NCBI GenBank assembly: GCA_964016885.1 | Contig: OZ024744.1 | Span: forward strand, 35,216,001-35,280,000 | DNA length: 64,000 bases | Origin: Eledone cirrhosa | Lineage: Eukaryota | Reading direction: 5' to 3' | Shown here: positions 1 through 64,000 of the stretch, piece after piece | Numbering within the stretch: position 1 is the first letter of the stretch | How the letters are laid out: each line of letters opens with the position of its first letter | The notes under the pieces: model-generated | What the model was told of the DNA's origin: nothing | What the model saw: the letters and a program-made list of their open reading frames with translations, nothing else | Databases searched by the model: none | Program-made: the position numbers and the translations under genes

Positions 1-848
1 CCACCAAGGAGTTCCACTAGTTCCACCACGAAGCTTTACTACAGTGGAGAGAACTGGCTTTGTCAGTTCCAGTTACTGATGAGGATAAACGGAAGCAGAG
101 AGTATGGGACAATCTACGTTCGAGGGAAACTTCCAACTCTCTCTTTGATCTTTCCGATAAATTTTCTTGGTGCCGCTTACTCTCTGCTAGCGCAAAGTTT
201 TCAGGTGACTGGATTGATGCCCTGCCTATGGCCAACATTGGTTGCCTTCTCAGTCAGGACGAACTCCGCATCTCCATTGCACTTCATGTGGGAGCCGACG
301 TCTGTGGGGGTCTGAGCGCCGCTGTGGTAGATCCCTCGACTCCATGGTTTGTCCTGCCATCTGAATGCTGGTCGTATTGCCCGTCACACTGAGCTAAACC
401 TGATCATCAAATGGACCCTGGCTTGGGTTAATATCCCCACAGTTCTGGAGCCGGCTGGTTTATCCAGAAGTGATGGGAAGAGACCAGGTGGTCTTACCTT
501 TTGTCCCTGGGTGAGATGAAGGTGTCTCATCTGAGACATCACAGTCAATGACTCTTTCCCCCCCTCCCACATCATGGACGCCACGGTGAATGTAGTGGGT
601 GGGGGGGGGGGGGTCACTGCTTCGGAAATACCAAGACTTATCAAACAATTATTTTTCCAGCCTGTGGCGTTCAAGACGTTCGGTGGAGTTCGGCTGCTCA
701 CAGTGATGTTCTTGTCTTCACTGGTCGCTCGCCTTTCTGAGGTGTCAGGTGATGCCCGTGAGGGTATCTAGTTATTTTAGTGCCTTAACCTTGCTATCAC
801 CCGTGATAATGCTGCGAGCGTGTTGGCTTGCCTGAAAGTGTATAGTTA
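1..848 (+). mobile_element. Degenerate 3' part of a CRE-like non-LTR retrotransposon (RLE-type C-terminal endonuclease)
   Basis: Broken frames give SGDWIDALP..L...ELRISIAL, then H...N.IIK..L, LEPAGLSRSDGKRPGGLTFCPW and FQPVAFKTFG, typical of the zinc-knuckle/PD-(D/E)xK end of CRE-clade elements. It is homologous to 9730-10554. Confidence 0.75.
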
Positions 849-928
849 ACCCCTAAGATGTGAGGTGTTTCAGACTGTCACACTTGGGTGTGGATTTACC
901 TCCCTCCCTTTTTTTTACTGATTTGAGT

Positions 929-1023
929 TGTGTGTGCGTGTGTGTATGTGTGCGTATGTGTGTGTATGAGTGCATGTGTGTGTGTGTGTATGTGTGTGCG
1001 TCTGTGTGTGTGTGTGTGTGTGC
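929..1023. repeat. Imperfect (GT)n microsatellite
   Basis: Direct reading. Confidence 0.95.
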
Positions 1024-1772
1024 ACCAGTTAACCCAATACTGGCTGAAAGAGACGGTCAGTAGGTCAGTAGGGCCATAATAAAGATAATTGTTAAGCGTG
1101 TAAGGAGAAGCTGTCCTGATAGGGCTGAGCGGTGTGTGTGAACAATTACGATCTACTTTCATCGGCTGGGTAATGTCCATAGGGGTGGTATATCACGAGG
1201 AATAATAATATCATATATCATTTCTGTCAGACATCAACCAGAAGAAGCCGTCCCTAGCATTGGCACACATAACGTTTGTTACAAGCATATCGAGACAACA
1301 GGCTGTGGAAGGTTTCTACAGACGGGAGAAATTTTAAATAGGAATAAAAGAAAAAGAAGAAATGTATACCTAAGTGGTCATGTGATTACGTCAGCACAAT
1401 GATTCCCAATGGGCTGATGTGTTGATTTTGGCTGTGAGATAGAAATCAGGGCATTCATCCGCATATACATACATGCGCTTACGAACGTACATATGCAAAT
1501 ATATGTATGATATATACATATAGGCAGTGACATATGGAAAATCAATTAGTGGTCAGTTCTTCAGTCTAAAATCCCTAGGGAGAATAGGTCGCCAAATAGT
1601 GTTTGTACAAGTTGAAAACATGTATGTATACATATATATAAATCTATATATACACATGTACATGTACACACATAAACACACTTCCATATATATATATTGA
1701 GTGAGTGTGAAAGACCAAAGGTCATTATTAAAATTCTCTGGATGTGTATACTTTTTATTGGAGATACTCTAA

Positions 1773-2611
1773 ACCACCATGCATTTAGGGAGTAAAAACC
1801 CAGCGTCCACATACTCCCTCCACAGCACTAATATCAAGAAGTCTTCTTGTGAATGTGACCTGGGCATTGCGGTCAGCAGCGATTAGCGTTGGACGAAGCA
1901 CGTCTCTAAAATTGTCAAGAGGGCCGAGGGTGTCTTAGCATCACCCAGCAAGACCTTTGTCAGCCGCTCTCCAGCTATCTATTTAAGGCTGTACATGGCT
2001 ATGGTGCGGCCACACTTAGAATTTGCATCACCAGTCTGGAACCCCTATCTTGCTCAGAACATTGACCACCTGGAAACTGTTCAGAGACGTGCAACCAAGC
2101 GAATACCCTCCATCAGGCATCTACCATACTCTGAACACCTTGCTTCCCTGGGCATGGATACATTGAAGCTCCGACGCCTGGCAACTGACTTGGTAAACAT
2201 CCACAAAATTATTAACTATATTGCCAACAACAACCCTGAGTACCTTTTTGATTTCCATGTGTCTAACACACGTGGGCATGCCCACAAAGTCAGAAAACAG
2301 TACAGTTCTCATGACTTTCGGAAACATTATTTCACGCTCAGAGTTGCTGAAGCATGGAACAAACTTCCTGCATCAGTTGTTAGCTGTCGAGACACTGCAT
2401 CCTTTAAGGCCTCCATGCTTCCTGAGATTCGCCAATACTACACCTAATGTTCCCCCTCCATACACATACACACGTGTATATCATGACTCACACCATTCAC
2501 TTTCCTGACATTTGTGTATTATTCTATGTACTATACATACACCTTTGACGAGTTGTTGTGCACCTGAGCACTTTACACAATAATTTCATTATTATTATTA
2601 TTATTATTATT
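1773..2611 (+). mobile_element. 5'-truncated CR1-clade LINE 3' end with (ATT)n tail
   Basis: ORF 1995-2447 has VRPHLEFASPVWNP, LETVQRRATK, TRGH and RVAEAWNKLP. It is near-identical to 32506-33349 and ends in TAATTTC(ATT)n. Confidence 0.9.
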
Positions 2612-3391
2612 GAATGCTATGGTTGACGGAGGCTCGGCTCTGTAAGGTACTGTAAATTTTGAACGCTATAACAATTGTAAATTGTTTAAAACTTAGACCA
2701 ACTTGTAGACAAAAACACCCTCCTCCTCGTGAGTGGGGTCTTTCTGCCCGTTATTTGGCCCTTCGGGGTTAAATAACTGCTTATTGGGGTTTTGTACCCA
2801 ATATTTATTTTAAACAAAAAAAACAACATGGCTACGAAAAAGAATTTGCATAGGTCACTCCCACTCATTCCGTCTTCTTCTTCCTCAATCGTCACTACAG
2901 CAGAGAGAAGATTGTCTCTCTCCCTCCCTTCTTTAAATGTGTCTCTCTCCCTCCCTTCTCTTTCGCAAGTGACGAAAGAAAAGAAAAGTCTCGTGCAAAG
3001 CGTGCAAGGTTTCTCCACGACGACGACGACAGCGACGAAACAGGTGTGCGGGAAATACGAAAACCCAGTTCATTCGTCTGACGTCAGGAATAATAGCAGT
3101 AGCAGCCGTAATAACAACAGCAACAGTGACAATGAAAACAACAGTAGCAGCCGCAACAGCATCACCAGCAGCATAAACAACAACAGCATTAGCAGCAGCA
3201 ACACCAACAACAACCACAGCAACAGCGGCGGAGGCAGTAGTCGTAGTACCTGCAGCAACAACAAAAGTAACAGCAGCTCTGACGACAACAACAACAACAG
3301 CAGCAAAGAAAAACCAATCTCATTTGCAGGTATTGCGAAAAACTTGTAAACAATCCTCATAACAAATGAGGAATTAGAGGAAGCGAAGAAG

Positions 3392-4917
3392 ATGGTGACA
3401 AAGAATGGACACCGAGCAATCTGCAAGGCAGCGGAAACATTTTTCGAAACCCAACAGCACTGTACGGTCACGTACCGTACAGTAAGTACAAAATCCCGTA
3501 GGGTGGAAAGAGCCACAGAGGCTCAAATACAAAAAGCCTTGGGGTCTGTGTGGCAGCGGAAAACGCACATCACCCGAGGCAAAAAATATGCCACCGTAGA
3601 CGTACTTTTTGCTACACCCCAGGAGGCAAAGGCCCAATCCGGAGTGAGCCTAAGGAGCGAGGAAATGGTGTTGGTGCCCTCCTACTGCGGGCAAAAAATT
3701 GTGAGGGTCAAACTGACCCACATCCCACCCGGAATGGCCCCTTCTTGGCTGGCCGCGTCTGTCCTCGTCGGAATCGAGGACAAAACAACTGTACTGCAAG
3801 TACAGAAAAAAGTAAGAGAAGATTGGGTTGGCACCTCCATTGAGATGCTAATCCAAACCAACCAGGAGTGCATCGAAGCTATCCCGGATGTGATAGACTT
3901 CGATAACGGCTTGAGTTGATAAGAGTTGAGGGAAAACGCCCGAAATGTTTTCGCTGTGGATCGAAGACTCACCTCAGGGCCTTCTGAAACGAGAAGACCC
4001 CGAGAAAGGAGAAAACCCCCCTCCTTCCGAAACCGGCTCCACGGCTACCAGCAACAGGACAAGCGGCAACCAGGAACGCTAGGTCCGTGGCACCCATACC
4101 CACGCCACGGAAATCAAAAACAGCAGCAGCAGTGGAAATATTAACAACAACAGCAATACCAAATGCAGCTGCAACAGAGACTCCAGTGCAAACATCACCA
4201 ACAACAACAAGTGAAAGAGTGGAGCTGGTACCCCTCCCCGACCTCACAGAATCAGACATGGAGTGTGAGGTGGGAGAGGGATGGCAAAAGGTCGTAAGAA
4301 GGCACAAACGCAGAAGCAGCGCATCGTCGCCTTTGAAAAGGGAGGAAAGAAATGAGAAAAGGGTAAAGTCTACTGCAAAGAGACCCACAGCAGCAACACC
4401 ACCAACACCATCACCACCCACACTAGCACCACCATCACCACCGGCGACAACCCCACCGCCAACAACACCTTCAACACCACAAGCACCAACATCGCAAACA
4501 CAACAACAAAACACACACACCCAGCAACAACGACAAGAAAATAGCAGAACCACACCCCACCCCCAGAAAAACAAATGCACAGCAATAAATATACACAACA
4601 AGAAACTAATGAATTACATAATTGAACACACAGACATTTCACAACACGACTACATAATACCAGCACCAATCAAAACGCCAACTAACATAAGACTGCTAAA
4701 AATAGCACAGAAACAATACACAAACATTAAAACGAAATTCCCCAACGCAGTTGGTGATTTCAGGGACCTAGGAGGAACTATCAATCGAAGAGTATATTCA
4801 GACATTCTCTTAGAAGAGCCGACGACCAGCCGAAGGGACGATTCAACGGTCCCTTCACCAGACGATCAAGTGAAAAGGGATGTAAAAACCATCCCTCTTC
4901 TACCAAAAGTACGGTAA
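3392..4917 (+). pseudogene. Tx1 ORF1 (gag-like nucleic-acid-binding protein), disrupted
   Basis: ORF 3392-3919 shifts frame near 3915 into VEGKRPKCFRCGSKTHLRAF*, a CX2CX4HX4C knuckle whose last Cys codon is TGA (3985-3987). The same frame continues through the Pro/Thr-rich ORF 4087-4917, which contains the GWQKV motif. Confidence 0.7.
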
Positions 4918-4952
4918 GTGGTCTTTCCCATCTTTTCCACTCTATTTTAAAC

Positions 4953-7900
4953 ATGACCTCACTCAGAATAGGCAGCATAAATGCGCGTGGCTTGGGGTCG
5001 TCATGGAAGCAGGGTCACCTGCTCAACGACCTCAGGTCACTAAACATAGATGTAGTGGCCATCAGCGAGACCAGAATCTCCGAAGCACGGGCCTTCGCAC
5101 CGATCTTCGGCGGCTACGATGTGTACGCATCTCCCAACCGTCCTGGATCGGGGGGAGGAGTTGCTGTGCTTTTTCGGAGAGGTTTGGATCTCGCCATACG
5201 GGCCATCTTCATGGACCCAGAGGGTAAGCTGGTGGTGTTGGACGTGACCAGCGGAGACGGGCAAGCTTTCAGGCTAGTGGCCGTCTATGCCCCGACAGGA
5301 GCAGGGCGGCCTGATTTCTTCCGGCGTCTGGAGACCTTTCTTGGAATGTCCCGCTCTTTAGTGTTAGTGGGCGACTGGAACGGGATCTTAGATGCACGCT
5401 GGGACTGTGTGGGATTAGCGGATAGGGGTGGAGGGTGCAAGAGCCTCACCAACCTGCTCAGGCGTTTTGAACTGTCTGACAGGTACCGATTGGATTTCCC
5501 GAATGTGCCAATGTGAACTTGGACAAATCGCATAGGGTCATCCAGATCATATCTAGATAGAGTATTTTGTAGGGAAATAGATAGGTCTAGCATAGGCTGT
5601 CCACAATTCAAGATAGTCAGCTACACGGACCACAAATTCGTGATCTGTGTGCTTGATTTAGATAGGCTTCATAGACGAGGACCCGGCTACTGGAAGCTAA
5701 ACGCGTCCTTACCAGCGCGCAAGGCCTACAGAGACCGGATTAGCGAACTAGTTAAGCGGGCGTTGACGGGGGCCATCGTCAACAACAAGTGGTGGTTTGC
5801 TCTGAAAAGAGCGATTAGAATAGAATCCATTAGGTTTAGTAAGGCTTTAGCAATAGAGAAAAATAGAGCAGAGGGAGAACTAGTTAGAAAATTAGACGAG
5901 GCGCTTAGCAAAGGCATTGCGACCGACGTGCTTGCGGCGAAATTGGCCCTTGACCAATTCTTCAATGCAAAGCACGAAGGCTGCGTTATCAGAGCAAGGG
6001 TGCGTGCTCTCAGACACGAGGGGACGAAAGCCGTTCAATGGGCCCGAGTGGCGGAGGCGCGTCGTGGCAACAAAGCCACGATCCGGTCTTTGGTGGACCA
6101 CGACGGGCGCATGCTACGCGATCCCGGGCAAATGTGTGAAGCTTTTCAGCGACACTTCGCTCAGCTGTTCGGGGGCAGCGGTGGGCCGGGTAGAGGGATG
6201 GACTTTAGTGTCTACCTCGACGGACTGCCGCGGCTCTCGGCCACTGAGGCGAAGTGTTGCGAAAAGCCGATAACAGCCGCTGAAGTAAGGGAGGCAATGA
6301 CTGGCTGCACAAGGGGTAAATCGCCTGGTTTGGATGGTCTGCCCTATGAACTTTACGTACAGATGCCAGACTTGTTCGGAGGCCTCTTGGCGGACGTCTA
6401 CTGCAACTGGCAACAGAACGGGAGAATCCCCAGTTCTGTGAGCCGAGGAGCGGTGGCACTGCTGAGAAAGGATCCGAACAAGGGGGATAACATAGATAAT
6501 TTTAGGCCCATAACTCTGCTAAACACAGAGTTCAAGATTTTGGCCAAGGTGCTAGCAAAGAGGTTGGCGCTTGTCGTTGGTGGTCTGGTGGGAGAGGCGC
6601 AGAAATGCGCCATTCCCGACAGATCCATCCACGACAACCTCCACCTCATGCGATACATCATAGAGAGGGTAGCTAAGGAACCTGGCACGGGTGGGTCCTT
6701 GATCAATTTAGATCAGTCGAAAGCTTTCGATAGGGTCGACCATCGTTACCTAGCGGCAGTCCTGAGGGCGGCTGGCTTTGGGCCCGTCTTCAGAGGCTGG
6801 ATCGCTGCCATGCACAGCGACATCTGCTCTGTGGTGAGAGTGAACGGTCACCTGTCGGAACCGTTCAACATCATGCGCTCGGTCCGCCAAGGATGTCCCC
6901 TCTCGTCCCTCTTGTACGTATTGACTCTCGAGCCATTACTGCACAAACTGGAGACGTTGAGGAGAGTCCCGCGCGAACTAGGATGCGGAAGATCCGTGTC
7001 AGCATATGCGGACGATGTCACCGTAGTGGTGTCGAACGCCAAACACATCGAGGCGATCGGCACTACACTAAGAGAATACGAAGCGGTGACAGGAGCAATG
7101 ATCAACCAGGAAAAGTCAGTGGGCCTGCAGCTCGGCACCTGGAGAGGCAGGTCCATGCCGTCCAACAGCGTCGTCGGACGCTGGACGGACGGACCGGTTA
7201 AATTAATAGGGGTCTGGTTCGGTCCGGACCTCCAGACGGACAAAAACTGGGACGAGGTGACGAGCAGAGTGGCTTCTCTCACCCAGAAATGGGCGGAGAG
7301 GAAGCTATCCCTGAAAGGTCGAGCGGAGGTGGCTAACACGTACATCGCGTCTGTCTTCTACTACCGCCTGACCGTCGTACCTTGTCCTAATCCTCGCCTG
7401 ACTGCGCTGGAGCGTTTGCTCTTTCACTTTTTGTGGAAGGGACGCGCTCCGATGGTCAGGCGGTCCATCTGTTGTCAACACCCGCTACGTGGGGGGCTGG
7501 GCATGCCGTGGCTGATGATGCGCAGACACGCGCTCAGGCTACGACATTTCCACCTCTTCCTCGACGGTGATCAGATGTGGTCACCGTTTGCTAGACACGT
7601 CTTTCCCCAGCTCGTCTCCTTGACGGAGCTGCAGTCCTGGGTCAAGCGAAGACCGAGAGGGAGCGCCTGGAGACTGGAATGTCTTCAGGCGCTCACAGCC
7701 CTCGACCAATCGGGCAATGTGATCGGTGGAAACTCCACCTCGGCGTTCTATAGAGGATTAGTGGAAGGGAAGAGCGACGACGTACTTGGGGAAACTCTAG
7801 GCGTCGACGAAAATCAACTAGCCAATCTCTTCGGAAGAACTTTCGGGCCAGGGCCTATGGACAACTTCCAGAAATCTCTGGCCTGGCAGTGCTACCGAGG

Positions 7901-8372
7901 AGCCTTGCCAGTTCGGGATAAACTCTACAGGCATGGAGGTGCCGTCAGCCGGGCATGTCCGAGATGCGCGCAGGGCGACGAAACCGTCCTGCACGCACTC
8001 GTCCAGTGTCCGAAAATTGCTGACTTGTGGGTTTATGTCGAACACCTGCTGTCGCGTTTAGGACGGATCCGGCTATCATCTGAGTCCATCGTGAGGATTG
8101 CCCCGCCCTCCTCCTTTAGCCGGGAAGGGCAGGCAGTTTTTATCTGCCTGGTGGCCATGGCGAAAGAGATAGTATGGTGGACACGTTTGAAAGGGCTGAA
8201 GACGAGCACTTACCTCTTCGGTGATGCTCTGATTGACTTTTTCAAATTTCATTTGAAAAGGAAAATCAGAGTAGAGAGGGAAGTGCTCTCTTCCCAGCAT
8301 TTTGTTGAAAGATGGGTGAGAGAAGCAAGAATGGCCCGAGTGAATGGGCCTACTCTGAGTATATATCTGTAA
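4953..8372 (+). pseudogene. Tx1 ORF2: AP endonuclease + reverse transcriptase + C-terminal CCHC finger, one internal stop
   Basis: APE motifs are SINARGL, ISET, VYAP, GDWN, LDR and TDH. RT motifs are KSPGLDGLP, FRPITLLN, DQSKAFDRV, RQGCPLS and YADD. The finger is CPRC..ETVLHALVQC. ORFs 4953-5516 and 5640-8372 are in frame, split only by TGA 5514-5516. Confidence 0.92.
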
Positions 8373-8620
8373 ATTAAAGGTGGAAAACTGGGAGAGGGCA
8401 CTTGCCTTGGTGGTCAGGGTCATTGTGGCTTTTTACTGGGCTCTCTCCACAAATGTCCCTCCGAAGTCTCCCCCCTATTGGGGAATCTTTCATTGTTATT
8501 TTTTGTTACATCCTCTGTTTTTGTTTTTTACACGCAGAAATGCCCATTTGTACCGTCCTGCATTGTCCTGCACTGTCCTTAATGTCTACTTTATGTAAAC
8601 CCTTGTGGTTAATAAAGAAA

Positions 8621-8622
<2 letters not shown>

Positions 8623-8692
<70 letters not shown>
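8623..8692. repeat. (ATT)n microsatellite
   Basis: Direct reading. Confidence 0.95.
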
Positions 8693-8693
<1 letters not shown>

Positions 8694-8924
8694 ATAACAG
8701 TATACTATACATTCACAGTTATTTAAAAATTCAATTATAATATTCTGTATTAACATTTAGTATTACTGTATACTGCCATTAACATGTACAGTATATATAC
8801 ATTATAATTGTTAAAAAATACACATTTTTTTCTGCCAAAATTTGATTGCACTGTTTTGTTTTCACTTATGTATTTAAAAAAATGTTATTTATTCATTATA
8901 AAAATTAGATGATTCTGTAGTGAC

Positions 8925-10810
8925 TTTCGTTCATCCTCAAACTTGACCTCAAGAATGCGTTCAACTCTTTCAGCCGCGATGTCGTCCTCAGCTCAGTAAG
9001 GTCCCACAACTTTGCTTGGCAGGCTTATCGGGAGCCTGCTTACTTATCGTTTGGTGACGAAGTCATCATCTCTGCCTCATGAGTTCAACAGGGTGACCCA
9101 CTCAGGCCTGCTCTGTTTGCACTGGGCATTGATGACATCACCAAGATGGGGGTTGAGTTGGATTTCAATGTCTGGTATCTCGATGACACTTGCTTGGCCA
9201 TCAGGGTCTCCAGGTCAATAGCTCCAAATTGTGAGCTCTGAATCCTCAACCACCCGGCTTCTCACACCAACAGACAATTGACCTGTTTACAGAGTTCTTC
9301 CCTTCCATTGCAGTCCCTCTCCCGTCAGCTTAGGAGCATCAATTACAGACCTTGCCTTCGAGCCAATCTTCCAATCGAAGATGGTTGGCCTTGAGCAATC
9401 GCTGAAAAATATTGAGGCAATTGAACCCCGTCAAGGCTTTTTTCATACTCAGAAACTACCTTTCGATTCCTAAGCTTCTAAATATGCTCAAAGTCAGCCC
9501 TTCTCACAGATTTCCATCATGCCTCCAATGCTTTGACGACCTAATCTCTGAGAGACTCAAGTGCTTGGTCATTGTTAGATTCTCTCCAGAGTCCCATCAT
9601 CAGACTGCGTTGCCCAAGCTATTTGGGTCTACATAAATGATTGTCCTTCTCTCTCCTCTGCTTCCTTTCCTCACCCACGCTTGCTCCACCCTGGTGAGCA
9701 GCATCCTCTCCTCTCCAACATGGACTAGTTCCAACAGGGAGTTGGGTGAAGCTCTCCTACGATGGAGTGAGTTGGGCTTGTCTATTCCTGAGAAGGTGAA
9801 GCACAGACGAAGTCAGAGAGCTTGGGACAATATACATTGGAGGGTCACCTCTGACTCTCTCTTCGACCAGTCAGATCAGTTTTCAAGGTGCTGCTTACTG
9901 TCTGTCAGCACCAAATACTCAGGTGACTGGGTTGATGCCCTACCCGTGGCTAACGTTGGTGGCCAACTCAGCTTGGATGAACTTTGTGTCTCAATTGCCC
10001 TCAGAGTGGGAGCTGACCTCTGTACGGGTCTGAGGTGTCAATGTGGAAAACTCCTCAACTCTACGGTCTTGCTGCCTGAATGCCGGTCGCTTCGTGCGTC
10101 ACATGGAGCTAAACCCCAAGAGAGCTTTGACTGGGCAAACATCCCCTCAATCTTGGAACCATGGGTTGCCCAGAAGTTATGGGAAAAGACCTGAGGGTCT
10201 TACCCTGTGCTCCGGTCGAGAGGTAGATGCCTTGTCTGGGACGTCACAGTTAGTGACTCTTTTGCTTCTTCCCACATCCTGGGTGCTGCGGTTAGGGCGA
10301 GAACCTCAGCTTCAGCAGTCGAACGGAAGAAAATCGTAAAATACTGTGATCTGTCGGTCAACTACATTTTCCAGCCGTTCGAGACATTTGGAGAAGTCAA
10401 GCTACTGACTACGAGATTCCTATCTTCATTGGCGGCTCGCCTAACTGAGGTAACTGGTGAAGCTCGTGAGGGCGCTTGGTTGTTCCAGCGTATCAGCCTG
10501 GCCATCATCCGAGGTAATGCCGCAAACGTGCTGGCTTGCCTCAAAAATCATTAGAGAGGTTTCCCAGTGCTCCTCACGATACTGTTATATTTTGCTCTGG
10601 TAGTGGCTTGGTTGTCCACCCCTTTCGCCTGCCTTTTGTTGTATGTCATCTTAGATGTGTGTGCTACCTGCTGATGTGTTTTTTCTTTTCTCTTTCTTTT
10701 CCTGTTTTTTTTCTGTTTTTCCTTTCCCTTCCTTTATCTTATATTTGTTTGTGCTTTCGTTCTGTAAACATTGAATTATTATATTTCTTTTCATACAACT
10801 GTGAATAAAT
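8925..10810 (+). mobile_element. Degenerate CRE-like non-LTR retrotransposon (RT + RLE endonuclease + 3' UTR)
   Basis: Motifs are KLDLKNAFNS (~8939), VQQGDPL (~9083), WYLDD (~9173), SGDWVDALP, CQCG, GKRPEGLT, CLVWDVTVSD and LFQRISLAIIRGNAA, with a stop at 10554. A pyrimidine-rich UTR follows, with AATAAA at 10804. Confidence 0.8.
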
Positions 10811-11216
10811 TATATTTCCAGCACCTATAATGTCTTGTCCTCTTTATATTTCCCCTCAAATGTAAACGTTGTTTTCATACAATGTGGATGCAATTTGTAA
10901 ATCTTCCTCAAGTCAGATATATAGCTTTTTGTATAGCATGAGATATATATGAAGACAATAGCCCCTGATGAGTAAAATTTTGTCTTTTAATGCATTACTA
11001 AAATCAATAGTTGGTAATTGATAATCGATTACTTAGATCAACATTTTGCGTTAATCTTTGATTTTACGAGACAGCCCTCTGGAGATCAGTAAATTTAGTA
11101 CCACCTTAATGTATGTATATTTTCATACATACTTGTTCTATATATGTATACAAAACGCTATGTGTTTCTCTAAATATATATATCTCTTTCTCCTTTTTCT
11201 CTATATATCTTTTAAA

Positions 11217-11259
<43 letters not shown>

Positions 11260-11517
11260 AGAGGTTATATTTCATTTGTTGGGATACAACAAGCAAAATA
11301 TTTTTATAACTGATATAAAGCACTCAAAAAATTATTGGAGTAAATATACAATATATTAATAAATGGAAACTATATTTATAAAACCATATTTATTTCATTA
11401 TACATATTAATCTATATTATATTTTATCTGATGAAAGCGCACTGGTGGCCCTTGAAATATGTATAATGAAATAAATATGGTTTTATAAATATAGTTTCCA
11501 TTTGTTAATATATTGTA
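11260..11517. mobile_element. Fold-back hammerhead cassette (family A) between (TA)n tracts
   Basis: Inverted arms lie at about 11345-11407 and 11457-11518. It is homologous to 22311-22592, 23769-23966, 57593-57970 and 58095-58215. Confidence 0.75.
11420..11473 (+). ncRNA. Minimal type-I hammerhead ribozyme (family A)
   Basis: TATTTTAT-CTGATGA-AAG..CTT-GAAA-TATGTA-TA-ATGAAATA. Stem I pairs and the core is intact. Confidence 0.72.
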
Positions 11518-11560
11518 TATATATATATATATATATATATTTATTAAAATAACAGATTAA

Positions 11561-11611
11561 AGTTTAAGCAAAGAATTGCTGCTTTCACCCTTAACGGGAT
11601 CTTCTAAAACT
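11561..11611 (-). ncRNA. Degenerate hammerhead at the 3' end of the Penelope-like element
   Basis: The minus strand reads AGTTT-TAGAAGA-TCCCGTTAAGGGT-GAAA-GCA..TGC-TT-AAACT. Stems I-III pair, but the core has two substitutions versus CTGAAGA. Confidence 0.5.
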
Positions 11612-11690
11612 AAAAAAGTAAATCTGTGAACGCAGAAGTAAATATTTCAAAAAACGTTGCAGCCGAAGGAAGACAGGAAGACGATACTTT

Positions 11691-11973
11691 GGTTCGTGGA
11701 AACGTTCCCTGGAAAAGAACGGGAAAAAAACGAGGATAGTACGTCATTATTTGAGCGGTGAAAAACAATTACACGCATAGACAGAACCACGTTTATGGTA
11801 TAAATGAAGTCATAGACTAATATTCTATTAGGTGGTTCATGGAGACGTTCTCTGGCAATGAACGAAACAAACGAAGATAATACGTCCTTATTTGGAGCGA
11901 TGAGAACAATTATACGCAAAGACAAAACCAGTAAACGGTATAACTGAAGTCGTAGACTAAAATTCTATTTAGG
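11691..11973. repeat. Two diverged tandem copies of a ~143 bp unit inside the PLE 3' region
   Basis: GGTTCRTGGARACGTTC...TGAAGTCRTAGACTAAWATTCTATT is repeated at 11691 and 11834. Confidence 0.8.
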
Positions 11974-13239
11974 AAACCGAATGATTCTCGGCCTCAGAGT
12001 TAAGAATAAAGTAAATAAAATAGAGGTAATTGAAATTAAATATATACATACACGCATCCATATACGTACATACACATGCATACGCGAAAACACCCGCCAT
12101 GGGTATGCAAATATAAGCACGTACACAAAAAACACACGCACGTACATACATAACCCACACAACGCCTGTACCCGCACACATACGAACGTATACACCAAAA
12201 TCACATAAAAATATATATAAAATATATATATATGTGTGTGTGTGCGTGTATACATATAATTAAATAGACGTAAATAAATATACACACATAAATACGTATA
12301 TAACGAGCGCACACACATACCTACATGTAAATACAAACATGTTCGCAGACGTACGTCAACCAAAACACAAAGTACACATACACACACACCCTATATACGT
12401 ACGAACCCGCATACTCACACAGACGCAAAACTCATGTATACACATAACCAAATGCACATGTACCAGTATATATAAAATATACGCCATAACATAAACAAGC
12501 AAATATACGTACGAGAAAGTATACGTACCTTCACAAAACATACAGGTAATATATACTTACCTATACAAATAAGTAATGGTATAAACATAACATATACTTA
12601 CCTACCTCACCAAGACGTAAAATATCCGCATATAGTTCGTACTATCCGTGTGGGACTGTAATACAGGAAAGTTTTGTGCAATTTATGTTTACAAGCCGAA
12701 ATTGCCTCAGATTTTTTGTTTAAGATGTGGTCTTTAGCGTAGAGTATTTCCAGGGCCTCAGCAGCCCAGAGGTCACATAGTCTTTTATTTCCGTTATACG
12801 ATCTAGCCCTAGCTAGGATCCCCCAGTGTAACTTCTATTGGGTGTGGTTGTCTTTTAGACTCCAGATATAAGCTGAAAGTGACGTCATATTCCTTCTTAA
12901 AGGGTTAAGAAAAGAATGGGTATGCATGTAAAGACGCTGCTTGAATCTATTGGCGGTTAACCCTATGTAGGCCCTACGGGACGTGGGTGTTTCAACGTTA
13001 CATTTGTAGACAATGTTACTAGAGAGGCATTTCCCGGATAGAGGGCAGTCAACCCAATTCCTACAATTACAGTTAGTACTAACTATAGGGTTGTACGTGT
13101 TCCTACGGCTAGGTAGTTTAGCTAAATTTGAAGCTGTGATGTTATGTGCAAGGTTAGGAGTCGTAGAGTAAGACATTTTAATGGCATTTCTATTAAAAAT
13201 TTTACTATATTTATGTGTAGGGGGAAAATGCTTCATAAT

Positions 13240-13423
13240 TGTTTCTACTTTTGGCACAAGGCCAGCAATTACCCAGTGCATTACTGGTACTTTATTTTAT
13301 CGACTCCGTAAGGATGAAAGGCAAAGTTAACCTCGGCGGGATTTGAACTCAGAATGGCAAGGACCGTAACTCTATGCGTCAAAGCATGGCGTCCGACCCT
13401 CTACCGATACTGCCAATCCACCG
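13240..13423 (-). mobile_element. tRNA-derived SINE inserted into the PLE ORF
   Basis: It has an A box TGGCAGTATCGG, a B box GAGTTCAAATCC and a central GCCTTTCATCCTTACGGAGTCGATAAAAT. The 8-bp TSD TTCATAAT lies at 13232-13239 and 13424-13431. Removing the SINE restores FLSLIMKHFP. Confidence 0.88.
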
Positions 13424-13949
13424 TTCATAATAAGGGAGAGAAAGATCTTAGCTAAAGGTGCGGCCACCTCCATATTATGCGTCGGGATCTATTTCATCTA
13501 GGTTTATTCTCGTACTCTGTATATGCTACCTTATCGACAAATCCACTGCGAGCAAGAGCTTCATTGTAATATGTGGAATGGTCGTTGACAATATGCTCGA
13601 TAGTAGATAGACGGGAAAGCCTCAAAGAAACGTTTCTTACCAGGTTCTTGGTTATGCTGGCAGGATGGTTGGAATGCTTACTTATGTAATTAAGCGTATC
13701 ATTCGGCTTTCTATACGGGTAATACAAGCCATTCGATAAATTGAGCGTAACGTTGAGGTAATTAACGACCGAGAGGTTCTTATAGCTGAATTAGTGGAAG
13801 AGCTAGAGTAGAAATTCCTCATGGTAAACCTAGCAATGGTTAAAATTTTAGTAAGTATGGATGAGAACATGACAGATATGATCATTTGGAGGAGGTCTCT
13901 AATGCCGATGTTATTATATACTCGGACATTTTGGGGATACTTGGATATA

Positions 13950-15109
13950 TTGGGTTGGACAGAAAGTTCCCACAGTTTTTTTAATATATATATGCGCACA
14001 TATATAAGAAGCGATGTTGTTATGCACTATATGTATTTCTCATTTTCTGTTATGCCATCAAAGGGGAAGCAAGATGAATCTATCCAAATCATTTATTTGT
14101 GGTTGTTTACTTTATGACTTTAAATCTGACTTAAGTGCAGCAGCATCGAGTCGCCGCATTAACCATGCATTTGGGTCACACACCATGTCTGTACGTAGTA
14201 CCAGGGATTAGTTCACATGCTTCCATTCCGGAGATTACAGCCTTGAATATCGACCCCACACAGGACGTCCACCCAACTTCAATGATGAACAACTGCATGA
14301 GCTGGTGGAAGCCAACCCATGCCTGACATCACGTCACCTCTTAGAAGTGCTTGGAGCATCAAAAACAACCATCCTCAATCATGTGCATACAATAGGGAAG
14401 GTGTCTAAGCTGGAACAATGGGTGCCTTACAATCTAACTGACTGTAATTGTGAATGTTAGACAGTAGCTGTAACTTCTTTGCTCTTATATCATTGCACAA
14501 CTAACTGGTTATGTTTTATTGTCACTGGTGATGGAAAATGGTGTCACTACATTAATGTGCCACAAGGGTAAGCAAAGGCTGGCCTCCATGCTCAAAAGAC
14601 CCCACTGAGCATCTGCTAGAACTGGAAATGTGTCATCCACTACGAGCTACTCCCACCGAACACCAGCATAGTCTCTGACAGTTATTGTCGATAACTTGAA
14701 AGATTAGCGGCGAAAATCACACAGGTGCACTTACACAATAATCTTGTTCGATTCCATCTTGATAACATTCCGCCGCATACATCAAGGATGACTCGTGAGA
14801 AGCTAGGTTGGGAGGTTCTTCCCCACCCACCGTACTCACACAACCTCGCACCTTTTTCTCTCAATGAGCAATGCAATGCAGTCAAAGACCTTCGCAAATG
14901 AAGACCAGTTAAATCAGTGGCAGACTGAATTCTTTGAATCAAAACGAGAAGAATTTTACAGGGATGGAATCATGTGCTTTCTTAAACGATGGCAGACAGC
15001 AATTGCAAATGATAGCGATTATTTTGAATTGTAAAATTTTATCAAATTTTAAAAATGCCAAAGCCAATAAAACATTAAAAAAATGCCGAGAACTTTCTGT
15101 CCAACCTAA
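13950..15109 (+). mobile_element. Mariner transposon relic
   Basis: TIRs TTGGGTTGGACAGAAAGTTC / GAACTTTCTGTCCAACCTAA are flanked by TA. Remnant motifs are LLYDFK, WVPYNL, IVTGDGKW, DN..PH and HPPYSHNLAP. Confidence 0.9.
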
Positions 15110-15547
15110 TACTTAGACACATATGCTCACCTCAGTAAAGAAGTGCACATATATGCATATGTACACACACACACATATGTTGATATTCAATGAATACTAG
15201 AAAGTCTTACATGTTTCAATATGTTACACAACCGACCTGTTAAATACAAATTGTTACATAATCCCTTTATTCCACACTGCTCAACAGTATTTGATGTATT
15301 TCTTCAGAGAAAATATAGGGAAAAATTATGTTAAAAATGTGTAGTTTTGCTTACATCATATTCGTAAACATATAATCATACATGAACCTTCGTTTACGAA
15401 CAAACAGACATGTATGTTTATGTACACAATTGTTTGTGCTTGTAAGCAGGCATATAAATACTCAATAGCTATATGTATTAACCAGTGTAACTTTGAGTTG
15501 AGATGACCTATGTATTTGGGAATAGCCAATGAAAGGTGCGTCTAGAT

Positions 15548-15832
15548 CAGGCATGGGCAACCTTTTTCGAGAAGCGGGCCACATGAGATATGGCTCATCA
15601 TCAGGCAGGCCGCAAGCGCTAATCTATATTCGTGTCCACATTAAAAAAAAAAAGGGTGGTAACTCAGGTTGTTTTGATTTGTTTCTTCAGAATTTGTACA
15701 CATTGTTTTCCTTGATCGTAAAAATGATAGAAAGATAAATTACAACTGAAAGGTTGGGGTAAAAAGATCAGAAAGATTTCATTTAGGTGACTTAGGTGAG
15801 CCATTCAGAAAGCTTCGTGGGCCCCATGACTG
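15548..15832. mobile_element. hAT-type MITE
   Basis: TIRs are CAGGCATGGG / CCCATGACTG, with an 8-bp TSD GTCTAGAT / GTCTATAT. Confidence 0.75.
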
Positions 15833-16044
15833 GTCTATATCATTAGGCATGAGGGGAGTGGCAATGTGTTCATAACCAATGCTAAAATTGATGGTCAAAG
15901 CTGGAGTATCATGTTATATGGTAGGAGAATATAAAACTGGTTAGCGTTTGGCCAATCAGTGATGACAGAATAAAAGACAGTGAAGCAATAATCCAATAGG
16001 GAAAGAGTATTCAAATGGGATACAGAGTCACACGTATATATTGA

Positions 16045-16122
16045 ATAATTGTTTCTACCCTTGGCACAAAGCCAGCAATTATCCCAGTGTATTACTTGAA
16101 TAATGAAAACAAAAGGCAAAAT
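16045..16122 (-). mobile_element. 3' fragment of the same SINE family as 13240-13423
   Basis: It shares AATTGTTTCTAC..TTGGCACAA.GCCAGCAATTA.CCCAGTG. Confidence 0.7.
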
Positions 16123-16342
16123 TTAGAGCTTATGAACTAATTAAGTTAATTTAGTTCAATGAACTAATTTGTTTTCATTTGAAAAGAAGGTTTTTACCTT
16201 GAAATATTATGGTGAAATATATTGGATAAAAAACCCATTTTTATTTTGTTTTATTTGTCATCCTTTATCACAATATCATCTTTATACATATATATATTTC
16301 TTCTGCATTGTACCAGCTTTCTGAAGTTCTTTATCACTTGGT

Positions 16343-17555
16343 ATATGTATCCGAACTTTGGGAATAAAAAACAATTTTGTACATTTCACAAATTTTATTT
16401 AATCACCTCCAAAATACTCTCTTGGGAGTTCACACACAGTTATGACATTGCTGGTAACACTTCTGGAATTCTATGAAGCTCCGCCGTCGCTTTTCTCCTA
16501 ATTTTCTCTTGCAACTCATATTGCTTCCCTTTCAACGTGGTTTTCAGATTGAAGAAGAGCCAGAAGTCACACAGTGCCAAGTCGAGGGAGTATGGAGACT
16601 GTTGAACTAGTGGTTATTTGTTTTGACCAAGAAAGCTTGGATTATGTGGGTGGAATGAGCGGGTGTATTGTCATGGTGAAGTTGCCAATTCTTCCCCAAC
16701 CTCATAGCAATGTATAACCTACAGTTAGTATTCCTTATTGATTGTTTGACCTTGTGGTGCATAGTCATAATGCACTGTACCACGGAAGTCAAAGAAACAG
16801 CTCAACATTGCTTTCATATTGCTGTGAACCTGTCATGCTTTTTTGGGGTCTTGGTGATAACAGATGCTTCCATTGGGAGGACTGGAACTTGGATTCCGGG
16901 TCATAATCATAAACCCTCCACCAGTGATGATGGTCTTCATGAAGTCTGGTTCATGGTTTGTACAGACCAGCATGTCCTGAGTAATTTCCATGTGGGGTTG
17001 CTGCTGTTGCTCCACCATCATCTTGGGGACCTGTTTCGCCGACACTCTCCACATGCACAAACCCTCCGTTAAAATAGAATTCACTGATCCTTTGTTTATT
17101 CCTACTTCGTGAGCAATTTCTCGGATTGTTACACGACAGTCTTCCATGATTATTCGCAGAACCTTCTCAATCGGCTCCTAGTTTTGGCTTGTGGATGGTC
17201 AGCCTGAGCAGGCTTTGCTCTCCACTGAGGTGTGGCCATGTTCGAAATGGTTGTACCACTCCTTGATCCTCATTGCCAAAGGCCTGCTGAATCTTCTGGA
17301 TGGTTCGAGTTTGAGTATCACTAAGCTTTGGCAACTCTTGATGCAATATTTCTGCTCGATGCATTCGGTCATCTTTGTGAAAACGAAAATCTGACGAGCA
17401 CGCACTCACTATACATCTGTACTTTAATCATAACAGCTGGGAACTGACGCAACCTACCAGTATGAAAATTTGCAGGAAGGGGAGTGTCACCTTTCACCCA
17501 AATTATTTTGCCCGGTCGACATTAGTTTTGGCGAAAATAATAAAGTTGGATACAA
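16343..17555 (-). mobile_element. Second mariner relic (different subfamily)
   Basis: Motifs are EQKYCIK, VTIREIAHEVGI, VSAKQVPK, IITG, LHHDNTPAH and PYSLDLALCDFWLF. A partial TIR TGTATCC(G)AACTTT occurs at both ends. Confidence 0.85.
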
Positions 17556-17556
17556 C

Positions 17557-18167
17557 CTTCAGATATCCGAATAAAAGAAACAGCTTAAGTTTAGCGAATA
17601 AAATATGGCAACTCAAAGACAAGAACATAGACTGGAATAATCTCGACCATATATAAATGGGCTCAAGGCCTGCAGATTATGCAATGGTGGATATTGAATA
17701 ATCTCCATAACAACAATAAACTGCTTAACACCTGGACAGAATTCTTCTTATATTTCCTGCACATTTCTAAACACCTTTCAAAGAACTGACTATCATAGTA
17801 ATCAATATTGACTTTTAACTTTTCCTTCAAAATAATTTTTTTTTTAATCTGCTAACACCCTCTAAAATGTTTAATAACTTAGGGGTTATTTGCCCCTGAG
17901 ATAACATTAATCTGTCAAATGATCTCACCTAGACCAATTACTTTTCTCCCAACTCATTTGCTTTCCCTTATTGGAGCGATCCTTGGTTTTGTTATTAATT
18001 TTTTAGTAAAACATTTTTGATGCATTCCCATCGGCACTGGTTGAACAAGTTGACCTTCCAGCTCAACAAAATGGTATGGCACCGTTGTAGTAATTGGCAT
18101 TAAAAATTATATTAAAACTCGTCTTCTGGACTTGAGTTACTCAATACCATGGACATTTTTACCATAC
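17557..18167 (+). mobile_element. Degenerate 3' fragment of another Penelope-like (Naiad-type) element
   Basis: FRYPNKRNSLSLANKIWQLKDKNIDW and PYINGLKACRLCN resemble the GIY-YIG C-terminal half. It ends at (TA)n. Confidence 0.6.
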
Positions 18168-18194
18168 TATATATATATATATATATATATATAC

Positions 18195-19203
18195 CATCAT
18201 CATCATCATTTTACATCTGCTTTTCCTTTCTTGCAAGGCTGGGGTAGGTCTTCTTTAGCACAGCATCTCTCCATTAGGCATGGTCCTTTGTCATCTTGTC
18301 TGTGAGCTTCAGTGATCTGAGGTCAGCTCTCACCACCTCCGCCCATATTTTTCGTGGTCTTTCTCTACTGCATCATCCTTCCACCAAGGTTTCTTGGCAC
18401 TTCTTCACCCAGCGGTCATCTTCCATGCACTTGAAAAATGTGCCTATCACTGACACTTCTACTATCAATTTTCCCTGAATATCTACTACATATGAAGTTT
18501 TCCTTTCCTGTTAGTTTATCTGCTATCCCACTACATCTCTTGTGTACCCAAGATCTGCATTGTGTACATTATATAGAGTTTATGCCAACTCATATTCTAA
18601 ATATTGAGCATTTGCCTGATGGAATCAGAGACTTGCCCTCTTTCCTAATTATCATTACTTTAGTCTTTGCTAGGTTCAATCTGTCCTCTTGATTCCAACT
18701 ACTGTTTCCACAGTCGGAATTTATTCTCTAGCTCCTCTACTGATTCTGCTATAAGAACCAAATCGTCAGCATAGAGAAGTTACCATGGGCAGCAAGTCTT
18801 AAATTGCTCTGTTATGGCTTGGAGAACTATAATGAATAAAAGTGGGCTGAAGACCGAACCTTGATAAACTCCTATTTGTATCTGGAATTCCTCACTAAAC
18901 TCCCTTCCTACTCTCACTTTACTGACAGCACCTCTGTACATAGCTTGCACTGTTCTCACAAGCCATTCCTCTACACCTAGTTTCCTTAGGGACTACCAGA
19001 TGACAGATTGAGGTACTCTTTCAAAGGCGTTCTCTGGGTCAACAAAAGCTAAATATAGTGGCTTATTCTTCTCCAAGAAACTCTCTTGCAGTTGTCTCAC
19101 TAAGAAGACGGCATCTGTTGTACTTTTCCCAGGCACAAAACCAAACTGCATCTCATCTACTTCGTCTCTTTCTCTAATTAGTTATGCTAGCACCCTTTCT
19201 GTC
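18195..19203 (-). mobile_element. Degenerate RTE LINE fragment (subfamily B)
   Basis: It has a (CAT)n tail and remnants of MQFGFVPGKST, LAFVD, QGSVFSPLLF and LLYADD. Confidence 0.8.
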
Positions 19204-19282
19204 ATATATGCATATATGTATTTATAAATATATGTACATATGTATATGTATATATATATATAGATATGTGTGTGTCTATATA

Positions 19283-20173
19283 TAGACAGCTTCCGCTACC
19301 TAGGTGCCCGAATTAGCAACGGAGGTGGGTGTTCAGAAAGTACAACAACCAGGGTAAGAACGGGATGGAAGAAGTTCAGCGAGCTACTACCACTGCTAGC
19401 TGCAAAAGGCCTTTCCCTCAAAATGAAAGGCAGACTGTATGATGCATGCATACGAACAGCAATGTTACATGGTAGTGAGACCTGGGCACTGTCTGTAGAA
19501 GACTTGCGCAGATTAGAAAAAAACGAAGCTTACATGCTCAGATGGATGTGTAATAGTAATATAGGAGAACGGCAAAGTATAAACGAATTGAGAGAGACAC
19601 TGAGCATAAGAGGAATCAAAAACTGTGTGCAGAAGAGGAGGTTATGTTGGTATGGACATGTGATGCGTATGAAGGATGACAGCTGCATAAAAAGGTGCAG
19701 AGCACTAAAATTCGATGGAAACCGGGGAGTGGGGAGACCCAAGAAGACCTGGGATGAGGTGATAAAAGCCGACCTTACCCAATTAAACCTCTCAAAGGCA
19801 ATGACACAGGACCGTGACCTCTGGTGTCACGCAGTAATACAGAAGATCCGACTCCCCACGGGCACAAGCTGAAGCTGAAGCATATAGACAATATGCCCCC
19901 ACCCCTCCCTCTGAAAATTGGTCGTGGAGGTGCCACGGCAAAGAAACACTCAGCTCACATTGTAAAGTGGTCTTGTAGGCGCCACGGAAAAAAAGCACCC
20001 AGCACTCACTGTAAATGAGGTTGGTGTTAGGAAGGGCGTTCAGCTGTAGAAATCAAGCCAGAATCAGTTCTGTATGAGCAAGACAAGGTCATCCAACCTA
20101 ATATTGCCCAGAATAGGACAACCCATCTAACCCATACTAGCGTGGGAGAATGGACGTAAAACGGTGATGATGA
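19283..20173 (+). mobile_element. RTE LINE 3' fragment
   Basis: Motifs are [20 protein letters not shown] and GRPKKTW, followed by the 3' UTR and a (GAT)n tail. Confidence 0.88.
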
Positions 20174-20246
20174 TATATATATATATATATTAGATATTAG
20201 TTTAACAATGATTATAATAACAAAGGCAAGTTATTTTACATTGAAT

Positions 20247-20605
20247 ATCATCATCATTTCATCATTTCATCATTTCATCATTTTACGTCTGCTTTTTCCC
20301 TGCTTGCAAGGGTGGGACGGGAACTGATGCTGGCTTGATTTCTATAGCTGGATGCCCTTCCTAACACCAACCTCATTTACAGTGAGGGCTGGGTGCTTTT
20401 ATGCCGTGGCAGCTCCATGACCACTTTGCAGTGGAATGATATGGACCCCAGTCCCTATCATCTCATTTCTACAGCTGAGTAAACTGGAGCAATGTGAAAT
20501 AAAGTGCCTTGCTCAAGGAAACAACACATCACCCGGTCTGAGAATTGAACTCACAACCTTTCGATTGCAAGGCCAATGTTCTAACCACTAAGCCATGTGC
20601 CTCCA
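20247..20605 (-). mobile_element. tRNA-headed SINE with RTE-derived tail
   Basis: It has TGGCTTAGTGGTTAGA and GAGTTCAATTC boxes, a CCTTGAGCAAGGCACTTTA domain and a tail GGTGTTAGGAAGGGCATCCAGC shared with the RTE 3' UTR. Confidence 0.85.
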
Positions 20606-20653
20606 TGAATATATATATATATATATATATATGGATACATGCATATATATATA

Positions 20654-21285
20654 TGCAGAAGACTTGCATAGATTGGAAAGAAATGAAGCTTGCATGCTCT
20701 GATGGATGTGTAATAGTAATATACGAGAATGGCGAAGCATAAACGAACTAAGAGAGAGAAACTAGGCATAAGAGGAATCAAATGCTGTGTGCAGGAGAGG
20801 AGGTTGCATTGGTATGGACATGTGATACATATGAAGGATGATAGCTGCATAAAAAGATGCAGAGCAGTAAAAGTTGATAGAAGCCATGGAGTCAGGAGAC
20901 CCAAGAAGACCTGGGATGAGGTGATAAAAGTCGACTTTTCCCAATTGCACCTCTCAAAAGCGATGACACAGAATAGAGATGTCTGGCGATATGCAGTAAT
21001 ATTGAAGACCCAACTTCCCATGAGCACAGGCCGAAGCTGAAGCACATAAATACGGTATGCCCCCACCCAGCACCACCCCACCCTCCCATATGTAGTTGTC
21101 CTGACAAAAAGCACCCAGCCCACACTGTAAGGTAGCCGTGTAGGTATCTCGACAAAAAGCACCCAGCCCACACTGTAAAGTGGTTGTGTAGGCGCCACGG
21201 TAAAAAAGCCCACAGTACTCACTGTAAATGAAGTTGGTATTAGGAAAGGTATCTAGCTGTAGGAATCAAGTTGATGATGATGATG
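20654..21285 (+). mobile_element. RTE LINE 3' fragment
   Basis: Motifs are RRLHWYGHV and RPKKTW, followed by the 3' UTR and (GAT)n. Confidence 0.85.
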
Positions 21286-21570
21286 ATATATACATATATA
21301 TATATATTAGATAAAACCTTCACAAGGATCCTCCCTTGATAATGATTTTTTAAACCTGAAAACATTTGAAATGATTAAATTTGCTAAGACAAAATTCTAT
21401 CACTATCTTGGTACCTTTAGTTTTTTAATGCATTGTACGGCTTTTAAACTTATTTAAATTTAAATTTCCTATTCAACAAGCAAACTACAACACTCTGTTA
21501 TATATATATATCATCATCATCATCGTTTAACGTCCATCTTCTATGCTAGCATGGATTATATATATATATA

Positions 21571-21900
21571 TTGGAATTTTGTATTTCTAAAGAAATACGG
21601 TATGTTTACAAATAAACATTTAGAAAGTCGTAGCTATGCAAAAACACCAGCAGCTATCGCCACCTGGTGGTGTCCCATAGAAGCAAGGGGGACAATCGTC
21701 GATGCATTTTGAACTGAACTGGTTCTCGTTAGGATGACCCCTCCCGTTCCTGCAACTGCTGGACTTTGAAAACAGTTGAGAGTATATAGTTTTCTCATCT
21801 TAAAACTTATAATAGAATAGAATTAGAATTTAGCTTCGAGCATAGCTCTATAGAGATATGTATTGGAATTTTGTATTTCCAAAGAAATATGGTATGTTTA
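21571..21900 (-). mobile_element. 292-bp unit with 38-bp terminal direct repeat and decayed hammerhead, in (TA)n
   Basis: TTGGAATTTTGTATTTCYAAAGAAATAYGGTATGTTTA occurs at 21571 and 21863. The minus strand at 21694-21739 reads TCATC-CTAACGA-GAAC..GTTC-AAAA-TGCA-TC-GACGA. Confidence 0.5.
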
Positions 21901-22143
21901 TATATATGTAAAAATATATGTATATATATATAAGCAAAGAGTTATTTAATTTGTTGGTTATTCAACAAATTTATTTATAACTGATTAGAAGCACTCTACA
22001 GATTTTTCTTCTGAAGTATAATATCAATAATATTAATAAATTGATTTATATATATATATATATATATATAAATCAATTTATTAATATTATTTCAGTTCTT
22101 CATACGGATTGGACACTACCGTAAACTCTTGGTAGATTTATCT

Positions 22144-22314
<171 letters not shown>

Positions 22315-22439
22315 AAACTTTTATTTAAAATTGTTGTTACAACAAGTAAATATTTTATAACTGATATAAAGCACTCAACAAGTTTTGGAGTAGATATACG
22401 ATATTAAACAAATGGAAACTATATTTATAAAACCATATT

Positions 22440-22505
22440 TATTTCATTATACATATTTCGGGGATACCATATTTAAAATATGGCATGCCTTCTTCAGATA
22501 AAATA
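22440..22505 (-). ncRNA. Minimal type-I hammerhead ribozyme (family A)
   Basis: The minus strand reads TATTTTAT-CTGAAGA-AGGCATGCCATATT..AATATGGTATCCCC-GAAA-TATGTA-TA-ATGAAATA. Confidence 0.75.
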
Positions 22506-23855
22506 CAATATATAAGCAGTTTTATAAATAATTTTGACGTACCATAAATATTGATCAACTTTCATGTAAGAAGTTGGTTTGGTAGTGAGATGTTTATAAA
22601 TATTTAGTGTTAAGCACAGTTAAAAAGAAAGACGGAGAAAAAGAAGAAATGTATGTAAAGAAAAACAGAGAAATAGAGAGAGATAGGGGAGAGAGAAATA
22701 GTGAGGAGGTGAAAAAAAGAGAGGCAGCTGAGGCAACAGATGAATAATAATAATTCATCATACAAATTGAGAGATTTAGGAGGGAGGGAGTACTGTAATT
22801 ATTTAGTCATAGTGTTAAGGAGACGGAGATAAATAAAAAATAAAGAGAAAACAGAGAGATAGAGAAAGATAGAGGTGGGGGGAAAAAAGAGGTAGACCAA
22901 ATAATAATAATTATATATGGGGAGGTGAGAGAAATAGGAGAGAAGTAAGAGAGAAAACAAGAGAGAAGCTCGAGAGGCAAAGTTAAAATAACCGATACTT
23001 AAATTTCATCATGTATAAAGAGGGAGGAGAAGAAAGAGCTATATCTAGAGAGAAGGATGATAGATTTACATGTTTACGTTATGTCCTATCAATTTGAATT
23101 ATCAATTCATATGAATTGGGTATTATAATGTAAATATCAATATTCATGAATGAGACATAGATATATAATGTGTGAAAAATAATGACCATATGTTTAGTTT
23201 AAAATTCTTAGGTCGATGTACCAAAAACTGAGATAAAACTTCAAAAAATACGGAAATACATAAGTATATATGTACTTTCCGGAAAAGGAAAGAAAGAGAA
23301 AGAGAAGGTCATCTCAAGTTCTAATTGATACTATAGACATACCCGTGATCTTACGTGATCAACTCTGTAATTTCTTGTTTCACAGAAAAAAAAAAAAATT
23401 TTTCCCTTGTGTTATAAAAGATTTTATTATATATATATATACATAAAAATATATATTAATATTCCTGCCCTCACATACATGATTATCGTTCATGTATAGA
23501 ATATTATGCATATCTGTAACATATCCAGAACTATAGCCACACATACATATATATATATATGCGTGCGCACATATATGTACATGGACAGATAAAATAAACA
23601 GATAAAATAAAATATACTCTGTAATCATTCCATATTCATATTAATACATATGGCCTTTGTACAGAGACAACCAGATATTAATATATCAGCACAGAGATAT
23701 CAAAACGTTAAAAATATTTTCATCACTCCCTAGAGTATTTCGGGCCATAAAAAACACAGTATGCCCCCCATCTCACTACCAAACCAACTTCTTACATGAA
23801 AGTTGATCAATATTTATGGTACGTCAAAATTATTTATAAAACTGCTTATATATTG

Positions 23856-23921
23856 TATTTTATCTGAAGAAGGCATGCCATATTTTTAATATGGTATCCC
23901 CGAAATATGTATAATGAAATA
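23856..23921 (+). ncRNA. Minimal type-I hammerhead ribozyme (family A)
   Basis: It is the inverted copy of 22440-22505, with core CTGAAGA / GAAA / TA intact. Confidence 0.75.
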
Positions 23922-23961
23922 AATATGGTTTTATAAATATAGTTTCCATTTGTTTAATATC

Positions 23962-24007
<46 letters not shown>

Positions 24008-24010
<3 letters not shown>

Positions 24011-24550
24011 GATTAGAGTTAAAACTCCAATTGGAACCCTGTAACTATTAAGCTCCAAGTATAAAAATATTAAATGTTATACTATATATTATTAATCGGC
24101 TCATTATTTTTATACTTGGAGCTTAATAGTTACAGGGTTCCAATTGGAGTTTTAACTCTAATTTTCATATATATTTCTGCTCCCTCACAAGTTGAGCTTA
24201 TTAAGTTGTGTGTGTTGGACTGTTATTTCTATTCAATACGCGCTTACCACGTTTGACTAGCGGCGCACGAGGTGACAAATTCATCTTTCTGTGTGAACGT
24301 TGGCAAATAGTGTTTGTTGCATTTAATCAGATTCTCTCGCTGATGATGCCCAGAATTATCTGTTACAAACACACTCAGGGCGAAACAGATTAGGGATAAT
24401 CTGTCCGAGAGATATAATGGTTATTGAGGCGGTTTGTATAATAATATATTTTTATTTTATCATTCTGTCTGCTTCTTGGTTAAATATTTCAAACAAATGT
24501 GGTTTTTCAACCCTTGTAATTTTAGACACACGGTTTACTGTGTTTCTTAC

Positions 24551-24552
<2 letters not shown>
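24008..24552 (+). mobile_element. Short hammerhead-bearing element with 5' fold-back, in (TA)n
   Basis: It has inverted arms at 24008-24069 / 24105-24166 and a hammerhead at 24333-24412, with (TA)n on both sides. Confidence 0.7.
24333..24412 (+). ncRNA. Canonical full type-I hammerhead ribozyme
   Basis: Stem I is TCTCTCG/CGAGAGA (7 bp), followed by CTGATGA, stem II GCCC/GGGC, GAAA and stem III CAGATTA-GGGA-TAATCTG (7 bp). The GUC cleavage triplet is at 24403-24405. Confidence 0.9.
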
Positions 24553-24606
<54 letters not shown>

Positions 24607-24777
24607 CAGAACTTTTTTCGCTCTACATGGCTGAATACAATAAATGTAATCTGAGTTTTTCGAATATTAATAATAACATTCGATTCGTTTGCAATTATGC
24701 AAACACGCCTCAATTTTATAGCCATGTCAGTAGAATGAACCCTTCATTCTTGCTCTTGTGTTGGCATGTAAACAGAA

Positions 24778-24821
24778 CTGCAGATACTAATGTTTCTGGG
24801 TATCACCCTTCATCAGTACAG
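24778..24821 (-). ncRNA. Type-I hammerhead ribozyme (family D, left arm)
   Basis: The minus strand reads CTGTA-CTGATGA-AGGGTGATACCCA-GAAA-CATTAGTA-TC-TGCAG. Confidence 0.65.
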
Positions 24822-25122
24822 CTCACTGTTCACCAGCCAAACTGTCAGAGCTAGTGAAAATATATGCGATTTTCAAAATTACACAGTGACTGATCGGCCT
24901 GATTTGCATATTAGCAGACTGGCTGATCAGTCAAATCTGCATATTAGCAGATCCACTGATCAGCCAGATTTGCATATCAGCAGACTGGCCAGTCTGCAAA
25001 TATGCAGATCTGACTGACCAGCCAGTCTGCTAATATGCAAATCAGGCCGATCAGTCACTGTGTAATTTTGAAAATCGCATATATTTTCACTAGCTCTGAC
25101 AGTTTGGCAGGTGAACAGTGAG

Positions 25123-25166
25123 CTGTACTGATGAAGGGTGATACCCAGAAACATTAGTGTCTGCAG
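25123..25166 (+). ncRNA. Type-I hammerhead ribozyme (family D, right arm)
   Basis: CTGTA-CTGATGA-AGGGTGATACCCA-GAAA-CATTAGTG-TC-TGCAG, with a GUC triplet and a near-palindromic stem III. Confidence 0.75.
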
Positions 25167-25300
25167 ATCTGTTCACATGCCAACACAAGAGCAAGAACGA
25201 GGGGCTATTCTACTGACATGGCTATAAAACAGAGGCTTGTTTGCATAATTGTAAACGAATCGAATATTATTATTAATATTCGAAAAACTCAGATTACATT

Positions 25301-25451
<151 letters not shown>

Positions 25452-25965
25452 GTCTAATCCATGCTAGCGTGGAAGATAGAATTTATGCCAGTTCCTTTTC
25501 TGCATAAAGAACATGGCCATTTCCCTGACGGGATCAGAGTTTTGTCCTTTTTCTACTCACCAACACTAGCCAAGTCTTAACTAGGTTGCCTCTCAGTCCT
25601 CTTGCTTCCAACTGCTGTTTCCATAGCCAGAATTTATTCTCTAGCTCCTCTACTGATTCTGCTATAAGAACCAGATTGTCAGCATAGAGAAGTTCCCATG
25701 GGCAGCCAGTCTTAAACTCCTCTTTTATGGTTTGGAGGACTATAATTAACAAGAGTGGGCTGAGGATCGAACCTTGATGTACTCCTACTTGTATCTGGAA
25801 TTCCTCACTAAACTCCATTCCTACACTGACTTTACTGAGAGTACCTCTGTACAAAGTTTGCACTGTCCTCACAAGCCATTCCTCAACACCTAGTTTCCTT
25901 AGGGACCACCAGATGACAGATCGGGGTACCCTATCAAAGCCTTCTTTAGATCAACAAAGGCTAAG

Positions 25966-28900
25966 TCATCATCATCATCATCACCGTTTTACGTCCATTC
26001 TTCCATGCTAGCATGGGTTAGACGGGTTGTCCTGTTGTGGTCAGTGTCTAGTCGGCTGACTATGCCTTGCTCATACAGGAACTAATTTTGGCTTGATTTC
26101 TACAGCTGGATGCCCTTCCTAACACCAACCTCATTTACAGTGAGTGCTGGGTGCTTTTTCCTTGGCGCCTACATGTCCACTTTACAGTATGGGCTGGGTG
26201 CTTTTTTGCCGTGGCACCTCCACGACCACCTTGCAGTGGGAGGGTGTGGGGGCATATTGTCTATATGCTTCAGCTTGTACCATGAGAGGTTGGGTACTCT
26301 GTATTACTGCGTGACGTCAGAGGTCACGGTCGTGTGTCATTGCCTTTGAGAGGTGTAATTGGGTAAGGTCGGCTTTTATCACCTCATCCCAGGTCTTCTT
26401 GGGTCTCCCACTCCGCGGTTTCCATTGACTTCTAGTGCTCTGCACCTTTTTATGCAGCTGTCATCCTTCATACGCATCACATGTCCATACCAACGCAACC
26501 GCCTCTCCTGCACACAGCATTTGATTCCTCTTATGCTCAGTCTCTCTCTCAATTCATTTATGCTTTGTCGTTCGCGTATATTACTATTACACATCCATCG
26601 GAGCATGCAGGATTCGTTTCTTTCTAATCTACGTTAAGTCTTCCACCTTCAGCGCCCAGGTCTCACTACCATGTAACATTGCTGTTCGGATACATGCACC
26701 ATACAGTCTGCCTTTCATTTTGAGGGAGAAGCCTTTTGCAGCTAGCAGTGGCAGTAGTTCCCTGAACTTCTTCCAGCCCGTTCTTACCCTAGTTATTGTA
26801 CTTTCTGAACACCCACCTCCGCTACTAATTCGGTCACCTAGGTAGCAGAAGCTGTCTACTGTTTCTACAGAGCCCTCCCAGAGTTTGGTGGTACTTTCCT
26901 GTGGCTGTTTGCTATTGCTGTCCCAGCACAGCTGCTGCATGTGAAGCCTACATTCTTAATTAAGCTTCCTGAGATCCCACTACATCTCTTGTGTACACAT
27001 TGTTTGCATTTGGGGCAGAGAATGGAGTTCCTACCTATACCTTTCCTACATACTGAGCAAGACCATTTCCCTGAGGGATCTGGGTTCTGTCTTCTCGTCT
27101 ACTTACAAGGACCTTAGTCTTTGTCATGTTGGCTTTGAGACCCTTTCTTTCTAGTCCCTGCTTCCAAGTTTGGAATTTATTCTCTAGTACTACCATAGAT
27201 TCAGCTATAAGTGCGAGGTCATCAGCATACAGGAGTTCCCATGGGCATCCGGTCTTAAACTCCTCCGTTATTGCCTGCAGGACTATGATGAACAGGAGAG
27301 GGCTAAGAACAGAGCCCTGGTGGACCCCAACCTGTACGCTAAATTCCTCGCTATACTCATTGCTAATCCTAACTTTGCTGACTGCTCTCCTATACATGGC
27401 TTGTACAGCTTTCACAAGCCATTCATCTACCCCTAGTTTTCTAAGAGCCCATCAGGTTACAGCACGTGGAACTCTGTCAAAGGCTTTCTCGAGATCGACG
27501 AATGCCAGGTAGAGTGGCTTACTTGTAGCTAGGTACTTTTCCTGTAACTGCCTCACAAGGAAGAGGGCATCAGTGGTGCCTCTTCCTGGTACAAACCCAA
27601 ATTGCATCTCATCTATTTTCACCCGTTCCCTAATCAACTGTGCTATAACTCTTTCTGTTATAACTCTTTCAATTTCTTGACCTGGTCCATCAGCTTTATA
27701 CCTCTATAGTTTCCTCTATTTAGTGCATCATCTTTACCTCTGTAACAGTTGACAATGATGCTACTGCACCAATCTTTTGGTATGACACCTAGTTTTACCT
27801 GGTTAACAATACGTGTGGTTATAGTGTGACCTACAGACCCAGATGCCTTCAGCATATCGGCAGCTATACCCGATGGACCGGTTGCCTTCCCCATCTACAT
27901 ATCTTTGATTGCCTTACTTACTACGCTGCTGCTGACTTGTACTGCTGGCCCCCTCTATAGGGTCTACTTGGGGTAGGGTCTCTTCTTCCCATGCATTCTC
28001 CTCATTTAGTAATCTATGATAATGGCTCTTCCATGCATCTTTCTTCTCAGCACTTGTGAGGACAAGCTCACCTTTCTTTATCATTCCGGATACACTTCTC
28101 TCCAATGACATCACAATTCTCTCTGACACACTGCCTCGCAATCTTGAACACCTCCTCTATCTGGTCCTCACGTTGCAAAACATGCTTGAATTTTCTATCC
28201 TCCGCTTCTCTCCAAGTTAAGTATACTTGTCGCCTAGCTTCCCTCTTGGACTCTATGTAATGTACCCTGCTCCCCCCGTTCTTCCATTCTTTTCATGCCT
28301 GTATCTTGGCCTTAACTGCCTCATCTACCTTATTGTTCCACCACCAAGTCACTCTCCTCCTGCTTGTGGTCTTACTCCAGCCACAGATTTCATCCGTTGC
28401 TTCAAGCAAGTTATTTTTTAGGAACTCCCAGTGCTCTTCTACTTTGAATGTCTCTATCTGTTCTTCTTTATTGTCGTAGGCGTTGAGTAAAATATCTTTA
28501 AATCTGTTACTGGCTGAGGGGTCTTTCAGCTTCCAGATCTTTCTTCTCCAGGTTGGCCTGTTTCCAGGTTCGTCTAGTTCTGACCGTGAGGTTGCTGACA
28601 ACTAAGCTATGTTGGGAGGTACATTCCTCACTAGGGTAGGCTTTTGTGTTTACGACCGTCCATCTGTCACGTCCTCTGATGAGGATAAAATCTATCTGAC
28701 TAGAATGCTACCCTGATCTATAGGTGATCAGGTGGTTGTCGGGTTTTTTGAAGTTTGTGTTACATATCGACATGCCATTGGCGTCGCAGAATTCTAGAAG
28801 TCTGAATCCTTCTTCATTTCTTGTGCCAACCCCGTGGCCTCCATGGACTCTATTGAAGCCGTCACAGTGTTTATCTACGTGTCCGTTAAAATCTCTTGCG

Positions 28901-29288
28901 ATGATTAGGAAGTCATTGTCGTTTGTTAGAGCAGTAGTGTGCATTAGGGACTCGTAAAATCTATCCTTAAGTTCGTCTGGCAACCCCGATTGGAATGCGT
29001 AAGCTGATATTATTGTGGTAATTGTTTTAGTCAGGACTAGTCTGAGTTTAATGATTCTTGCATTTGCCCTGTACACTGAGATTACTTTATCTACCCACTT
29101 GTCAGCTAGTTGTATACCTACACCACCCATCCTATCGTCATTTCCCACCCAGAAAAATTTGTAGTACTGACTTTTTCCTACAAGGACTCTCCTCTCCATC
29201 TAGTCTCTTGCACACAGCATACATCAATTTCCTTTCGCTCTAGCATTTCTACGATTTCTCCTGCTCTTCCTTTCATTGTGCTTACATT
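25966..29288 (-). mobile_element. Near-full-length degenerate RTE LINE nested in the subfamily B copy
   Basis: It has an APE at 28601-29288, RT motifs ([32 protein letters not shown]), a C4HC3 finger, a 3' UTR and a (CAT)n tail at 25966-25985. Confidence 0.88.
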
Positions 29289-29835
29289 GTCTCACCAAGA
29301 AGAGGGCATCTGTTGTACTCTTCCCAGGCACAAAACCAAACTGTATCTCAGTTTGACCCTTTCTCTAATTAGTTGTGCTAATATCCTTTCTGCCACTTTC
29401 ATAACCTGATCCATCAGTTTTACACCCCTATAATTGCTCCTCTCCAGAGCATCCCCTTTACCTTTGTAACAATTTATGAGAATACTGCTGCACCAGTCTT
29501 TGAGTATGACACCACCATATATAGCTTGATTGATGATGCATGCAACCAATTTAGTGCCTACATCCCCTGATGCCTTCAGCATCTCAGCAACTATTCCCGA
29601 TGGTCCAGCAGCCTTACCATTTTTCATTTCCTTAATCGCCTCTTGGACCCTATATTCGTCAATCTCAATAGCTGGTCCCTCTGTCGGATCTACTAAGGGT
29701 AATTTCTCTCTCTCCCATTCGTTCTCCACATTCATCAGTCTCTCATAATGACATTTCCAGGCCTCCTTTTTCTGATCATTCGTGACACTAAGAACACCGG
29801 CATCATCCCGGACACATTTATCTCCAACAACATCC

Positions 29836-30107
29836 AGTCCGAAACAAATGAGATCGTGTAGGTGTCACGACAAAAAAACGCACAGTCCACGCTGTAATGT
29901 GGCCGTGTAGGTAACACGGTAAAAACCTCCCAGTCCACACTGTAAAGGTGGTTGGTGTTAGGAAGGGCATCCAGCCGTAGAAAACCCGCCAGACAGTCCT
30001 ATACGAGCAAGACAACCAATCTTGCCTCAAGTGGGAAAATTCCCGTCCAAACCCATGCTAGCGTGGAAAATGGACGTTAAACGATGATGATGATGATGAT
30101 GATGATG
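29836..30107 (+). mobile_element. 272-bp RTE 3'-UTR insertion with TSD
   Basis: It has a (GAT)n tail and a 7-bp TSD AACATCC at 29829-29835 and 30108-30114. Confidence 0.85.
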
Positions 30108-31299
30108 AACATCCTGATTTGCATTGACACTCTGCCTTGTAATGTGGAACACCGCACGCCTCTGATCTTCCCGTCGCAGAACATTGGCAAACCTCCTACT
30201 CTCTTCCTCCCTGCGTGTTAAGTACACCTGACGTCTAGTTTCTCCTTTAGCGGCTGTATATTCTTCCCTACTCCCACCCTTTTTCCAAGCCTTCCATCCT
30301 AGTCTTTTGTCTCTAATGGCCTTATCTACTGTGCTGTTCCACGACCAGGTCACTCTCTCTCTGGTTGGAGCTCTGCTCCAGCCACAAGTTTCATCAGTAG
30401 CCTGCAGTAAGTTGTCACGTAAGAAATTCCAGTTATTATCTATGTCATACGTCTCGAAATCGTCTTCTTTTTCGTCATACACATCTTGAAGGGCTTTCCT
30501 AAATTTGTATTTTAGTGAAAGGTCTTTTAGCTTCCAGACCTTTCTTCTCCACACCTTCCTGTATGTCTCATTCCATCTCTTGCTTACTGAGATATCACTA
30601 ACGACTAACCTATGCTGTGGGGTACATTCTTCCCCAGGGTATGCCTTTGTATTAGACACTATCTGCCTGTCCCGCTGCCTAACTAATAAGAAGTCAATCT
30701 GGCTTATGTGCTCGCCAGATTTGTAGGTTATTAGGTGATTGGCAGGTTTCTGGAAGTTTGTGTTGCAAATAGTCACTGTACTTGCATCACAAAATTCAAG
30801 AAGTCTCACTCCTTCTTCATTTCTTGAGCCATAACCGTGCCCACCATGTACCCCAATGTAACCATCCTGGAGCTGTCCAACATGACCATTGAAGTCCCTT
30901 GCTAGCAAAACGATGGCCCTGTCTTCTGTCATTGCGGTTGTTTGTAAAAGTTGCTCGTAAAAGCAGTCTTTCTCATCTTTACCTAGGCCTGCCTGGGGAG
31001 CATAGGCAGAGATGATTGTCAGTAGTCTCCTGCCTACAACTAATTTAAGCTTAATTATTCGATTACTAACTCGAACTACCTCTATTGTCTTATTGATCCA
31101 TCTCTCAGCCAGGAAAATGCCTACTCCCCCTAACCCATCATCCTTACCTACCCAGAAAATCTTATAGCTAAGATGTTTGCCTACAACTAGTCTCGCAGAG
31201 GCACCTCTCAATCTCACCTCTTGCACGCAGCACACATCCACATGCCTTCTCTCCAGCATCTCCGCTATTTCAGCAGATCTACCTCTGAGAGTGCCAACA

Positions 31300-33349
31300 T
31301 TAAGCGGAAAAAACATCCCAAAAGTGCAATTTGGGAGACTGCAGCAGTCCGTCTTGTCAGAAAAGAACGTCGCAATGCTGAACGTGAGTACAAACTGCAC
31401 AAATCAGACATCAATAGAAAGAGGCGAAATAGATCGTCCACCCACCTCAAACAGGTGACAAAAAAGGCAGTGCTTCAATTCGAGCAGCACATAGCAACCA
31501 GCCCTGACAGTAAGGTGTTCTGGAAGTATGTTCACTCAAAGCAGAGGCCTCACTCTCCAGTTGGTTCTCTTCACAATCCCCACACCAGATTACTGACGAC
31601 CCCAAGGAATGCGCAGAGCTCATTGCTGAATGCTATGCAGGCATTTTCACTATTGAAGACCAGAGTGTACCATCTCCACCACCTATGACACCAGACTATT
31701 ACAACCATGGAATTTACACCTGCAATGCTGCGACGTCTTTATGGTGTTACGTACCTGCTTCTCAAATGTGGTGGGTACTTCTTTCTGCACCAGATATCAT
31801 GCTTATTCCAATTCTGTCTGAACAACGGTGCTACTCCAGAACAGTGGAAAACTGCCAGTGTCATTCCTCTGTTCAAAAAGGGTGACCGCACATCACCTGT
31901 GAACTATCGTCTAGTCAGTCTTACTAGCTACATTGATGGAATCCTGTCTCAGAGAAATGATTTGGAACTTCTGGAATTCTCACAGCCTTATCCGCCCCTC
32001 GCAATTTGGATTTATCCCCAACTCCAGCTGCTGTGATCAACTTATCGAGTTTCTTGAAGACATCACCCGGATCACTGATGGCGGCTCATGGGTGGATGTT
32101 GTTTACCTTGACTTTGCAAAAGCTTTCAATTCTGTACCATGCAAAAGACTTATGGCAAAACTCTCTGCAATGGGTGTGAAGGATGATCTTTTTAACTGGT
32201 TCAAGTCTTTCATTCTCAGTCGAAGATTGTGGGACAGTTCTGGGACAGCATTCCTCACCATATGAGATGTCATCTGATGTACCACAGGGATCTGTTCTTG
32301 GCCCCCTTTTGTTTGTGGCATATATTAATGACATAGATGCCAACTTAAAGAATTCCACAGTACTAAAGTACGCAGATGACATCAAGCTGTACCTTGAGAT
32401 AAAAAGGACAGATCCTGAACACTATAGATCTTGCTTGCAGTCTGACCTGGACACAATGCAACAATGGATCTCAGACTGGCAACTCAAGCTAGCTGTGGAC
32501 AAGTGCACCACCATGCACTTTGGGAGTAAAAACCCAGCGTCCACATACTCCCTCCACAGCACTAATATCAAGAAGTCTTCTTGTGAACGTGACCTGGGCA
32601 TTACGGTCAGCAGTGATTTGCGTTGGACGAAGCACATCTCTAAAATTGTCAAGAAAACCGAGGGTGTCTTAGTATCACTCAGCAAGACCTTTGTCAGCCG
32701 CTCTCCAGCTATCTATTTAAGGCTGTACATGGCTATGGTGCGGCCACACTTAGAATTTGCATCACCAGTCTGGAACCCCTATCTTGCTCAGAACATTGAC
32801 CGCCTGGAAACTATTCAGAGACGTGCAACCAAGCGAATATCCTCCATCAGGCATCTACCATACTCTGAACACCTTGCTTCCCTGGGCATGGATACATTGA
32901 AGCTCCGACGCCTGGCAACTGACTTGATAAACACCCACAAAATTGTTAACCATCTTGCCAAAAACAACCCTGAGTACCTTTTTGATTTCCATGTGTCTAA
33001 CACACGTGGGCGTGCCCACAAAGTCAGAAAACAGCACAGCTCCCATGACTTTCGGAAACATTTTTTCACGCTCAGAGTTGCTGAAGCATGGAACAAACTA
33101 CCTGCACCAGTTGTTAGCTGTCGAGACACTGCATCCTTTAAGGCCTCCATGCTTCCTGAGATTCGCCAGCACTACACCTAATATTCCCTCTCCATACACA
33201 TACACACATGTATATCATGACACATACACTATTCACTTCCCTGACATTTGTGTATTATTCTATGTACTATACATCACCTTTGACGAGTTGTAGTGCACCT
33301 GAGCACTTTACACAATAATTTCATTATTATTATTATTATATTATTATTA
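31300..33349 (+). mobile_element. 5'-truncated CR1-clade LINE (RT domain, frameshifted)
   Basis: Motifs are KVFWKYV, WKTASVIPLFKKG, NYRLVSLTS, QFGF, YLDFAKAF, VPQGSVLGPLLF, YADD and ERDLG, followed by an (ATT)n tail. Confidence 0.92.
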
Positions 33350-33421
33350 AGTGTTGCAGCTCTGAGATGCGACGTCTTCATATTTTGTTATATATGTGTG
33401 TATGTGAGTGGTGTGTGTGTT

Positions 33422-33680
33422 TGTATGCATGAGTGTTGGTGTGTGAGTGGCGTGTATGTTTGTAGTTTGTATGCATGAGTGTTGGTGTGTGAGTGGCGTG
33501 TATGTTTGTAGTTTGTATGCATGAGTGTTGGTGTGTGAGTGGCGTGTATGTTTGTAGTTTGTATGCATGAGTGTTGGTGTGTGAGTGGCGTGTATGTTTG
33601 TAGTTTGTATGTATGAGTGTTGGTGTGTGAGTGGCGTGTATGTTTGTAGTTTGTATGCATGAGTGTTGGTGTGTGAGTGT
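33422..33680. repeat. 46-bp GT-rich minisatellite, about 5.5 copies
   Basis: The unit is TGTATGCATGAGTGTTGGTGTGTGAGTGGCGTGTATGTTTGTAGTT. Confidence 0.92.
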
Positions 33681-33900
33681 GTGTGAGTGTCGTGTCAATA
33701 AGTGTTTTTTTTTTTTATGACCATGCTGTAAAATGGAGGGGTAGAGAGGGTCCTTGAGTCTAGTAAGACATCCTCTCTAGTGCTGGTGGCACAAATAAAA
33801 GTACCTAGTCCATGCTGTAAAGTGGCGCTGGTGTTAGGAAGGGCATCCAACCAGTGTATCAATGCCAAAACGCTTAACAGCACAGCAACAAATAGATAGG

Positions 33901-33965
<65 letters not shown>

Positions 33966-33997
33966 AGATCAAAAGATGGTTAAAGGAGTTCCATGTA

Positions 33998-34064
33998 TTT
34001 TATTATGCGCATTTCAAAAACAAACATCATCATGCAATAATATTTGTGTTTTCATCAGATAAAA
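33998..34064 (-). ncRNA. Minimal type-I hammerhead (mirror copy)
   Basis: It is the reverse complement of 34187-34253. Confidence 0.75.
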
Positions 34065-34186
34065 CAGGAGAACATGATATGAAGGCTAAAAAACACTTGT
34101 GGATAGTGCAGTTTTAAATCATCATATGTTGATTTAAAACTGCACTATCCACAAGTGTTTTTTAGCCTTCATATCATGTTCTCCTG

Positions 34187-34253
34187 TTTTATCTGATGAA
34201 AACACAAATATTATTGCATGATGATGTTTGTTTTTGAAATGCGCATAATAAAA
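34187..34253 (+). ncRNA. Minimal type-I hammerhead ribozyme
   Basis: TTTTAT-CTGATGA-AAACAC..GTTTTT-GAAA-TGCGCA-TA-ATAAAA, with palindromic stem III TGCGCA. Confidence 0.78.
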
Positions 34254-34379
34254 TACATGGAACTCCTTTAACCATCTTTTGATCTTATATTATGTATACT
34301 CCAGTCCTACAAACTGTAGAGTGCTTCTTATCCGATATCTGCATTGCTTTATTGTACTACAATAAAACTCACCTACTAC

Positions 34380-34412
<33 letters not shown>

Positions 34413-35065
34413 ATATATCACTTCCTATTTCTTTTGTCCCCTATCCAACTAATCCCCTTAGTTTACTCTCACCTCCCCCTCTTCTCTAAACACCTGCTTC
34501 TATTTTCTATCTCTCCTTTATGTCCCCCACATATTATTTTCTCTATCTACTGGTACATTATTTTTGGCCTATCATTTTAACATTTTTTTATGTACACCCG
34601 ACACGACCAGTTACCTGTTTAATCAACCATGTGTATTCTTTCAATCTTAATACCTAAAGTTTGGTGTCCCCCTACCTAGTGCTACATCCAGCCAGTACTT
34701 TGGTACATTTATTCCTATTTTCCATATAACTAAATTATATGAATATTTTTTTATTTTCTATTATCTTTTGTGTGTATTTGTGAATGTGTCTGTGATGTTA
34801 TACGCTTCACATTCAAATATTTTTCCTTGAACATTATTGGCTAACTAAGATGTTAATGGTTCGATGACATTGGAAAACAGACATATTTATGTAAGCATAA
34901 TAGCATTATACATAAATACACACATACATACATACATATATAAGCACACACACATATACATACATATTCAAAACGGGTGCACACAGGACAAAGACAACTG
35001 GAAAAACAATGGAAAAGCAGACAATATATATATATATGTATATATATGTATATATATATATATAC

Positions 35066-35187
35066 TGCCAGACAGTCCTATGCGAGCAAGACAATCACTC
35101 TTGCCTCAAGTGGGACTACCCCCGTCCAAACCCATGCAAGCGTGGAACACGGACGTTAAACGTTGATGATGATGATGATGATGATGA
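35066..35187 (+). mobile_element. Very short RTE 3'-terminal insertion in (TA)n
   Basis: It matches 46900-47023 and has a (GAT)n tail. Confidence 0.85.
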
Positions 35188-35210
35188 TACATATGTATAT
35201 ATATATATAT

Positions 35211-36917
35211 AAAAAGTAAACCCCTATACTTAGCTTTCATCGACTTGGAGAAGGCCTTCGACAGAGTCCCCCGTTCCCTTATCTGGTGGGCTCTTAGAAA
35301 ACTAGGTGTTGATGAATGGCTTGTGAGAGCTATACAAGCCATGTATAAAGAAACAGCCAGCAAGGTTAGAATTAATAACGAATATAGTGAAGAGTTTAGT
35401 GTAAAAGTTGGTGTTCATCAGGGCTCTGTTCTTAGCCCCCTACTATTTATTATTGCCCTCCAGGCTATAACAGTGGAGTTCAAGACCGGCTGCCCATGGG
35501 AACTCCTATACGCAGATGATCTAACGCTCATAGCTGAATCAATGGCCGAGCTAGAGAAGAAATTCCAAACATGGAAGCACGGCCTAGAATCAAAAGGCCT
35601 TAAAATTAACCTGGCTAAGACTAAAGTTCTAGTTTGTAAGAAAGAAAATAAGGTGGCGGTCCCCTCCGGGAAGTGGCCATGCGCAGAGTGTAGGAAAGGC
35701 GTAGGTAGAAATTCCATTTTGTGTCCCAAATGCAAAGTTTGGGTGCATAAAAGATGTAGTGGGATCACAGGTAAGCTAACTAAGAACATAGATTTTACAT
35801 GTGGCCGGTGTTCTGGGGAAATAAGTAGCAGCAAGTGCCCACAAAATACTAGCTCTTTCAACTGCGCAGAGGGTTCTATAGAAATAGTGGACAGCTTCCG
35901 TTACCTGGGTGACAAAATCAGCAGTGGGGGAGGGTGCTCTGAAAGTACAGTAGCTAGAGTCAGAACTGGGTGGAAATAGTTCAGAGAGCTTATACCACTA
36001 TTAGCCGCTAAAGAGTTCTCCCTAAAAATGAAAGGCAGGCTGTACGATGCCTGCATACGAACAGCAATGTTGCATGGCAGTGAGACCTGGGCATTATGTG
36101 CAGAGGATATACGCAGACTAGAGAGAAACGAAGCTTGCATGCTCCGCTGGATGTGTAATAGTAATATACGTGAACGACAAAGCATAAACGAACTAATGAA
36201 AAAATTAGAAATAAGAGGGATCAGATGTTGTTTACTAGAGAGAAGGCTATGTTGGTATGGTCACGTGATGCGCATGAAGGACGATAGCTGTATAACAAAG
36301 TGCAGGGCAATAAAGATAGACGGTAGCCACGGAATAGGCAGACCCAGAAAAACCTGGGACGAGCTGATAAACTCCGACCTCACACACTTACACCTCACCA
36401 AGACAATGTCACTGGACCGAGACATTTGGCGGTACTCAGTAATAGAGAAGACCCGCCTTACCTAAATACAAAGTAAAACCTACTACAGTCAGTAGGCATC
36501 TCTAACAAAATACACCCCCATCCCACCACCCCCACCCCATCCACACCGCCCCCTTCTATGTAAAGTTATGTTGGTGCCACACCATCCAGGCCGAAACAAA
36601 TGAGATCGTGTAGGTGTCACGACAAAAAAAAACACAGTCCACGCTGTAATGTGGTCGTGTAGGCAACACGGTAAAAACCTCCCAGACCCACACTGTAAAT
36701 GTGGTTGGTGTTAGGAAGGGCATCCAGCTGTAGAAAACCCGCCAGACAGTCCTATGCGGGGGTTTTCCCACTTGAGGCAAGAGTGGTTGTCTTGCTCGCA
36801 TAGGACTGTCTGGCGGGTTTTCTACAGCTGGATGCCCTTCCTAACACCAACCACATTTACAGTGTGGGGCTGGGAGGTTTTTACCGTGTTGCCTACACGG
36901 CCACATTACAGCGTGGC
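35211..36917 (+). mobile_element. RTE LINE 3' half (subfamily A) ending in an inverted duplication of its 3' UTR
   Basis: ORFs 35245-35979 and 36028-36465 are in frame with one stop. Segment 36797-36916 is the reverse complement of about 36638-36757. Confidence 0.9.
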
Positions 36918-37017
36918 TTATATATATATATATATATATATAACCAATGCTAGCATAGAAGAATCGATGTAAAACAGTGGTGGTGATGATGATGATGATT
37001 ATATATATGAATATATA

Positions 37018-37420
37018 TGATGGCTGCCCCCTCGTTATCGAGTATGGCCATTGCACGATATACCATTATTAATAATTATTAATTAATGCTCTCGTTCAAT
37101 GCTTGTGCGTGAAGATATTTTTTAAAGAGAGGGAAGACTGTGCACTGAGCCAATCCCACTCCCTGAGCGACAGTAGTTATAACCCGAAAAGAAGAAAAGA
37201 TCAACATCATCGGTAACTCCTAAGCCACAGGTTTTATATCGGAGTTATCCCAGTTTCCTGAGTTGCCTCCTCCTAGAAGAATGCCCTGACAAGGGCTAGG
37301 GGTGCTTTACTCCCAGTGGTTTAACCGCACGATCGGGTGTCCAGCCCGACTATTTCTATGTCCCCGCGCATATACATACACATGCACCCATGCACATATA
37401 CATATATATATATATACATA
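37018..37420 (-). mobile_element. Non-autonomous short interspersed repeat with RTE-like terminal motifs
   Basis: A close inverted copy lies at 38370-38625 and a diverged copy at 37447-37880. The motif CTAGGAGRAGGCAACTC resembles RTE 5' UTR sequence (recalled, not searched). Confidence 0.55.
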
Positions 37421-37965
37421 CATATATTTATATATATATACATACATGGTGGCTGCCAACACGTTTTCGAGTACGGCCACTACTTTATATCCATGTAGGA
37501 GAACCCCTACTGATGTGCTAAACGAGTGTGACTTTTTAGTCCAGCGAGCGACTTGAAAACTCTGGTACAAACACTGCACTTGTGACAGTTACTGACACAT
37601 AGTGCTGGGCACATGGTACCATGTGACGACAAGTGCAGAGAGATCTCCAGATATAAAGCAATGCCTGTGCCGTGAAGCTTTTATAGTGAGCAAAGGCACT
37701 GCACAAAGCCAGTCCCACTCTCTTAACCAAGAAGATATTTACCAAAAAGAAGAACAAGTCAACATCATTGGATACCATCAGGGTTGCAGGTGTTATATCA
37801 GAGTTTTCCTTCTCCTAGAATTCTGCCTTGACAAAGGCTAAGGGGTCATCTCTCCCGGTGATTTTGGATGGCCATTGATGTATATATATATATATCATCA
37901 TCATCATCATTATCGTTTAATGTCCATCTTCCACGCTTGCATGTATGTATGTATGTATGTATGTA

Positions 37966-38312
37966 ATTTTCATTTCATCATCATTTCCTTTTATGTCCGC
38001 TTTTCCCTGCTTGCAAGGGTGGGACGGGAACTGATTCTGGCTTGATTTCTACAACTGGATGCCCTTCCTAACTCCAACCTCATTTACAGTGAGTGATGGG
38101 TGCTTTTTTGCCGTGGCACCTCCACGACCACTTTGCAGTGGAATGATAGGGACTCCACTCCCTATCATCTCATTTCTACAGCCTAGTAAACTGGAGCAAT
38201 GTCAAATAAAATGTCTTGCTCAAGGAAACAACACATCACCCGATCTGAGAATTGAACTCACAATCTTTCGATTGCAAGCCCAATGCTCTAACCACTAAGC
38301 CATGTGCCTCCA
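37966..38312 (-). mobile_element. tRNA-headed SINE with RTE-derived tail
   Basis: It belongs to the same family as 20247-20605 and 39284-39629. Confidence 0.85.
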
Positions 38313-38369
38313 TTAGTATGTATATATATATATACATATATATATATATAAATATATGTATGTATGCAT

Positions 38370-38625
38370 ATATATATATGTATATGCGCATGGGTGCTTG
38401 TGTATGTATATGCGCGGGGACATAGAAATAGTTGGGCTGGACACCCGATCGTGCGGTTAAACCACTGGGAGTAAAGCACCCCTAGCCCTTGTCAGGGCAT
38501 TCTACTAGGAGAAGGCAACTCAGGAAACTGGGATGCCTCTGATATAAAACCTGTGGCTCAGTAGTTACCGATGATGTTGATCTTTTCTTCTTTTCGGGTT
38601 ATAGCTACTGTCGCTCAGGGAGTGA
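38370..38625 (+). mobile_element. Partial copy of the repeat at 37018-37420
   Basis: It is a close reverse complement of about 37157-37410. Confidence 0.65.
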
Positions 38626-38816
38626 GTTTGAACTTTACACACCACCTGCCTCTTTGAGGTCAAATACCAACCCTACTACCATCTACAAACTGACCAATGA
38701 GAATCAAGACTATTCCTGCTGACAACATTAAATTATTCCTAACAAGCTCATATGTCCCAAGGCTCTGATACCATCAACACTATAAACACAGAACTGGCAT
38801 ATCTAAGAACTGACTA

Positions 38817-38872
38817 ACTGCCTGATGAGGTCATAGCCATTCAATGGCTATCATCGAAATATATATAGCAGT
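38817..38872 (+). ncRNA. Minimal type-I hammerhead ribozyme (family B)
   Basis: ACTGC-CTGATGA-GGTCATAGCCAT-TCA-ATGGCTATCATC-GAAA-TATATA-TA-GCAGT, followed by AATAAA and (TA)n about 45 bp later. Confidence 0.82.
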
Positions 38873-38913
38873 AAATAAAGGATTATAAGTTCATGCAATT
38901 GACTTACGTTTTG

Positions 38914-38917
<4 letters not shown>

Positions 38918-38952
<35 letters not shown>

Positions 38953-38970
38953 TGCCTCCATATATTGCCT

Positions 38971-39024
<54 letters not shown>

Positions 39025-39058
39025 ATATATATATATATATATAGATATATATATATAC

Positions 39059-39089
<31 letters not shown>

Positions 39090-39107
39090 CATATATATAT
39101 ATATACG

Positions 39108-39177
<70 letters not shown>

Positions 39178-39195
39178 CGTATATATATATATATG

Positions 39196-39284
<89 letters not shown>
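38918..39284. repeat. Long imperfect (TA)n tract
   Basis: Direct reading. Confidence 0.95.
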
Positions 39285-39629
39285 GGAGGCACATGGCTTA
39301 GTGGTTAGAGCATTGGCCTTGCAATCGAAAGGTTGTGAGTTCAATTCGCAGACCGTGTGATGTGTTGTTTCCTTGAGCAAGACACTTTATTTCACATTGC
39401 TCCAGTTTACTCAGCTGTAGAAATGAGATGATAGGGACTGGGTTCCCTATCATTCCACTGCAAAGTGGTCGTAGAGGTGCCATGGCAAAAAAGCACCCAG
39501 CACTCACTGTAAATGAGGTTGGTGTTAGGAAGGGCATCCAGCTGTAGAAATCAAGCCAGAATCAGTTCCCGTCCCACCCTTGCAAGCAAGGAAAAAGCGG
39601 ACGTAAAATGAAAAATGAAAAAATGAAAT
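39284..39629 (+). mobile_element. tRNA-headed SINE with RTE-derived tail
   Basis: It has A/B boxes, CCTTGAGCAAGACACTTTA, an RTE-like tail and an (ATGAAAA)n end. Confidence 0.88.
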
Positions 39630-40905
39630 ATATGTATATATACACACACACATATATATATATATGTATATTAATGAATTAATGAATACATTAATAGTAG
39701 AATACAAAGGCTAGATTTCATAACTTCTTTAATTCACAGCCCTGGCTACCAATTAGGAAACACCCTATAACACAAGCATATATATATATTTAATACACAT
39801 TCACACACTTATTTATATGAATACACACATACATATGCACGTATCTGTGTGTGTGTGTGCTTGGTTATATGTAAATGAAGTCGTTATCATCATCAAGATC
39901 TAATGTCCTTGTTCCTCATTAGTAAGGGTTGGTTGATTAAGTCAATTCTCAAGTGGAACCACTAAATTCGCAGATGGATTGGTGACTTGCATCTCACTTT
40001 TGTTCCCATGCTCTATTGTTTGTATTTTATCATATCACTTGCACTAGGACGGTTTTCATGTCCTTAATAGACTTGCAACCCTTTGTTTGGTAAGCTTTCT
40101 ATGGCTGGATGTCCTTCCCACCCAAAACCACTTTACAGTGTGTATTGGTTGCATTTATCAGGTTTTTATGTCATATAGAGTAAGGTTTATGATTATACTA
40201 TGATTATACTATTAGATCATGTTCCTTATATCCAAACAAAATTTCATAAGCATGTTAATCCTCATCTCCCCTCTCCAGCCCCCTCCACACCCCTCCCTCC
40301 GCCCCTCCTCCTCCTCATCATCATCACCTTAGAGTCTAGAAACGGCTTAAACTATCGTTCCTTTGATCTATAGGAAGGTCTAACAATATTGCGTTAGCTT
40401 TTATAAAGTCGTTTTATAGTCTTTGATTTTACAAAATAAAGAAAAATTGATACTATTTGAAATTAATTTACTCTCCATCTTTTATCCATATATTATTTAC
40501 AGACCGTACTAACAAAGCAACACTTCAGAAGCAATGTTATGCAGTATACTGCTGTGTTTCAGATGATGTCTTTTGGAGCTGAAAAAAATCATACTGACTA
40601 TGGTTATTTCACAACATTTAAGATCCAAGGCCAATGCTACCATTTAATTGGCAATTTACTTCCCCAGCCTAATAAGGAAGTTTTATGATTGTTTTGTTTA
40701 TGTCTCTCTCACACACTCACACACACATTACGGTCTCACCTCATACCAGACAACACATCCAATACAGTCCTTTTCTCTTTTATCCGTCTTCTCTTAACTG
40801 TTCTCCTAGACAAAGTCGGGTACCTCAGCTAGTACACTATACTACCCTAAGTATTGAGTACTTTGGTGCGTTATGGTCAATCTTGTTCCTTACCACTTTT
40901 CCTTC

Positions 40906-41011
<106 letters not shown>

Positions 41012-41017
41012 CAGCGT

Positions 41018-41053
<36 letters not shown>

Positions 41054-41145
41054 GAGAGAGAATCCTAACCACAGTGCCAAGCAGTTTCAACGCAAGCCAA
41101 AAACGATGATGATGACATACATCCATATATATATAGAGAGAGAGG

Positions 41146-41955
41146 TCATCATCATTGTTTATCATCTAATTTCCATGCCAGCATGGGTTACATTATGAGA
41201 GAAGTCAAATAAGGTGACCACATCTTGCTCACACAGATCTGTTTTTGGCTTGGTTTCTACATCTAGATATCCTTTCTAATATTAAACACATTACTGGACT
41301 GGGTGCTTTTTATCGTTGCACCAAAACGAACAACAGAGGTGGATTGGGTGCTTTTTTTGTTGTATCACTAGCATGATCTTCTTACAGGCTGGACTGGGCA
41401 CATTTTATTATGCCACTAGCATGATCACCTTATGAGGTGGACTGGATGATTTTGTTGTTGAGGCACCAGCCCTATCACCAAACATAGTGGGCTACAAGCT
41501 TTTGTCGTAGCAGCAGCATATGGACTATGTCCAGCTTTCTATGTTTGTATGCATGAGTTGGAGGAGTATCAGGGGTGTGTAAGGTGGGGTTTGTAGAGGG
41601 CAAATGAGTATGCAAGGTGAACATGGACAAGGTGGCTGGGTTACTTAGCTGGTAAGGGGTGAGTTACTAACACTGGGGTAGGGAGAAGATTGGTGCAGAC
41701 TAGTGTCCTCTACATGTTTTACATGTTTGTTTCATCCTGTGCACATGGGAAGGCAGTTCTTCTGCAGTACAGCATAACACCAGAGATCTCAAACCTGTGT
41801 CATCTCCTTTGAGAGGTTTAATTGTACAAGGTCAGATTTTATCCCTTCATCCCAAGTATTCCAAAGTCATCTTCCATGTACATCACATGTCCATACCACT
41901 ACAATCTTCTCTCTTGCACATAGCATCTGACCCTTTTTATGCTCGATTTTCCAAC
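41146..41955 (-). mobile_element. Old RTE 3' fragment
   Basis: It has a (CAT)n tail, decayed UTR repeats and a remnant RRLxWYGHV at about 41880-41920. Confidence 0.6.
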
Positions 41956-42350
41956 TGTTGTAAGAAATTTGTAACTGATAAAAGAGAATGGATGGAAAAT
42001 ACAGGGGCAAATTGTCATGGCACAAAATCACTCATTATTTTAATATGCATGTGCAATTCTATATCAAATTTTTACAATAAGTTTACATTTTGTGCTTAAC
42101 ACTACATGTGCTTACATGGTAAATGATTGTTAAAAGACTTAAAACAGTCATAAAAATTCTAAAAATAGCCACAGAAAATATTACACACTGGTTCATGGCA
42201 CCTACCTAAAAAAATTGTGCTGTTCTAAAATTTCTTTAAAATAAACTCTGCACAAAATCACTTTTACTTGTAAATGCTGATTACAAGCACCTGGAGATAT
42301 GATATACCTGATTGATGAAACATGGTATTAGGAAAGTCAATGGTTTAAAC

Positions 42351-43560
42351 CAGAGGTTCTCAAAGTGGGCATCTCTGGAGTGCTGGGGCCTAAGGGGTTG
42401 GTGTTTGGGAGTGTCTGTGGTAGAAATAATATAATAGTATATAGTAAAATAAAAAATATATAATATTTATTTATACATAGTATATATTTTATTATTTATT
42501 ATATATAAATAAACGATTTTATTATATACTAGCAGTAAAGCCCGGCGCTGCTCGGGGTCGCTCAGTAGCTGTGTTAAAGTTACAATGTTAAGTTTCTTTT
42601 TTGGCTTAAAAACTGTAGTGTCTACTGTGCAGACTTGCATGTGGTGTTTTTGATTAATATTCCCTCAACCAACAATATGCCTTATGAAGTTAAGAAAACA
42701 TAACGATAACCCGAATGTTATAACAAAAGAGGATGCTGGGGATAGAAACTGCACTGGTTATTTATTAACAAAGATCGAAAATGTAAACACTGCAACGCAG
42801 AGAAAAACATTAGCGTAACCAAATTATCAGTTATGTCTGTCTGCACGCCTATATCACCTCTCTGCACGACTGTCTGTCTGCACGCCTATATCACCTCTCT
42901 GCACGACTATCTGTCTGCACGCGTATATCACCTCTCTGCACGACTGTCTGTCTGCACGACTGTCTGTCTGCACGCCTAACGACGAAATATTTGCTTGTTT
43001 TACGTAGTCTTTAAATAGACTTGTTTTCAAGTAAAAATATTGTTTTAAAATGCTTTTAAATGGAAATGAAGCAAAACGGAAGCTTAGTGTTCGAACTGAT
43101 GAATTTTGCAGGTCAATATTTTGCTGGCTCGACAACTGTTCGTGTATTGTGTTAATGTCATTTTAAACGCTGAGAAAGCCAGCGTAATTTTTTACGTAAG
43201 ACGCTCAATGTAAACAGAACAAAGGGAAATAACTGATAACTTACGCTCAAAAATCGATACATTATATTCGATTTCGTCACATAGGGTGGGTCAATTTGAA
43301 ATATTTTTTTTCCGATGTCTTCGCTAGGGCTCAATGTACAAGTATAGCAATTTCGGTGCAATTCCGTCAGAGATTCTAAGAGGAGATGTGTGCCAAAAAT
43401 CGATAGACAGACAGACAACCACAGTTTTATATATATAGATTATTTACAATTTATGTGTAGGCTAGTCTCTCTGGAAATAGGGTTGGGGGGAAGATGGGGG
43501 GGGGGGGGGATTACGTGGCAGTGAGGGGGTGTGATGGCTCAAAAAGTGTGAGAACATCTG
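42351..43560. mobile_element. hAT-type MITE carrying a nested Helitron
   Basis: TIRs are CAGAGGTTCTCA / TGAGAACATCTG, with a perfect 8-bp TSD GTTTAAAC (42343-42350, 43561-43568). Confidence 0.85.
42529..43439 (-). mobile_element. Non-autonomous Helitron
   Basis: The 5' end is TCTATATATATAAAA..(GTCT)n and the 3' end has hairpin CCCGAGCAGCGCCGGG then CTAG. It is inserted between A and T without a TSD and has an internal ~39-bp tandem repeat at 42835-42978. Confidence 0.85.
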
Positions 43561-44169
43561 GTTTAAACCCTTTAACTTTTTTAATACTGAAACCATCCAT
43601 TTGTTTTAAAGAGTTCATACTTAACTCCAAAATTTCCAATATAATTTTATGTAAGAACCTTTTTTTAAGTTATGTTCTAAACATTTTGGACATGTCATCA
43701 ATGTAGTACCCTGAGGTCACTGGGTGTTGTGGATCTTACAATATACTTCCTCATCTAAATGACCCAAATGAGGTTGAAGCTTCAGCAAGTGTCCAAGGAG
43801 TATAGATACTACTGACCCCACTGGTGACTTACTTCAGCTATTACTATAGCCATCTGGATGCCTTCTCTGTTGCTTTTACATTCTTCTTCACGGCTCTTCT
43901 CTTGCTCATTACTTTTGGAAATATCAATGAAACATTATCATCCATATGCTCTCCATGAAACATTAGGATTGTTTTAATGCTCATATTTGCAAATAAGATC
44001 ACAATTTAATAGTCATGCAGGAATTTCATTGAAGAAACATAATTCATCTAAAATGTGACCAATCTTTCATCAGAGCCTCAGAAACACACCATTTTTGTGA
44101 CCCATTGCAATACCGTCACACGTATTAGAAAAGACTAATATTGTGAATTACAGGGGGAACTGGTGCAGT

Positions 44170-44797
44170 AATGCGCCAGCTTCAGCATTCGGTCACCAGA
44201 AAAAGGGAGGTAGGAGTAAAAGCCAAACCTCCTATATTCAATTTGGTGTTTGTGCCTATCCTTACCTATCGTCATAAATTGTAGGTAATGACCAAAAGAA
44301 TACGATTGTGAATGCAAGTGTCCAAAATAGGGTTCCTCAAAAGGGTATTTGGAGTATCATTACTTGATAGGGTGCATAGTTTGGAGATCAAGGATTCACT
44401 CCAGTTAGAGCTGCTACTTTTCCAAATTGAAAGATCATAGCTCCACTACTACAGATATATGGTGAGAATATCTAAAGAATAATCACTGGACAGATTTTAG
44501 AGGCAAAGTTAACTGGCAGGAGACTATGAGCTTGATGGTAGGATAACATCCACGATCTTGGTTGGTCTCACTTAAGCAATCATCAGGAGATGGTTGCTTC
44601 TGATAGGACCCTCTGAAAGATGTGTCTGAGCCTCTGCCCCATGGCAAGGAGTAGGAAGAAGAAGAAGAAGAAGAAGAAGAAGAAGAAGAAGAAGAAGAAG
44701 AAGAAGAAGAAGAAGAAGAAGAAGAAGAAGAAGAAGAAGAAGAAGAAGAAGAAGAAGAAGAAGAAGAAGAAGGAGGAGGAGGAGGAGGAGGAGGAGG
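44170..44797 (+). mobile_element. Old RTE-clade (Expander/Rex3-like) 3' fragment ending in (GAA)n(GAG)n
   Basis: The remnant reads VFVPILTY.H..VMTKR..R.Q....GFLKRVFGVSLLDRV..LLFQIERS, followed by a trinucleotide tail at 44655-44797. Confidence 0.6.
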
Positions 44798-45251
44798 GGG
44801 GGACTTGAGTAAGGGTGGGTAATGCTGCTAATAAATATATACATATATTTTTCAAAAACTGGTTTCTCTGAAGTTCTCTTCAAGTATGGTGGGAAGATTC
44901 AACTGTAAAAGCAGAGAACAAAACAAAACTGCCAATAAAACCACCACCACCACACCACTAGCACTCCCACCACCACCTACACAATTGCCCCACTCCCAAC
45001 AACAACAATACCACCAATGACATCACCACCACCTCCACCACCTACGCCACCACCACAAACATCAACACTGAATAGAATTCAAAATGAAAAGAAAAAAGAA
45101 AGGTAATGTGTGCATAGTCAAAGCAGTATTTATACAAAAAATTATAAATATTTTTAAAAAGTTAATATTTGAGATATCTCTTATCAGTATTGCCTTATTC
45201 ATATAATATAATTTGTATACACTCATTAGAACACACTGTTTCACATGGATA

Positions 45252-45310
<59 letters not shown>

Positions 45311-45313
<3 letters not shown>

Positions 45314-47023
45314 CAAAAGTACCACAGACGCTCTTTTCATTGTACGACAACTACAGGAGAAGTACCTAGCTAAAGGTAAACCCCTCTACTTAGCTTTTGT
45401 CGACTTGGAGAAAGCCTTCGACAGAGTCCCCCGCTCCATTATCTGGTGGGCTCTTAGAAAACTAGGCGTTGACGAATGGCTTGTGAGGGCTATACAAGCC
45501 ATGTATAAAGAAACAGTCAGCAAGGTTAGAATTAACAACGAATATAGTGAAGAGTTTAGCGTAAAAGTCGGCGTCCATCAGGGCTCTGTTCTCAGTCCAC
45601 TACTATTTATTATTGCCCTTCAGGCTATAACAGAGGAGTTCAAGACAGGCTGCCCATGGGAACTCCTATACGCAGACGACCTGACACTCATAGCGGAATC
45701 AATGGCCGAGCTAGAGAAGAAATTCAAACATGAAGCACGGCCTAGAGTCAAAGGGACTTAGAGTTAAAGGACTAATTAAACCTGGGCTAAGACCAAAGTA
45801 CTAGTTTGTAGGAAAGACATCTGGGAATGGTCGTGCTCGGTCGTGTAGGAAAGGGCGTTAGGTAGAAACTCCATTTTATGTCCTAAATGCAAAGTATGGG
45901 TGCATAAAAGATGTAGTGGGATCACAGGTAAGCTAACTAAGAACATAGATTTTACATGTGGCCGGTGCTCTGGTGCAATAAGTAGCAGCAAGTTGCCACA
46001 AACTACTAGCTCTTTCAATTGCGCAGAGGGTTCTATAGAAATAGTGGACAGCTTCCGTTACCTGGGCGATAAAATCAGCAGTGGGGGAGGGTGCTCTGAA
46101 AGTACAGTAGCTAGAGTCAGAACTGGTTGGAAAAAGTTCAGAGAGCTTATACCACTATTAGCTGCTAAAGGGTTCTCACTAAAAATGAAAGGCAGGTTGT
46201 ACGATGCCTGCATACGAACAGCAATGCTGCATGGCAGTGAGACCTGGGCATTGTGTGCAGAGGATATACGCAGACTAGAGAGGAACGAAGCTTGCATGCT
46301 CCGCTGGATGTGTAACAGTAATATACGTGAACGGCAAAGCATAAACGAACTAAGGAATAAATTAGAGATAAGAGGGATCAGATGTTGTTTACTCGAGAGA
46401 AGGCTACGTTGGTATGGACACGTGATGCGCATGAAAGTCGATAGCTGTATAACAAAGTGCAGGGCAATAAAGATAGACGGTAGTCACGGAATAGGCAGAC
46501 CTAGAAAAACCTGGGACGAGCTGATAAACTCCGACATCACACACTTACACCTCTCCAAGACAATGTCACTGGACCGAGACCTTTGGCGGTACTCAGTAAC
46601 AGAGAAGACCCGCCTTACCTAAATATATAGTAAAACCTACTCCAGCCAGTAGGCATCTCTAACAAAATACACCCCGTCCCACCACCCCCACCCCCACCCG
46701 ATCCACACCACCCCGTTCTATGTAAAGTTATGTTGGTGCCGCGCCATCGAGGCCGAAACAAATGAGATCGTGTAGGTGTCACGACAAAAAAACACACAGT
46801 CCACGCTGTAATGTGGCCGTGTAGGCAACACGGTAAAAACCTCCCAGACCCACACTGTAAATGTGGTTGGTGTTAGGAAGGGCATCCAACTGTAGAAAAC
46901 CTGCCAGACAGTCCTATGCGAGCAAGACAATCACTCTTGCCTCAAGTGGGACTACCCCCGTCCAAACCCATGCAAGCGTGGAACACGGACGTTAAACGTT
47001 GATGATGATGATGATGATGATGA
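45311..47023 (+). mobile_element. RTE LINE 3' half (subfamily A), flanked by (TA)n
   Basis: ORFs 45213-45761 and 45900-46622 carry RT motifs, followed by a full 3' UTR and a (GAT)n tail. Confidence 0.92.
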
Positions 47024-47038
47024 TATATATATATATAT

Positions 47039-47363
47039 ATAAAATATTAAAAAAATAATGAATAAAACAATGAAACAGTTCCTTATATTAAACAAAAAAA
47101 GTTCATTATTTAACGATCGTTTCTAGGATATATACATATATATCCTAGAAACGATCGTTAAATAATGAACTTTTTTTGTTTAATATAAGGAACTGTTTCA
47201 TTGTTTTATTCATTATTTTTTTAATATTTTATCTTGACTCTGTATTCCGTTTATCTTTCACCGAAAGTGATTTTTCATTGCATCTCTTCTTTCCATGATA
47301 TCCGGATTACATTGAGTTCTTCATACGGATTGGACACTACCGTAAACTCTTGGTAGATTTATC

Positions 47364-47366
<3 letters not shown>
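47039..47366 (+). mobile_element. Fold-back element (97-bp arms) with half-hammerhead and 3' extension, in (TA)n
   Basis: The palindrome spans 47039-47232, with GAAA-CGATCG-TT next to the centre. The terminal ~55 bp are shared with 22094-22148. Confidence 0.7.
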
Positions 47367-47407
<41 letters not shown>

Positions 47408-47539
47408 ATTCCAAAAGAAAAGCAAAGGAAAAAAGAGTGCTCTATGTATAGAATAGAGCTATTTAATTAGAAAGTGAACAACACAAAATATAACTACTCC
47501 ATTAATTACCAAAGGTTTCTGGATCACAGATGATAATAG

Positions 47540-47925
47540 TATATGGGTTGGAAGAAGTTTAGGGAGCTGCTTCCTCTGTTGACTAAGAAGGGTTTCTCCC
47601 TGCGTACGAAAGGACAGTTATATGATGCCTGTGTGAGATGCATGATGCTGCATGGTAGTGAGATATGGGCAGCAACTGCAGAAGATATGAGACAGCTGGA
47701 GAGAAATGAAGCAAGCATGGTCCATTGGATGTGCAATACCAATGTGCGTGAGCGACCAAGCATAGATAAGTTGAGAAAGAAACTGGGTATAAGAGGGATA
47801 AGTTGTGGTGTGCAGGAGAGAAGGCTGAGATGGTATTGACATGTGATGTGGATGGAGGATGGCCGCTGGGTAAAGAAGTGCCAAGAAATCCCAGTAGAAG
47901 GAAGATGCAGTAGAGGAAGACCATG
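47540..47925 (+). mobile_element. RTE fragment (C-terminal)
   Basis: Motifs are [20 protein letters not shown] and RRLRWY. Confidence 0.8.
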
Positions 47926-49685
47926 GCTATTTCCCTTACGGAATCAGAGTTTTGTCCTCTATTCTACTTACCAACACTTTAATCTTAGCTAGGTTCACAC
48001 TCAGTCCTGTTGATTCCAACTGTTGATTCCATAGTCAGAATTTATTCTCTAGCTCCTCTACTGATTCTGCTATAAGAACCAGATTGTCAGCATAGAGAAG
48101 TTCCCATGGACAGACAGTCTTAAATTCCTCTGTTATGGCTTGGAGGACTATAATGAACAAGAGCGGACTGAGAACTGAACCCTGATGTACTGCTACTTGT
48201 ATCTGGAATTCCTTACTAAACTCCATTCCTACTCTCACTTTACTGACAGCACCCCTGTACATAGCTTGCACTGTTCTCACAAGCAGTTCCTCTTCACCTA
48301 GTTTCCTTAGGGACCACCAAATGACAGATCGGGGTACCCCATCAAAGGCCTTCTCTAGATCAACAAAAGCTAAGTATAGTGGCTTATTCTTCTCTAAGAA
48401 CCTCTCTTGTAGTTGCCTCATTAAGAAGAGGGCATCTGTTGTACTTTTCCTAGGCACAAAACCAAACTGCATCTCATCTAATTTGACCCTTTCTCTAATT
48501 AGTTGCAATAATATTCTTTCTGCCACTTTCATAACCTGATCCATCAGTTTTATGCCCCTATAATTGCTCATCTCCAGAGCATCCCCTTTACCTTTGTAGC
48601 AATTTATGAGAATACTGCTGCACCAGTCTTTGGGTATGACTCCGCCATATAGAGCTTGATTGACGATGCGTGCAACCAGTTTAGCACCTACTTCTCCTGA
48701 TGCCTTCAGCATCTCAGCAACTATTCCGAATGGTCCAGTCACCTTACCATTTTTCATTTCCTTAATTGCCTTTAGGACCCTATATTCATCAATCTCAATA
48801 GCTGGTCCCTCTGTCGGGTCTATTGGGGGTAGTTTCTCTCTCTCCTATTCGTTCTCCACATTCATCAGTCTCTCAATGACATTTCCAGGCCTCCTTTTTC
48901 TGATCATTAGTGACACTAAGTACACCGGCATCATTCCGGACACACTTATCGCCAACAACATTCTGATTTATACAGACACACTGCCTTGCAATGTGGAACA
49001 CAGCACGCCTCTGATCTTCCTGTTGCAGGACATTGGCAAACCTCCTACTCTCTGCCTCCCTGCATGCTAAGTACACCTGACGTCTAGCTTGTCTCTTAGC
49101 GGCTGTGTATCGGTCTCTACTCCCACCCTTTTTCCAAGTCTTCCATGCTAGTCTTTTGTCTCTAATGGCCCTATCTGCCATGCTGTTCCACCACCATGTC
49201 ACTCTCTGTCTGGTTGGAGTTCTGCTCCAGCCACAAATTTCTTCTGTAGCCTAAGTTGTCACGTAAGAAATTCCAGTTATCATCTATGTCATATGATTCT
49301 AAATAGTCTTCTTTCACGTAATACACATCTTGAAGGGCTTTCCTAAATTTATATTTTAGTGAAAGGTCTTTTAGCTTCCTTTTCCACACCTTCCTGAATG
49401 TATCATTTTGTCTCTTGTTTATTGAGATGTCACCTACGACTAACCTATGCTGTGGGGTACATTCTTCCCCTGGTTATGCCTTAGTATTTGATACCATCTG
49501 TCTGTCTCGCTGCCTAACTAGCAAGAAGTCAATCTAGCTTATGTGCTCACCTGATTTGTAGGTTATTAGGAGGTTGGTAGGCTTCTTGAAGTTAGTGTTG
49601 CAAATGGTTAGTGCACTTGCATCACAAAAAAAGACTCACTCCTTTGTTTCTTGAGCCATAACCATGCCCACCATGTACCCCATTA
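47925..49685 (-). mobile_element. RTE LINE internal fragment (subfamily B)
   Basis: ORF 48035-48757 has RT motifs, with upstream APE remnants. Confidence 0.88.
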
Positions 49686-49689
49686 CAAA

Positions 49690-50040
49690 ACCCTGTTCCC
49701 TTATATAACTAATATAACTAATTTTACAATTAACATCTGATGAAATCATCTGTTTTGCCTCATATTTGGATGATGAAATACCTTGCTGCTATGACCAAAG
49801 AATGGTCTCTTGCCACTCTCTATTTCAGCATAATGAAATAACAGCAAAAACATTGTAAACCTTGTAGTAATCTTATTCTTTGTTCCTTTATTCACTACAC
49901 AAAAAAGACTTTTGTATTTTATCAAAAATTTTTGGTACCCTTGAAATTTATATAATAAAATAAATATGGTTTTATAAAGATAGTTTCCATTTATTAATAT
50001 TATTGATATATACATATATATATATTTATTAAAATAACAT
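49690..50040 (+). mobile_element. Decayed family A pseudo-LTR piece
   Basis: Segment 49912-50008 matches family A with the CTGATGA core deleted. A weak hammerhead-like motif lies at 49731-49815. Confidence 0.5.
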
Positions 50041-50138
50041 ATATATATCATCATCATGTTCCCACAACTGGTGCAGCCAGTCATTGGGGTGCCACTCTAG
50101 ACGCTATTGCAGCCAGTCATTGCCATTGGTTTCTATTT

Positions 50139-50650
50139 AAAGTGGACCTTGCACAATTACACCTGACAAAGGTGATGACAAAGGATTGAGATTTCTGGCA
50201 TTATGCAGTAATACAGAAGACCTGCCTTCCCATATACACAGGTTGAAGCATACATCTAGTACACACTACTTTCCCTCACCTCCCCCTCCCCCTTCCATAC
50301 ACTTCCCACATCCTAATATTCCACCCATGTCCTAACACCCCACCCCAGATCTACGTCTCCAATCCTCATGCACCTCCCCCACCCCTCCTAATGCCAACCA
50401 TTTTACAGTGTGGGTGGGGGAGGTGCATGAGGATTGGAGACTGAGGTGGGGTGTTAGGACATGGGTGGAATATTAGGATGTGGGAAGTGTATGGAAGGGG
50501 GAGGGGGAGGTGAGGGAAAGTAGTGTGTACTAGATGTATGCTTCAACCTGTGTATATGGGAAGGCAGGTCTTCTGTATTACTGCATAATGCCAGAAATCT
50601 CAATCCTTTGTCATCACCTTTGTCAGGTGTAATTGTGCAAGGTCCACTTT
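50139..50650. repeat. ~250-bp-arm inverted duplication of an RTE 3' end
   Basis: Segments 50139-50385 and 50412-50650 are near-perfect reverse complements. Confidence 0.88.
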
Positions 50651-52260
50651 TATCACCTTATCTTCCTAGGTCTTCCCCCTCTACAGCTTCCATCAACTTT
50701 GAGCACTCTGCATCTTTTTATACAAGTGTCATCCTTCATATGCATCACATGTCCATAACAATGCAATTACCTCCCCTGCACACTCTGATCCTTCTTATGC
50801 GTAGTTTCTCCAGTATGTTTATACTTTGCTGTTCATGTATATACTATTACATGTATCATGTATATCTATCAAAGTAGGGAAGCTTCATTTCTTTTCAATA
50901 TTCGCAGGACTAGAAGAGTGGCTAGTGTGGGTGGTACAAGCCACAGAGCCCAGGTCTCACTGCCATGCAACATTGCTGTTCATGTGCATGCATCATACAA
51001 TCTGCACTTCATTTTGAGGGAAAAACCTTTTGTAGCTAGTAGCAGTAGTAGCTCCCTGAACTTTTTCTATCCTGTTCTCACTTTGGCTACAGTACTTTTG
51101 GCACATCCACCTCCACTGCTAATTTGGTTACCCAGGTAATAAAAGCTGTCAACTGCTTCTATGGAACATTCCAAGAATTTGATAGCATTTGAATGTTTGT
51201 TACTTGCTGCTCCTGTGCAATGGCCACAAGTAAAACCTATGTTTTTAGTTAACCTACTTGAGATCCCACTATATCTATAGTGTATCCATAGCTTGCATTT
51301 GGGACAGATAATGGAATTTCTTATACACTGATCAGGGTCATTTCCCAGAAAGAAAAACTTTGGTCTTTGCCAAGTTGACTTTAAGATCTTTTGATTCCAG
51401 GTTATGCTTCCAGGTCTGGAATTTTTTCTCTAGTTCTGTCATAGATTCAACTATGAGAGTTAGATCATCAGCATACAGGAGTTCCCATGGGCATTGTTTT
51501 AACCTCTTCTGTTATAACCTGGAGGATAATAATAGACAAGAGAGAGCTAAGGATGAAGCCTTGGTGGATCCCAACTTGCACACTAAACTCCTCGCTATAG
51601 TCATTATTAACTTTAACCTTGCTAACAACACCTCTGTACATGGCTTGTACCACCCACACTAGCCACTCTTCCAGTCCTAGTTTTCTTAGTGTCCACCAGA
51701 TTACAGAACAGGGAACCCTGTCAAAAGCTTTCTCTAAGTCAACAAATGCTAAGTAGAGGGGTTTCCGCTTTTTAGCTAGATACTTCTCTTTCAGCTGCCT
51801 CACACAGAAAATGGCATCCATGGTACTTTCTCCTGGCACATATCCAAACTACTTCTGATCTAGGTTAATTTGATCCCTAATCAGTTGTACAATGTCTCTT
51901 TTTGTAGCTTTCAAGAGCTGCCCCATCAGTTTGATGCCACGATAGGTCCCTCTGTCTAGTGTATCACCTTCGAACTTGTAACAGTTGATGCTGGTACACC
52001 AGTCATTGGGTATGGCACCACCCCCAATTGGTTTAACAATATAGGTAGTTATGGTGTGTCCTACTGTCCCAGATGCTATCAGCACCTCAGTAACTATTCC
52101 CGATGGCCCCACAGCTTTTCCTGTTTTCATGTCCTTAATTGCCTTACTACATTGCTACTGACTTGTATAGCTGGTCCCTCTGTAGGGTCCACCTGGGCAG
52201 GTTATCTTCTTTGCATACATTCTCCTCATTCATCAGTCTCTCATAATGACACCTTCCATG
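50390..52260 (-). mobile_element. Degenerate RTE LINE
   Basis: RT remnants lie in ORFs 51849-52130 and 51468-51839, with C-terminal motifs down to about 50560. Confidence 0.85.
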
Positions 52261-52344
52261 TTAACATGCTTTACTACTATAGTGTTATAAATGTTAACTT
52301 TAACTTTTATGAACAACTGAGTATTGAAAGTTGATCTAATGTGG

Positions 52345-52604
52345 ATGCAGCATGGCTGAATAGTAAAGGTATTAACTTCTCAGTCATTAGGTCCTGGGGT
52401 CTATCTCACTGCAGAGCATGTTGAGCAAGGATCATTGTGAATGAAACTGGTAGATGGAAACTATTTGGAAGCCTATCAGATGGACTGTACCTGTAATTCA
52501 AAGGGCCAGTCTCATCACACTCTGTGTCATGCTGAATCTCCCTGGGAGTTGCATTAAGGGTAAATGTGTCTGTGGAATGCTCAGCCACTTACATATTAAT
52601 TCAG
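52345..52604 (+). mobile_element. Probable SINE, truncated by assembly gap
   Basis: It has a decayed tRNA-like head (TGGCTGAATAGTAA..GGGTCTATCTC) and a TTGAGCAAG motif. The body resembles cephalopod SINEs (recalled, not searched). Confidence 0.45.
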
Positions 52605-52804
52605 NNNNNNNNNNNNNNNNNNNNNNNNNNNNNNNNNNNNNNNNNNNNNNNNNNNNNNNNNNNNNNNNNNNNNNNNNNNNNNNNNNNNNNNNNNNNNNNN
52701 NNNNNNNNNNNNNNNNNNNNNNNNNNNNNNNNNNNNNNNNNNNNNNNNNNNNNNNNNNNNNNNNNNNNNNNNNNNNNNNNNNNNNNNNNNNNNNNNNNNN
52801 NNNN
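52605..52804. other. Assembly gap (200 N)
   Basis: Run of N. Confidence 1.
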
Positions 52805-52924
52805 GGTTCTATCATCTTATACAGTATTGTACAGTGTTATATAGCAATTTATAGTGTTTCTATAGCGTTAGATAATGTTATATGACACTGTTTAGGGTTG
52901 TGTAATATTATATAGAGTACATAG

Positions 52925-53322
52925 TATTTAACAGTGTTGTATAGTGCGTATGTTGTATAATGTTATATAGTATGTATGGCATTGTATAGTATGATATAGT
53001 ATGATATAGTATTTTACAGAGTTTGCAACCTGCCTGACAGGTTTTTCACATCATTTTAACAGTGTTGTATAGTGCGTATGTTGTATAATATTATATACTA
53101 TGTATAGTTACGTCCCTTTACAATCTGAGTTCAAATCCGGCCGAGGTTAACTTTGCCTTTCATCCTTACGGGGTCGATAAAATAAAGTACCAGTAATGTA
53201 CTGGGTATTTGCTGGCCTTGTGCCTAAAATAGAAACAATTATATAGTATGTATGGCATTGTATAGTATGATATAGTATTTTACAGTGTTTGTAACCTGCC
53301 TGACAGGTTTTTCACATCATTT
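52925..53322. repeat. ~130-bp tandem duplication interrupted by a SINE
   Basis: TATAGTATGTATGGCATTG..AACCTGCCTGACAGGTTTTTCACATCATTT occurs twice. Confidence 0.75.
53105..53241 (+). mobile_element. 5'-truncated copy of the SINE family at 13240-13423
   Basis: It has a B box GAGTTCAAATCC and GCCTTTCATCCTTACGGGGTCGATAAAATAAAGTACC. Confidence 0.85.
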
Positions 53323-53475
53323 GAATAGACAAGATAGTTCACCAGGAGAGACTAGTAATGACTATGTAGTTAGGTCACATATGTCCCACCTCAAAATTCC
53401 ATATGTGTATTTGTGCATATATGTTAGTTCAAGTACACACATATATATTTATATATGTATATAAACATACATAAA

Positions 53476-53531
<56 letters not shown>

Positions 53532-53659
53532 CACACACATTCACAAATATATGCATGTAAATATATATATATATATGTATAGTTAAAAAGTGAAGGTGAA
53601 GATGCACAGAAGTATATTTAAAGATTATTTTTTCTTTAATAAAATAGAATGAATAACTT

Positions 53660-53695
<36 letters not shown>

Positions 53696-53717
53696 CATAT
53701 ATATACATATATATATA

Positions 53718-55843
53718 TCATCATCATCATCATCAACGTTTAACGTCCGTGTTCCACGCTTGCATGGGTTTGGACGGGGGTAGTCCCACTTGAGGCAAGA
53801 GTGATTGTCTTGCTCGCATAGGACTGTCTGGCAGGTTTTCTACAGTTGGATGCCCTTCCTAACACCAACCACATTTACAGTGTGGGTCTGGGAGGTTTTT
53901 ACCGTGTTGCCTACACGGCCACATTACAGCGTGGACTGTGTGTTTTTTTGTCGTGACACCTACACGATCTCATTTGTTTCGGCCTGGATGGCGCGGCACC
54001 AACATAACTTTACATAGAACGGGGTGGTGTGGATGGGGTGGGGGTGGTGGCGGGACGGGGTGTAGTTTGTTAGAGATGCCTACTGGCAAGGCGGGTCTTC
54101 TCTGTTACTGAGTACCGCCAAAGGTCACGGTCCAGTGACATTGTCTTGGAGAGGTGTAAGTGTGTGAGGTCGGAGTTTATCAGCTCATCCCATGTTTTTC
54201 TAGGTCTGCCTATTCCGTGGCTACCGTCTATCTTTATTGCCCTGCACTTTGTAATACAGCTATCGACTTTCATGCGCATCACGTGTCCATACCAACGCAG
54301 CCTTCTCTCGAGTAAACAACATCTGATCCCTCTTATCTCTAATTTTTTCCTTAGTTCGTTTATGCTTTGCCGTTCACGTATATTACTGTTACACATCCAG
54401 CGGAGCATGCAAGCTTCGTTCCTCTCTAGTCTGCGTATATCCTCTGCACACAATGCCCAGGTCTCACTACCATGCAACATTGCTGTTCGTATGCAGGCAT
54501 CGTACAACCTGCCTTTCATTTTTAGGGAGAACCCTTTAGCAGCTAATAGTGGTATAAGCTCTCTGAACTTTTTCCAACCAGTTCTGACTCTAGCTACAGT
54601 ACTTTCAGAGCACCCTCCCCCACTGCTGATTTTATCGCCCAGGTAACGGAAGCTGTCCACTATTTCTATAGAACCCTCTGCGCAATTGAAAGAGCTAGTA
54701 TTTTGTGGGCACTTGCTGCTACTTATTGCACCAGAACACCGGCCACATGTAAAGTCTATGTTCTTAGTTAGCTTACCTGTGATCCCACTACATCTTTTAT
54801 GCACCCATACTTTGCATTTAGGACATAAGATGGAGTTTCTACCTACGCCTTTCCTACATACCGAGCACGACCATTTCCCAGAAGGGACCGCCGCCTTGTT
54901 TTCTTTCCTACAAACTAGAACTTTGGTCTTAGCCAGGTTAATTTTAAGTCCTTTTGACTCTAGGCCGTGCTTCCATGTTTGGAATTTCTTCTCTAGCTCG
55001 GCCATTGATTCCGCTATGAGTGTCAGGTCGTCTGCGTATAGGAGTTCCCATGGGCAGCCTGTCTTGAACTCCTCTGTTATAGCCTGAAGGGCAATAATAA
55101 ATAGTAGGGGGCTGAGAACAGAGCCCTGATGGACGCCAACTTTTACGCTAAACTCTTCACTATATTCGTTGTTAATTCTAACCTTGCTGACTGTTTCTTT
55201 ATACATGGCTTGTATAGCCCTCACAAGCCATTCGTCAACGCCTAGTTTTCTAAGAGCCCACCAGATAATGGAGCGGGGGACTCTGTCGAAGGCTTTCTCC
55301 AGGTCGACAAAAGCTAAGTAGAGGGGTTTACCTTTAGCTAGGTACTTCTCCTGTAGTTGTCGTACAATGAAAAGAGCGTCTGTGGTACTTTTGCCTGACA
55401 CAAACCCGAACTGCATTTCATCTAGATCAATTCTCTCTCTGATTAGTTGCGCTATTACTTTTTCCGTGACCTTCATGACCTGGTCGATTAATTTAATGCC
55501 TCTATAGTTACTCCTATCTAGGGCGTCTCCTTTACCCTTATAACAGTTAACGATGATGCTGCTATGCCAGTCCTTCGGAACAACCCCATTCTGTACGACT
55601 TGGTTAACTATGCGGGTGACCATGGTGTGTCCCACCGTGCCAGATGCCTTCAGCATCTCAGCAACTATTTCCGAAGGCCCAGCCGCCTTACCAGTCTTCA
55701 TATCCTTGATTGCCTTACTTATTATACTCCCCTCGACTAACACTGCTGGTCCCTCTATCGGGTCGATATAGGGGAGACTGTCTTTCTCCCATTTATTCTC
55801 CTCATTTAGTAGCCTTTCATAGTGACACTTCATAGTGACACTT

Positions 55844-55846
<3 letters not shown>
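53718..55846 (-). mobile_element. Young 5'-truncated RTE LINE (subfamily A), flanked by (TA)n
   Basis: It has an uninterrupted 587-codon RT ORF, a 3' UTR and a (CAT)n tail. Confidence 0.95.
54070..55833 (-). CDS. RTE reverse transcriptase (N-terminally truncated) with inserted C4HC3 finger
   Basis: Motifs are [74 protein letters not shown] and WYGHVMR. Confidence 0.88.
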
Positions 55847-55924
<78 letters not shown>

Positions 55925-56486
55925 TATATATATATAAATATATAAATGTCTGGAAGGAGGTGAGGTCAGTCTGGTGAGTGACTAAGTGTGGGGGTGGTAT
56001 TGTATATGCATATTTGAGTTTAAATATGGTTTGATATTGTACATAGACACATACACAGAAACACACACACAATCACATATGCACATGCAATTATACATAA
56101 TGCATATCTGTGTGTGTGTGTAGGCGTGTGTGTACGTGCGTGTATGTGTGCATGCATGTATAACATTATCATCATCATTTTCATCTAATGTCCATTTTCC
56201 TTGCAAGCAAGGGTTGTTACAGACAGTCAATACTCAAGATTCATCCTCTCAGATGGGTTAAAGAGATTTGCATCTAACTTCCACTGAAATCTCAGATAGG
56301 TTGGGGACCTTCATCTAACATACATATATGTTCCAGCACTCTACAAAGTCCTTCCAACCCTATGCTCATACACACGCACAAACACGCACATTAAATTAAC
56401 TATAGGGATATAAAATAAACAGAAGCGAAAACTAACCCAAACCAAAGTGAGTGTGTTTTATTATATATATTGTATATATATATATA

Positions 56487-57361
56487 CTAGCAAATGACCC
56501 CCGTCCATTGGACGGTGTCAGTTCTTGGTAGGGCTGCAATGTTAATGGTCAATTTCCGTGTTGTATGTTTAACTTGGAGGATAATTTTACCTGATCAACT
56601 CTTTCAATAAAAAAAAATGAGACTATTCAAAAAGAGCAAGTTTTATTTACAGATATGTGTCATTAAAATGTGAACATAGAGAAATGTATCGTTAGCCGTG
56701 TCGGTTAAATAATGTGTATTTTAAAACATCCATCATGTACACACACACAAACACATACACACACAAACATACACACACATACACATACACACACACATAC
56801 ACACACACACATACGCACACAATCCCAAGACGTGACGTTGTGGAAGGGGGAGAGTTAAGAAGTGTAATAAATAAGTTAAAATTATAAACACTGTATTTAT
56901 CATATTCGCGTCACACACACTCCTCTCTTTCTTTATTTTACTCTCTCTCTCTCTCACTCCTCTCTTTCTATCTCCCTCTCACACATCCTTCTCTCTCTGG
57001 CCGTTATGGAAATTACACACACACACACACACGCACACATACACACACAAACACATACACACACATATACACACGCACATACACATACAATCCCATAACG
57101 TCATGTTGTGGAAGGGGGAGAGTTAAGAAGTGTGTAAAAGGAACGCTCTCTCTCTCTCTTTATGGCCGTCATGGAATTTGTTAGTGCAAAAGTCTATAAG
57201 ATTATAAAATCGAAGTTTGTGACTTCGAAATTAATCGTTATGAAATAATTTTTTCTTGATGTTACAAACGGTAGCCTATTTTGGCTATGTGTTTAATTTG
57301 ACAGAGATCGATGTAATATTTTCCAAGTGAAACTCTTTTACACACACACACACAGAACGGG

Positions 57362-57372
<11 letters not shown>
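56487..57372 (-). mobile_element. Probable non-autonomous Helitron
   Basis: CTAG at 56487-56490 is adjacent to hairpin CCGTCCATTGGACGG, and there is an internal duplicated (CA)n-GGAAGGGGGAGAGTTAAGAAGTG unit. The 5' end merges into (TA)n and is approximate. Confidence 0.6.
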
Positions 57373-57399
<27 letters not shown>

Positions 57400-57445
57400 A
57401 ACTAAAATAAATAAGTCAAATATTTAAAATTTGGCTTCGTTTATT

Positions 57446-57500
57446 ACTGCTATATATATTTCGGTGACAGCCATTTTTGGCTGTGACCTCTGCAGGCAGT
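57446..57500 (-). ncRNA. Minimal hammerhead (family B), one core substitution
   Basis: The minus strand reads ACTGC-CTGCAGA-GGTCACAGCCA-AAAA-TGGCTGTCACC-GAAA-TATATA-TA-GCAGT-AATAAA, then (TA)n. Confidence 0.7.
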
Positions 57501-57592
57501 CCGAATTAGTGTGGTAGAGATTAGTACACATGTTATTGATGTGTTTAACTTTATCAATACTCTGATATGCCCCTGATATAGTTCTATTTAAA

Positions 57593-57967
57593 TTGTTGGG
57601 ATACAACAAGCAAATATTTTTATAACTGATATAAAGCACTCAACAAATAATTGGAGTAAAAATACGATATTGACAAATGGAAACTATATTTATAAAACAA
57701 TATAATATAGAGCAGTTTTATAAATAAATATTGACATACCCTTAAAGAATGCAACCATTACTGTTGGAAGCTCCCGGATAATGTCTATCCGGGAGCTTCC
57801 AACAGAAATGGTTGCATTCTTTAAGGGTATGTCAATATTTATTTATAAAACTGCTCTATATTATATTTTATCTGATGAAAGCACACTATAATTTAACTTG
57901 GTGTCCTTGAAATATGTATAATGAAATAAATATGGTTTTATAAATATAGTTTCCCTTTGTTAATATC

Positions 57968-57970
<3 letters not shown>
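57593..57970. mobile_element. Fold-back hammerhead cassette (family A)
   Basis: The inner palindrome is 57699-57780 / 57786-57867. The left arm has lost the ribozyme segment but keeps the terminal extension. The right arm ends in (TA)n. Confidence 0.8.
57864..57928 (+). ncRNA. Minimal type-I hammerhead ribozyme (family A)
   Basis: TATTTTAT-CTGATGA-AAGCACAC..GTGTCCTT-GAAA-TATGTA-TA-ATGAAATA. Confidence 0.75.
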
Positions 57971-58036
<66 letters not shown>

Positions 58037-58104
58037 CTATCTTCAATGAACTTATAACATGAAGTTCACATTAAGATATGTCACTTTCTTTACAGCAATT
58101 ATTG

Positions 58105-58165
58105 TATTTTATCTGACAAAAGCGTACTAAAATATTAGTACCCTTGAAATACGTATAATAAAATA
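58105..58165 (+). ncRNA. Hammerhead (family A) with mutated core
   Basis: TATTTTAT-CTGACAA-AAGCGTACTAA..TTAGTACCCTT-GAAA-TACGTA-TA-ATAAAATA. Stem I is perfect and TACGTA is palindromic. Confidence 0.65.
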
Positions 58166-58502
58166 AAGGTGGTTTTATAAAAATATTTTTCATTTATTAA
58201 TATTATTGATATATTGTATATATATATGTATATATATATGTATATACTGACTATATTGTGATTCAGTGAAATGGGATTTTTTTAGTCAGCTAGAAGAAAT
58301 TATTGTGCTTCCATTTTCATTCAAAATTGATTGTGGTCTCTCAAGAGTTACCTCCCTTGATCCAACCCTATAATTTAAAAATAAACCCCTTTTTCTAAAC
58401 TCTTATTAAATTACCTGCCCCTGCATACAGTCTTATGTTATATTCCTAAAAGGAATGCACAATCAACCCTAGGCAGTCATCTTTGTTTTTATTTTTCTCA
58501 TG

Positions 58503-58540
58503 ACAGGCTGAATGAGTTGGGACGAAACTTGAGTACCTGT
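58503..58540 (+). ncRNA. Compact hammerhead-like motif with a 1-nt core insertion
   Basis: ACAGG-CTGAATGA-GTTGGGAC-GAAA-CTTGAG-TA-CCTGT. Confidence 0.55.
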
Positions 58541-58555
58541 TTATGTCAGTTGTAA

Positions 58556-59147
58556 TCTATATATATAAAACTGAGGATGTCTGTCTGTGTGTGTGTGAGT
58601 TTGAATCCCTAAAACTAGAGAACCACCCAACCGACTGTTTTCAAACTTTACTCATGTAATACTTATGTTTCAGGGAGTGTTCTGAGCAAAAGAAATTTCA
58701 AATTTTCAATGCCCTAGCGACCACATTAGGCGATTTAGCGATCTCTCTCTATAATTCTTAGTCTTTCTCTTTTTAGATAGATACATACATATAACGTCGC
58801 GCCCTTATAATATCTGTCTGTATGTCTGGCTGTCTGCATTACGTCACTTCCTACAATTCGCTCTGCGTCCAGGACGCGCCCTTATAATATATGTCTGTAT
58901 GTCTGGCTGTCTGCTGCCTCTGGTTATTCTACCACCCTTGCTCAAGACAAATCTCACACTCATTCCCCAAACAGTTGGTAAGTGCACACAACTTCTTCCT
59001 CACGTTTTAAGCCACAGTGTTGCTTACTTACGTACCACCAGACCCTTACTTTTTTGCCAGCCGTGGTTGTGGCAATACTAAGCTTAGCTAAGGTGGTTAT
59101 ATATTTCACAATACCTTATCCCGTGCAACGCCGGGTACCACTGCTAG
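58556..59147 (+). mobile_element. Non-autonomous Helitron
   Basis: The 5' end is A|TCTATATATATAAAA and the 3' end has hairpin CCCGTGCAACGCCGGG then CTAG|T. The termini are similar to 42529-43439. Confidence 0.85.
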
Positions 59148-59162
59148 TTATTTATATATATA

Positions 59163-59322
59163 TGTAACCCATGATAGTGTAGAATATAGACGTTAAACAA
59201 GGATGATATATATACATACATCATCATCATCATCATCGTATGGACGTTAAACGATGATGATGATGTATGTATATATATATCATCATTGTTTAACGTCTAT
59301 CTTCTACGCTATCATGGGTTAC
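59163..59322. repeat. Nested inverted repeats made of RTE 3' tails
   Basis: TGTAACCCATGATAG..GACGTTAAAC and GTTTAACGTC..CTATCATGGGTTACA surround (CAT)n/(GAT)n. Confidence 0.7.
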
Positions 59323-61338
59323 ACGAGAGTTGTTCCACTTGAAGCAAGATTGGTCGGGTGACCGTGTCTCACTCGTATAGGACTATCTGGCAGGTTTTCT
59401 ACGGGTGGATGCCCTTCCTAACACCAACCACATTTACATAGGCAAGGCGGGTCTTCTGTTCATAGGCAAGGCATGTAGCGCCAAATGACATGTAGGTCCA
59501 GTGACATTGTCTTAGAGAGGTGTAAGTATGTAAGGTCGGAATTTATCAAATCATCCCAGGTTTTACTGGGTCTACCTATTCCCTAACTTCCATAAATTTT
59601 GATCGCCCTGCACTTTTTTATACAGCTGTCGTCTTTCATGCGCATCATGTGACCATACCAACATAGTCTTCTCTCAAGTAAACAGCATCTGATCCCTCTT
59701 ATTCCTAATTTCTCACTTAGTTCATTTATGTTTTGCCATTCGCGTATATTACTATTACACATCCAACAGAGCATGCATGCTTCGTTCCTTTCCAGTCTGT
59801 GTATATCCTCTGCACATAATGCCCATGTCTCACTGCCATGTAGCATTGCTGTTCATATACAGGTGTTATACAATCTGCCTTTCATTTTTAGGGAGAAACC
59901 TTTTGTGGCCAACAGTGGTATAAGCTCTCTGAACTTTTTCCATCCCATTCTGACTCTAGCTACTGTACTTTCAGAGCACCGTCCACCACTGCTGCTTTTG
60001 TCACCCAGGTAAGGGAAAGTGTCCACTATTTCTATAGAACCATCTGGGCAATAGAAGGAGTTAGTATCCTGTGGGCACTTGCTACTTATTGCACCTGAGC
60101 ATCGGCCACATATAAAATCTATGTTCTTAGATAGCTTACCTGTGATCCCACTACATCTTTTATGTACCCATAGTTAGCATTTGGGACATAAAATGTAATT
60201 TCTACCTACTCTTTTCCTACATACTGAGCATGACCATTTTCCCGAGGGCACCTGTGCCCTATTTTCCTTTCTACATACTAGAACTTTAGTCTTAGCCAGG
60301 TTAATTTTAAGGCCTTTTGATTCTAGGCCATGCTTATATGTTTGGAATTTCTTCTCTAGTTCAGCCATAGATTCAGCTATGAGAGTAAACTCCTCTGTTA
60401 TAGCCTGAAGGGCAATAATAAATAGGAGGGGGCTAAAGACAGAGCCTTGATGAGCAACTTTTGCACTAAATTCTTCATTGTTAATTCTAACCTTGCTGAC
60501 TGTTTCTTTATACATGGCTTGTATAGTTCTCACAAGCCATTCATCTACACCTAGTTTTCTAAGAGCCCACCAGATAATGGAGCAGGAGACTCTGTCAAAG
60601 GCTTTCTCCAAGTCAACAAAAGCTAAGTAGAGGGGTTCTTTTTTAGCTAGGTACTTCTCCTGTAGTTGTCGTACAAGGAAAAGAGCATCTGTGGTACTTT
60701 TACCTGACACAAACCCAAACAGCATTTCATCTAGATCAATTCGCTCTCTAATTAGTTGCTCTGTAACTCTTTCTGTGACCTTCATGACCTGGTCAACTAA
60801 CTTAATGCCTCTATAGTTTCCTCTATCTAGAGCATCTCCTTTACCCTTGTAGCAGTTAATGATGATGCTGCTATGCCAGTCATTTGGTATGACCCCATTC
60901 TGTATTACTTGGTTTACTATCCAGGTGACTATAGTATGTCCCACCATTCCAGATGCTTTCAACATCTCAACAATTATCTCCGAAGGCCCAGCTGCCTTGC
61001 TTGTCTTCATATCTTTGATTGCCTTAATTACCTTTTTTACCTTTAACTTGCACTGCTGGTCCCTCAATTGGATCGATTTGGGGCAGACTATCCTTTTCCC
61101 ATTTATTCTCCTCATTTAGTAGTCTCTCGTAGTGACACTTCCAAGCTACCTTCTTATCTCTTTCAGTGAGAGCAAGTACACCATCATTACAGACACACTT
61201 CTCTCCGAGAATATCACGGTTTTCCTTGACACATTGTCTTGCAATCCTGAATACCTCACGTTTTTGGTCCTCGCTTTGTAGAACATGCTTGAACTTTCTA
61301 TCTTCTGCTTCCCTTCTTGCAAAGTATACTTGTCTCCT
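59280..61338 (-). mobile_element. Degenerate RTE LINE (subfamily A-like)
   Basis: ORFs are 60174-61115 and 59583-59846. The YADD segment is deleted. Confidence 0.9.
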
Positions 61339-61994
61339 ATGAAAATAAAATTAGAATTTTATTTCTTGCCCTAGCATACTTACATCATCATCATCATCAT
61401 CATTATCATCATCATCATCATCACCACCGTTTTACATATATATATATCGATACAGATCGAATATTGAACTGATCAATAACGAAACACACGTCACCAATCA
61501 TTAAACATAATGAAGGCTTAACAAATCGTCCTTGTATTATATATATATAAAAATAACTCTCTATACAAATCATCAAAGTTGAGGATAATTTGAAATCAAA
61601 CACAGAAAATAATTGTAATAACAGTCAATAATAACTCAGAAAACCGAATAAATTACACCTATGGTGGTAAAAAAGTGGCCCCCAGTCGCTATAAAGACTT
61701 GAACTTCATATTTCTTGAATTCTGGACAAGGGTCTAACCATTGAGCTAAGGGGCCTGTGTGTGTGTGTGCATGTGTATGTGTTTATATGCACACAAATGC
61801 ATACACATGCATAAATACACACACATGCAGACATACACAATTGACAACTATGAAATATATCATGGGAAACAGACTTACAAGTTTTCAAAGTTTAGGTTAC
61901 ACTTCAGTTATATTTGGGTTGATAATCTAAAGACTGTGGGAAAAATGAGTCAATTGTGTTAATATATGTATATATATGTGTGTGTATGTATATA

Positions 61995-62027
<33 letters not shown>

Positions 62028-62689
62028 GTGTATATAATATGTATATATATATATGTGTAATATATATATATATGTGTAATATATATATATATGTGTAATA
62101 TATATATATGTATATATATATATACATGTTTACATATATGTATGTATATATATATATATATGTACATATCTCTGTGTGTGTGTGTGTGAGTGTGTGTAAA
62201 CATATATATATATATTGGAAAAGAACTGATTAATTACATGTCTGTAAAAGGATTGTGGAATTTATCCAAACATAGACTGTATAAGTCTATTAAGGAGCAA
62301 TTATTTGTATTTGAATGAATACATTTACTAAATAAAGTAATATAACTATTAATAGCGATTTTGTTCATAAGTTGATCAACAACCCAGCAGCATGAGGGAT
62401 GTCCCTATGTGGTCACTTGGCCTGTTAGAAATAGCAGCTAAATTTACTTGAAATCACTCGTCCTATCATTTTCAATAAAGAAAGGATAAATTAGATTAGT
62501 GGCTATCAATATTTTTTATTTATGAACCCTTTTATTCCTATTTTACACTAGTGGATACTCCCATAGTCATTCAGTGTTTAAAAAATCCTATTGTATATGT
62601 GTATATATAAAATCCGCCTTCCCTTGCATACAGACTCGAACATACTTCTAGTAAGCACCTCTTAATCCACTATACTCCCTTCCATACAC

Positions 62690-62996
62690 CCCTGCACCCC
62701 TACTCCACCCTCCCACTTCTGTCCACACACCCCTTACACTGTAAAGTGGTTGTGATGACGATATGCCAAAAAAAGCACCCAGTCCACACTCTGAAGTGGT
62801 CATGTAGGAGTCACGACAAAAAGCATCCAGCCCACACTGTAAATGTGGTTAGCATTAGGAAGGGCAACCAGCCATAGAAATCTAGCCAGAAACAGTTCTA
62901 TATGGGCAAGACATGGTAACCTGACCCAACTTGCCTCAAGTGGGACAACCCATCTAACTAGCGTGGAAAATGGGTGTAACAGACGATGATGATGAT
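62690..62996 (+). mobile_element. RTE 3' UTR fragment
   Basis: It contains TTAGGAAGGGCAACCAGCCATAGAAA and CTAGCGTGGAAAATGG, ending in (GAT)n. Confidence 0.7.
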
Positions 62997-62999
62997 AAG

Positions 63000-63810
63000 T
63001 GTGTATAATTAGCAGTAGTCCTAAGATAGCGTTGTGCATAATAAGGGTGTATATGAAAGCATACATTCTGTATTTATATACAATTAACATATTAAAGCCT
63101 TGCTATCAAAGAAAAACTATTTGTTCGTTATAAAAAATTATTTGCCTCTTTTTATCTGATATCTCAGTAACCATTGAGAATGCCAGACAGCTGTTTCAAG
63201 ATTTGAGTGAAATTACTGAGTTGAAAATAAACTGGAACTTTTACAATTAATTGAAATAGAGTGTGTGCCTTTTCAATGGCTACTGAGATATCAGTGACAG
63301 GTTCACTGAGCAAAAGAGAAAACAATTTTTTCATCACAAGAAAATATTTTTTTCTTAGATACTGAGGCTCTCATGTGTTTATTGTATATAAATATATAGC
63401 ATATGCTTTCACATACATCCCTATTATGCACAACGCTATCTTAGTGCTATTGTCAGTTAATTATAACTAGTTAAGTTCACACAATATGTAAATGAGCCTT
63501 TCCAGCTGATGTTTTCTATTTGCTTTATGCAAATGAGCAGCTCCAGGAAATGTTAAATATGCAAAATCTATATAGGTTTTAATCTATCTTCAACTCAGTA
63601 TTAGTTGAGTGAATATCACTGATGAGAGATTAATGAATCTTGAAACAGCTGTCTGGCATTCTCAACAACAACTGAGATATCTATGACATGTTCCCAGAGC
63701 AAAAATGTTTTCCATAACAAAAAAAAAAAATTTTCTTTGATAGTGAGGCTCCCATATGTTTATTGTTTGTAAACATATGACAAATATGCTTTCATATATA
63801 CCGCTATTCT
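63000..63810. mobile_element. Diverged ~380-bp unit in partial tandem plus an inverted copy, carrying a hammerhead
   Basis: Segment 63003-63203 is the inverted homologue of about 63270-63465 and 63636-63809. CTGAGATATC recurs at 63283 and 63672. Confidence 0.65.
63612..63660 (+). ncRNA. Minimal type-I hammerhead ribozyme (family E)
   Basis: AATATCA-CTGATGA-GAGAT-TAATGA-ATCTT-GAAA-CAGCTG-TC-TGGCATT, with palindromic CAGCTG and a GUC triplet. Confidence 0.78.
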
Positions 63811-64000
63811 GTGTGTGTGTGTCTGGTGTGTGTATGTGTGTGTGTATATGTGTGTGCTTGTGTATTTGTGTGTTTGTGTGTTTGTGTGTGTGTTTGTGTA
63901 TGTGTGTATGTGTGTATGTATACATATATGTATGCTACATTTGACAGAACTGTCCCATGGATTCTCAGATCTCATTATGGTGGTCAGAAGGAAAGACATA

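Follow-up and report, generated by a model that had tools for sequence, protein, structure and literature searches.

A tandem repeat of Eledone cirrhosa with an atypical hammerhead motif, likely copied into (TA)n tracts by a Hydra-clade Penelope-like enzyme

The analyzed window (a stretch of 64,000 nucleotides from contig OZ024744.1 of Eledone cirrhosa, a 3.0-Gb genome) is animal-type DNA rich in repeats, and contains a 468-bp repeat unit that carries a type I hammerhead motif (Table 1). Nine further hammerhead-like motifs of the minimal Penelope type occur in the window; their helix III is short and in most cases palindromic, and several of the motifs form inverted pairs. An adjoining fold-back element (24640-25303) has minimal hammerheads on both arms and three central 33-bp repeats. 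A long LINE-like region was found at 3350-8372 (+), where an endonuclease-like frame precedes a 951-aa frame with RVT_1 and zf-RVT. A partial tRNA-like Rfam match of 31 bits at 38245-38302 (-) probably represents a SINE head.

Table 1. Features of the repeat unit, its hammerhead motif and related motifs (positions in the window)
Feature	Position	Strand	Remarks
Repeat unit, 468-bp	24092..24559	+	tandem period in other copies; 35% G+C
Inverted short arm, 70-bp	24000..24069	-	unit positions 24105-24174; ends at S1 in (TA)n 23963-24007
Penelope-type "tail" between S2 and S1	24092..24174	+	~85 nt on the circular map
GCTC...GAGC hairpin 1	24099..24122	+	just 3' of S2
End site S1, AU run	24167..24174	+	ends of 60/139 arms
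GCTC...GAGC hairpin 2	24179..24197	+	just 3' of S1; resembles hairpin after second Hydra end site
Conserved leader GTGTTTGT	24310..24317	+	complementary to loop II 24365-24372; putative pseudoknot or blocking helix
Predicted outer stem I, 5' strand	24320..24329	+	pairs with 24418-24426; alternatively with loop II 24354-24362
Type I hammerhead motif	24333..24412	+	predicted cut after C24405 (GUC)
Stem I	24333-39 / 24406-12		TCTCTCG / CGAGAGA
Core CTGATGA	24340-46		
Extra T after CTGATGA	24347		
Stem II	24348-51 / 24378-81		GCCC / GGGC; loop II of 26 nt
Loop II partner strand ACAAACAC	24365..24372	+	
Core GAAA	24382-85		
Stem III	24386-92 / 24397-403		CAGATTA / TAATCTG; GGGA loop
GUC cleavage triplet	24403-05		
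Predicted outer stem I, 3' strand	24418..24426	+	
End site S2, AU run	24551..24560	+	ends of 60/139 arms; fused to (TA)n 24551-24605 in the window copy
Hammerhead-like motifs, minimal Penelope type	11420-11473, 23856-23921, 25123-25166, 34185-34255, 38817-38872, 57864-57928	+	
Hammerhead-like motifs, minimal Penelope type	22440-22505, 24767-24820, 33996-34066	-	

Each motif element described in an earlier sequence-only reading of this DNA was found where that reading had placed it, and the type I hammerhead and cut site that it predicted are supported. The motif has CUGANGA, GAAA and UH at a three-way junction with helix I open, as in a type I core. The isolated 80-mer folds into the three hammerhead helices with stem pair probabilities of 0.94-1.0 (pairs sampled), but the MFE z-score was only -1.6. 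The real window has one motif whose helices reach at least 7, 4 and 7 pairs, against none in 150 Markov-resampled windows; Rfam gave no hammerhead match for it at the gathering score or at E ≤ 10. Helix III, with 7 bp plus an A-U pair, supports the claim that the motif is competent as a monomer, and sets it apart from minimal (dimeric) Penelope hammerheads, in which helix III is absent or of 1-2 bp with a palindromic loop; loop III varies freely among copies. The label of a "textbook" hammerhead does not suit it: since helix III is of 1-2 bp in most metazoan type I motifs (PMC4209133), the motif is atypical, and its loop II has 26 nt. One extra nucleotide after A9 of the core is a known variant (PMC4209133), and among copies that at 24347 is either U or A. 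Based on the modelled folds, the motif is an atypical animal type I hammerhead, predicted to act as a monomer and with a candidate pseudoknot.

The surrounding DNA had been read as a single ORF-less element of 545 bp. It consists instead of one 468-bp unit and a 70-bp inverted arm, both of which do end in (TA)n as described. The lack of ORFs was confirmed, the sole frame of at least 150 aa over the unit being a stop-to-stop frame through (TA)n, and no ORF with RT plus GIY-YIG, as in autonomous Penelope-like elements, was found in the unit or joined to it. G and C make up 163 of the 468 bases, under the 45% limit of retrozymes. Matches to Rfam microRNAs were discarded; they correspond to the inverted arm, and all were under the gathering score.

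A genome search with 24170-24550, in which 40 of 1403 candidates were scored, resulted in 78 matches, the full-length ones among them being 95-100% identical to the unit; the best copies reach 97-100% and contain 468-bp tandems. The exact core pattern was matched 508 times in the genome and the exact tail-hairpin pattern 1058 times, with no matches to either reversed control. Copies form arrays of two to more than five units with a tandem period of 468-472 bp and one type I hammerhead per unit. The window copy is a monomer, which with its single ribozyme cannot release a monomer by itself; 24354 and 24104 are the only positions at which it departs from most young copies. Older subfamilies are approximately 72-82% identical to the window unit, and a short interspersed repeat was inserted repeatedly in the AU-rich S2 of old copies (L248, L250, L253, L264, L274 and others). 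One array (L266:1102-3520) has five 472-bp units, with variants that alternate with period two, explained equally well by a dimeric circle or by local duplication, and with a change that breaks stem II in units 2-5 (four of five units).

Contigs from four sequencing runs of one study (type unspecified) contained subfamily variants, and were uninformative on ends, strand and level. In one of them (run X4, depth 11, over L048:1336-1533) approximately 15 A-to-G changes were observed on the ribozyme strand, one of them in the GAAA core. Young genomic copies showed no excess of A>G (68 rows, with 21 A>G and 28 T>C). A metagenome pattern search gave 94 matches, none of them a full hammerhead. Overall, the unit is a protein-less tandem repeat and, having the testable features of these elements, a non-LTR retrozyme, a known kind.

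Metazoan non-LTR retrozymes were described by Cervera and de la Pena 2020 (PMC7229834) and in the preprint of Li, Clavereau and Pollet 2026 (10.64898/2026.07.22.740005). Like them, the unit is protein-less, low in G+C and tandem, with one type I hammerhead each and copies from monomers to multimers, and it co-occurs with Penelope-like elements, a link already proposed in both sources. Its 468 nt are above the 170-400 nt given in the former and within the 51-972 bp given in the latter. It departs from them in its long helix III, 26-nt loop II and extra core nucleotide, as well as in a predicted self-pairing that could block the ribozyme, which most metazoan circles lack according to PMC7229834. 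Only one of nine Xenopus retrozyme dimers was cleaved (10.64898/2026.07.22.740005), which calls for caution regarding the activity of a retrozyme hammerhead. Our literature search found no publication on the 468-bp family or on the distribution of paired copy ends described below, although supplements may hold similar motifs.

The conservation of the ribozyme was analyzed in 60 loci, drawn from the first 100 entries in the list of 508 core matches (20 chosen for variant loops and 40 roughly in list order). These yielded 75 motifs; after dropping six with a truncated leader, merging identical ones and adding the window copy, 62 rows remained. Stem strands were 95-99% conserved, compared with 63-73% for loop III, the 5' flank and two spacers. 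Paired cells amounted to 98.5% and stem changes were mostly wobble, in an alignment whose core and stem II could not vary, being part of the search pattern. A single pair out of 33, in stem I, was changed on both sides, a value reached by 252 of 500 shuffles. Covariation is at the level of the shuffles.

A feature missed in that reading is the leader, which lies 15 nt upstream of stem I. The leader and its loop II partner are both 97-99% conserved between variable flanks, and their 8-bp complement is paired at each position in 60-62 of the 62 copies. The commonest change (10 copies) retains a U-G pair; two-sided changes were absent, and a predicted subfamily with compensatory leader and loop changes was searched for and not found. 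The alternative fold previously proposed for AUUAUCUG in loop II has a probability of 0.01-0.03; in nested folding, the true competitor uses GUGUUUGU at 24310-24317. Under the same nested folding, stem II has a probability of 0.32 in the 24300-24440 construct put forward for a cleavage assay and of 0.22 in the circular unit, where the leader-loop II helix reaches 0.76, and stem II returns to 0.91 when 24310-24317 is held unpaired. Stem II was below 0.5 in 85 of 106 copies, so that the ribozyme is predicted to be mostly unfolded in context; these are nested folds as computed by ViennaRNA, in which a pseudoknotted active fold cannot be scored.

Two roles of the leader-loop II helix were considered on the basis of these models. 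We give about an even chance to a pseudoknot that would clamp stems I and II; stem I plus the outer helix is similar in height to stem II plus the 8-bp helix, which makes such a clamp plausible. A block on the ribozyme seems a rather unlikely role. Pseudoknots are common and rate-enhancing in hammerheads (PMC3088659), and approximately 40% of representatives are predicted to use one in which, as in our unit, the loop of stem II makes a Watson-Crick contact with a strand next to stem I (Perreault et al. 2011, PMC3088659). In contrast to those hammerheads, the partner lies 15 nt upstream of stem I in the unit, its helix with loop II is also able to support a fold other than the hammerhead, and two-sided covariation is nil in 62 copies. 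Pairing of loop II with the downstream GTTTGTA (24432-24438) was ranked below the leader pairing, because 9 of 62 copies break it at one position and 4 at another. A duplex of leader and loop II over all 19 nt was also rejected, given that its 5-bp part has a probability of at most 0.03 and would be incompatible with a closed loop II.

The ends of the copies were mapped at 81 loci (90 less 6 overlapping and 3 duplicated), comprising 139 arms. Apart from the 3' ends at S1 and S2 (Table 1), 18 arms ended elsewhere and one at the locus edge. At least four TA steps were present within 16 nt after 104 of the 120 arms ending at S1 or S2. Around the ribozyme cut (24395-24415), there were no 3' ends and two 5' ends among the 139 arms. 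This binning is lenient; with a stricter one at 60 loci, 77 of 106 arms ended at S1 or S2, and again none at the cut. Arms longer than 1.05 units, which therefore cross the cut site, accounted for 48 of 139, a share inflated by the choice of loci for length or intact core. There were 44 head-to-head twins, and in 30 of the 31 whose ends could both be classed one arm ended at S1 and the other at S2 (p = 1.5e-8). Units and arms of one locus have private variants in common, though not uniformly.

The absence of 3' ends at the cut, the arms above 1.05 units and the S1+S2 twins together suggest a template that was uncut or circular, and the twins suggest that the two target strands were extended from different internal sites. 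Copies show 5' truncation, partial tandems, an inverted 5' copy, a tail at one end and a microsatellite target, as in Penelope-like insertions; target-site duplications are unreadable inside (TA)n. Such an insertion pattern, together with the 508 exact core matches, supports the repeat family with a Penelope link that had been proposed for this element.

Starting from a GIY-YIG fragment in the window, an abundant family with open frames of 709-713 aa was recovered (150 of 56951 candidates scored), and a second search added two more families of 714 and 719 aa. The window has a 5'-truncated Hydra-type Penelope-like element at 11545-13296 (-), which retains the GIY-YIG end and the 3' region, runs from the first end site into (TA)n and abuts a short interspersed repeat near 13236. 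The three families are 42-70% identical and all carry DKT and CxCX5C, the marks of the (TA)n-targeting Hydra clade (10.1101/2021.04.23.441226), by which they can be classed as Hydra-type. Each ends at two sites approximately 75-90 nt apart, compared with ~85 nt in the unit, and in the 709-713-aa family all nine twins, from 34 loci, had one of each end (A+B). A GCTC...GAGC closure follows the first end by a few bases in all three families, as it follows S2 in the unit; such sharing was reached in 3 of 20000 tail shuffles, for a motif selected after being seen. In repeat subfamilies, the closure of hairpin 2 is nearly constant and its inside variable. The hairpin is proposed as a candidate signal read by the enzyme. 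A GCTC...GAGC hairpin past an AT-rich run was also observed at window position 47459 (-), similar to the hairpin that comes first in the tail of the 714- and 719-aa families.

Beyond these features, the unit and the Hydra loci had no similarity by BLAST except for a nested insertion, and a test for a deletion derivative detected no pseudo-LTR homology to the three families sampled. Alignment of the whole tails was not above shuffles (global, 21 of 2000, equalled by other AT-rich windows of the unit; local, not significant). A parent Penelope-like element was not found in 34 plus 30 Hydra loci, nor a parent ORF joined to the tail in 39 tail-bearing loci. Immediately 5' of the first end, the 714- and 719-aa families carry a type I hammerhead, which has an extra nucleotide. 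Hammerheads have been called universal in the Hydra clade (10.1101/2021.04.23.441226); no canonical one was detected in the scanned copies of the most abundant family (L087-L090, L057-L086).

The unit is thus similar to Hydra-clade elements (Craig et al. 2021, 10.1101/2021.04.23.441226) in its (TA)n target, partial tandems, inverted 5'-truncated copy and one-end tail, and to the resident families in its pair of ends and its hairpins. It differs in having no ORF and no alignable homology to the families sampled, and in the distance from ribozyme to first end (~150 nt vs. ~40 in Hydra-clade elements); its tail of ~85 nt compares with 30-40 bp quoted for Penelope-like elements. In vitro, the enzyme of Poseidon PAc of Anolis cuts and extends both target strands (Frangieh et al. 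2024, PMC11167929). Two internal start sites bound its tail, ribozyme cleavage is dispensable and uncut RNA is the main template (PMC11167929). Likewise, two internal sites define the tail of the unit, and its copies do not end at the ribozyme cut. The starts of PAc are in an AC-rich stem-loop that lacks homology to the target, while those of the unit lie in AU runs matching (TA)n, and the rule of one arm per site in twins was not found for PAc in the available text of PMC11167929.

Judging from the sequences compared, we consider it probable that the retrozyme is copied into (TA)n by a Hydra-clade Penelope-like enzyme, likely from a ribozyme-aided RNA circle. Transcripts of multi-unit copies would be cut after C24405, once in each unit, and the monomers would be ligated into circles, rebuilding the motif, as in known retrozymes. 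The enzyme would then cut both (TA)n strands and start reverse transcription at the internal AU runs S1 and S2; the ends and the GCUC...GAGC hairpins that follow them are observed, and the hairpins may take part in the start. Copying through the cut site and round the unit would produce partial tandems and head-to-head twins with one arm per site. More tentatively, and with clearly less than even confidence, a dimeric Hydra enzyme could be hijacked through two modules of AU run and hairpin, one per subunit, by a circle whose ribozyme is switched by the 8-bp helix, a pseudoknot in the active state and an anchor in the inactive one.

With the same driver and starts, the template might instead be an uncut linear multimer, the leader keeping the ribozyme mostly off, circles being minor and the unit amounting to a protein-less pseudo-LTR. 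We regard this as unlikely, even though none of the 139 arms ends at the cut, the leader-loop II helix outweighs stem II in the nested folds of the circular unit until 24310-24317 is freed, uncut RNA is the main template of the enzyme in PMC11167929 and stem II is broken in four of the five units of the L266 array. Against it, core and stems are kept across subfamilies only ~72-82% identical while loop III varies, the pseudoknotted active fold lies beyond ViennaRNA scoring, and retrozyme circles are on record for coral, mussel and axolotl (PMC7229834).

Copying of the retrozyme by a Hydra-clade enzyme is also to be weighed against copying by another enzyme, from another Penelope clade or a LINE, with the shared hairpin being coincidental or general to Penelope-like elements. 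None of the three Hydra families sampled is homologous to the unit in sequence, the survey of the genome for a driver covered the Hydra clade only, and further (TA)n-targeting clades exist, e.g. Naiad (10.1101/2021.04.23.441226). Nevertheless, Hydra families of the same genome agree with the unit in the two-site ends, the length of the tail, the rule of one arm per site, the target and both hairpins, and we hold another enzyme to be quite improbable. LINE fragments are abundant in the window, but LINE-type copying begins at the RNA's 3' end, which does not fit internal ends. Least credible is a repeat of satellite or fold-back DNA type that carries a vestigial hammerhead and was amplified by recombination: the period-two variants of the L266 array fit local duplication, and single arrays may grow by recombination, but the dispersal of copies over many contigs, the fixed position of their 3' ends, the scatter of their 5' ends and the twin inversions form the pattern of target-primed reverse transcription, by which this explanation is largely refuted for dispersal.

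Finding a hammerhead in a tandem repeat of an animal is nothing unusual in itself, and the value of the family lies in a testable driver and signal. The driver of animal retrozymes and its priming were left open in the discussion of PMC7229834, the mechanism is still described as to be elucidated (10.64898/2026.07.22.740005), and no conserved motif pointing to a driver is known according to PMC7761336, whereas the unit has defined start sites and a motif in common with a named candidate. From its copy ends come a pair of fixed start sites and the rule of one arm per site, along with a short hairpin that intact Hydra-clade elements of this genome also carry, and enzyme, RNA and target are all at hand for a direct in vitro test. 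If a circle does hijack a dimeric Hydra enzyme, the driver, priming mode and cis signal of an animal retrozyme would be named, and a general rule for Penelope inverted insertions would be obtained.
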